Below are positions 1 to 64,000 of a DNA stretch of 64,000 nucleotides, one piece after another (the stretch's first letter is position 1; the number at the start of each line of letters is the position of its first letter). Both the position numbers and the translations under genes were made by a program. The notes beneath the pieces are model-generated. The model did not search any database. It worked only from the letters and a program-made list of their open reading frames with translations, and was not told the origin of the DNA. Origin of the DNA: Iphione sp. A-MEVVRFRX5 (taxonomy: Eukaryota); the NCBI GenBank assembly GCA_976226885.1, contig OZ320315.1:48856001-48920000 (forward strand), read 5' to 3'.

Positions 1-2181
1 ATACGGATTAATTCCACCATACAAATGAGGATAAGCCATATACTCTCCATTTGCGTCATAAATTAAACTCAATGGCATATTGTATTCACCCGGAGCAATA
101 TCGAAAAACAAGTCCCCAGTATGAGCATCTAGAAGACTTTGCATTTGCAAATCCTTCTCAGTGACATCAACTTCAGAGAAGTTATCTTCATCACTATCGC
201 TATCATCATTGTCAAGTTCCTTAGTATTACAACTTTCGCTGTAACAACGCTCATTGGCTGCTTCATCTACAGATTCAGCTGTCAAACTTGGTCCATCGTT
301 CATCAATGCATTCACTGTTTGCGTTAACCAATCGTAATCAATGATAACATTATCTTCTTTATACAAAGGACTATTCTTCACTAACCACTCTAGAGCCTTC
401 AACACATTAACAGGGCGCACATTGAATTGCCTGTATGCATGCTTGTTTGAAAGTTTTCTCTTCAACCGAACACATGTAGTACCTGCCGTATTTATGTACC
501 TCGGCAACTGAACAACAGTATCCTCTACACGTGCCAAAACATTCACAACAGGTCCCTTCAAACTGTATTGAAAACCACGGGGTAAATAACGTATTTGCAT
601 AAATGCAAGACGCCGAGCTACAAGACGTGCCTCATCGACAGTAATTTGTAACTCATGGGGAACAGTTGGCAATATAAATCCGTTCATGTAACAGATACGA
701 GGTAAACGACGGTCACTAATCGCTTTGGAACATGTTTGACAAATATATTTGCATTCATTTTGAGACTTACCACCTACTACATGTTGAATATGATAGTAAA
801 TTTCTGAAGTGACTTCCCGAACACTATGAATAAACCACACCTGGCTACACATGCAACAACAATAATGTGGCCCTTCTTCAATGTTAAGAAAAAAACTCTT
901 GATACACTTGTCTAACTCATTTGCGGTTGAATCTGTATCAGAAGAAACAACATTACCATTTGTTTTCTTGCGAACTTTTGCATTCTGTGAATTAACTACC
1001 CTGATAGACCGCTTCTGCTTCCTACTCTTTTCACTACTACAGTTTCCAATTATTTGATTTAAAATGTCGGCTTTATCATTGACCACATTAGTTTTACCAC
1101 AAACAGCCTTTTTTCTACCTTTGGTATGTTGTAACGCTACTAAGTTAGGTACAAGCATGCCATCACTGTTTATCAACACACTTCTGCAGTTCGGTTCTTT
1201 CAGAGACTTACTTTTCTTGTCACTTCTAGTTGTACTACACGTGTTCTTCCTTTCAGATTGTAGCCCCGTTTTTTCTTGACTGTTACTACTCTTTTGGACA
1301 AATTCTTTTACACAAGCACTTCCATTTCTGCTTTTCTTCTGATCGGATTTAGTCTTACTAAACATCTGAGAAATGCCAGTTGTTTTGATAAAGCTAGAAA
1401 TATTACCGTTCCGTTCCGTTAACCTGTTTCCTTGTACCGATTCACTTACATTAGATCTACATGACTTTTCTGTTGTATGAAACATATCCTTACCTACCCC
1501 ACACCTCAAATTCTCTATCACTTCCATAGCAATGAACCGGTTGGGATAAATAGAATTTATATCTACAAATATTTCACAGAACGTATCAGACAATCCAGTT
1601 TGGACCATATGCACCACAGAAATTTCATACTGGAATTGTTGTGAACTATAATATAACTTTTCTATATGACCAATAAGTTCATAAAAATCTTCAAAACATA
1701 TGTGAACAGCTGTACCTTCTGCCGACGGAAAACCTTTTTTAGAACGCGCATGAGAATCAAACATATAGTAAACGCCAGTTCTGCAATATACTGCAATAGA
1801 CAAATGCTGTGCAACAAATATACAGAACGGACTAATCGAGAATGCTTTCACAAACGCAAAATATATGGAATCGCCCTTTGGTATGTGTACACCAACAAAA
1901 CATTTCACCACATCAAAAAAAATCTTTCTACTATTTACAATCAATAATTGTGGCAACTCACAAGGAGTCAATTGCAAAGCAGTTATTCTCCGGCGAATTT
2001 GTGTATACAGAAAATCGCCAAAGTCGAGGACATCGTCTACATGTCTACTATTTACAATGCCATTACAAAAAACGAACACATAACACAAACAGCCGGCAGC
2101 AATAGCGGTACATTGATTGCCACGACCACTGTGATTATATACACTACTATTTTGACTCCGAGAACCTTGTAAAACTTTCAT
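1..2181 (-). CDS. Helentron RepHel polyprotein, N-terminal ~727 codons (peptidase C76-like domain, low-complexity linker, Cys-rich + DUF6570 region, start of Rep); 3'-partial
   Basis: Hand translation is open from ATG 2181 to base 1: MKVLQGSRSQ...GRGNQCTAIA...DDVLDFGDFLY...YYMFDSHARSKKGFPSAEGTA; CIKSFFLNIEEGPHYCCCMCSQMWF; YICQTC; FMQIRYLPRGFQYSLKGPVVNV...LPR...VRLKRKL...NVRPVNVLKALEWL; FDIAPGEYNMPLSLIYDANGEYMAYPHLYGG. Probably missing from the ORF track because it has no stop in the window. Confidence 0.9.
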   Translation of the reverse strand, partial: MKVLQGSRSQNSSVYNHSGRGNQCTAIAAGCLCYVFVFCNGIVNSRHVDDVLDFGDFLYTQIRRRITALQLTPCELPQLLIVNSRKIFFDVVKCFVGVHIPKGDSIYFAFVKAFSISPFCIFVAQHLSIAVYCRTGVYYMFDSHARSKKGFPSAEGTAVHICFEDFYELIGHIEKLYYSSQQFQYEISVVHMVQTGLSDTFCEIFVDINSIYPNRFIAMEVIENLRCGVGKDMFHTTEKSCRSNVSESVQGNRLTERNGNISSFIKTTGISQMFSKTKSDQKKSRNGSACVKEFVQKSSNSQEKTGLQSERKNTCSTTRSDKKSKSLKEPNCRSVLINSDGMLVPNLVALQHTKGRKKAVCGKTNVVNDKADILNQIIGNCSSEKSRKQKRSIRVVNSQNAKVRKKTNGNVVSSDTDSTANELDKCIKSFFLNIEEGPHYCCCMCSQVWFIHSVREVTSEIYYHIQHVVGGKSQNECKYICQTCSKAISDRRLPRICYMNGFILPTVPHELQITVDEARLVARRLAFMQIRYLPRGFQYSLKGPVVNVLARVEDTVVQLPRYINTAGTTCVRLKRKLSNKHAYRQFNVRPVNVLKALEWLVKNSPLYKEDNVIIDYDWLTQTVNALMNDGPSLTAESVDEAANERCYSESCNTKELDNDDSDSDEDNFSEVDVTEKDLQMQSLLDAHTGDLFFDIAPGEYNMPLSLIYDANGEYMAYPHLYGGINPY

Positions 2182-5100
2182 TGTAAAGTACAGCTGTTCT
2201 TTTTTCAACACTTTATATTCAATGTCAAAAACTTAATACTTTCCCATTATACCACATAAAAGAACAATAACTTTTCTCTATAATTTTATCCGTCCTATTA
2301 TTTGGTTATCGTCTCACTGATAGCACACCAACACAGTCTTTGATTGAAAAAAGCCTACATTTACAAATCAACAATAAACTAATAAACTTGCGAACAACCA
2401 ACCTTTTCACATAAAATTGTTTCACAACATGTGGTTTTACTCTGACATAACCCCAAACTATACTTATTTAAATACAACGCGTACACAACAATATCAACTT
2501 TTGACGTCGCAGTAACATTAACCTCCTTCACATTACACACCTATCCTCTTCTTTCTGAATTGCTCTCCACAAACCCAACCAACTATAACACGAACACTAC
2601 CGACCTCGGCTGCCACCATGAACAATGCGGACTCTGTGCTAACACCCACCCTTTTTATATAAAACCTACTTGTCTAATCTTCAGTTGCCGACACAAAAAA
2701 TGTTCATCAATACAAACTCTCTTGTTGTTGTAGAAACATCCCCCTATGTGTCATACCGACCACAACGCCATAAAGTAAAAAGACCAGAACATCAAAGTAC
2801 TCTACTATCTGTCACGGAAGTCTTACACTATAAAAACCGACACAGCGTACAACGCATAAATAAAAACATAAACTTAAAAGCGGCTAGGAATCCACAAACC
2901 CAAACCGACCGGAACCAATCCCTACCATCTTTTGAAAAACATTTAAAAACTATTTTTGTTATTCCAATACCCACATACTTCGTTAAAAATGATAAAAACT
3001 AATACCAAATTAACAAACAAGTCTACAAAATCTTCTATAACAGTTTATTGACTAAATTCGTATACGCTTCCACCAATGCTTAATTTGCTTTTTACTTCTT
3101 CTAATTGCTTTATTAGCGTTCAGGTTTTCTTCATTCAAACTATTAGCATTCCTTTTAAGAATAGTGCACAGTAACACTAAACATTAAACACGAAAATATT
3201 AAACTATATCTATTAAAACAGTTACGTTTGACAGCGAAACCCTAAAATTTTGCAATTAAACTTATACTTTAACCATACTTATAAATAGTTGATAAATTCA
3301 CACCGATTCACTCTAAAAGATATTCAACTACACACACTCTTTCCATTCTTATACATAATGTTTGAATTATTAAAACACAAAACTTATATAGTTAAAAACA
3401 GATATATTCCCACCCTCTTTTAAGTATTCAGTCATCACACTACGCTCTTACATATCGTTTATGTGATTGGTCAGTTTTGAACCAATCACAGTTCACGAAC
3501 ATCTTTGCACACGGTACTGTTCCGCTCTGGTCGTTTGGACCACGCCTACCACTCTCTACTTACTTGTTCGCAGCATTTCTCGCCGAGTACCACTACCACA
3601 TACTAATTGTACTATTTACTACCACAGTCGTATACAAGAATCTTACAATAAGCCATTAACGGTTTATCACCTTGGCTTCTATACTAATATGGACATCCGA
3701 CGAGTTGTATGGAAACCTAAACAGATACTTACCAAAGACACAGGTATGTACTAATTACCCGCAAACTACACAGTATACAATGTTCCAAGTACTATTTCTG
3801 CGAACTTCCAAACTACACTCATATAAACACATCGTCCAATATTTTCAATGCCGTTCGCATCAGCCGCTACAACGCCGTAGTCTTCACACATATCGCCTTA
3901 CACACTTAGACAGAACACAACGAACACACGTACAACCAGTAAAGATATTCTTATCAGCAAACAATACTCACTTTATATAAACCATACATTCAATTCGTAT
4001 ATGATTACTTCTTCCATATTTCCAATGTATTCCACTTATACGTAATGCTTCATCTCGGACTATATCTTTGTTGATTTAATTCTCTTTCAGCCACTTGGAC
4101 TACAAACGATGTGCCTCTTCTGCCCACCAGTCAGGACCCACAAACTATTACTACTTGTAAGTATGGACACTACAGCAATCTTTAAAGGAAACTTCTTTAG
4201 ATTTCTAAACATATATCAGTCTTAGTCTTTATTATTACAACTGTGTCCTCATAGCACTCCACTGAACTCTATCCACCTATTAACTTTTGTTGGTTCAGAA
4301 GACCCTATGCTACAGTATTACCTTAGCATATACAACACCTCCAACCAAAACAATTTGTGCCCAATTATTTCCGTCCTTCACATGTTTCCCGGCCTCACCT
4401 CTTTCCTATCCCCAAGAATGCCTGCTGCTACTATCCCCTAACCCTAAAGCACTATACCCGCGTGTGAGAACCATCTACACCCGCACCGCTAAAAGTAAGA
4501 TACAGCATATCCCGCCGAAGCAGTTGCCTAAGTTATACCCATGTATATACCCAAATGTACGGACCTTCCACACCTACCAAGTTGTCAGTAAACTACGACA
4601 TGTCCCACCGAAGTAGTTACCAAATTATATTCATATATTTCTGTTTTGATACTAAGTCAGCCTATAGATAACACAATTGGCGCATCATCAACAGAGGACC
4701 CCAAAACAAGCAACCTTAACCACAATACCACTCTGATGACTCCCTTAGTCTCTCTCTCTACCTACCATGACTCATACCAAACCACAGTTGTTTAATTTTA
4801 ATATTAACTAAAAAAAAATGTTCAATAAGTCATCGTCTTCCTCAGATACTTAGCTTTCATTTGATATGACACAACACTGTAGTAATATAAGTCCCTTTCC
4901 AGCATTCACACCCTTGCCGCTACTGCCGCCGCGAACACGCAGAAAAAAACAGCCAGGAAAAAGTTAGAAACAAAGTTTAAACAAAAGCAGACTAAACCTG
5001 AAAAAGTCATCGGCCTGTAGTCGCGCCAGCTACAGTAGAATTTAGCGGCGCATATATCTGGACGCAACCTGATGCGAACACAGTCGACCTGACATGCTAC

Positions 5101-5227
5101 CATGTCTTCACAAACACTTCATAACTATACAAATAACCAATAATACTCCTCATATTGTTCTAGTGCCTACCGCAAATAAATGAACGCCATTCTACAACCT
5201 CAAACTAATTTTGCACTTTACTTCCAG

Positions 5228-5520
5228 TTCAACCAGTTCCGATCCCGGCTGACGCAATCCAGAATGTACTAGCAGAACTCAGCTATCTTCGAACGATCAC
5301 GTTGAATCTACAGAGTGAAAACAAGTTACTCCAACAGCAACTACACCAGGCAAATGATGAAATCGTACACTGTCGTAACGCAATAAGAAGCTTGCAACAT
5401 GACCAAAGCATGACAAAACAGTCTTTCGGAAACTTCCACTTGCAAGTTGAGGCTCTAGTTCGCCATCAAAGCGTTGTCGATACCCACATTAATACGATCA
5501 TTTGTTCGCAAACTGAATAA
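5228..5520 (+). CDS. Isolated coiled-coil-coding exon-like ORF inside the Helentron
   Basis: Acceptor ttttgcactttacttccag at 5227, then VQPVPIPADAIQNVLAELSYLRTITLNLQSENKLLQQQLHQANDEIVHCRNAIRSLQHDQ... with heptad-like pattern; stop at 5520. Confidence 0.4.
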
Positions 5521-7847
5521 AAATGTTCGACAGACAATAATCTACTTTAACAATATGTTCTTCAACGACAATAAACTTTTAAATACTGTTGTTTTTAACG
5601 TCGCATGAACAAAACTAATTAACGCAACCAGTTAAACCAAAACTTACGTCATGCCACCTTCAGTTCAATAAAATGTTTCCAGAAATCACTTGTCATGTTG
5701 TTCTTACTGCCACTAGTATTGATGTTAAACTATATGAACTATCTAGATTTGCTACTAGTTGCGGAACCTACAATGGACTATTGATTTTTGTTATAACCTG
5801 GCATTAGACATTAAAGATGTCCTAATTTTCCGCCACTACGAATCAGAGATATGAGTAACTCCTCTACTGCTAAATGCTACAAAACAAAATAACAGAAAAA
5901 AAAAGAACATAAAGCCCACCCACTATCCTGGTTCTCCAACGCAATCGAATAAGAGTATCAATAAAACTCCTCTACTGCTTATTGTTCAGAAAACAACAAA
6001 AAACAACAAATAGAAAAATAATATAGTGAACCCGACACACTAAACAAACAAACAGATGGTGAAAACTGACTTTTCACTTATGTGGTACTACAATGCTCAT
6101 TATCTTTTTATATGTATCACTTTGTATATTAATGTTTAAAATTAAAGTCAATTTAACCATTCTACTGGTAGTGAACTTAAATACGAAAACTACAAATAAC
6201 AATATATGTGCAAACATTTCTTCTGTCACCCAATGTACCCCACCATAATTATGCACATCTCATTCACGACTCATATAGATCTATTTTTAAATATCCCCAT
6301 GTTAATTACTATTATTGCTTTACGCATTTGCACTTAAGTCCTGTTTTCGACAATACCTAAGAAGCACACAAAGATGTTGTGTTCACTTTTTTTCCAAAAC
6401 TGTTCCATTTTTATCTACACTTACACACAACCACACTAACCAGCGCACTTTAACCAGAACGTTATTCTTCCTATCACACTTTTTCTTGCAATTATTTCAC
6501 TTAAACCGAACTTTTGCTGACCCTATATGTCACTCAACTTCAAACAATACTAAATCAATACCAGGAAATAAGTTTAACGACGCATTTACCCGTATCCACC
6601 ATTTGCATAAACTTAAATCTTTGCAACAACCAACTAGTAACTTGCACTTAATCTACAACCGCGTGATTAATCAAGTACCTCGGCGCCATGGACTAGACAC
6701 ACCACCGTCTTTCACTGATAGTCACTTTTCAATACCAATATCGCCACCTATTAATTACACAACGCTTTTGATTATCTAACGCCAGAACCCTTCCGAAACA
6801 ACATCACAAAACCACACATCCTTCTTATCAGCAACCTATGTCGCTCACTTCAACGTCAACCACCACTATCCCATTTGAATTACACTCACAACGCCTCTTC
6901 CTAACACATTGTAGTTCTTACCAGCGCCGCGACGTCACTGCCTTCTATCAACAAAACATGTTCTTCCTAACATTTCGACAAGCTACTGCTATCACTGACC
7001 TAAACCCAACTGCACGCCATATTATGCAACTTTTTACGACAGACTCGATTTTATATCCAACAAACGTCTTAAGCATAGCAGTAGAGATAGAGATAGCATT
7101 TTACAACACTAGATCATGCTTCAATGATCACGGACAGTAGAGATACACCACACTGTGTAGAGGAAGTGCCACATATATCAGCTCCCATAGCGGAACTACT
7201 TTTGGGCAACGTTTTATATAGGTAGTGTAATAAAACTTCAGTCAACGCTTTAAACAACGACTGCTATCACTGACACTTTAACGACCGCCGACTTTATCAA
7301 TTCGCCCGCCTTATCGCTAGGGACCTGTTGCGCAATGTTTCTGACGGTGCCGTGATGTCCCCAGGCCGCGCCCTTCCTGCCGCCTACTCTTCCATCAACA
7401 CGGTATAGCTACAACCGCTACCTCAAATAACAAAGGCAACCGCTCGATACCACCGTGCAGATACACCAATCACGACCACGGGTATGCCCGCACGTGACAA
7501 ACCAGTCCACTCATTTGCATATCCGCAAGACCTGCCTACATCCGCATATCTTTTACTATAAATACCTGGCGCATCCATACCACCCACAACACTTCGTTTC
7601 CGACAGCCACCATCGCTTCATTTGCTACAAGCCTACACTCGAACGTTAACTTCAGACCGCTGTGAGAAGAAGTCACCGCCTCACTCACTATCACGCTGTC
7701 GCAACAAATTAACAAGTAAGTAATTCGTGTACATACAACAACTCGACACACTATACGACCACCATCATAAGATTGACGGAAATTTCATTTTAATACACCA
7801 ACTTAAATACTAGTCAATTACGATCACATTATACAATAAGAACACAC

Positions 7848-8069
7848 ACAGGGGGTGTCAACTATTTTGGTGAAACGTTATTGATGATTTTAGTTCAGCG
7901 CTAAACGTTATTTGCCCTTCTCAATTGTGGTGAAACGTTATTGAACAAATACTGGTGAAGCATTATCAGGGAATTATTTCATGGTGAAGCATAATCTGAC
8001 CTTTCTTTAAGCACTCGGCTCATCTGAATTCTTGGTGAAACGTTATTGAGCCCCCCTGACCCCCCCTAT
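7848..8069. mobile_element. MITE with 13-bp imperfect TIRs and 7-bp target duplication
   Basis: TIRs acagggggtgtca / tgaccccccctat (11/13 match); aacacac at 7841-7847 and 8070-8076; internal repeats of tggtgaaacgttattga. Confidence 0.6.
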
Positions 8070-9110
8070 AACACACTTGTCGCACAATACAAACTCTACA
8101 AACCATGACTACATTCCGAACATATGCAAAAACAATAACAACGTACATGTTGTTCTGATAGAACCTTTACACTACCTATATAACACGTTACCTAACTGTG
8201 AAGCATGGAAAAAACATCATATGTGTATGACAATCTTCCTGGTCCTCATAATTAAGTGATGTAAATCTTTTGGAATATCACTGCTCTATGTTTCAAAGTA
8301 AAACCGCAATGTAAATAACAACATAAATTTCTACACTACTTTTCAGTAACATGTTATCCCTTACCGATTTGTACATATAGAGCCTATACTTTAACCATAT
8401 AAACAACTAGACATCATAAGTGTAATTAATCCATGTACCGAACACACTTATAATTACACAATTGACCACTTTTTTTTCCCGGGATTACAACCACTCACCT
8501 GACACGTAGCACTGACCTGTAAATACTCAGTCAACTTAAACCTCAACTGAATATAGTTCTACAATACTCATCACTTCACTAACGCTACGCTTTGTAAGTT
8601 TCTTCCACACATATACTACCCTGTTAGGAAAACTTGGCCAAACAATCCGCCCGATGGACACTTTCACTGCCACTTTTTAACTTCCGTATACCATTTGTTA
8701 TAGAACATTTTATCAACTTTTCAACTTCCTGTTCCAACAAATTTACATATCTGTGCACTTTGTTTAAACCCTACAGCTGTCAACTCAGCGGTTGACCATA
8801 CATACCTAATAGACAACTATAAGGACATCGGCTATCCCAACATCCACCATAGGAACGCCTTAACTCCGGTAAGTGCCAAACATGTACACTTGATATTCAC
8901 TATTAACACTTGCAAAATACAACCTAACCTACGCTACTTACATACAACTTCCGCCTTCAGAAATTTCACCATGGTCTACTTTTTCCAACCCAGTTTTCCA
9001 ACTTCTAAATTGCAACTACAACCTTTACGTTGACCTTTACAAACTACAAATACGCATATATATGATTAAACCCTGTCAATTGAGTCCTCTTTTCTACACA
9101 CACTACTTAC

Positions 9111-9574
9111 GGTAACCGGTCAACTGGGCCCGTAAGTCAATTGGGCCCGTCAACTGGGCCCCTAGTCGGCGGTGGTGGTGGCGGCAGCGGCGAGAGTGTC
9201 GCACCGCCGGCCCGTAATGGGCGGTGGTGACGGCCGCGGCAACAACCACTGTGTTGTCGCACTACCGGCCCGTAGTCGGCGTCGGCGGCCACAGTGTTCA
9301 AACTCCATCTAGTGCATTCTGTTGGTAATATATGTCTATATGTGAGACCCCTACACCCCCCTTATTTCTGTAAAAAATCTTGACTGAAAAGGGTGGGGGG
9401 AGACCCCCCGCACCACCCCCCCTTTTTTGTAAAGAATCGTGACTGGAAAAAATGTCAACTGACATGAGGGGGAATTGAACCTGTATATCTGGCACAAGTC
9501 CCCTGGTGGACCGAATCGCTTACGGGCCCAATTGACGAGCCCAATTAACTTACGGGCCCAGTTGACCAGGAATC
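9111..9574. mobile_element. MITE with 8-bp TSD (hAT/P-like)
   Basis: TIRs ggtaaccggtcaactgggcccgtaagtcaattggg / cccaattaacttacgggcccagttgaccaggaatc; TSD ctacttac at 9103-9110 and 9575-9582; GC-rich, breaking the surrounding strand bias. Confidence 0.85.
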
Positions 9575-10510
9575 CTACTTACTAGTGTCCCGTTACATAC
9601 CACATCTTCCCTAACAATGTTGTCATAGATTATTGAAATCGGCAACCCAACCACTTCTAACTAACACTATATGAACAATCAGCTGTAAGCTAATTTTTAC
9701 CAATGTTACTATCATCATGAAACCTATTGTTGAACTATATAGTTATATCCTCAATCTACATCATTAGTTCAGTAAATTATGCGAAATGTAACATACCATA
9801 TTAATCTAGTTTAAATGTTGCACATATGAACACTAGCACCGATATTCTGCATTTGCCACTGTAACTCTCCATGCCTGATGAACGAAACAAAATGAATTAA
9901 TAATTAATGCCACATCCCAAACCCCGCCGGGACTCACTACCACCACCAAACACCTTAAATGTAAAAACCAACTACACACTTGTCCTTTGCTTGCCTCCCT
10001 AATCTACGTACACTTCCACTTATCCATCATAAATTACGCAGAAATGGAACCATCGTTAACAACAACTTTTCTCCTACAGACATTCACGGACAACACATCG
10101 CCCCGGACACCATCACAAGTTTACATGTAGTAACCTTTTTCCAACTCAACAACAACTTCAGGTAAGTTATAAGCACACTCTCTTGTTTTCCACATTGATA
10201 AAATTGTCACAGAACATTGTGTTTACCGACTATCTTACTGATACATTGTTCACTTACCAACTTTTGTGTACACTATACCGACTACAATAACTCATTGACC
10301 ATTCATGAAATTTTAGCACTACTCTACTGAAAGCGCCAACAACCTAAAACACACATTTTTCTTTACAGAACACCGAGACAACGAAACACCTCATAATAAC
10401 TTCAACACTCTACACCGGTTTCGTCATTAACTTCTGGCCTTCTGTACCAAGTATGGTTAATACCAATCTCAGGCACCTGACACTCTGAGATGCACTTCGG
10501 CCATACTTAC

Positions 10511-11132
10511 CTACGCGACACATGTCCGGACAATTCTACTGACTGAAACATCTGCTCCGCGCCCGACAAGACATCAACCCCAAGACTACAACCATCTTTC
10601 CGCCGTAACTCCTTAAGAAACCCAAAACATCTTTGGTAAATTACTTCACGTAGTACTGTATATTCTGTGGACCTCCATGTGTAAGATCATGTCAGAGCCA
10701 TGACTACTATGCGGACACTGAAATGAACACACACTTTTCATCCCAACTTAGTGAATTGATTTAAACCTGACTCCTTTCCAGATTAGTATTATTTCACAAC
10801 ACACATTATTGTCACATTAGGTATAGTATTAGTAAATACTCTGTACCTCTTGTCTTGTTATCACACTCTCACGTCTCGAACATTATGTATTACCGAGTTC
10901 GACTTTATACTCTTAACTAACACGTATTTCATTTCAGAAGTGTTTTCCCTGCACCAGAACACTCAATCCATTTACTTCGATTCTTCCATTGAGAACGTGT
11001 GAAAAGTACTTATCGTAAACTTACACTGCTACCTTCCTTCAGCCACTTCAGACTGCACTCGACACAGACTCTATAACCTTGTAAACTGTTTTGTGCAGCA
11101 TATTTTTTCACCAGTTCTTCTTTGCAAAGAAT
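10511..11132 (-). pseudogene. Decayed RING-finger-like cargo exons
   Basis: Exon 11132-11025 (ag...gtaagt, 108 nt) ILCKEELVKKYAAQNSLQGYRVCVECSLKWLKEGSS joins in phase 0 to an exon from 10717 (ttcatttcag) CPHSSHG...; several zinc ligands are substituted and the second exon is frame-disrupted. Confidence 0.35.
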
Positions 11133-11529
11133 CTAGCACCTAAACTATTCCTCTTTCCGTCTACTTCTTCAAGAACCAACCTCATCCATACATTCTTCTC
11201 TGCGTACAAAAACATTGACTTTTCTTCCTTATTACTTACCAAACTTACCTATTGTATCCACCGGTACTTCTACCAAGGTCATCAGAAATCGACACCAAAC
11301 ATTGTGTATTTATCGCATTAACTACAAACCATTAACCTACCCACCTAAGTTACAAACCTTGCCTCTAAATTAAACTTTAAGAACTTCTTTGAATTCAAAT
11401 CCATAATGTTTTCCGCCATCATTCGGTCAAATACCAACACATGTGCCTCTATTTCTTTCACCAATTATGTAAATAACTATCTAATGTTTCCGCCAATAAC
11501 ATAAGTCACCGCCACACTTATTGCAACTC

Positions 11530-13330
11530 AAGGTTAGTCTTGTTGACCATTGAATGAATTCCTTTGTATTGTTCAGGTTCCTCACTGCTCAGTACCAATG
11601 CTTCTTTGATTAGTACCTTCTTCTCCCAAGACTATACTAATCCAATACCGCTTCCTTGTCTTGCTTCCACAGCTCTTCGTACTCATTTTCATTTACTGAA
11701 GTCCTTATCCCTTGTTTCACTTTTAAAAGCCACTAAAACTACATAGTAAAAACCAACTTACACTTAACAAGTGTAATTCCGTCTCACCAACCTTCATTAG
11801 ACAATTGGCCAAATTTTACATGACACTTTCCAGTTGAACTTAATGGAATTCTGTCAATTTCTTCATCTCCATTACAACCTTCTTCTCGTCCAGTTCTTGA
11901 TTCATTCCTGCATGGATTTTCCCTTATATTGTTCAAGTTCCTAAGTATAAATGCCAATGCTTCCTTGATCAATGCCTTCTTCAGACTATCTCCTAAATTC
12001 CCTACCTCTACCGAATGTTATGCTCCTGCATAAATTTTTCCCTTACATTGTTCAAGTTCCTAAGTATCAATGCCAATGCTTCTTTGATCAATGCCTTCTT
12101 CAGACTATCTCCTAAATTCCCTACCTCTACAGAATGCTATAATAATCCAACTCACATTCTTGGGCTACCTTCACAGCTATTTTTTCTCTCATGAATACAC
12201 TCAATCCTTATCCCTTAGTTCACTTTTAGGAAAAAACTAAAACTATATCATATACTTCATATTACACTAGTCAGGAAAATACAATCCCAATTTCCTTCAT
12301 ACGCTGAAGCCTAGATTTTACCTGACACATTCCAGTGCACGTTACTAGTATTATGCGAGTTGAACAATATTCATTGCAACCTTCTTCTCGACCGGTTCTT
12401 AATCTCTAATTCTTTCACTAAAATCCTTGTCCCCTTGGTTCACTTTTAAATCGGAACTAAACTACATCGTGTACTCAACTTAACCTTGTCAGATATAATA
12501 CCGTCCCACTTACCTTCGTTACACTATGCCTCAGTTATCACTACAGTCCCTACATTAACTCGTAGATAACACAACTAAAACTATATGGTATACTCCAGCT
12601 TACACGTGCCAAACGAAACCACTCACTTCCCTTCATTACGCATCTAGACTCCATTTTGTGTTTTGGTCCCTTCTTTCACTTTTACAATAACTAAAACTAT
12701 ATCGTGTACTCAAAGTTACACTTATCCAATGTACCACCGTCCCACCTCCCTTAATTACACTAAAACTTCCATCTCCGTGGTATCCGAATTACACTTATCA
12801 AACGAACACCATCCCACCTCCCTTCATTACACTAAAACTTACATCTTGCTGTCGCTTTCTAGTACCAGTTACTAGAAAGCGACAATTCATTCATGCCCAT
12901 TGCAACTTCCTTCTGATCCTGTTCTTGTCATACTCCTAAGCATTTATGCACTATGTCTTTCGCCTCGTACTACCACATTCCTTTTATACTACTACGCTTA
13001 TTGCACTCTATTACGCTGTAGACTTGGTTATACAATTTCATCCTTTGGTTCACGTTTCCATAAAAAACTCATTACCATATACCCCTTCCTACACTTGTCA
13101 AATTAAATATCATCCCACTTTCTTTCATTAAGCCTTTACACTCCATTTTACGTTTTCATCCCTTGGTTCACTTTTAGCAAAGATGTACTATATTATGAAC
13201 TCCAGCTTACACTTATCAGGTGTACTACTGTCCCACCTACCTTTATTACACAAATGGTCATATTTTGCTTAATACTTTTACTAATATAAATGGTGTTCTG
13301 CCAGTTCATTCATATCCATTACAGCCTTCT
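11530..13330 (-). repeat. Degenerate ~200-300-bp tandemly repeated exon/intron-like units
   Basis: Recurring ccttcttctcgtcc-type and tcccttggttcactttt motifs; minus strand reads e.g. GDSLKKALIKEALAFILRNLNNIRE / RTGREEGCN...CQ|gtaaaa. Confidence 0.55.
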
Positions 13331-13646
13331 TCTCGTCCTGAACAACTTCGTGCCTACACTTCGTTCGAAATTCCACAAATTATATAAAATATCATTGTCT
13401 TCATTTGAATTGCATTTAACTTGCCCTCCTCACCTCATTTCTATACTACACTAGAAACACCAGCAAACACCTTAAAACCCATAAAGTATAATAATACAGA
13501 AACCTTTTGTCCTCACAACAAAACTACTTAACATACAATATCCTTGCATAACCTCTATTTCCTACCTATCAACTGCTGTATTCAGTATACATACCATGAA
13601 ACATACTTTTTACTACATGAAACATACAGCACACGACCTATTCCAC

Positions 13647-14023
13647 AATTATATCTACTACTTACACATCCTCGCACACTCCCTCGATTCGAACAGAATG
13701 TGTGCGATGAGTTCGACAAAACTCGAACATGTGACACAGTAACTATTCTACAACACTAAACATCCATACACACAACATGTCCCTCAACAATTATATCTAC
13801 TGCTTACACATCCTCGCACACTCCCTCGATTCGAACAGGAATATGTGCGATGAGTTCGACAAAACTCGAACATGTGACACAGTAACTATTCTACAACACT
13901 AAACATCCATACACACAACATGTCCCTCAATTATATCTGCTGCTTACACATCCTCGCACACTCCCTACATTGGAACAAGAATGTGTGCGATGAGTTCGAC
14001 AAAACTCAAACATGTGACACAGT
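13647..14023. repeat. ~141-bp tandem repeat, ~2.7 copies
   Basis: Units start at 13647, 13789 and 13929 (aattatatct...gatgagttcgacaaaactcgaacatgtgacacagt). Confidence 0.9.
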
Positions 14024-14139
14024 GAAGCGTAACTATTTTATCACGACCGACTGCCTTCGTAGTATATATTACCAGGTGACTTTGTGTACATACCTTGTTT
14101 TAAAAGTTGTTTTCCAATGTAGTACACCATAAATACACA

Positions 14140-14680
14140 AATACACTTAAGAGAGGTACCCATAACCATTCTCCTACTAAACTTTGTAACATACAAGTTC
14201 TTCTTGAACAATAATTACCACTGTTTTTCGTGGTTTCTCCTGGTAAATCTTCAGATATGTATCGTATGTTTTACATGAATCTTTTAGCCGATAGTAAAAT
14301 CTTTCTTTGACAACAAACCCCTAACCCACCGCACTCCCTAGATAAAAACAAAAAAGTATCCAATGAGTTAGACACAACTACAACATGTAACAAAAACAAA
14401 CCGATACTGGTTAATTAAGCAAACTGCCAGTTATTGGTGTACATACCATCTCTTATACTATTTGTTCGCCAACAGTAACACCCCAAAAACTTACACACAT
14501 ATACTTAAACAGGTCTACCCATAACCATCTTCCTACTAAACTTTCTAACGAACAAATTCTTCTTCACCACATATATTTCCGCTGTTTTTCATGGTTTCTC
14601 TTGGTAGATTTTCACATATATGTCATGTGTACTACACCAGACTGTTGGGCCAATGGTAAATCTTTCATTGACAAAACCCG
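14140..14680. repeat. Diverged direct duplication (~180 bp, ~360-bp spacing)
   Basis: tacccataaccat...cctactaaacttt...ggtttctc...aaatctttc at ~14140-14320 and ~14500-14680. Confidence 0.7.
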
Positions 14681-15479
14681 GAACCCACAAACACAAACAC
14701 TTAACACATAAGTACCCATAAAATAAACACAATCCGCCTTCCACAAGTTGATTCTTCCACATGAGAGTATTCTTCTTCTTTATACCAACAACTACTCCGA
14801 ATCAAAGTCTGCTGCCCCCTCTTTCTGAGCAAGTCACTCCTCCACATGAATGTCTGCAGCTCCTTTTTCAGCCGACTCTTCCACATTATGGTCTACGTCC
14901 ATATGTTCTACCTCTTTGTGACCAACTGACTCCTCCACATCGATGTCTGCTCCTTCTATTTTAGCCGACTCTTCCACAACGTGGTCCTTCTTTGACTTCA
15001 GTAATAATTCTTCGTCCCTGATATAATACAGCAAGTCAAAAAGACGCCATGTATGCAAATTGTCCGACTCACATAGTTAAGAAACAATTACCTAAAAATT
15101 GAAACTTTCAAAGTTAGACGTCCCATTGTATATACAGTACAGTGCAAACTCACTTAATGCTTACAATCTTTCTGTCAACGTACTATGAGTTGTTGGCATC
15201 CTGTACTCCTTTTTCAAAAACTCTTCCACTCTGTCACATTGTGGTCTTCTTCTTGTGAAACTCTACAAAACAAAAGTTGTCAAGGTTCAAAATCCCATTG
15301 TATTAAATGGAAAATGTTAGCATACTGCTCCTGGTATGGTCTTCTACTTGTAAAAGCTCTCGAAAGTAAAATTGTCAAGGTTGAAAGTCCCATTGGATGT
15401 AAAGTACAGTGCAATTAACGAATTGCATGCAGTCGTCCAATGTTGGGACCTTTCCTTCTATTTCAGTCCGTCCAACTGA

Positions 15480-16250
15480 CTTCCACTTGACTTCCTGTCC
15501 ACTGCTCCTTTTCAGCAAACTGGTCCACTCCTCCACATTGTGGTCTTCTTCTTGTAAAAACTCTACAATGAGCGTACTTGTCAACAAGTCTCATTGTATG
15601 TGCAATAGAGTGCAGCAAACTAAATGCATGCAGTCTTCCAATGTTGGGACCTCTCCTTCTACTTCTTAATACTCCCTATATATTTACTATATCTTCATGT
15701 ACAACGTTAGAAACACTGTACAATACAAAAACTTCATTGACTTCCTGTCCACTGCTCCTTTTCAGCAAACTGGTCCACTCCTCCACATTGTGGTCTTCTT
15801 CTTGTAAAAACTCTACAATGAGCATAGTTGTCAACATTAGAAGTCCCATTGTATGTGCAATAGAGTGCAGCAAACTAAATGCATGCAGTCTTCCAATGTT
15901 GGGACCTCTCCTTCTACTTCTTAATACTCTCTATATATTTACTATATCTTCATGTACAACGTTAGAAACACTATACAATACAAAAACTTCATTGACTTCC
16001 TGTCCACTGCTCCTTTTCAGCAAACTGGTCCACTCCTCCACATTGTGGTCTTATTCTTGTAAAAACTCTACAATGAGCGTAGTTGTTAACATTAGGGGTC
16101 CCATTGTATGTGCAATAGAGTCCAGCAACTAAATGCATGCAGTCTTCCAATGTTGGGACCTCTCCTTCTACTTCTTAATACTCTCTATATATTTACTATA
16201 TCTTCATGTACAACGTTAGAAACACTGTACAATACAAAAACTTCATTCAA
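15480..16250. repeat. ~255-bp tandem repeat, ~3 copies, with older copies nearby
   Basis: ttgacttcctgtccactgctccttttcagcaaactggtcc recurs at ~15487, ~15736 and ~15991; minus strand reads QEEDHNVEEWTSLLKRSSGQEV, and related HxVEE motifs occur at 14760-15060. Confidence 0.9.
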
Positions 16251-17959
16251 CTTTGAACAAAACTAAACCCACTTAAAATTACTTCAAGTCAATGACCAAC
16301 GCTTACACACCCGCACGGACAACAAGGTATATCTATCATTTTTTATTGATTCGACTTGAGCACCAACTGTTGCTACACTTCCACCTACCATCCCATTTCC
16401 AAACTGGAACCCAATTCCTGTCTTACACACTATTGCACTAAGCTGCTACATTGCTTCCTATAAGATTTCCCTCTGAATTTATATATAAATATATACAAAG
16501 ACTACTATTCCAACTCATTACTAGCGACGCGACTACCCACAATTTGAGTTTGGCCTTTGCTCCACCAAATTCATACAAACCTATTTCAAGTGAGAGTAGC
16601 TTCAGGTTACCGTTAACCTTACTCCACAAACTCCTCCTTCACTTTTTGTTTCTAGTGAAACCCCTCAAACACAATACATACACAACATTGAAAACCACAC
16701 CAAATAACCTTAACTGTAACATCACTTAGGTACTCTATGCCTAACACACACGAACACCTCACGCCTTTCTTATCACCTTCTGAAAATGTTCGCCAGACTC
16801 CTTTACTCCCTCTCCTTACACTTTATCTTATATACTAACCTATGCAACGCTGTAATTTTGTACACTTTGATTCATGCAAAACAACACTACCCTTCACCGA
16901 CCGACCTATTGAACATCACCCGTCCCACTAATAACACTCTCCACTTGTATCAGCTTATAGTATTTAATCACTTTACTACAACTTCCTGTGTATTTACTCT
17001 ATTCTGAAAAACGTTTTGCAAAGACTGTACAATACAAAAACATTCCTTCAACGTGAAAACAGTAACCTCACTTGTTATTACTAACTAAACGCGCCCCACC
17101 TTATAAAAATACTCTAGACTTCAAGAAGCTTCTAAAACTGTTCAATATACTTAATACTCCCTGAATATTTAGTATATCGTCATATACATCTTTGAATGCA
17201 CTGTACAATTCAAAATTCATTCAATGGTGAACAAAACTAAGCTCACTTAAAACTTAGTTGAACTACGATGAACAACGATTACACAATGTAGTATCCAAAT
17301 TTAGTACAACTTCCTAGCAAGTATCTAGTACACCAAGAACTACCAAATACTGTTTTCAGTTTTTGCGAGGTTGAAAAACACATAGAAACACTGCATAGGT
17401 GGTGTCATGTAAAATATCACACACAACACCTTGCCAACAAACTTTTCTACCGATTGTAAATATATACTATATGTTTGCGGTACTCTATGCTCCGTTTACT
17501 GAGTCTCTTATATTGTTATTTCATAAGGACGATATGTACATACGATTCATTCAATGAGTTACAACACTATCCTTCCTTAACAATGGTTTGGTGCAATACG
17601 CCTGACCCTGAGACCACTTTCCTGTTTCAGCACCTTCTATTACCTGTTCACAACCTCGCGTACTCCCACTAGACAAGCTCTATTTTATACTATTACATTA
17701 CTATCAAGTTATCCCCCAAACCCACACCTCGGTTAATACATATAAAACTAAATTGACGCCTGGCGCTACCGCCAACCAATGACGTACACTGAACCGCACC
17801 TACTGGTACTTTATCACATATTGAACATAACCAACCCTGTTTCAATGTTGGACTGAATACCTACTGAAGTTTCTATTCCCGGTGTTGTCAAATGTGGTGT
17901 TTCGCTTGACGCGTTGCATATATGTGCTTTGCTACTTATTGCCAAACAATTGTATTACA

Positions 17960-18700
17960 TCTTGATTTGTTCTTTGTACTACGTCTTACTTTAAGTTCTG
18001 TATCAACTGTACACAACTATGTCACCAACATCTACTACTGTATACGGTTTTTGGTATGTAAGAGCATTCTAATTACCTCAATAATTCGTTTTACTGAATA
18101 AAAACCACATATCTTCCACTTCATCTTTACTCAGTTTTATGTAAACCTTAGAAATACGCCATAGTACTTTGTACTACGCCTTAGGCCTACAAAAAAAAGT
18201 TCTGTGTTTCCGGTAACAGGCTAAAAAAATACAGGGTCGGTCGGTACATCACATATTTTTTTTTTCTTTATTTTTCACTGTAAAAGAACGCTGAAAGCAA
18301 CAGATGTGTATGGTAATATTACTTATACTGGTTAGATTTTTAAGAAAACATATGTCAAATGGAAGCCAGAAAACTAAAGAACAATTTGGAGTATAGAACA
18401 TGTCTCTATCATTATTCATGCCAAAGTTATTCAAAAAACAAGAAAAAAAAAAAATATCACAATAGAGTCTAATGAAGGGTCGGTCGGGTTACCGGAAACA
18501 CAGATATTTTTTGTTTAGGCCTTACTTTAAATTCTGTATCGACTATACACAACTGTGTCACCAACATCTACTACTGTATACGTTTTTTTGTATGTAAAAC
18601 CATTCTCATAACCTCAATAATTCGTTTCTCTGAATAAAAACCACATATCTTCCACTTCATCGTTACTCAGTTTTATGTAAACCTTAGAAATACGCCATAG
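17960..18700. repeat. ~210-bp tandem duplication whose second copy carries a MITE
   Basis: ctttgtactacg(t/c)c tta ctttaa(g/a)ttctgtatc...aaccttagaaatacgccatagtac occurs twice. Confidence 0.85.
18184..18521. mobile_element. PIF/Harbinger-type MITE (TTA TSD)
   Basis: TIRs ggcctacaaaaaaaagttctgtgtttccggtaac / gttaccggaaacacagatattttttgtttaggcc; TTA at 18181-18183 and 18522-18524; empty site with a single TTA at 17986-17988 in the sister duplicate. Confidence 0.92.
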
Positions 18701-19605
18701 TACCATATGTCATTCCGATCTAAAACTAATACGACTTGTAGCTCTTACTTTGCCTACTACAGCTACTTCTATCTATTACCATTCCTGCGCCTACGCGAAT
18801 TTAGAAGGAACTTTACCACTACGTTTTCCAGAACAAAAAGGCGCACTATCTGCAATTTTCAAAACATCTATTTGAATATTACCATTAGTAGTAAAACCAA
18901 ACCAAATCACTTGAAAAAAACTAAAACACAAATCGTATATAACTTATTGCATTATGCAACTAGCTGAGAAAGAATAGAATTTCCAAAATTCCGTTACGAA
19001 TTCCTTCTATAACTTAAAGATAAACTAAACACTATTTCTTCCAAAACAAAGTTTATTGCTGTGAAACCTGAATCCGCACCATACCTCCGACGATCGCATG
19101 ACTGAAGCTGCTACTGATGACTACATTTCCTGCCGTCTCGATTAGATGTCCTCACACCATCATCTTCCACGTGCTATAATCTTTCTTGTATACACTGGTT
19201 GCAACTCTAAACATATTGTTGACTTCTCACCGAAAAACCAATCCCTTCAATGTTAATACACTACACATTTACACTTACTCCCAACCTAACGCTTACTTGA
19301 CTTTTATATTAACCTCATAATCTAGTTATCTGCAATGAAAACCCATACTGACTTCATTGTAGTAAACTTCCAATTATTGATATCTGCCACATAACCTATA
19401 TATTTACATCATACCAATTTTACAAAACACCAAAACAAAACGTATATGTAACCACCAAACCATTAGTCTCGAACCTAATTTACATTCTTGTTCCTTAACA
19501 CCATGATCCCTTATCGATAACGCCTTGAGTGATTGACAAATTCTCTCCACTAAACCCCAAAACTCACACAAAATTGAAGCCGACTTATGCATTATTCTGA
19601 TAATA

Positions 19606-19691
19606 CTAGACTCGAACAATCTTCAATTACGTTAAGTAATGTTCCATACTAAACTCGAACAATGTTCAATTACATTAAGTGATGTTCCATA
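19606..19691. repeat. 43-bp tandem duplication
   Basis: cta(g/a)actcgaacaat(c/g)ttcaattac(g/a)ttaagt(a/g)atgttccata x2. Confidence 0.85.
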
Positions 19692-19949
19692 CATTCCATT
19701 TACAGACTAATACGTACCGCTTACAACTACACTAAACAAACAACAAATACCGCTCACCAGGAGCGCACAACATCTGCACTCCCACAAAACCGCCCAGGCA
19801 ACACTTCAACCCCTCGTGGGGGCATTACGAAAGATTACATGACAAATCGTAACCAAAAGCTTAGTCGTACTTGGAGGCCCAGCCTCCATGCCGGCGCGAA
19901 GATCAAACAACAGGCTCCTCCCCCTTTTTCGCGTTTTCCCCGCTCTAGT

Positions 19950-20010
19950 AATGGAGGTCACACCATCTGCTACCGCACATGGTAAACGCAGATGTGACCT
20001 CCATTGATAA
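19950..20010 (-). other. Nested hairpin, candidate Helentron 5' terminus (subTIR + partner IR)
   Basis: aatggaggtcaca (19950-19962) / tgtgacctccatt (19993-20005) with inner catctgc/gcagatg and tacc/ggta pairs; coincides with the end of the strand-biased region; the minus strand begins TTATC-AATGGAGGTCACA. Confidence 0.5.
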
Positions 20011-22281
20011 TGACTCTAAAGGAACACTAGAAATACATAGATACATACATCAAATAAGAGTTTTTCCTTTGATTTCAATAGAAAAAGCAATGATAATCTC
20101 ATATACGTCCACGCTAACTGCCACCATGCCATTATGGCATGATTCGATCGGTGGCCGTCTGGACTGGGTTAACATACTTATTTGGAAGGATGACTCTTTA
20201 TATTATGTATGCAAGTGTGCGTTTATATGTAAGCATATATATCTGTGAACGCAATCTGCAGCATGTTTAATCCTTTTCGAGGCTGGGTAGTGTGCCTATC
20301 ATCACACATCACCATCCATCACAACTCACTTTTGTTACGTTTATGGCCTTTCATAGGGCCATCTCCACAGCTGATACCAACGGTAAAAGGGGAGTTTTTT
20401 AAACAGAAACAGAATCCGCTTAGACTAGACTGATCCCACAGAAAATCTGCGGAAATGGTTAGTGTAGTGCTCAAACTTAACTTTCTTTTAACATCATACC
20501 ATCTGAATAGGCTGCATCAGAATCTTTCAGACCCACAAATTCTGTATAGCCCCTAGATAAGTGAGCTTCTACTGTATCACAAAGTAGTTAACCAAAACAG
20601 CTGTTGAGCATAACACTCAATAAGAACATGTACTGACTAAAGCTGAATTGATACTTAAATATTGACCAAGACCTCCTGGCTCAAATAGCTACTACTACGT
20701 CATGATGGCTTCTGCAGACATAACTGGGACATAACCTTCTTGACAAGAATGATCAGTACTACATAAGTGCCTCTTCACACAAGAGACAGATTTGCATATA
20801 GTTTACAATCGCAACAGTCATTAATAGTACTTTAAGAGTACGGAAGCTAGTGACCTCTGATTTACAGTGACCCCTCGGTATTCAAAGAGGTCAGCTACAT
20901 GCCATTGCTTCCTCAATATAGAGGAGGTGAGGCCCTAAGATGCTATACACTGTCTTGACTCTTCACTGAAAATGAAAACCCTTTAGTAGTGCAACACCTC
21001 GCTATAGCAGGCGGTTTCACTAGACACCACTCAAGTTGGTCGACACCAGGAAACATAACACGGGCAGATGTGGTACCTCGTTTATAAAATTACTTTTTGA
21101 GGAATAAAATCATCAAACTACTGTCAACGTACTCAAGCATGGATCAACGGGAAAGACAGTTACAGGGGGGTCTGTTCACACGAATTCACACTTCTGTATG
21201 TTAATATGAAAATCAGACCAACAGAGAAAGGTGCCCCCCAAGGTCCACGCTGCTATAAATGTCCCTGAGATTGAGACGTGCATACAGAGTTCCCATGTCA
21301 AACAGTGAAGTCACATTACATGCTCTTTCCATACCTCAATACTGTGTATTGTTTCAGTGCGACATAAGAGATTAAAACTATAGAGGGTGACTGTAGATAT
21401 AAACAGAACTGACAAAAGTAGATAATTCCCTCTTTCTTCTTTTCCTCTTTCTCTTGCTATATGTAAAAGGTGTCAAGTGCCCAGCTCGTCATTTACAGGT
21501 TGAAGTATGCACAACACCCAAGTCTGCATTAATTCAGGCATGGTTTTTGAGTACACGGAGGTACCTTCGTCTGAACTGCTGTCACGCCGTGCAATGGAAG
21601 AAACATATACATGACCTGAAAGGATGGAACAAATGCCGAACGACTAATGTTTGGCTAGAGAAATTGATATTTAACCGGGTTTCTCCACTGGGGAAGCACG
21701 GCCATGACACGATCTGTCCTTAATAAGACACATAATGCGAACTTAAGACGAATTTCAATTGACATTTTGCCCATACCCACTTAAATGCGATGGTGAACTT
21801 AAACCATGATGTCTTAATAAGGTACCCACTGATCAAAATATGTTCTCTCCTGCCACTAACGGAAGAAAGTGTAAAAGACTGTTGTAATAGGGTGGGGACA
21901 TTTTCGCAATAGGTACCTCTCCAAAACCTCACTTTGCGTCTCTTCATTTGTATGGTACAGGCATCAGGTTATAATACTGGTCTCCTGGGCACGGCCCCGA
22001 AGTGTACTACAAACTACATTTACAGATCCGTCATGGTGCATATGAAGAACAAGAACAGCAGCATAGCTGAGCTCGGTTATTCACATGACTGTTACTTTAC
22101 GCACAGTAACAATCTGAGATTACGTCATTGCAAACTGCATATTCCTGAAACCTTCCATGAACTTAAGCATATTTTATTTACTGAAATCACACTGCCCTCC
22201 ATGTCATCGATACGATGTATCTTCTACTATAGTTGACTAATCCTACACGAAGACTGCCATTGCCTGAAGTGACATCTACCG

Positions 22282-22474
22282 TTAACCTGGGACATGCCGC
22301 ACAGTTCCTTTCTTTGAAAGTCCTGGCTTCGAGGAGGACGAGCAACTGTGGCGCCTCCTCTGATCTGTTGCGGGAAGGCGAGCGCTACCTTTACTGACGA
22401 GCAACTCGGTGATGCACAGATCGTGCTCTCCACTTGTATCATACAACTCGACGATGAAGGGGCCCATCTTGGAG
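22282..22474 (-). CDS. Tudor gene last coding exon
   Basis: ttttcgcgcag|C TCC AAG ATG...: SKMGPFIVELYDTSGEHDLCITELLVSKGSA...HVPG*, the SN-fold end of an extended Tudor domain. Confidence 0.85.
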
Positions 22475-25400
22475 CTGCGCGAAAATGTGATTATATGGAT
22501 ACAGAACGTATATCTTTTTGGAACATTTTTTCAAACTCATATAGATTATCTATATTATATATCTTTGGTTTTGATTCTATAGAGATTTCTATTAAGATTT
22601 TGATGCCGACTTAGAACATATGGGACAAGGAAAACATTACGCAATCGGTAGTTTCTTAAAAAAAAAAAAAAAACTACATTTCCCGTCCCCATCTTTTCCG
22701 CAGTGGTAAAAAGCAACCATCTCCATACGAGCATGTCCATTCAAGCACAAGAATCGACATGTAATAAGCGTCAGTAAATCTCCGGCTCCACTGTCTGTCT
22801 ATCTCTTTGTCTGAGATACGTACACGCATCTGTCTCCTACAAGTGTTTGCACATAAACGTACCTTAGAAGCACCTCGGCAATGAGTATTTTGCCGTCAAC
22901 CAACTTCACGAATTCTTCTCTGAAAAGGATAAATAAAACAAAAGTGAAAGACATCCATCGGGTATAAAAACAAACAAGTATACATGCTGTAATGGAATGG
23001 AATGCACATTGAACAGTGTATGTTTTCAGACTTACACAATGTTGGAATTCCAGTGTTCCTTTGCTGGCAGAATATCAAGCGAACATTCAATTACTTGGAA
23101 GTTTGTGTGCAAGAAGGCATCCTTGATTTGTCGCACATTCTTCTCAGAGACCCACTGTTTGCTGCCAAGGTCTAGGTAGAACACCTGAAAGGCACCCCCA
23201 ACAACAGGTTTAACCCCAGCCAATTTTTATCTGTTATTATAAGTCCGGGTAATACATGAAGGCGTCTAACATTTTCACCTAAATTCGCACATCAGTTACA
23301 CATGCGTTTCTTCACCAAGTAAGCTCCTTCCTCTTGGATCACTAGAGACGAAGAAAGGATTTGTTTTATATCGCTTAGATATGCGTTATATTCTCTTACC
23401 TCAAGTTTACCATGGTCCTCTGCTATCTGCAGCACCCTGCAGCGGTACCACTTGTAATCTCCCTCATCTTTGACAGCGACAATTTCTCCAACTGCCTGCT
23501 CCACCATGTCTTGGCACTCAAACGGATGCTCAGTGTAAAAGTTGCTGCATTACAAAGTCAACCATTATATTCTCTGTGTATTCACGCTTTATGCTTCTAT
23601 GTCTATTCATGCTTCATGCTATTTCTCAAGTAAAGAAACCGATGCATGCTTCAAAAGAACAACACTTGAAAGACGCTACAATATGTCTAGTACGCTACAA
23701 TATGTCTAGAGAGACTACTGTGTTTGGAAATCCCAAATGGCCGAAAGAGGTGCCTGGGAGGTGGCAGTAGTTTAACTGTGTAACAAATCTGACATATCAA
23801 AGCTTAAAATTTAAAGTATCAAATAAGCGACTGGAGGTGGAAAAGGCTCTACCACTGATGGTTGGTATTATGAGCTGTAAACTGTTACACTGACCAACTG
23901 CTGGCTTTGATAAACCAGACATAATTTCTGCATCTGTCAGCAGCATCGTTTGATAAACTGGGAGAGTTTTTCAAAGGTTTTCAAAATTTTAGTTCACTCT
24001 ACTTCTCATAGTATATTTCTTTAGCCACGTTCACATCGTACTTCTCATAGTATAAGATAGTCGATATCAACATTAACATTTTTCAGCAGTTGTTTCTGCT
24101 TGATCTTATGAATTATGTGCCTTTTAACAATTCCTTGTGCAGCTGTTAGTTGGTCTGAAATCTATGAGGAGTGCAATTCATCTTAGGAGGCTAGCGGGGA
24201 TACAATCTTTAGAACAAAGAAGTAAAAAACTACTCCTCTGTCTTATACATTGTTTTTCTTATTAGGCATTTGCAGAAAGAATATTGCAAGGAAAAGTACT
24301 AGGTAGAGTGCTGCTATTACAATAACTGTAAAGAAACCTATTACATCAATGTTCAAGCAGAGCATCTGGTACTCAGGTATTACTATTTGGAACTCATTAC
24401 CTATAGAGCTAAGATCCTTGCCAGATACACACATGTTCAAGACACATTGTACGAAACTAACTACTGAAGTAAGGCCCCCCAAAATGTTCTGTGTTTCTGG
24501 TAACATGGCAAAACATTACGGGGTTGGTCGGTAGGTGGGTTTTTAAAATGATTACTTTTTTAATGTTAATGACCTCAGAGAAACAAATGTATATGGCAAG
24601 ATAAGTTCTACTGCTTAGATTTTAATGAAATATATATTAAATGAAAGCTAATGATGAGAGCAACAAAATAGTGTATAGTATGTGTCTGTATTTTCATTCC
24701 AAGGATATTCACGAAACAAGAAAAAGAGGGTCAGTCGGGTTACTGGACCAGAGATATTTTTTGTTTAGGCATAATGAATACTAATAACCATTCCAGGCGA
24801 GAACACTATTATAGCACCAGATGTTTTGATGTCATACTACCTCTTAGGATCTATAGTTTCTTGAACTGGTGTTTATCTCTGGTATTAGTATCATGTATTT
24901 AGTGTATTAGAAGACGTGGCTAGGCCCTTGCTCTGTTGGTGCCAACCAAGTCAAGTGTCATCATGTATTTAATAACTCCACCTATGTTACACTAGGAGAA
25001 CTTCTTGTACACCCTACTCTGTACCAAAAAAGTGTAATTTTCAATTTCAGTTTTAAAAAATGAAAGAGTTCTTGTTCTTTTTTAAACTCTTGAATACTTA
25101 TCTTGTTGGGATCTTATTTGAAAGAAATAGGTTTTAGTGTTTTTAATTTATTCATATTTGGATATCTACTTGCAAAACACTGCAGTAGTGCAAAATATAG
25201 CCGTCAAACTATGCGACAAGTGTATGCAACTCTAGGCAAACAACACAAAGAAAAAGGCGAATACATATTCATGTGCACTTCTAAAACTGAAGCGTACACA
25301 ATTAATGTTAGATGTGTTCAAAGGGTTGACCATGGCATTATTAATGTGCATACAAAAAACACCTTGTTCATAGAAACAGCACAAGTGTGCTTCTTAGCAT

Positions 25401-28400
25401 GTACTAATTATCTAATATTTTAAGAATACGTGACTAATTATCCAATACTTACGTCATCTGTTCTCGAAGCTCATTAAAAGTTGACTGGAATTCTAAAATA
25501 CAAAATGAGTCCGCTTTAGGCAGATAGAGCAAGGGATACCCTACCGTGGGAACACGGCAAGTTAACCCTGGACAAAGCTAACCGAGTCAACTCATCCTTC
25601 ACAAAGCAAGGGGTAAGGGAAAGACAGAGAAATTAACTAGATGCTGAAAACCTAAGGACAAGCTGGCTGTGCAAGGGCTAGCTTCCAGTCATGCGCTTTT
25701 CATTGTGTTTTTGTTGCATTTTTTACCAGCAGGTCGTAACCAGAGGAGGTGTTCCATACCTGCATCACACTGGTGCCTTTGCATTGTTTTTTCTCTCATA
25801 GGTATGTTAATCTTTTTTTTTAGAATAACACATGCTAACATATATTTTAAGGTAGAGAACAGAATATAAAAGAAAGCAGACTAAAACTCTGGCACTAGCT
25901 TTTTTAGTTGGGTGTTGTAATACACGAATGACCTTGNNNNNNNNNNNNNNNNNNNNNNNNNNNNNNNNNNNNNNNNNNNNNNNNNNNNNNNNNNNNNNNN
26001 NNNNNNNNNNNNNNNNNNNNNNNNNNNNNNNNNNNNNNNNNNNNNNNNNNNNNNNNNNNNNNNNNNNNAGTGTGGACGCCGAAGGCACTTGTTAGCATAA
26101 AACTGGACAACCTCCACATATTCTGCTCAATTTTGTCCAATTTCCAACAAAAGCCACACCATTTTTTTTTACAGATTTGGCTCAATTTTCCACAAATTTT
26201 AAAGCAAATTTCTACAAACATTGCCACATACAAACAGGAACCCCTTCAATTATCCATTTCATGCAACCCCTTCAGGCAAGTGAAAGTCACCCCTCTTCAC
26301 TAGCATGCACCATCAAGGTCACTGATGTCATGAAGTAACACAAATGCATGAATGGAAACTGGCCCTTACGTTGGAGAATAAGGGTGCCAGAACAAGATGG
26401 CTGACTCATCTAACTGAATGGACATCAGAACCCAAAACAAACTGCACATCCAAATTCGATACTGATGGGGCAATCTACCACAACCAGCATTTAGTATATA
26501 CTAAGACGGAGAGTCAGTAGAACAACGAAGCTTTTCCAGCCTGAACAATGCAATTAAATATCCTGTTCCGGCATGAGCCTCCGTCAAACCATACGAATAC
26601 AGGTAGTATTGCAGTGTGTGTCCTGCTCCTTCTGAGCTGGTAAGTCTTGCCGAGAAGGAAGGCCTACACAAGTATCAGGTGTGAATTCAAGTACAAGCGC
26701 AAGTACATCTTTATCCAATTTTCCTGCTCCTTTTATACACCTGTGCCCTAGGGACATTTTGCAATAGACAAAACATTTTGCCACATTTCCATTATACTTG
26801 CAGTGCTTTCATGATGTTTACTGCTTTCCAACAAGGTCTTCCCATTCTGGAATAACTCTTCAACGATACATAAACGAATGCTGGTTCATTCCCCCAGGCA
26901 GATACCTGCCCGATCAATGTCTGCCAGAGTATCACTCCGAGAAGACACTCTACCTCAATATGATGAATTACTCCTTCAACAAATTACCGCGATTAGTGCA
27001 TTGCTTTTGAAATATCTCACACCACTCTAGTGACCATGAACTGTGCTCATCACAATACCAACTACCTTGAGGCTGATTTTAAAGCAGAATTAATCAGTCA
27101 GTGAAATTTCTAGATACATTAAACCAAATGGATGAACTAAGTAAATAAAAAAAAAACACTGATTCCAGAACTGTCTTGTATTTGTCAAGCAACATCCAGG
27201 TTACAAATAGTTCCTCAGTGATCTTGATAATCAGGAGGCATTTTGGGAGGAATGGAGACCAGTATGTTATCTGCTTGCACTTGCATTTGATACGTGCGGA
27301 CCTGTACGAAGTGATTAACTCTTGGGAGCAACCCTTTTTAAGAAAAACCCCATAGGTATGAAATGTTCGATATAAGCTCAGCGGAATTGGTATTTCCAAA
27401 CAAAAAACAAACCCCGACACATTCAACAATGGTCACTGAGTTTATACTGTGCAATCGAGGTGATCCGTACTCGGTTACTGCTGCAAAATACCAGCAAGTG
27501 CAACCACATAAAACCCGATTTGGTAATAGCTTTTTAAACGATCTCTCGTGCTATTTCACTGACAAGCGTCTGTGCCTGTGTTCCTCGCACGGAGGAGGAT
27601 ATTCAGGTATCGAGATCAAGGCTGACTGGAGTGATGTCCTCGATGTGTACGTACGTTTCTACAATTACCGGCACGTTTTACCGGTAACTGACGTTCGTCA
27701 CGAACTGAGGAAGTGGACGGCCAACCAGCTTTGATCTCGTCACTAAAAAGCTGGCAAGGTGTCCAGAACGCCATCAGGTGGTCTGAGGTGACCAAAGGTG
27801 GGGCCAGGGGGAGGCGGAGGCTGGGGGTGGGGTGGGGGGGGGAGGGTTGATCATCATCGGTACAAAGTCATGACCTAACGGCTTACTTCTGAATGACCCG
27901 ATGGTCCTGCAACGCAGCTGATAGTGGTATCCTCTAGCGCACAGAGAATAATATAAAGAAAACAGGCAACATCTGAGTGTATCTTTTTCAGGAGAAAGGA
28001 GGTGCATGGCTATAGTATGAGCAGATATAACAAAAAAACAATGTCTCCGACTTGGCTCATAGCCAAGCACATGCACATACATATATACAAATGTGCATTG
28101 GCAAGCACCAGTCTGGAAATATGGCCGGGGATGGAGGGGGTGGGGGGGGGGAGTGTGGCGGAAACGAGCATGTGGCTTGGTATCTCCTGTAAGGGTTTCG
28201 TGCGGTATTTACCTTCCGTCTGCCAGTTGACCCCACTGGCCATGACGTCTTGGATGGGCCCTGCTCCGAAGGGGAAGTGAACGTAAAAGTGCGCGGGACT
28301 TATAATGGCGGTCACCTCCAGGGCCACCCACGTGTCCTCCTCTGGCAGCGCCACCTGCCGCTCGTCGTGGTACATGAAGACGGAGGACACAGCCTCCGTC

Positions 28401-31400
28401 ATCTCTCCAACTGTCAGAGGAGGGGAAGAATAGTCAGTCCTAACTGACAGCAAGTGCTGAAAAACACTACGCAATTTCCTCTCACACAACTCGTCTACAT
28501 CTTCCAAGTTAGGACCACAACTGTCCAATTTAGCATCTACGAGGGCAATATGCGCTTAATAACAATCAATAAAACCTATAAACATTAACAAATAAAGGAG
28601 TTACCAGTAACGTATGGGTAAGAGAGATTTGAGCCCGAGATGACAGTCACTTAAGAACGAAGACATGTTCGCCTGGTATCTTCCTTCCAAAACCACTTCG
28701 ACGTGCAAGTGCAATAAGTAAGTTTACCTTTTGGTCGAACGTGCTTGTAAGGACAATCACTTCCCGACCAACACCGTTTTCCAGCCGCGTAAAACCGACA
28801 AATTCGATCGTCACCGACAGACTCTGCAAAGAAAGGCAAAGATATTTGTTGAGAAATACATGTACCGAAGTCTGGACGCTGCTGGCCCAGCCTGGAGTTA
28901 CAGTTACAGTTACTGTTTGCAGTACTGGTGACTGCGGGCTCCGCCGAAAAGGCAGCCCAATTCTGTGAGGTCCAGCCTTTCACACGAAGCCTGATCCGTA
29001 GTGCAGCCTACCTGATGAGAGAAGGGGAAGGTCTGTCGTGTGGAAGAAAGGAAATTATTACGCACAGAATACTGGTCTAAATATCAAGTTATATCAATGA
29101 ATTAGTAGGCACCCTTCCAAGTGCTTGACAACTATGTACAGCTGTACATGTATAAGGAGGAAAACTGTTAAATATAAAAAAGGGGAGGGGGGGCTATAAA
29201 CACTTGTTGATTGACTGATTGATTTGCCTTTATTGAACATCTCCGCTGGTTAAAGAGCTTTCCATGTAAAGTTTTGAAGAAGGTAGGAAGAAGATGGTGA
29301 AGCAGAAAGAATAAGCACAACAATTAGTTGATGAATAGAAATAGCATGAAGATAATTTGTTGTGAAGTGACACCAAGCGGGACAGTCAGTTTACAGTCGA
29401 ACCTCATTATCTAGAGCGCATCTGCTTTTTGAAATTGTGTACGGATGATGAAATATCCGGTTGCCAAAATCCCTACACATGCATCTCCTGGTGGGGAAAA
29501 ATGGCATTTCATGGAGATAGTGGAAAATCCCATGGATAAAGTGCTGAAAAATGGTGAATTTCGGGGCAAAAGTGTGGATAAATGTGGATAAGTGTGGATA
29601 AATGTCTCTATGTTTATGAGGTTGTGGCCTGCATCTTGCTGTTATGTAATCGTTTCACATGTCTATTTTACTTTTAACCTATGTTAGTCACTCTAAACTT
29701 TGTTTTCTTACTTTAGGAGGTCACAGCCCACATTTCGCTGTTATGTAATCATTTCTTTGGACTACACATGCTCTAATGCCTGACGCTTCCTTTGTTCTCC
29801 CTAGTCCGGTTAACTGTGTCTATTTCGTATAGCAAACAATCTAAGAATGTGGTCAAATACACTCTGGATGGCGGTTAACAAATTCCAGTTTAATAGTACA
29901 ATTTATAGAGAAAATCAATTCATTTAATTTCATGATAGTTGATGAGGAATTCTCGTTACTGCGATTCCAGTAAACAAGGTTTGACTGAATATCTGGAACA
30001 TTCCTCAAAGGATATCACAGTTACACTTGACCACACATGGACAGTCCAATTCGAGCGAGACGTTATATAATAACTTCACAGTAATCAATTATAAGTATTT
30101 AGCATACTGTACACTACTTCATATCATATCATTTCATCTCATCAGCGGTTACAATGAATTAGGTACACACTAGAGTATCCATCAAGAGTTCTCAGCTTGG
30201 TTCAGCGAACCCTGAAGCCTTTAGTTTGCCAGCCCCTGCTTGATAGCAGTCGCCTCCAGAGCTCTCACTGATTTTTGGTCTGGTTTTCTCACCTTCAGGG
30301 ATACGATTCCAGGCACTAATGCCCCGAAAAGCCAGAGTCCTCACATAGCACTGACTCTTTGGCCTCTTCACCAGGCCTCTAAGAGCGGTACCTCCGAAAA
30401 CTTGTTCCTTTGAAGAAATTACCCTTTTTGGTAAAAAACGTGCAATTTTATCTGCCTTACGTCTCAAAATTGACACATATTACAAAAAAGGATAAGAAGT
30501 TCCCTACTAGTAAGCAAGCCGGACTTCGTGTTCTTTTAACAAGGAATAGTTACATCCTGTTATCTATTCAATACACTTTGTTGAGACAACATCAGTGCAG
30601 TGAGTGGGCCGGATAAGTGAGGACCTCCTGAGGATATGGCAGTGAGCAACCTGTAACCCTAGGGGAGGCCTACTAAGGGTTGAAGGGTGGTGCCCAATAC
30701 CCTGGGTTCTCACCACAGTGGCAATTGTAAGCCCAGACACTGGTAGAGATCCACCTAGTGTAACCCGGGTTCAGGGGCATCAGTGCATGAAGACTGAGTG
30801 AACTTATCATGCATGGTTGGACACACATTGCTCACTGGCATTTGTCAATCATCAGTAGTGACTCCTGGCTCGTCCACTCAGTACTGTCAGTCCCAATAGA
30901 TTTCCCACGTCCCCAGACTCAATGAGGTGTGGGAACCCTGAGCAGAGCTGTCTTGTTCTCCCAGCTCCTGTGAGACCTGCTGTTCGTAGACACCATGACT
31001 ACACACAAGGACTGACTGAGCTGCTCCCCGTTGAAGTTTCCAGGGACGCACAAGGTTCCTTGAACCCATACACGATGCCACCATTCTTTGGGAGTGACCC
31101 GTGTACCTCAGGTTGCAGTTCATATGCCCGACTTTTACAGTCACGTATGCCATATTAGACCTTGTATATCAGATTGAGAATCCATTATGAGTATAGACGG
31201 ATCGTTTTTGAACAGACTGCGCATCAGTGATATTACTTTCGCATGTGAATTATGGAGACTGTATACTTTCTCGTTTTTCATCTCCATGGTGAGAACTACA
31301 AAAACATCGTCACATACTGGCACACAGCATTCTCACTGAACATTCTTCCCTTCCGTTGGAAAGAACCGAAGACAAACAACTGATGGATGTGGCTAATGCA

Positions 31401-33004
31401 ACGGTACATATAAAAATCCAAATAACAAAGATCGCAAATGCCAACATCTAACATCCAAACCAAATTAATGACAGAGTAAATCAAGGACATAAATGTAGAA
31501 GACTGACCGAAAGGAGTTAATGGTCAATTATATGGTCTAGGTTCTGAAAATAGGCAGTTGAGAACCGTATGTAAGATGCTACGGAGAACCCCCTCCCACA
31601 CTTCTTTACGATACGGGGACTACGCCACAGGAAAAAAACGACGTAAATTGGCTCTGTCTGTCTGTCTGTCTGTCTGTCTGTTGCGTTCACCCATTCGACG
31701 ATATAATGGGGGGGGGGTATAAGAGCTTCCACCTGTATGGTACACTCCATTCTTCCTACTATTAAGGCAAGCCTACATGTCAAACATCAAGATATCTGGC
31801 GCGTCATTCCAAACAAACCTCTGCCACCAGAATGGGACGCTAAATAACATTCTTTCTCGCCGATTGATATCTGCCTAGTCTCTTCATCCTGCATTAATCA
31901 AGTCAACATTTCGTTGTAATCGAATAGATACTACGATGCACCTGGATCCAGATACGTCCCTCTTGGTGCGACTAGAGCGTTGAGTGGATCTGTGATACAG
32001 ACGGACATTACCTAGAGCGTTGAGTGGATCTGTGATACAGACGGACATTACCTAACTGTGATGCAACCATGAACTTATTTCAAATAGAAGCTTAGTTAGT
32101 ACAAGGCCTGGTTGTGCGAGGTAGGTACTACTGTGATAACGGCACATCCAGGCCTTGTATCAGAATCCAGTAGCTTTACAGCTTTCAACCGATATTGCAA
32201 TACCATGAAATATGAAGAGAAATCAGCTTGGATCACCTCTAAACCTGTTCGGTTGTAGTTTACATACCACTGAGACAATTTTGTATCAATATCATCGGGA
32301 AACCTATATAAAACATATCTTTTTGCTAGAACTTAACCTCCATTTGGACCTTTTCTTCTTTACGATGTTCGATAATTTCTTCGGCTGTAACTTTACTCCT
32401 GGCTACAAATGCTACAGTAAATTTATTTACAAAGAAGAAATGTTAACTGAAGCGAGGTATTGTGAACAGGCTGTTAACGCTGAACAGTTGTCAAATTAGT
32501 CTCAAGCTTCTTGAAGAAGTATCCATAGTACCATATTGTTAACCAAGAGTCTACATCTCGTCTCCGATCGCGCCATGAGCTGGAATCTATTCTACATTTC
32601 TTCTTCGAGTATTTGAGCACTTTACCTCCTGGCACATAAAGTTTTGTTATTCTCCTGGTCTGTTGCAGAGGATTTTGCAGAAAGGTGGTCTTTCCATGTG
32701 TATGAAGTTTATGCACACAGAACTGGGGCTGGGATAGCAAGAAATCCGAACTCACTATATTTTAATGAAGCCTACCCATGTGTGCATATTTTACACACTG
32801 CGGGGAAAGACATGCGGGATGATCGGTGTGTCACCCAGGAAGTCCATACCATGGAGCATATTCCATAGAATTCAATTTAACAGCGCCCTGCCCATGTATG
32901 TGTAGTTTATGCACCGTGTGGCAGCATATATAGGAGATCATGCAGATGTGTGCAGGGCCAGGAGAGTGCATATTTTATCATACCCATGGAAAGGCAGCCA
33001 GAGA

Positions 33005-33090
<86 letters not shown>

Positions 33091-36000
33091 GAGATTATTT
33101 CCAACTTTGACCCCCTGTTATCATATTATCTANNNNNNNNNNNNNNNNNNNNNNNNNNNNNNNNNNNNNNNNNNNNNNNNNNNNNNNNNNNNNNNNNNNN
33201 NNNNNNNNNNNNNNNNNNNNNNNNNNNNNNNNNNNNNNNNNNNNNNNNNNNNNNNNNNNNNNNNNNNNNNNNNNNNNNNNNNNNNNNNNNNNNNNNNNNN
33301 NNNNNNNNNNNNNNNNNNNNNNNNNNNNNNNNNNNNNNNNNNNNNNNNTCTCAACATTATCACCTCACAATATAATACATACATTTACACCATTATCAGC
33401 TAACACTACAACCCACATCCATCGTTATAACCTCACACCATAACTAATTGGCCCCATAATCAGCTCACACTATAATCAATTTTCATCATTATCAACTCAG
33501 ACTATAAACCACTTGCACTATTACCACCTAATACCACACCTCACTTTCGCTATGCCGACTTTATGCCTTCTACATTTTATTCGTTCCTTTACATGGAGTT
33601 ACTCGATATCGGACTTCACAGACAGGTGCTATACGCAGCCCATAATCTGTGACGACCCCTACATACACGTACTGGGGACGTCTCGCCAAGAGGAAACTGA
33701 GCAGTGGTTGCCAGATCCCACGTTGTGCAGACAGTATCTGAGTGATAAAAGGAAAATGTATATCTTACTATAGAATACTGGCGGGCGGGAGGAGGCAAAA
33801 TATCGTAATTTATCAAACAAATAACTATGGACAGAATCAGGTTTTCTTTGACGAAAATAATACATCACTCTGCTTATCTGTTTTAACAAGCACCAGAGCT
33901 ATCCACGGAATCATTTTGTAGCAGGCAACGTATGCCACATATGAAAATGAAATGAGATGAAAATGAATGACAAAGAACAAGTCATGCCAAATCAAACAAC
34001 AAGCGGGGCTGAAGAAACAGTTTAAACAAGAAAGGGGTTATGGATAGGTACGACACACCGGTCAAGTGAAGGCAATGCCCAGTGGCGTGGAGACCGGGTA
34101 AAGGGGAGCTGGACTGTTTCAACGAATGCCGAAACTCCTCAATCTGGAAAAAATGCTTCAAAAGTACCATGGTACTATTACTGAGTGAAATATTCATCCA
34201 CACAGCTCAGCAGTTTCATAAAGTGTTAATGTTGCGTAATACGCTTTCCCCACCCAAACGTTACCGTAATGAATTACCTCACCTTCAATTGTCCTCATAT
34301 TCACGACAATGCCTCGTGAACGGCACGGCCCCTCTATGCAATGACTCCTCCCGCTGCGGCATGGAGAAATAATTCATGAGTTGGATGAATTTACAGGGTG
34401 GGTCCTTGGCCATTTTATTGGATGTTACCTTGTGCATACATAACCCGAATACAATACCACATGTGCCCTCGTTTGGACTAACATTTCTACCTACAATATG
34501 ATAACAGTGTTGGTATAAAGAGGCGATAGTATTCTGTATGCTGCCGCCTTTCTCAAACACTTCAAGGTGTTAATTAATGACATAAAAACCGTAGCCAGCT
34601 ACAGATATCTATAATGTCACATTAGCTAACCAACAGTGTTGCTTTTGATACAATCTATCCATTGGTCTGCCGGCTGCACAACTTAACACACTGTCCGTGT
34701 GTGTGAAAAGAAAACAAACAGGTGACAGACTGCCCGAGTAGGTGAATTCTCGCTACAGCATCGTGCATATTACTTTAAACTAAAAGCTCATGTGCAACCT
34801 TAAGATTACACATTGGTACATTAGGAGGAGGAAAAGGAAGAAGACGGGATAGTAAGGAAAAGTCGGATGACTCTGAGGGAGGGGATCAGAACAGTTGAAA
34901 CAAGAATTGTCCTTAAAATAGGGCTGGTTCGAAGCTTTTTAGTTTTTTAATTTTTTAAATCGATGAAACGTTTAAGTCATTTTTTCTTTTGCTTTATTTT
35001 GTGTCGTACTCTGTAATATCACGTACCTTACTGTTTCATCTACAGAAAAACTAAGGATAAAAGACACGCAACCAGCAGATGTTCCAAGTTGAATGGGACT
35101 TTATTGACTAGAGAGATAGCACTGGTCTGTGACGTTTCGTCCTCACCCGAGGACTTCTTCAGGTAAAATGACACATCACATTGGTGTTACTTTAACTCAT
35201 CACTTTCCATGATGGAAACGGTTGTTAATGATACGCAGAGTTAGGCAAATTATCAGTTTCAGTTTGGTATTTACGGTAAAGTGAGGTTCATTTTGTTGCA
35301 GTAATTGTAATACATGTTTGAACAAGGATAATTCGGCAAGAACAACACAGGCAATAATGACCGACATCAGAGCTGCAGCAAATACATAATAAATACAATT
35401 TGACTTGAAAATAATGAAATAGAATTTTTTCCAGTGTGTATGATGCAGCATTCACTTACCACAAGGTAATGAGTAGAACATATTGAAAAGATCCGCAAGT
35501 AATTCATCACTGATAACTTCTGCCATGAGAAGAAAACCCCTCAGAGTCTCTGCCCATATATTAGCATAGAGGTTGGCGAATGGGTCCTGCGGGCATTGGC
35601 TGTCACCGGACCTCCCCCTTAGCCTGTTTCATCTACAGCATGTTTAAGTTTATCAACCTGTGCTATTTGGCAGCATGCTGCCAGCTGGTACCTTTCCGTA
35701 ATTTGGTCCTTGTTGATCATGTCCATGTATCATCTAGGCGAGTTTTAGTAAGGTTCGGGATCTTCGTCTATATTCAGAGAGCACAGGATTTAGGCATTTA
35801 TACACACAGTCTGAACATAAAGTCATTGAATATGATCGAATCTGTGACATTTGCTTCCAGCATTGATGGATTTCGCCAGGGAGAACTAATTTCAAAGTGC
35901 CCCCCCACGCAAAAAAAGAAAGCCGCCACGTCCCATAGCATAGATCACGTACGTATAACATGGTCCAAGGAGATGCTACCCAAAAGATCTCGGTAACTAG

Positions 36001-39000
36001 TATGTATCAGCTCGTCAAAAATAAAAGTCTAGTGATCTTCGGCCTCTCTTAGCACTGAAACGACGACATACATGTACATATGGTACGTCAATGTTCAAGG
36101 ACAAGCTACATTACATCGATCTGACCTTTCGTGCCTGCAGAGAAAGTGCTCATAATGATACTCCCAGATCTGTCTGCATAACAGCGCCAGTCACTTGCTG
36201 CCTTTTCCTGGGCCATTAACAGCCGGCGCTAGCGGAACGCTACTCCACAACACCTGCATGCATTCATCAGATTCAGCGCCCTCACAATCAATGTGGAATG
36301 TGCCGTGGTCACGACCCATGCAGCAGTGCAAAGGTGATGACGACTTCCGATTAACGCAATTTCTGCATTTAGGAGCTCCTGCTAAATACAGCGCCGCCTT
36401 GGATGGGTATGTGCTGGGGCACTAGGTGTACGTACAAGCCTCTGCGGGCTGGATGCACAATCGCAATTCAATATCTACTGTTATATTCATCATGTCAACT
36501 TTTTCCCATCCACGTCAATGTATTTATGTAATGTCTCAATCCAGCTGCCCTGTGCTTAGAATATCTATGCCAGGTAGCATGCCGGGTACAAGTATTATGG
36601 GATAGCATAGGTCACACTTTTGTCCACTTCTTATTGTCAAAAGAAGAGTAATTTTCCCTGCAATGCACATGTACAGCTTTAAGCCTCACTAACCCTCAAA
36701 ACCACACAGACGCGCGCTGTGTAAAATCTTAAGCTATATAACATCTTTAAATCTACTGGTGTATTTATTGTATATTAATGGCTATTTTTCTTTTTAAATG
36801 CCTTAATCCGCCTGTGTGTAAATTTTAAGGCATAGTTAAGGCAAGGCAGTTGAAGTGGAGAGTATTATGCAAACTGCAGCTAAACCCCATAGGCAACTTG
36901 TTAAAAACAAGCACCTGATATCTGAATATCCTTTAACGAAAGTTGAAATGTTCAATTTTATCTTATAATAAGAAATAACTATGACACTGCTCTTAGGGAA
37001 GGACAGTAGTTCTTTTTCCTAAAATAATTCTGAATTTAACTTAGCCTTCAGCGACAGGTTGTGGGGATTCTGGTTCTGATATCTGAATATCCTTTAACGA
37101 AAGTTGAAATGTTCAATTTTATCTTATAATAAGAAATAACTATGACACTACTCTTAGGGAAGGACAGTAGTTCTTTTTCCTGTAATAATTCTGAAATTAC
37201 CTTAGCCTTCAGCGACAGGTTGTGGGGATTCTGGTTCGGGAAGACATGGGGTCTGGAGAAGGGGTATATGAGAACAAGGCCCCACTAGGTGGCCTTGGCA
37301 GACTACATGTAATAGGTGCATTTTGGCTTTCCGAAAAAAAAAGGATATGACATTAAGTACATCATAATAAGCCCCTGGTTTAGTGTTACCTGTGGGCTGA
37401 CGTGTAATTTATCATGGTACAACTGCTCTAAGGTCGGGTCAGTCACTTTCCTCAACAATTGGAGACTCAAGGGAGGGCATATACCCCCTCTCCAGATCCA
37501 TACTTCCCGAACCAGAATCCCCACCACCTGTCACCGAAGGCTAAGGTAATTTCAGAATTCTGGTTTGTCGCCATTCCATCAGGAGAGGCGCTATATGAGA
37601 TCGTTAGGGTTAAAAAGCCAAGGCGAACGAAACTCCAGGTTAACCAAAACAGAACATTGCACATGGCAAGGAGCATGTGGAACCACTGATTAAACATAGA
37701 TACCGACTCACTTTACTTAATTCGTTTGAGGTAAAACTGGCAAAATATATTTTCGACTGCCCACATACCATGTTGCATGATTTCATGCCCCGGTAATCCT
37801 GCAGCATGCAGCTTCAATGCAGCAGCAGCAGCTTGGGTACTGTGGGCCGAGTAGATTGATGTGTCGATTCCTGCCCTAAACAGTACCTCTTGTCACCCAC
37901 CTCGCTATGCTAGCCATGGATACTGATTTGTATGGGGGGGGCATGTAGCTAATGAATACTGCCACTTGGTCCTGGCAGATGTCCGTTGTTCTGTTACTAT
38001 ACTCATGGATATGGCTAATGATACGCAAAGCTGGGTCTTGCACATATGGCACAAGGATAATGCGTCTATGCGCCCTGCCTTTCCCGTTGTGTTTCAAAGG
38101 GTTGTTAAAGTTGGTCTGAAGGCGGTTGCTATCCACCCTGTGTATGCTAAGTCTATGCTGTGAACCATTTGCAGCAAGCCGCGTGAAGCAAGGAGAACAT
38201 AACTGCTTTAAGGGTTCATTGTTTTAGTGAAAGTTGTGCCGTGGGGTACCATGTTCGTAAGAATTGCAGTACTAGCTCTACATCCCAAATATGTTTCAAC
38301 TGGGCTTGCGCCGGTCTGAGGTTAAACATCCGCCCAAGCACCCTGGAGGTCATTGAGTGTTGGCCAAAGGGTACCTTATGGTATCGTTAAGAGAAGCTGG
38401 TAGAGCACTGCGTGCTGTGTTTAGAGCACTGTATCCCGGCCTCAATTTAAATAACGAAGGCAAAAGTGTTCACGGTATCTCAATTTCTGGTTTGAGTGGG
38501 TCGATACCATGTACAACATAATATGTATGTCATCGGTTCTGGTAAGTTGCATACTGTTCTCGTGTGGAATGTCTCAACGAATGAAGAACTTCTCTATCCA
38601 TCTGCGAAGAAGAGGAGTGCTGCTACCAAAGGTGTGCTGCCGATTCCTCAAAAATCTTGGTGGTTGTAGATGTTGAGGAGGTTGTCGACTCGAGGTGGAA
38701 ACGGTCTTCCTGTTCTGTGGCGGTAGCTGTTGGATTCTCCCGAACCAAGGATGAGATGGCCAGCACGGTGCGACGAAGAGTCTTCACTCGTTCGTGTAGT
38801 ACCCGTTGTAGGACCTTACCAACAACAGCAAAAGGCGGGAATATCTGAACCTTGTCCAACTGACGGTAAAGGCATCAACCAACGATGCCCTAGGATTGGG
38901 GCGCCAACTGGCATACAGTGGTAGGTGAGTTGTTGCCCGCAATGCAAATACATCACCGTCTGGTTTACCCCAATGGTCTACCAAGTATTGGAATATTCGT

Positions 39001-51000: not shown

Positions 51001-54000
51001 AATTAACAAGTATATATGAATAAATTTAGACTGTAGTTTACAAACCATACATTCAATGTCAGGGGACATAACACATTGACTTTGTTCAACAGTAACTGAA
51101 AATTTTCCATTCTTTTTAGCATACATTACAATACCACCTCCTTTCGTCTTATTATCACTTATTCTATCCAGTCGATAAGGTTTATATCCTTGTAGATGAA
51201 TCATATTGTCACTTATTTCTTTCTTTAACCATGACTCTGTAAAGCATAATACATCTATGTTCTGATAATATAAATCCATTTGTAATGATAATAGTTTTGG
51301 TAATATGCTTCTAATGTTTAGATGAGCAAAATTAACACCACGTTTGTTAATATTATAAATATCAGTTATTTGTGACATTTTTGTTCATACATGTATATTG
51401 TTATAAATACATAAATAAATAAATAAAATACATAATAAAAATTATTGGCACGAAAAATTATAATATATGCAATATTGTTATCTATAGCATAATAGGCACT
51501 CTTATGAGCGAAGATGAAAAACAAAAGAGATGAGTAGCGCTTCCTGGTTCTGATATTGTATTAACAAGTCAGTTCATAATAGTTACGATTACAGCGCCAC
51601 CTTGAGTTTTACGTCACAATTAACTGTTACGTCATCTATAGTTACGTTATACATTGTTACGTCACATCTTATAGATTGCCAAGCAACTTGATAATAAATA
51701 CAACGCCAAATTTAAATAACATAAGTGAAATCTAACATATGGACTTCAAAGTGTAGAACTCCATTATAAATCTTGGAATAAATGACAAGTTAAAATATGA
51801 AAGATAATAGCGATAAGTCCAAGACCGTCATTAGATCCCCGAGCAGCGTACTACCATCTTTTTTTATATTGTTAGATACATTGTTAAGTCTTGCTATTGG
51901 TAAGCATAAGTTAGTTACATTGTTAGGCATATTACTGATTGAATTGTACTCGAGAAAACAGTTCAGCAGGGGCATTTTCAACGACTTTACAGTATACCTG
52001 CCCATTGCTAGTCCACGCCGAGTGTAATCTGCCGGCTTTCACATCCGACCTAGCCAAGAAGTAGAGGTTCTTATTGTCGTTGTTCAAGTCTTCGTTGATG
52101 AACACTCCCCTACGCAGCTTGGCCAGGGATGTCCTTTTGCTGTATATTAACTGCTTCTGGTACTCCCTAAGCAGTGTCACAAAGAGTGGTCTTGGTCTTG
52201 TTTCACCTGGAGTCATCTTTCCTACACGATATAGCATGTCAATATCACTAGCTTGCACCTCAGGGCTGATCTTCATATCTCTGAAGAGCTTTAACACTTC
52301 GTTGCCGTCCTCTGCCCCCCTTTCTGGTAGTCCAAAGATTCTCAGACCGCGATTCCTGATCTGTTGTTCAACTGTTGACACTCTACTTCTGGCTTCCTTT
52401 ACTTCTATCTGGACTTTTTGCGTTGATTTCCTCACATCGTCCAAATTTCCTAATGTATTTTCGACAGCTGTTGATACTGCCTCGTTTACTGCCTCATTCA
52501 CCGTACTTGAGATGGATGTCTTGAAACCTTCACTTGTAATGAATTTCTCCATCACACGGTCCACTTGCCATTCCCAATTCTTGTTAGCTTCTTCACAATT
52601 CACTGGACTATTGCACTCCGGTGTCATCATCGTAGCTGTTGATGACGATGCCGTAGTGGCTTCGCTCGTACTGGTAGCTTCTTTGCTGTCTTCATCGTTG
52701 TTGCCACTTTTTCTTGGTTCATCTCGCTCTGTTTCTTCTTTGGCTAGAGCTTCCTTTTGTTTGGCTTGTTTTTCTTCTGCCTTTTCAACTTCAGCAGTTG
52801 TAAAGCCATGAAATGATTCTTCAGAGCTGCTCGCCATTTCAACTTTTCAGTTGAGAGTAATTCGTATTGAAACGAGGCTGAGTCTTTTGAAAAATTCCAG
52901 CCGCTTCAGAAGTTTAACCTTCCAGTACTATCTTCCAAGCTTTTGTATGGCAGCAAAATCACGTTCGAATCAGTCTATGTATGTTAATCTCCTGTTGTTA
53001 TAAGCTTTTTCGGCAATTTGTCATATAATGCCTTTGTTTAGTAATATTAACACAGGAGCGTAACTCTGCTCAGTCTCTCACCTATCCGCGCATGCGCAGA
53101 ACTTTAAAAATCCCGAATGCAAACTATTTATAGTGCATTTTACGGATGAAACTTCATGCCTAAAAATTGCCAGTTTCTGCTTACCTAAGTGCCTCCTTTA
53201 GCAAAGTGGCCGTAATTTATAGCAACAAAACGCTTAATTTGTACAGGTAGAAGATGCGTCAAAAGGTCGGGCGGGGTCCCTCCGAAGAGGGCGTGTCCCA
53301 TTAGTGTGAGGCACGAAGACATGCTGCCTACAAAAGAACTTGTCTAATCTATTTCGGGTGCGTATGGATTCCACGAAAGCCTAAGCATATACCGTGCCTT
53401 GGGTGGAAATCCTCCGTCGGCTACACCTGTATACATAACATACTGCTATTAACGGTCCATTGTTCATGTTGTCGACGAAATGCTTGGTGTACGGTGGAGA
53501 GTCCTATTTGTGATGAACAATGTACGGGATCTCCAGATTATATGCATGTATTTATAGGTGGTTCCATGAGTTGGGCTGGAGAAAGAAAACAGTTTGACAG
53601 AAAGAAGGGAAATGGGTTAACGGAGACATTAACTGAAAAATTTACATGCTTAAAAGCAGAGAAATAATTTTTTAAACTTTTATTTAACCTGGGATGGAAA
53701 ATACATTAAAATGTAAAAAGGACCAGGGTCATGTCATCTTAACAGCTAATGGTATGTAGAAATAAGATGTTAATGCACACTTGAAGGCATCTTTCTTATA
53801 CCTCGATCATAACCACTATGTGGTTAACACATGTATTGTACACATTAAACAAAACATGTGCATAGTTGTAATAATGAAATGAGATGTAATGGTTAAAGCC
53901 AAATAGTCGCCTATCAGCGTAATAACGCAGTATGTTCAATATAGGTGCTTTAGGGGGGATATGCCGTAGGGACAGGTAGACCTAACAATAATTTGTTCTA

Positions 54001-55258
54001 CTTACATTCACCCACAAGTATATGAGGGAGACGGTTAGGTCAGACAGCGCAAGGAAGGTAAGGAACGAGAAATGTGAATGAGGGAATGAGATACCGAGCG
54101 AGAGACACAGAAATACAGAGTGACGTGTAAAATACGACAAAGAAAGACGGATTCAAACAAGACTGGAGCAGTCTAAGTTCCCTAACATAAAGGCAACTGA
54201 ACGAGCTTACAAAATATTTCTGCAGCGTGGAATCATGCTGTTTTATATTATGTAAGAATTTGGCTTCTTTATCAACTGAAATCCGTCTTAATTTTACCAA
54301 AATCAGAGACGACTTAATGAGAAACTGGGCGTATACAGGTTTCATAATCATATACATCGTAGCAGAATTCCTGAAAGATGGCCAGGGGGTTCAAAAAGTA
54401 GTATGTTCATGTTTACGCCAACAGGTGAGGAAACAATTAGCAAAAACAGGTGAGAGAAAGACAGGCGAGTGGGTACAATCTATAGGCACATGTAGTGTGC
54501 CAGGTCTAGGTAGGAAACGGCAGTAGATTACAACCACCAGGCTGTCAGAACCGCAATGGTACGTGGATAATGAATAAACAAAACCGCCCGACTTATTGGA
54601 ATGGTAAAAACGTGATTTGCGACCCCCCTTGACACGTTATTTTCCACGGATGTCACACAATGTCGGGCGGTGCTTCATCTCCAGGCAGTTCCCCTACCTA
54701 ACGGCCAACTAACCCCTCCTCCTCTGCCACCCACCCCCCAAGCCCCCAGTCACCTCCATGTGTAGTCGTCGATTCAGAGCCATTGTGAGAAGTGCAGCGG
54801 CCGAAGCAACCACTGCTGGGCAATTCTCTTGCGGTCTCTCGCCGGACACAGCACAGACGCCATCAATCAAGTGTAAATTCCCCCGTTGTTTCCTGTCTCC
54901 GCAACAACCACACACCCACGATTAGCGGCCGATACCTTGACAGAAATTATCTTTGACTTTGGGCTATACGTTTATTTCATTAGTTAGCTTACTGCCTTGC
55001 CTCGAACTCTGATAATGATTTACGCCTTAGTTCATATTAGTACAAAATGTCAGTGGAAAGCGATATATAGTAGAAACCCTCTACAGCGGACATTGGTAGG
55101 ACTGGTGTCAAAGCGTCCGTTGTAGGGGGTGTCCCCTATACCCTTTCTCCCTCTCTCTCTACTATGGAGTATAGACATTACACATTAGATAATATGATAA
55201 CAGGGGGTCAAACTTGGAAATGAATCTTTCTCTGTCTGTCTCTCTGTCTGTCTCTCTG

Positions 55259-55290
<32 letters not shown>

Positions 55291-58200
55291 CTATGACTTT
55301 AGGCACTGGATTCACACCTTCTCCAAGTGTCAGGAGTGAGGCTGCACCCCTCTTGGGCGTCGAGACTCTTCAATGGAGCGAGAATCTCACCTTCTCTAGG
55401 TCTCAAGAGTGCGGATGTCCATTGTGGATCAAGTATAATTAGTATCTGGGGCTCTAAAGTTGGTGCCCGCAGGTGGGTGTCCGCTGTTGGTTAATTCCAT
55501 TTATTAAAAATGCACTTACTGTATCCTGTGAGTGCAACCCCCGCATCCTCTATATCAACATCGTAGTTATTTCGAAGTGAGAGGTAGTCATCCTCCATTG
55601 GTTTCCAATTGTCCATAGCATCGTCACCATCGTCGTCTGGTGTAGGCACTTTGCCTGAAGAATAGGCAATATAATATTTTCCAGCAGCACACCCACGCTC
55701 GTACGCGATTTTACTATCGTGGTATTCAAAATACACTGGTTTACACACACTGAGTATGTAAACCAAGTACACATGTACTAACAAAGAATGTGTCAAGTAA
55801 CAGAATACATATATACCTTCCCGGGGTTTTAACAGACTAAAGGATATAGCATCAAATATATATTCCACTTAGAATTCTAATATTTATATATCTTAACATC
55901 TCAAAACCTTAATATCGGACATTATAGGGCCCCAGATGATTATAGGCAGGTGCATTAATACCGGCAGGGTTGCTCTCCTATAATAAAGTCCTTGGCCAAT
56001 GAATGGGTTAAGCTGAGACATCTGGGCTCTCAGGTATACTACATATATATACATGTACTTCCATTATCTAGTGATATATTTCTAGAGGCAGACTAACCCT
56101 AGTATCCATGTAAATACATTTCAGTCCATAACTACACTCGCACACAATGGATCTGTAAATACAAACACTGGGACAGCTTTAAATTTGCTACATTAACAGA
56201 TACAATTGAAACACACAGAGGTGACCGAGCCAGGGACTGGACAATTCTGGTTTCTCCCACAGTTTGGCCTCATTAGGAGTTACCTATATTCCTATTAGAC
56301 TAACTGGGACTGAAAAAAAATCTGTCCTTCTCCTGGTTTGGTTTCCGCTTTGATCTGGTATTTAACTGGGTTTCAACTGTATACAGCGAAAAATACAGGC
56401 ACAACGAGCTTTAAACGGAAAAGTGACGGCAATGTGCATTCCTTTCCCAAAACAAAGAACATATATGAAGGGCAGATTCCATCTTGGAATACAGCGAACT
56501 AACCCTTTAGTTCAGAGGAAGCACATGTAGTGTAGATTGATGATAGAACTGTTTTCGGTGTGACTGAGGTATAGAGGCTCCGTGTTCATGGAATCCACCA
56601 AGATTTAAGGATGTTGCACTATGTACAAACATTTTGAAACCAGTGCTATTTAGCATGTCGAGGCATATATTCCTATACAGTTGTTAACGTTAGAACTTGT
56701 TAGATTCTACAAAGTCCACAGGAAATGAGTAAGCTACTTACGCGGTGGCCTGAAGAGGGAGCCCTCCAATGTGGCGTGACCAAGCCGCACCAGCTCTTCG
56801 TTGATATGCACATCTTCGGGGCCGCTACAATCCACCAGGAGCAGAGGAAGTTTGCTATCTAGTCCGCACCTGCAGCAGCAAGCGATGAAGAAAATTGGAA
56901 CGGAAAGAAACTCCGGGTTCGTTATATGGAATACTCTTTCATGTGGGCTTAACGTTATTAATTTTTGTCCTACTTAAACTCTTCTCCAGAGTTACCAGCT
57001 TCATTATTTCTTTAATTTTCATAATGTTGTAAAAATTCAGACTCCGTACCTATTCCTTCCTCAAACACTAGCTATTATCATATTATACACTAGCAAGCCT
57101 TTCACTTCCAGATAGATGTATTTCTCTATGCAGAGGTCATCCTGTAGTCACTCAGCGTGTGCACGGTGGTTTGTCGTGAACATTTATAAAAGATACACGT
57201 GTACAACAGTTATTCACAGAAGATATCTTATAATTTTTAAAGACAGTACACTGTACTATATCAAGCTTCAATGGTGTTCAAACCTATTCAAAATGTTGAG
57301 CTTTTCTCTTCAGAGAACACTGCAATATGTAAATTAGTCCACATATAATATTCTCTATTTTCTCCGCCCCAACCTGTTATTTTCCACTTCACGAGAGCAG
57401 CCTTTGAACTAGACAACGAACAAAATTCTTACAACTAGAACAAACGTGCTGGAAGACAGAAGCAGACATGGGTCTGTGAGCTAACCTGACCGTTTTGGCG
57501 CTGTTCTGTAGGTCGACATAGCCATGCAGCGTCTTCTCAAAGCCTGCCTTCTCTCTTAGGCAGGTGGTAGCCGACTTGAGCCATGCTTCCTCAAACCGTG
57601 GTGGTCCAGTCTCCTCCTCTTCTCCATCCATGGGCGGCACTTTTCTTGGTAAGATACCAGCCAGGCGGCAGCAGACCGCCTGGGCCGGGAACTCCGTCAA
57701 GATGGGCTGGATGGGGTAGGTGGCCTCCAGGGAGATCCACTCACGGTTGCCATAGTCCACGTACAAAACCTCCACCATGTCCTTCTGTCTTTCATGACTC
57801 CCCACTCCACCTGCCGGTGACTTCTGCAGGATCTCGGCCCGGTAGAAATGGTCATCCTCGCTGAATCGTGCCACGCAGACGTCGTGAACGTCCAAGCACT
57901 CGCTGGGGAAGAAGCGCTTCAGGTTGGCCAGATTGGAGTGGGTGTAATACTCGGTGAGCTGTTTCCTGAGCTGCTCCAACTGCTGGATGGCCTGCTCGTC
58001 GACCAGGTGCACAAAGAGACAGCCCGGTGAGTCGATGTGCGATATCAAGAGGCGGATGAAATCCTCTGGAATGTCAACTTGGGCAGGGGGGATTCGTCGA
58101 CGCGTTAAGTCGCTGAGTGACTGGCTCGGGGACAGTGTGACTAGCTCCTGAACTGGTAATGATTTTTCTTTCATTTCCTGCCGAGTCGTTCGTGAATTAT

Positions 58201-60656
58201 GCTTGATTCGCTCACTGGAAGTTACCTCGGTCCCTCCTACGTCACCTCCACCTGAAGCCCCTGTTTTTCCTTTCTTCTTCTGGGTAAGAGGGTGAACATC
58301 GGACCCTTTCACTTCCCCAGTATGGCTCGTGCCACTGATCTTAGTGTCTACTACCTCACAATGGGAAACTGATGGTCCAACTTCAGTACGCGTCGGCTGA
58401 GGAGGTTTCGAAGGAATGAGTGAGTGAAAACTGCTGTCTGAGTCCACGTTGCAGCGCAACGATTTGCTTGAACATGTGACAAATCCGTCACTCTCGTTAC
58501 ATTTCTTTCTCTCCCTATTCACCTCAGCTCTACTGGAATGCTGGGAGACTTGTTTGCCTGCTCCGACGACTCCGCGGTGATCCTCTGCTGGACTTTCACT
58601 GCCAGTCGTGCTGGGCGCCCTGTTCGGGACTTTGGCAGACTTACGTCTTGAGCTGCGCTGCTTGAAGCGCACGCTGCGGTCCGGCGCACTGGCCCGAGAC
58701 TTCCCCCCAGTCTGCTGAGTGAGCGGGACGGCGGCTGCGCTTGACGGTTCGGTCTCCTTCTGGCCGTCAACGGTGGGCTCCGACGCACAGCTCTTGGTGG
58801 TGGGTGACTGGGAGGCCACGATCTGGTCGAGATTCAGCCTGGCCACCACACGGTAGCCCGTGTCATGCCGGACACTGTCCTCCAGGGGTGGACAGGCGGC
58901 GATCAGATGGGCAATCTGCGCGTTGGTGGCTCGCCGGGCGATCCCTTGCTGCAGGAGACCTTCGCTGATGTCCTCCTGCACTAGCGGAGAGAAGCCAGCA
59001 CCGACCGACGTGGGCCGATCCCGTGTTGGCAACAGAGGCGGGAAGATGCGCACGAACCAGCGAGAGCAACCCGGCACGTAGTCAAAGATTGCTGACTTGG
59101 CCACGCTGGCCGATTCAGCTCTCAGGAGCCTCAGGAAGGCAACAACCTCCTCTCGTCCCCACACCCCAGACGCCGAGAGCGGGGCCACCTGCGTGTGCGA
59201 AGGGATGAAAAACAGTCCTCATGAAATGGAGATAACGGCACACGTGGGTTAAAGCTCTAGAATTATTCTGAACTTACTTAAAACTCAAATTATTCTCGTT
59301 ATAAACAATACCATGTGTTCTTCACTAGTTAGGCTGAATTTCCCTAGGCGCGTGTTTTCAAAGCCATGTTACTGTTTTTTATGGGGGAACTATGATTATA
59401 CCCTTGATTTGTATCCTTTTTCTCTCCACCTTGTATAAGGTGGATTTGTAAAATTAAAAAAAAAAAAAATTTACAAAGCCACCTTATACAAGGTGGAGAG
59501 TAAAAGGATACAAATCAAACATTAATTAATATAATTCCTTCAATACACACCAACACTATAATTACTCATAATTGCCTGAAGAGACATAGTCGAAACCGTG
59601 TTATAGAAGTGATAAAAGCATAGCACAAATGCCCACAAGGAATTCAGCACAGGGGAACCTAAAAGGAAACTCCCCTAGCAACCAGTAAACAAACCTTGCT
59701 TAAAAAGGGAGGCAGTGCAGCTGGCTGGTTACTTGACTCGGTAGCACTCATTGAACACAGGTCTACCCCACGTCAACCGAAATATGATTATACCCTTGTA
59801 GATTTCCTTAGGCGCACGTTTTTATGGGTGTGGAAACACCACAGCATGGCTGTGTTTTCAGATTGTGAAGATTCTCAATTTTCATGGCAACACAGCCATG
59901 TTATCCTAATAAGTATATGAATAGTAAGATTTTGCTATGATTGGCTGATTTTGCATGATTTTTTGCTGTTTTCCACTGTCTTTTTACGTGAATTTCACTT
60001 TGTTTTAATTTCGCATGTATTTTGTGTATTTTATGTGTATTTTTGCTGAAAACATCCGAGAAAACATGGTGCAAGTGGCATGCAACACCGTGAACTTCAC
60101 CCCAAAAAATGGTCAATGACCAGAGAAAATACGCCATGTAGAAACGTGCCGTTAAAATACATGCCTAAGGAAATTCAGCATTAGATAAATTTTATCGCTT
60201 GGAGCCCATTTCTGTATGCAACTACAATGTCTTACCTATGTGCACTTCAGTCAAACTGACCCTGACTTAACATCGTACAATTTGCCTTCAAGTGTAATCC
60301 TTTTAAAATTCTATTTTGTTTTGTGTGTTTTTTTTAGAAATTCTAGAAAAGGGTTCACGTATAAAATATATACATTTACATTACACTTTCGTTTAGGAAA
60401 TCCCCTGTGGGACTGCATAAATCCTGTCTCTCCTCCGACTGGTCTCCTCTAATATAAGTCTCTACGTGCAAACTGACTGTAATATCATTAACAATTTAAC
60501 CTACCTCGGCAAGAGCGCAGGGTACGGCTTGTGCCGGTAGGCGGGCATACTTGGGCGCAAGGGGTCGCAAGTCTTCAAACTTTTGGCATTCGCTGTTACC
60601 AAAGTCTACATAGAAGATCCTCACCAAAGATACGAGAGGGTTGTCGTCTGTATCAT
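22282..60656 (-). CDS. Multi-Tudor + CCCH zinc-finger protein (Krimper-like/TDRD family); 5'-partial
   Basis: Phase-compatible GT-AG exons: 60656-60505, 59188-57486, 56869-56742, 55654-55520, 28823-28728, 28410-28213, [bridging exon(s) unresolved], 23544-23400, 23184-23036, 22919-22863, 22474-22282 (stop TAA). Three extended-Tudor units and C-x8-C-x5-C-x3-H. Confidence 0.85.
22863..22919 (-). CDS. Tudor gene exon (57 nt, phase 2-2)
   Basis: ccttttcag|...EEFVKLVDGKILIAEVLL...|gtacgt. Confidence 0.85.
23036..23184 (-). CDS. Tudor gene exon (phase 0-2)
   Basis: ctttcag|VFYLDLGSKQWVSEKNVRQIKDAFLHTNFQVIECSLDILPAKEHWNSNI|gtaagt. Confidence 0.9.
23400..23544 (-). CDS. Tudor gene exon (phase 2-0)
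   Basis: taatgcag|NFYTEHPFECQDMVEQAVGEIVAVKDEGDYKWYRCRVLQIAEDHGKLE|gtaaga. Confidence 0.88.
24300..24470 (+). mobile_element. 3' fragment of a CR1/L2-group LINE ORF2
   Basis: FKQSIWYSGITIWNSLPIELRSLPDTHMFK is the typical C-terminal WNxLP...FK motif. Confidence 0.65.
24473..24771. mobile_element. Second, diverged copy of the Harbinger-type MITE family seen at 18184 (TAA TSD)
   Basis: taa|ggcc...aaaatgttctgtgtttctggtaac ... ggtcagtcgggttactggaccagagatattttttgtttaggca|taa. Confidence 0.8.
27887..27933 (-). CDS. Candidate small Tudor-gene exon (47 nt, phase 1-0)
   Basis: Strong polypyrimidine acceptor and gtaagc donor; EDTTISCVAGPSGHSE. It needs a further phase 0-2 exon that was not identified. 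Confidence 0.3.
28213..28410 (-). CDS. Tudor gene exon (phase 1-1), start of the third extended Tudor domain
   Basis: ctctgacag|VGEMTEAVSSVFMYHDERQVALPEEDTWVALEVTAIISPAHFYVHFPFG...WQTE|gtaaat. Confidence 0.88.
28728..28823 (-). CDS. Tudor gene exon encoding the CCCH zinc finger
   Basis: ttctttgcag|(K)SVGDDRICRFYAAGKRCWSGSDCPYKHVRPK|gtaaac; 96 nt, phase 1-1. Confidence 0.9.
30270..30480 (-). mobile_element. 3' fragment of a CR1/L2-group LINE ORF2
   Basis: LVKRPKSQCYVRTLAFRGISAWNRIP resembles the ORF2 C-terminal motif. Confidence 0.55.
31972..32051. repeat. 40-bp perfect tandem duplication
   Basis: ctagagcgttgagtggatctgtgatacagacggacattac x2. Confidence 0.9.
33009..33132. repeat. (GA)n microsatellite plus ~42-bp repeat-family flank
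   Basis: ~40 GA units followed by attatttccaactttgaccccctgttatcatattatcta, which is the reverse complement of 55186-55230. Confidence 0.85.
33349..33545. repeat. Degenerate C/A-rich minisatellite next to an assembly gap
   Basis: Recurring cattatca(g/a)ct(c/a)acacta(t/c)aa-like units. Confidence 0.5.
35045..35163 (-). mobile_element. Penelope-like pseudo-LTR fragment with a hammerhead-ribozyme core
   Basis: Minus strand CCTGAAGAA-GTCCTC-GGGT-GAGGAC-GAAACGTC followed by an AATAAA-containing tail. Confidence 0.6.
36915..37237. repeat. 161-bp tandem duplication spanning the DIRS 3' junction
   Basis: ctgatatctgaatatcctttaacg...ggattctggttc x2 (36915-37075, 37076-37237). Confidence 0.9.
37187..41691 (-). 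mobile_element. Decayed DIRS-type tyrosine-recombinase retrotransposon with ITRs and ICR
   Basis: Gag-like remnants ~40880-39900; RT FPRRKPDGAIRPILDLSHLNKF..HFKM..DLKNAYHSVP (39413-39700); RNaseH/MT LVRTNNSTVQAYVN, DAFTVSW..YPPF; YR GYSALNTARSAL, WDVELVLQFL, SAHSTQAAAA; multiple stops, frameshifts and an RT deletion. ICR 37478-37600 is complementary to both ends. Confidence 0.9.
41124..41476. mobile_element. CAGGCCCGTAG-type MITE inserted in the DIRS 5' region (contains an N gap)
   Basis: TIRs caggcccgtagacaagg / cctggctacgggcctg; cattg directly repeated on both sides. Confidence 0.7.
44614..46596 (+). CDS. Intronless orphan class A (rhodopsin-like) GPCR, MECA-like, with non-canonical motifs and a long Ser/Pro-rich C-tail
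   Basis: 660-aa ORF with 7 hydrophobic helices; N-glycosylation sequons NAS/NAT before TM1; SN (TM1), SLCVAD (TM2), Cys at the top of TM3, W..GFIPHMGWN (TM4), CYTP (TM6). Confidence 0.9.
   Translation: MQPATDANEMTSAASRTESPRDRWREPPLTNASPAEVEGVLDLGATLVSLLRPSSDLTVGAGLDNASLLNATANDGSTSATALSIEHISATWTTTTTVQALIIAFGSISVLLTASNILLLAASKFTSGGRTPVLIFVRSLCVADAMTGAFGMCKMSQVLVEWRWTNCFLPESLLFSATLASALTHLMLTSMCYSMLRDLVRFDRRQDKHRSIFSMIFLWNGSFVVGFIPHMGWNVDTRMGWNSDQHPCRFLAYFSGLYMGLLTVMLGLTLAWLAVLHLALQVLIGHRRQRDPALLELTWPLVRASRVDLLVQVLCYTPGALYLFLPCSACASKADPITVDTNLWLFVPLMTFRAVCSTALHVTRTRQLRNTLSFFIRLSCHKCQAMVGVPNTRRPERTTSPLVFLNFLEKSIGAERLAVPGKTAVLPQRYSWRQEIKGRLSSQRQRSNPERPATAVAGTSGHLATHPTIPEEPSPPAESNPPTEKVRVGSRSSTSTGTPSRSNSNVTLASTMGSVSGGSVHGSTPPGNRKVSIKSRDVTTSGGGLSASPSRGEVNPNPDRVSGDHVGGHYWKGVLPQRQPQPLNASTLAEDSRVEPFLTLDRPASALVPPQRHLLWARSPVSTHLLSGGQTNRRKEHNPSNSRPHRLESEVEVHVSAQNQ
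48466..51378 (-). CDS. LINE ORF2: AP endonuclease + reverse transcriptase (970 aa, uninterrupted)
   Basis: HLNIRS, CFTESWL, VYRPP, LGDLNID, SDH (endonuclease); NYRPISVL, QGGYR, FIDISKAFDTI, GVPQGSVLGPILF, YADD, YKYLG (RT). Confidence 0.97.
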   Translation of the reverse strand: MSQITDIYNINKRGVNFAHLNIRSILPKLLSLQMDLYYQNIDVLCFTESWLKKEISDNMIHLQGYKPYRLDRISDNKTKGGGIVMYAKKNGKFSVTVEQSQCVMSPDIECMVCKLQSKFIHIYLLIVYRPPNGNCLTCFDKLQKIIDGCTTNKREIIVLGDLNIDYQKSRTNHYKLLKTFERSNGIVNIIKQPTRVTAKTATIIDLFLTSNPDLYEVHGTIDNSVSDHKWIFAKRRVQHVKPEYKEMWCRDYKQYTPENLNDDILAQLSSIQNQENMNVEELWEIIESMINEVIEKHIPIVKKRIPVNMPKWMTNDIIDLRIQKNRLLIINNKSRDPKNFELYKKARNAYNTKLKMARRDYLNNKLKFLKGNPGEYWKVLKEIIPSKNKEGTEIHEIVSNDVKVNGALNISNALNIHFSTIGTKLSNSIPKVTFTNLISRNDKSFTKFGMTTQKEIENIIAKMPNSKPTGLRLVPMKIIKSMKKGLSIGLLTLYNKILKEAYIPNSWKSALVTPLHKGGDTTNMSNYRPISVLSFYHKIIEKIIHSRMMKFLQNSEILTVFQGGYRGAYSTAYMAQYVVDTLLENRDQKLYSMPIFIDISKAFDTIKHSKILEKLEIYGFRQDALKLLANYLSYRTQRTKVGQEISTTVCDVTMGVPQGSVLGPILFILYINDLAKILEPDCFSMYADDTVVILKSNDISSLCTSASLKLQQIYSWMCYNSLSLNIGKTQYMIISPNNKNVQPSTPVLLNGSKVQCVDHYKYLGLYVDNKLNFKFHLQQLSKRIHIQAMLLSKSNRWLPKATNLMLIKMLFVPHIDYMDIVWSNISKKQLNQIQKCQNRVIKNALCKNYLTPTIELHKEAKLMMVHDRIKLHLLIHGYKAATEALPKFLNDKYKKKQLMYDLRDHVSDPFDNCYKVKGPILKTSYSRTVKMWNCSKLYSRDYENTFSFKKDVVKQWDNIAPLLKSLYEMF
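51932..52837 (-). CDS. LINE ORF1 (L1-transposase-like/RRM-type, 301 aa)
   Basis: Coiled-coil segment followed by RNRGLRIFGLPE...DIDMLYRVG...RPRPLFV...VFINEDL...LHSAWTSNGQVY. Confidence 0.9.
   Translation of the reverse strand: MASSSEESFHGFTTAEVEKAEEKQAKQKEALAKEETERDEPRKSGNNDEDSKEATSTSEATTASSSTATMMTPECNSPVNCEEANKNWEWQVDRVMEKFITSEGFKTSISSTVNEAVNEAVSTAVENTLGNLDDVRKSTQKVQIEVKEARSRVSTVEQQIRNRGLRIFGLPERGAEDGNEVLKLFRDMKISPEVQASDIDMLYRVGKMTPGETRPRPLFVTLLREYQKQLIYSKRTSLAKLRRGVFINEDLNNDNKNLYFLARSDVKAGRLHSAWTSNGQVYCKVVENAPAELFSRVQFNQ
53087..53098 (-). promoter_or_regulatory. NRF1/alpha-Pal consensus site at the LINE 5' end
   Basis: TGCGCATGCGCG matches YGCGCAYGCGCR. Confidence 0.4.
55066..55490. mobile_element. 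Diverged MITE with an internal (CT/CTGT)n microsatellite
   Basis: Ends tagtagaaaccctctacagcggaca... / ...ggtgtccgctg; internal segment shared (inverted) with 33091-33132. Confidence 0.45.
55520..55654 (-). CDS. Tudor gene exon (phase 1-1)
   Basis: tattcttcag|KVPTPDDDGDDAMDNWKPMEDDYLSLRNNYDVDIEDAGVALTGY|gtaagt. Confidence 0.88.
56742..56869 (-). CDS. Tudor gene exon (phase 2-1)
   Basis: gctgcag|CGLDSKLPLLLVDCSGPEDVHINEELVRLGHATLEGSLFRPP|gtaagt. Confidence 0.9.
57486..59188 (-). CDS. Tudor gene large exon (end of eTudor 1, disordered linker, eTudor 2)
   Basis: cacacgcag|VAPLSASGVW...; LLISHIDSPGCLFVHL...CVARFSEDDHFYRAEIL...VEVLYVDYGNREW...FPAQAVCCRLAG; donor gttagc. Confidence 0.93.
59332..60180. 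mobile_element. PIF/Harbinger-type non-autonomous element (TTA TSD)
   Basis: TIRs ggctgaatttccctaggcgcgtgtttt / aaaatacatgcctaaggaaattcagca; TTA at 59329-59331 and 60181-60183; internal partial TIR copies near 59640 and 59800. Confidence 0.75.
59404..59518. repeat. Near-perfect foldback palindrome (~50-bp arms, A-rich loop)
   Basis: ttgatttgtatcctttttctctccaccttgtataaggtggatttgtaaa / tttacaaagccaccttatacaaggtggagagtaaaaggatacaaatcaa. Confidence 0.9.
60505..60656 (-). CDS. Tudor gene exon (phase 1-0), part of eTudor 1
   Basis: ttcctgcag|DTDDNPLVSLVRIFYVDFGNSECQKFEDLRPLAPKYARLPAQAVPCALAE|gtaggt. Confidence 0.92.
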
Positions 60657-63629
60657 CTGCAGGAAATCAAACTTGCTGCTTATAGAAAGAAAGCGTCAAG
60701 TGTTTCTTTGTCAGAATTCGACACGTAAGTAAATAGATACACTGTGCAACTACGCCCTTTTCATCGATCAATTGTCCATTACGCCACTCAAATTCACATT
60801 CCTTGACAGATACCGGTAGCTGCAAACGTTGTCGTAACGAACAGAATATCCACACACACTATCTGTGCAAAACTAAAACTAAAAGCCTTTTCTTTTTAGA
60901 TCAATAAGAAGCCTAAAAATAAAGTTAAATTAAAAACGATTATGCATCAAAAGATTTATCCAACTTTTGTATTTTGGGCTACCTAACGAACAAGTAATTG
61001 GTACATTAGCTTTTTGCAGCAAATAATGTTTACATCAACATATCTGGAAAACGATTTGGTGTGGCTCACATATCACAGGCGTTGGCTGCGTTGGTTATCT
61101 TCGGCTACTGTTATAATTTCAGCCAATCATCACTTTATTAATATCACGCAAACAGCTTGCGTCAAAGCTGAGTGGTTTTGAATGAACTGGGACAGATCTC
61201 TTTATACACAAAGAGATGATTGTAAATGATTATAATACGGTTAGGTTAACATCTCGTTATCTGAAAGCATCTCACTTTACACTGCCATTGTACTCTATTT
61301 AAAGTACATTGTTATACCGACACGTTCATCGAATCTTATCCACAGAAATGACTCTTGTTACCTCCCCAATTTAACTCGATCCATTTCCATTAATAACTGT
61401 GATAAATGAGAGCGAAACCTCCGGTTAAAATTTATAAATAGAAGTGACCCATCCCATTCCCTTTATTGGTTTCTCTGCCACTCTGTGTGGTGAATGCAGA
61501 AAAAAACGCTTATAGATGGATGCTGCTAAAATGCAGTTCAATTACTATTCAATCCTTAAATTTCTGTCCGAGAAAGCGTGAAAAATGATCGAAAGAAGAA
61601 AATGACAGGTGTGGATATTTATAGATTATTCCTGCCCGCAAGACGAGGGCCGATAGGCCCGAGGCTGAGGACTAAACGCAAAAAACAAACTTAACCACCG
61701 TTCTGACAACAAGCACTAATAATCCCTATTAAATTCTGTATTTTTATGGAAGAAAGTTACTCACCTTTTAAAATACAAAAAACTACAGGGTAGCAGTGGT
61801 CAAAGCAGTTTACAGTTTTTCTTGGGTTTGGTGTAATCTAAACATTCTAAAAGAATGTGGCCAATTTAAGCTTAAAATTGATGAAAAATATGCAGCTAAC
61901 CTCTATTATTACAATTCTGATATTTTGGAATGTTTTTTTGGTCTCGAGACAAAAGCCCTCCTCTGGTCCACTGCTCCCTATACAGAACGTCACGACGCGA
62001 GTGTTAGAACTTATAACCCTCCACACTGTATATTAAGAGAGGCGGACACAGAATAAAACTAAACCCAGTGAGGACTTTATATCAAAGTCATCCTCGTTAC
62101 GTTAAATGTTACTTAGAAACAGAATTCCTGTTGTTTTTTTTAATAAATGTATATCTTGAAAATTCTTTGGGACACTGAATATTTTTGGATACCGAGTGTT
62201 TAGAATTCGAATCCTGACTGCCTAGCAGATGTGCACTCACTGACCAGGCTGTAAGAAGTGCTAGCCTGGGTTGGAGGGTAGGCGGATCAAAACTTAACAA
62301 TTGTTCGCGATGTCAGCAGCCTACTATCTGGAAAAAGGATCTCGCCAGCGCGTCGTTATAAATTCATGTACGATGTACCTCCCACGCTCTTCCCCAAGCG
62401 GGGCGACACCACATCACTCCATGCGCGCCTGTATGTGGTGCCGTGCCTGCATGCAAAGGGCAGTATCTCTATGACCCTTCTTCCTCATAGAGAACGGTCC
62501 GTCGTGTCTCGTCAATTTCGATATTTCTCATTTTGGGGTATTTTTGGTCTCTTACAAAAAGGACAAATGCCACTAAATCATTCAGACTACCATCGTGAAA
62601 CAGAAGTGCTGCACACCTAGGTACGGGCGGTAATTCTCTGAATACCTTCGAGGCGAGGGCAGGAGTTATTCCAAATGGCAATTCTCTGACGCAGCCAGTT
62701 GTTTTTTCAAAGACCAACATCTGACTTCAAAATACCGACCATGTTAATCATCCGTATTGAGTTTGTTTTCCCTCCCGGAAAACTTAAGTGCTGGTTTTGT
62801 GATGCGACTGTGGAAGGACAGTGTCACATATAGTGTTTAAAGTTAGTTGGAGGGTCGGAGATTCTGGTGACATCATGCATATCCGTGCTGGCAGGGAAAA
62901 TGCACGAGTATGATCTCATAAATCAATTGACATGTATTTTTTATTCAACGGACAACAATAAATGGACCTGATTATGGCTCGAGTCTTCTCAGATATCAAT
63001 AAATACAAGTTGCATGAAAAAGAATGCGTCACAGATGCAGTGATGGGGTATCGCAGAGGACTTTTTATGCAAAATTCTTGAGCCATAACCATAGAAAAAG
63101 TATTTTTGTGGAAAAATATGAAAATTAAATTTAGAGAGGACACATAGACACACACACACTGGTCTAGGCCTGTTGAATAGCACCACGGTTCCTTTGTTAC
63201 CCGCGCACAACCTGGCTGAATGCCGCACCACTACAAGGGAGGGGGCCCAGTCACAATGGCCAGCCACCAACCTCCTCAGTGAAGTTGCCTTGACGACCAA
63301 GGCACGCTATCACAGTCCTAAAGCGATGCTCGAGATCCATTAAATTTTTGCACAGCCAATATACAAGAGGTCTGTGGTGCAATGTTAAAGGTAAAACATT
63401 GGTAGAACATACATATAATACAAGTAGTTACATATGTGCACACCTATACATATCTGCATGGTGCCACCCTAGTCGACTGTGCCTTGTGGTTTGAGTGTAT
63501 GCTAAGCTACACCTGTGACGTATGAACAATGATGATGTATTGCTTTCTCCTATGCATATGTTATCCACTGATCTTTTCATGGGTTCAGCCCAATGACCAC
63601 TACTGATTATTATATCAAAGTAATAAAAG

Positions 63630-63802
63630 TTGAATGCCTATGTCCGGCCACATCGACTTGTGACAATTCTCACTAATACTACCACCTAAGCTAGGACCAG
63701 AAGTGTTAGTTACTTTAGGAACTTTGATCAATTTGTGACCATTTTCACTAATATGACCACTTAAGCTCAGACCAGAGAGGTGGTCGCAAATAGGCATTCC
63801 AT
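63630..63802. mobile_element. Short inverted-repeat element (MITE-like)
   Basis: gaatgcctatgtccggccacatc / gaggtggtcgcaaataggcattc with two internal ~60-bp-spaced direct repeats. Confidence 0.5.
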
Positions 63803-64000
63803 GTAATTTTACCTAATTTGAGTAAGGGCTTGTCCACCAGTATGGTCAAAGTGAGATCCCTCCCACCCATCCAGCCCAGTCATACCATGCCAGAAGTTAA
63901 AAAAATCTCATGACCTGGAAATGGAGAGACATAAGAAAAATGAAGGGAGGGTTAACAAGGGAGGACACATCAATACCAGACAGGCTCATAGTTTGGTCCA

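Follow-up and report, generated by a model that had tools for sequence, protein, structure and literature searches.

The 5' part of a probable giant autonomous Helentron, about 80 kb long, in the genome of Iphione sp.

The window, by which we mean the whole 64,000-nt stretch of Iphione sp. DNA that was analysed, opens with a large open reading frame on the minus strand, continues with a long arm interrupted by nested elements, and reaches a terminal hairpin beyond which host flank begins. Its features are as follows (window coordinates; negative positions lie to the left of the window):

1..2181, minus strand: RepHel ORF, first 727 of 2119 codons, intact, continuing beyond the window to -4178
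325..711, minus strand: DUF6570 domain, aa 491-619 (Pfam, E 1.7e-18)
1735..2163, minus strand: N-terminal cysteine-protease-like domain, aa 7-149 (Pfam Herpes_teg_N)
2182..19949, minus strand: 5' arm, ~17.8 kb, without supported ORF, its sense strand depleted in C (skew and ORF scan)
4852..5058, unstranded: 207-bp segment found in the window's copy only, without inverted ends
7202..8195, unstranded: nested ~1-kb element with TTACACTACCTATATAA-type inverted ends (related end: 2,659 genomic candidates)
9118..9567, unstranded: nested 450-bp element with 47-nt inverted repeats, at a local skew dip
11906-12140, 13645-14023 and 14818-14986: smaller tandem arrays
15487..16247, unstranded: 255-bp tandem repeat, 3 copies
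18181..18525, unstranded: nested 345-bp MITE with terminal inverted repeats (>8,400 genomic candidates)
19750..19751, unstranded: breakpoint of a 2.6-kb deletion, in the window's copy only; the other three copies retain the segment
19950..20005, minus strand: 5' terminal hairpin, in which the 5' subTIR pairs with a complementary inverted repeat next to it
19988..20007, minus strand: 5' subTIR block, sense strand TCAATGGAGGTCACATCTGC
20008..20010, minus strand: 5' boundary, an invariant T (20010) and then two variable A/T-rich bases
20011..20300, unstranded: host DNA flanking the element; the other three copies have unrelated flanks

This copy is one of four, found on contigs C4, C1, C13 and C15 (98-179 Mb), that are 98.6-99.85% identical and collinear over 28-35 kb, in an alignment reaching up to 35 kb from the 5' end; the C13 and C15 copies share 99.85% identity. 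Their 5' flanks are mutually unrelated, and each copy has private substitutions and indels as well as its unique flank. Of the four, the window's copy has decayed furthest, and it bears the substitution D1538N, the 2.6-kb deletion and a 29-kb Harbinger-type insertion.

A Helentron-type RepHel ORF starting at 2181 and running out of the window had been proposed from the window's sequence, and extension to the left bore this out: reading on the minus strand, no stop interrupts its 2119 aa down to its end at window -4178, and the ORF is unbroken in 4/4 giant copies. Codon differences between lineages are 22-25 synonymous against 19-23 non-synonymous. The N-terminal Pfam match is to Herpes_teg_N (peptidase C76 / herpes tegument type; E 4e-7, 30.3 bits for a cut-off of 25). 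It is followed by DUF6570, the usual N-terminal companion of Helitron-type Rep, by Helitron_like_N (E 1e-28) and, downstream of Rep in the same ORF, by a PIF1 helicase (E 2.4e-22, aa 1422-1638). The Rep motif at aa 919-933 reads FYR-VEFQHRGSPHVH, with HVH (aa 931-933) as its HUH motif, and the two-tyrosine motif is YIVSY (aa 1108-1112; Y1108/Y1112). FYR-VEFQHRGSPHVH fits the Helentron-diagnostic Rep motif 2, in which (F/Y)xR stands just before (V/I)ExQxRG-S-PHxH, with S and not L between G and P (PMC4067079). The Walker B motif of the helicase is DEVSM in three giant copies and NEVSM in the window's copy, owing to D1538N. As for the C-terminus, its 240 aa match Exo_endo_phos with E 1.2e-4 and 22.3 bits, below the curated cut-off of 24.5; all ten of the ten best ESM Atlas clusters are Exo_endo_phos (top score 0.96), and a single-sequence structure model of the domain has a pLDDT of 35. 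These matches predict that a C-terminal AP (EEP) endonuclease domain is present. The ORF, as judged from its domain matches and motifs, is a Helentron-type RepHel combining a putative protease, Rep (HUH nuclease), PIF1 helicase and AP-type endonuclease. Canonical Helitrons (HLE1) have a 5' TC and a 3' CTRR, insert between A and T, and carry no endonuclease domain; we rejected this assignment given the subTIR-type termini, the endonuclease domain and the S instead of L in Rep motif 2.

The original prediction took a nested hairpin as the element's terminus. Folded as DNA, the hairpin at 19950-20005 has an energy of -21 kcal/mol (z = -6.3), and 0/200 shuffles fold as well. The minus strand from 20010 reads T-TA-TCAATGGAGGTCACA; past the invariant T, the block TCAATGG begins after 3 nt and AATGGAGGTCAC after 5 nt. 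Homology between copies stops at 20007-20010, and does not run past 20010. A 601-bp probe across this boundary yielded 1129 genomic candidates, and all scored matches end at query 308-321 (window 20007-20020), the sharp common limit that the prediction had anticipated. The exact 20-mer TCAATGGAGGTCACATCTGC is present 128 times in the genome, versus none in a reversed control, and exactly once per giant copy. In the 20 copies whose 5'-side bases were read, position -3 is always T (20/20), position -2 is T in 12 copies and position -1 is A or T in 19; the two variable bases differ even between giant copies that are 99.85% identical. The 5' terminus is sharp, well beyond what chance would give, and it is common to more than 1,000 non-autonomous copies.

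Between the RepHel ATG and this hairpin lie about 18 kb that had been attributed to the same element. A 17.5-kb genome query was swamped by one MITE, and a 1.45-kb MITE-free piece (10050-11500) was used in its place: it occurs exactly four times in the genome and is RepHel-linked every time, so that the 18 kb are indeed part of the element. Wherever the 2-20 kb region occurs, RepHel accompanies it. In the other three copies the arm measures 21.1-21.2 kb, and the segment missing at 19750..19751, which they keep, is equally C-poor. No long sense-strand ORFs were found in the arm; plus-strand ORFs were rejected as low-complexity artefacts of the G-poor strand, and tblastx of its 500-bp repeats gave no preferred frame and no frame-specific conservation.

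The plus strand had been described as G-poor without interruption to ~19950. Sliding GC skew confirms it, with values between -0.18 and -0.50 in all 1-kb intervals up to 20000 and of about -0.1 to 0 beyond. The weaker skew dips in this interval coincide with nested MITEs. On the sense strand, the strong depletion in C fades ~32 kb from the 5' end. Recent substitutions show a ~4-fold excess of C>T on the sense strand over the other strand, which matches the skew. No APOBEC-like context was found for the loss of C, the trinucleotide ratios fitting a context-free depletion. Neither the short HINE partners nor other Helentron families of this genome show the skew.

Beyond the left end of the ORF, skew and homology to the three other copies stop at window -6514. 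We rejected this point as the 3' end, since homology among the three others continues beyond it. What interrupts the window's copy here is an insertion of 29,121 bp, which has 17-nt TIRs (1 mismatch) and a DDE_Tnp_4 ORF and is bordered by a TAA target duplication; the giant element resumes on its far side, 29 kb further left. The insertion is a PIF/Harbinger element private to the window's copy, nested in the last intron of a small spliced gene; an Rfam search of it returned nothing. This gene probably encodes an OB-fold ssDNA-binding protein: ESM Atlas leads score 0.90-0.92, and Pfam searches exon by exon gave no significant match.

Four small elements served to define the 3' end point. The 3' 16-mer GTGACCTCCATTTGCA has only 29 matches in 1.18 Gb (0 in the control). 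Four of them are on the sense strand, and their distances from the respective 5' ends of the giant copies are 80,490, 79,878, 80,001 and 76,989 (net) bp; for the window's copy the net distance is 77.0 kb. At this end, a 40-nt block of subTIR, hairpin and tail is identical in 4/4 giant copies: all have the complementary 3' subTIR GTGACCTCCATT and the stem-loop TGCAGC-TTCC-GCTGCA (6-bp stem), followed by a 12-nt tail ending in CTTGT (C1:32100377, C13:26379968, C15:19375994, C4:48769878). The homology among the four copies presumably ends just past this tail. A 3.6-kb element elsewhere in the genome joins the same 5' and 3' motifs, and the pairing of the 5' hairpin co-varies with the 3' subTIR between families (C/T to G/A at all three sites). 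The common HINE 3' subTIR and hairpin pattern has 849 genomic matches; it misses the 3' ends of the giant copies because these do not have the common HINE tail but another, CGGGTATCTTGT, which is confined to them and to one C11 site. A search of the first 35 kb from the 5' end found no 3' subTIR-like motif, the four giant spans contain no further exact 5' 20-mer or GTGACC-type 3' motif, and the commoner 3' hairpin pattern has no match inside the giant span on C1. The stretch 33.4-34.9 kb from the 5' end occurs, genome-wide, only in the four giant copies. Leftward extension has in this way yielded the parts that the prediction sought there, namely Rep HUH and two-tyrosine motifs, PIF1, and a matching 3' subTIR with stem-loop. 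Its size of well over 20 kb stands, with at least 35 kb covered by alignment, and proves an underestimate, the location of the cognate 3' end pointing to ~80 kb.

We consider it likely that positions 1-20010 are the 5' part of one giant autonomous Helentron copy (HLE2) of ~80 kb, the sense strand of which is the window's minus strand. Such an element would run from the 5' T, the two variable bases and the subTIR/inverted-repeat hairpin through a ~21-kb non-coding arm to the 2119-aa gene, then through the OB-fold gene and ~48 kb of further DNA to the cognate 3' terminus, ~80 kb from the 5' end. If the element moves as Helitrons are understood to, Rep would begin by nicking its sense strand at the 5' terminus; the helicase would then peel that strand off until the 3' subTIR/hairpin signals termination, and the freed strand would go to a T-rich target. 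As the first cognate terminator is 80 kb away, the whole 80 kb would move as one unit. The distal half may represent cargo of the element itself, or it may have been captured by read-through after loss of an earlier terminator, and the fading of the skew past ~32 kb favours capture. We give somewhat less than an even chance to a specific form of this, a composite in which a ~32-kb Helentron bypassed or lost its terminator, was replicated on across ~48 kb of host DNA as far as a related element's 3' end, and then transposed at least three times, so that the distal half would be captured host DNA instead of dedicated cargo. Terminator bypass is an accepted capture route for Helitrons (PMC6431247), and it would suit both the composition shift at ~32 kb and a 3' tail unlike the common HINE one. 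Yet the distal DNA that was examined has no donor locus, its four copies all lying in the element, and no remnant of an inner terminator is visible. Such a composite would refine the interpretation as a giant Helentron without contradicting it, the moving unit still being ~80 kb.

The fading skew could also mean that the mobile element is the C-depleted core of ~32-35 kb only, and that the DNA up to 80 kb was copied along by segmental duplication or because the core lies at the edge of a larger repeated unit. We find it improbable: all four copies part from their flanks exactly at the Helentron 5' terminus, each with T at -3, and three independent segmental duplications would not produce breaks that all fall at that very point. 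Nor does a core-only element sit well with the lack of a 3' subTIR-like motif in the first 35 kb, with a next cognate terminator that is identical in four copies and at a constant distance, or with a 33.4-34.9-kb stretch confined to these copies. The high similarity between copies (99.85% for C13 and C15) might suggest a single element misplaced or duplicated by the assembler, but private substitutions and indels, a nested insertion and unique flanks on different contigs of 98-179 Mb make this explanation barely credible. The giant Helentron might, in turn, be a possibly still-active, virus-sized (~80 kb) rolling-circle replicon with tens of kb of cargo genes, intermediate between a transposon and an ssDNA replicon, in which the loss of C would reflect long single-stranded periods (e.g. 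extrachromosomal replication of a very long template); we hold this to be rather unlikely.

Helentrons (HLE2) carry complementary subterminal inverted repeats of 12-15 bp, with the 5' one 2-4 nt from the end, and a short stem-loop 8-35 bp from the 3' terminus, and they insert into TT dinucleotides or T-rich targets without duplicating them. Like the Helentrons described by Thomas, Vadnagara and Pritham (2014; PMC4067079), the element encodes Rep, PIF1 helicase and a predicted AP endonuclease at the C-terminus in one ORF that has the diagnostic Rep motif 2, and it has a probable accessory gene of the OB-fold/RPA-like kind. Its 12-14 bp subTIR begins 3 nt inside the 5' end, its 3' subTIR precedes a short palindrome that lies 12-13 nt before the terminus, and many HINE partners carry its termini; its insertion sites may be T-rich, as they are on the 5' side. 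The adjoining complementary inverted repeat is shared with DINE-1. It differs in its length of ~80 kb (at least 35 kb by alignment) against roughly 10 kb typically, in its 21-kb non-coding 5' arm, in an N-terminal protease matching a C76-like Pfam family where the usual label is OTU, and in its sense strand, from which C has been lost strongly and in a lineage-specific way. Its four dated copies, together with the excess of C>T on one strand, offer a natural system for strand-specific mutation tied to a single-stranded transposition intermediate. The HINE partners, 1129 candidates with the same terminal 150 bp at 88-98% identity, include more than 1,000 short ones with internal tandem repeats of ~126 bp between Helentron ends, the same architecture as the oyster Cg_HINE (PMC7492417). 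No autonomous partner has been tied to the latter, whereas here an intact autonomous element shares the first 150 bp, and thus provides satellite-carrying HINEs with a concrete partner, a link reported as unsettled in oysters (PMC7492417).

Other giant transposons, such as Polintons/Mavericks (15-40 kb), Teratorn (~180 kb) and Terminons (~40 kb) (PMC6431247), are in the same size class and may likewise carry extra genes, but they rely on a DDE integrase or a reverse transcriptase, unrelated to the HUH Rep and helicase found here. No viral hallmark gene was seen, and a search of viral contigs for its relatives gave no match.

To our knowledge, about 40 kb is the accepted upper limit for rolling-circle transposons, the largest on record being non-autonomous elements that carry gene fragments. 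The Repbase maximum for Helitron-like elements is 39,893 nt (HELIANO survey, PMC11417382), and maize Helitrons reach up to 39 kb (PMC6431247). With these the giant element shares the rolling-circle mode and enlargement by DNA between the transposase gene and the termini, for which terminator bypass is the proposed route (PMC11417382, PMC6431247). It would be about twice as long, however, with ~55 kb from the helicase to the 3' end against a recorded maximum of 16.8 kb (PMC11417382, PMC6431247), and while the maize giants carry gene fragments, it is autonomous, with an intact RepHel. If true, an autonomous Helentron that recently moved ~80 kb on at least three occasions would raise the ~40-kb limit twofold, and would mean that mobilisation by an HUH nuclease and a helicase extends to segments as long as a large virus genome, together with the genes they contain.

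The minus strand of the window was translated in its genomic setting (G000:C4:48856001-48920000, in a 1.18-Gb eukaryotic assembly), giving a frame that opens at window position 2181 and is still open at the window edge. Once the left flank is joined, with coordinates running negative leftward, it extends without a stop to window -4178 as one RepHel ORF of 2119 aa. The ORF start of the original prediction was therefore real, and so were its strand skew and its hairpin when each was re-measured.

Pfam matches along the RepHel protein (window minus strand)
aa 7-149: C76-like protease
aa 491-619: DUF6570
aa 783-936: Helitron_like_N (1e-28)
aa 1422-1638: PIF1 (2.4e-22)

The Rep motif reads FYR-VEFQHRGSPHVH, which judged by its residues is the signature that separates Helentrons from Helitrons, i.e.: an S between G and P, with F/Y-x-R just upstream (Thomas et al., PMC4067079). 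Two tyrosines stand within YIVSY at aa 1108-1112, and the proposed Helentron identity is supported. The C-terminal 240 aa match Exo_endo_phos slightly under the curated Pfam cut-off (E 1.2e-4), and in the ESM Atlas its ten top-scoring clusters (up to 0.96) all belong to that family. Downstream lies a spliced gene whose exon 1 resembles OB-fold SSB/RPA clusters in the ESM Atlas (0.90-0.92); since Pfam was blank for every exon, each queried singly, we consider it a probable OB-fold SSB/RPA-like gene.

Sliding GC skew of the plus strand is -0.18 to -0.50 in each 1-kb window from 1 to 20000 and approximately -0.1 to 0 afterwards, as expected from the G-poor strand noticed up to ~19950. The nested hairpin said to close this stretch lies at 19950-20005 (-21 kcal/mol folded as DNA, z = -6.3). 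A 601-bp probe spanning window 20010 had 1129 genomic candidates, and all scored matches stop at query 308-321, i.e.: window 20007-20020, so that the sharp boundary predicted at ~20010 is found genome-wide. In 16 short and 4 long copies the common sequence begins at TCAATGGAGG; in front of it stand an invariant T (20/20 copies) and then two variable bases, rich in A/T. This 5' end fits the published rule that places the subTIR 2-4 nt from the terminus. The short copies, or HINEs (loci L013-L028), carry tandem repeats of ~126 bp, in which they resemble oyster HINEs (PMC7492417); the repeats here are GC-rich (~55%).

RepHel DNA occurs four times in the genome at 99% identity, on contigs C4 (the window's copy), C1, C13 and C15. 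Within the 40 kb compared around each of the three siblings, these follow the window in the same order to the left of 20010; pairwise identity among giant copies is 98.6-99.85%, and their 5' flanks are unrelated. For a 345-bp MITE at window 18181-18525, genomic candidates exceed 8,400 (86-95% identity), and any long DNA query that contains it is swamped. A stretch of the 5' arm free of MITEs (window 10050-11500) has exactly four genomic occurrences, all in the RepHel-bearing copies, which ties the 2-20 kb region to RepHel as had been proposed. Another repeat family, whose inverted ends are of TTACACTACCTATATAA type, is represented at window 7202-8195 and in an extracted flanking locus (L033:5061-5278), and 2,659 candidates for it exist in the genome; in 4/4 giant copies the OB-fold gene has one member in its last intron. 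In 500-bp bins, divergence from the C13 copy is ~0.2-1.4% across window 11200-19100, in most bins not above 0.6%, and 0.7-3.6% across window 2200-11100; constraint, gene conversion or chance may explain the lower values of the former.

The RepHel ORF is intact in all four copies, and codon differences between lineages number 22-25 synonymous vs 19-23 non-synonymous, a ratio which indicates purifying selection during their divergence. Three features are private to the C4 copy. Its Walker B motif reads NEVSM instead of the DEVSM of the siblings (D1538N; codon at L032:5068-5070, minus strand, in the extracted locus outside the window), a substitution that likely disables the helicase in an otherwise open frame. 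It bears a 2.6-kb deletion at window 19750, of a segment that the siblings retain and that is equally C-poor there. The third is a nested insertion:

window -35633 to -6513 (C4:48820367-48849487; extracted loci L048, L031, L030, L029; outside the window): nested insertion, 29,121 bp

This insertion accounts for a false 3' end: both skew and sibling homology stop at window -6514, yet the three siblings run on together as far as the compared sequence reaches, and the lost continuation of the C4 copy was located 29 kb further left in the contig. The inserted DNA is flanked by a duplicated TAA target, ends in 17-nt TIRs with 1 mismatch (GGCTGC[T/G]TTTCCATGTA) and contains a DDE_Tnp_4 ORF (L031:2628-3989), features by which it is classed as a PIF/Harbinger-type element. 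An adjoining MADF-like ORF and 216-bp tandem repeats were also seen. At 29.1 kb it is unusually large for this superfamily.

The 3' terminus was defined from small family members at extracted loci: a subTIR complementary to the 5' subTIR comes first, then a short hairpin, then a tail with CTTGT(T) as its last bases. Between families the 5' subTIR, its adjoining repeat and the 3' subTIR co-vary (CAC/GTG vs CAT/ATG). In the giant copies the assignment rests on coordinates and short motif matches. The cognate 3' 16-mer has 29 matches in the genome and 0 in the control. Four of the 29 are on the sense strand of the giant copies: they lie 80,490 (C1), 79,878 (C13) and 80,001 (C15) bp from the 5' end, and on C4 the distance is 106,108 bp, or 76,989 without the nested element, and the remaining differences match indels already observed. 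That a motif with 29 copies should fall, in three further copies of the element, less than 1 kb from where it is expected has a probability of ~1e-14: this placement cannot be chance. All four sites share 40 identical nt (in the motif pattern, subTIR, TGCAGC-TTCC-GCTGCA and tail CGGGTATCTTGT), so the 3' subTIR and stem-loop sought downstream of RepHel are present in every copy, and from this position and identity we infer that the giant unit would end right after the tail. The predicted 3' ends are thereby at C1:32100377, C13:26379968, C15:19375994 and C4:48769878. End to end the copies measure 80,515 (C1), 79,903 (C13) and 80,026 (C15) bp, while C4 has a net size of 77,009 bp; the predicted length of well over 20 kb was, if anything, modest. 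Motif searches found no further exact 5' 20-mer and no other GTGACC-type 3' motif inside any of the four spans, and no commoner hairpin pattern inside the C1 span among the matches listed. On C1 a common-HINE-type 3' end (G000:C1:32096532, minus strand) lies 3.9 kb beyond the giant's, on the same strand. A fifth 3' terminus, one base off the 40-nt end (G000:C11:7579139-7579178, plus strand), has no exact 5' partner within 100 kb upstream; a copy that was truncated, or a HINE derived from the giant, might explain it.

The sense strand of the giant body contains ~12-14% C vs 22-26% G, and the four-fold degenerate sites of RepHel comprise 71 C, 135 G, 317 T and 229 A. Substitutions polarised in the four-copy alignment, on the C1, C13 and C15 branches, comprise C>T at 32 of 3526 C vs G>A at 16 of 6795 G. 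This gives an odds ratio of 3.9 (p = 5e-6), and the C>T excess is likewise present outside CpG. The depletion is independent of sequence context, and neither HINE bodies (skew -0.06) nor the genome's other RepHel families (skew +0.05 to +0.09) show it. Candidate causes include a prolonged single-stranded state of the transposed strand, which is very long, and transcription-linked deamination of the non-template strand. The depletion weakens ~32 kb from the 5' end, and capture of the distal half through terminator read-through fits this fading.

Among known systems, the largest Helitron-like element in Repbase has 39,893 nt, and the HELIANO survey gives an autonomous mean of 9.7 kb, with maximal distances of 27.5 kb between left end and Rep and of 16.8 kb between helicase and right end (PMC11417382); maize Helitrons reach 39 kb (PMC6431247). 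Our literature search found no larger Helitron-like element and no strand skew described for such elements. The kind of element is already known; what is new are its size, its autonomy at such a size and its strand-specific mutation pattern.
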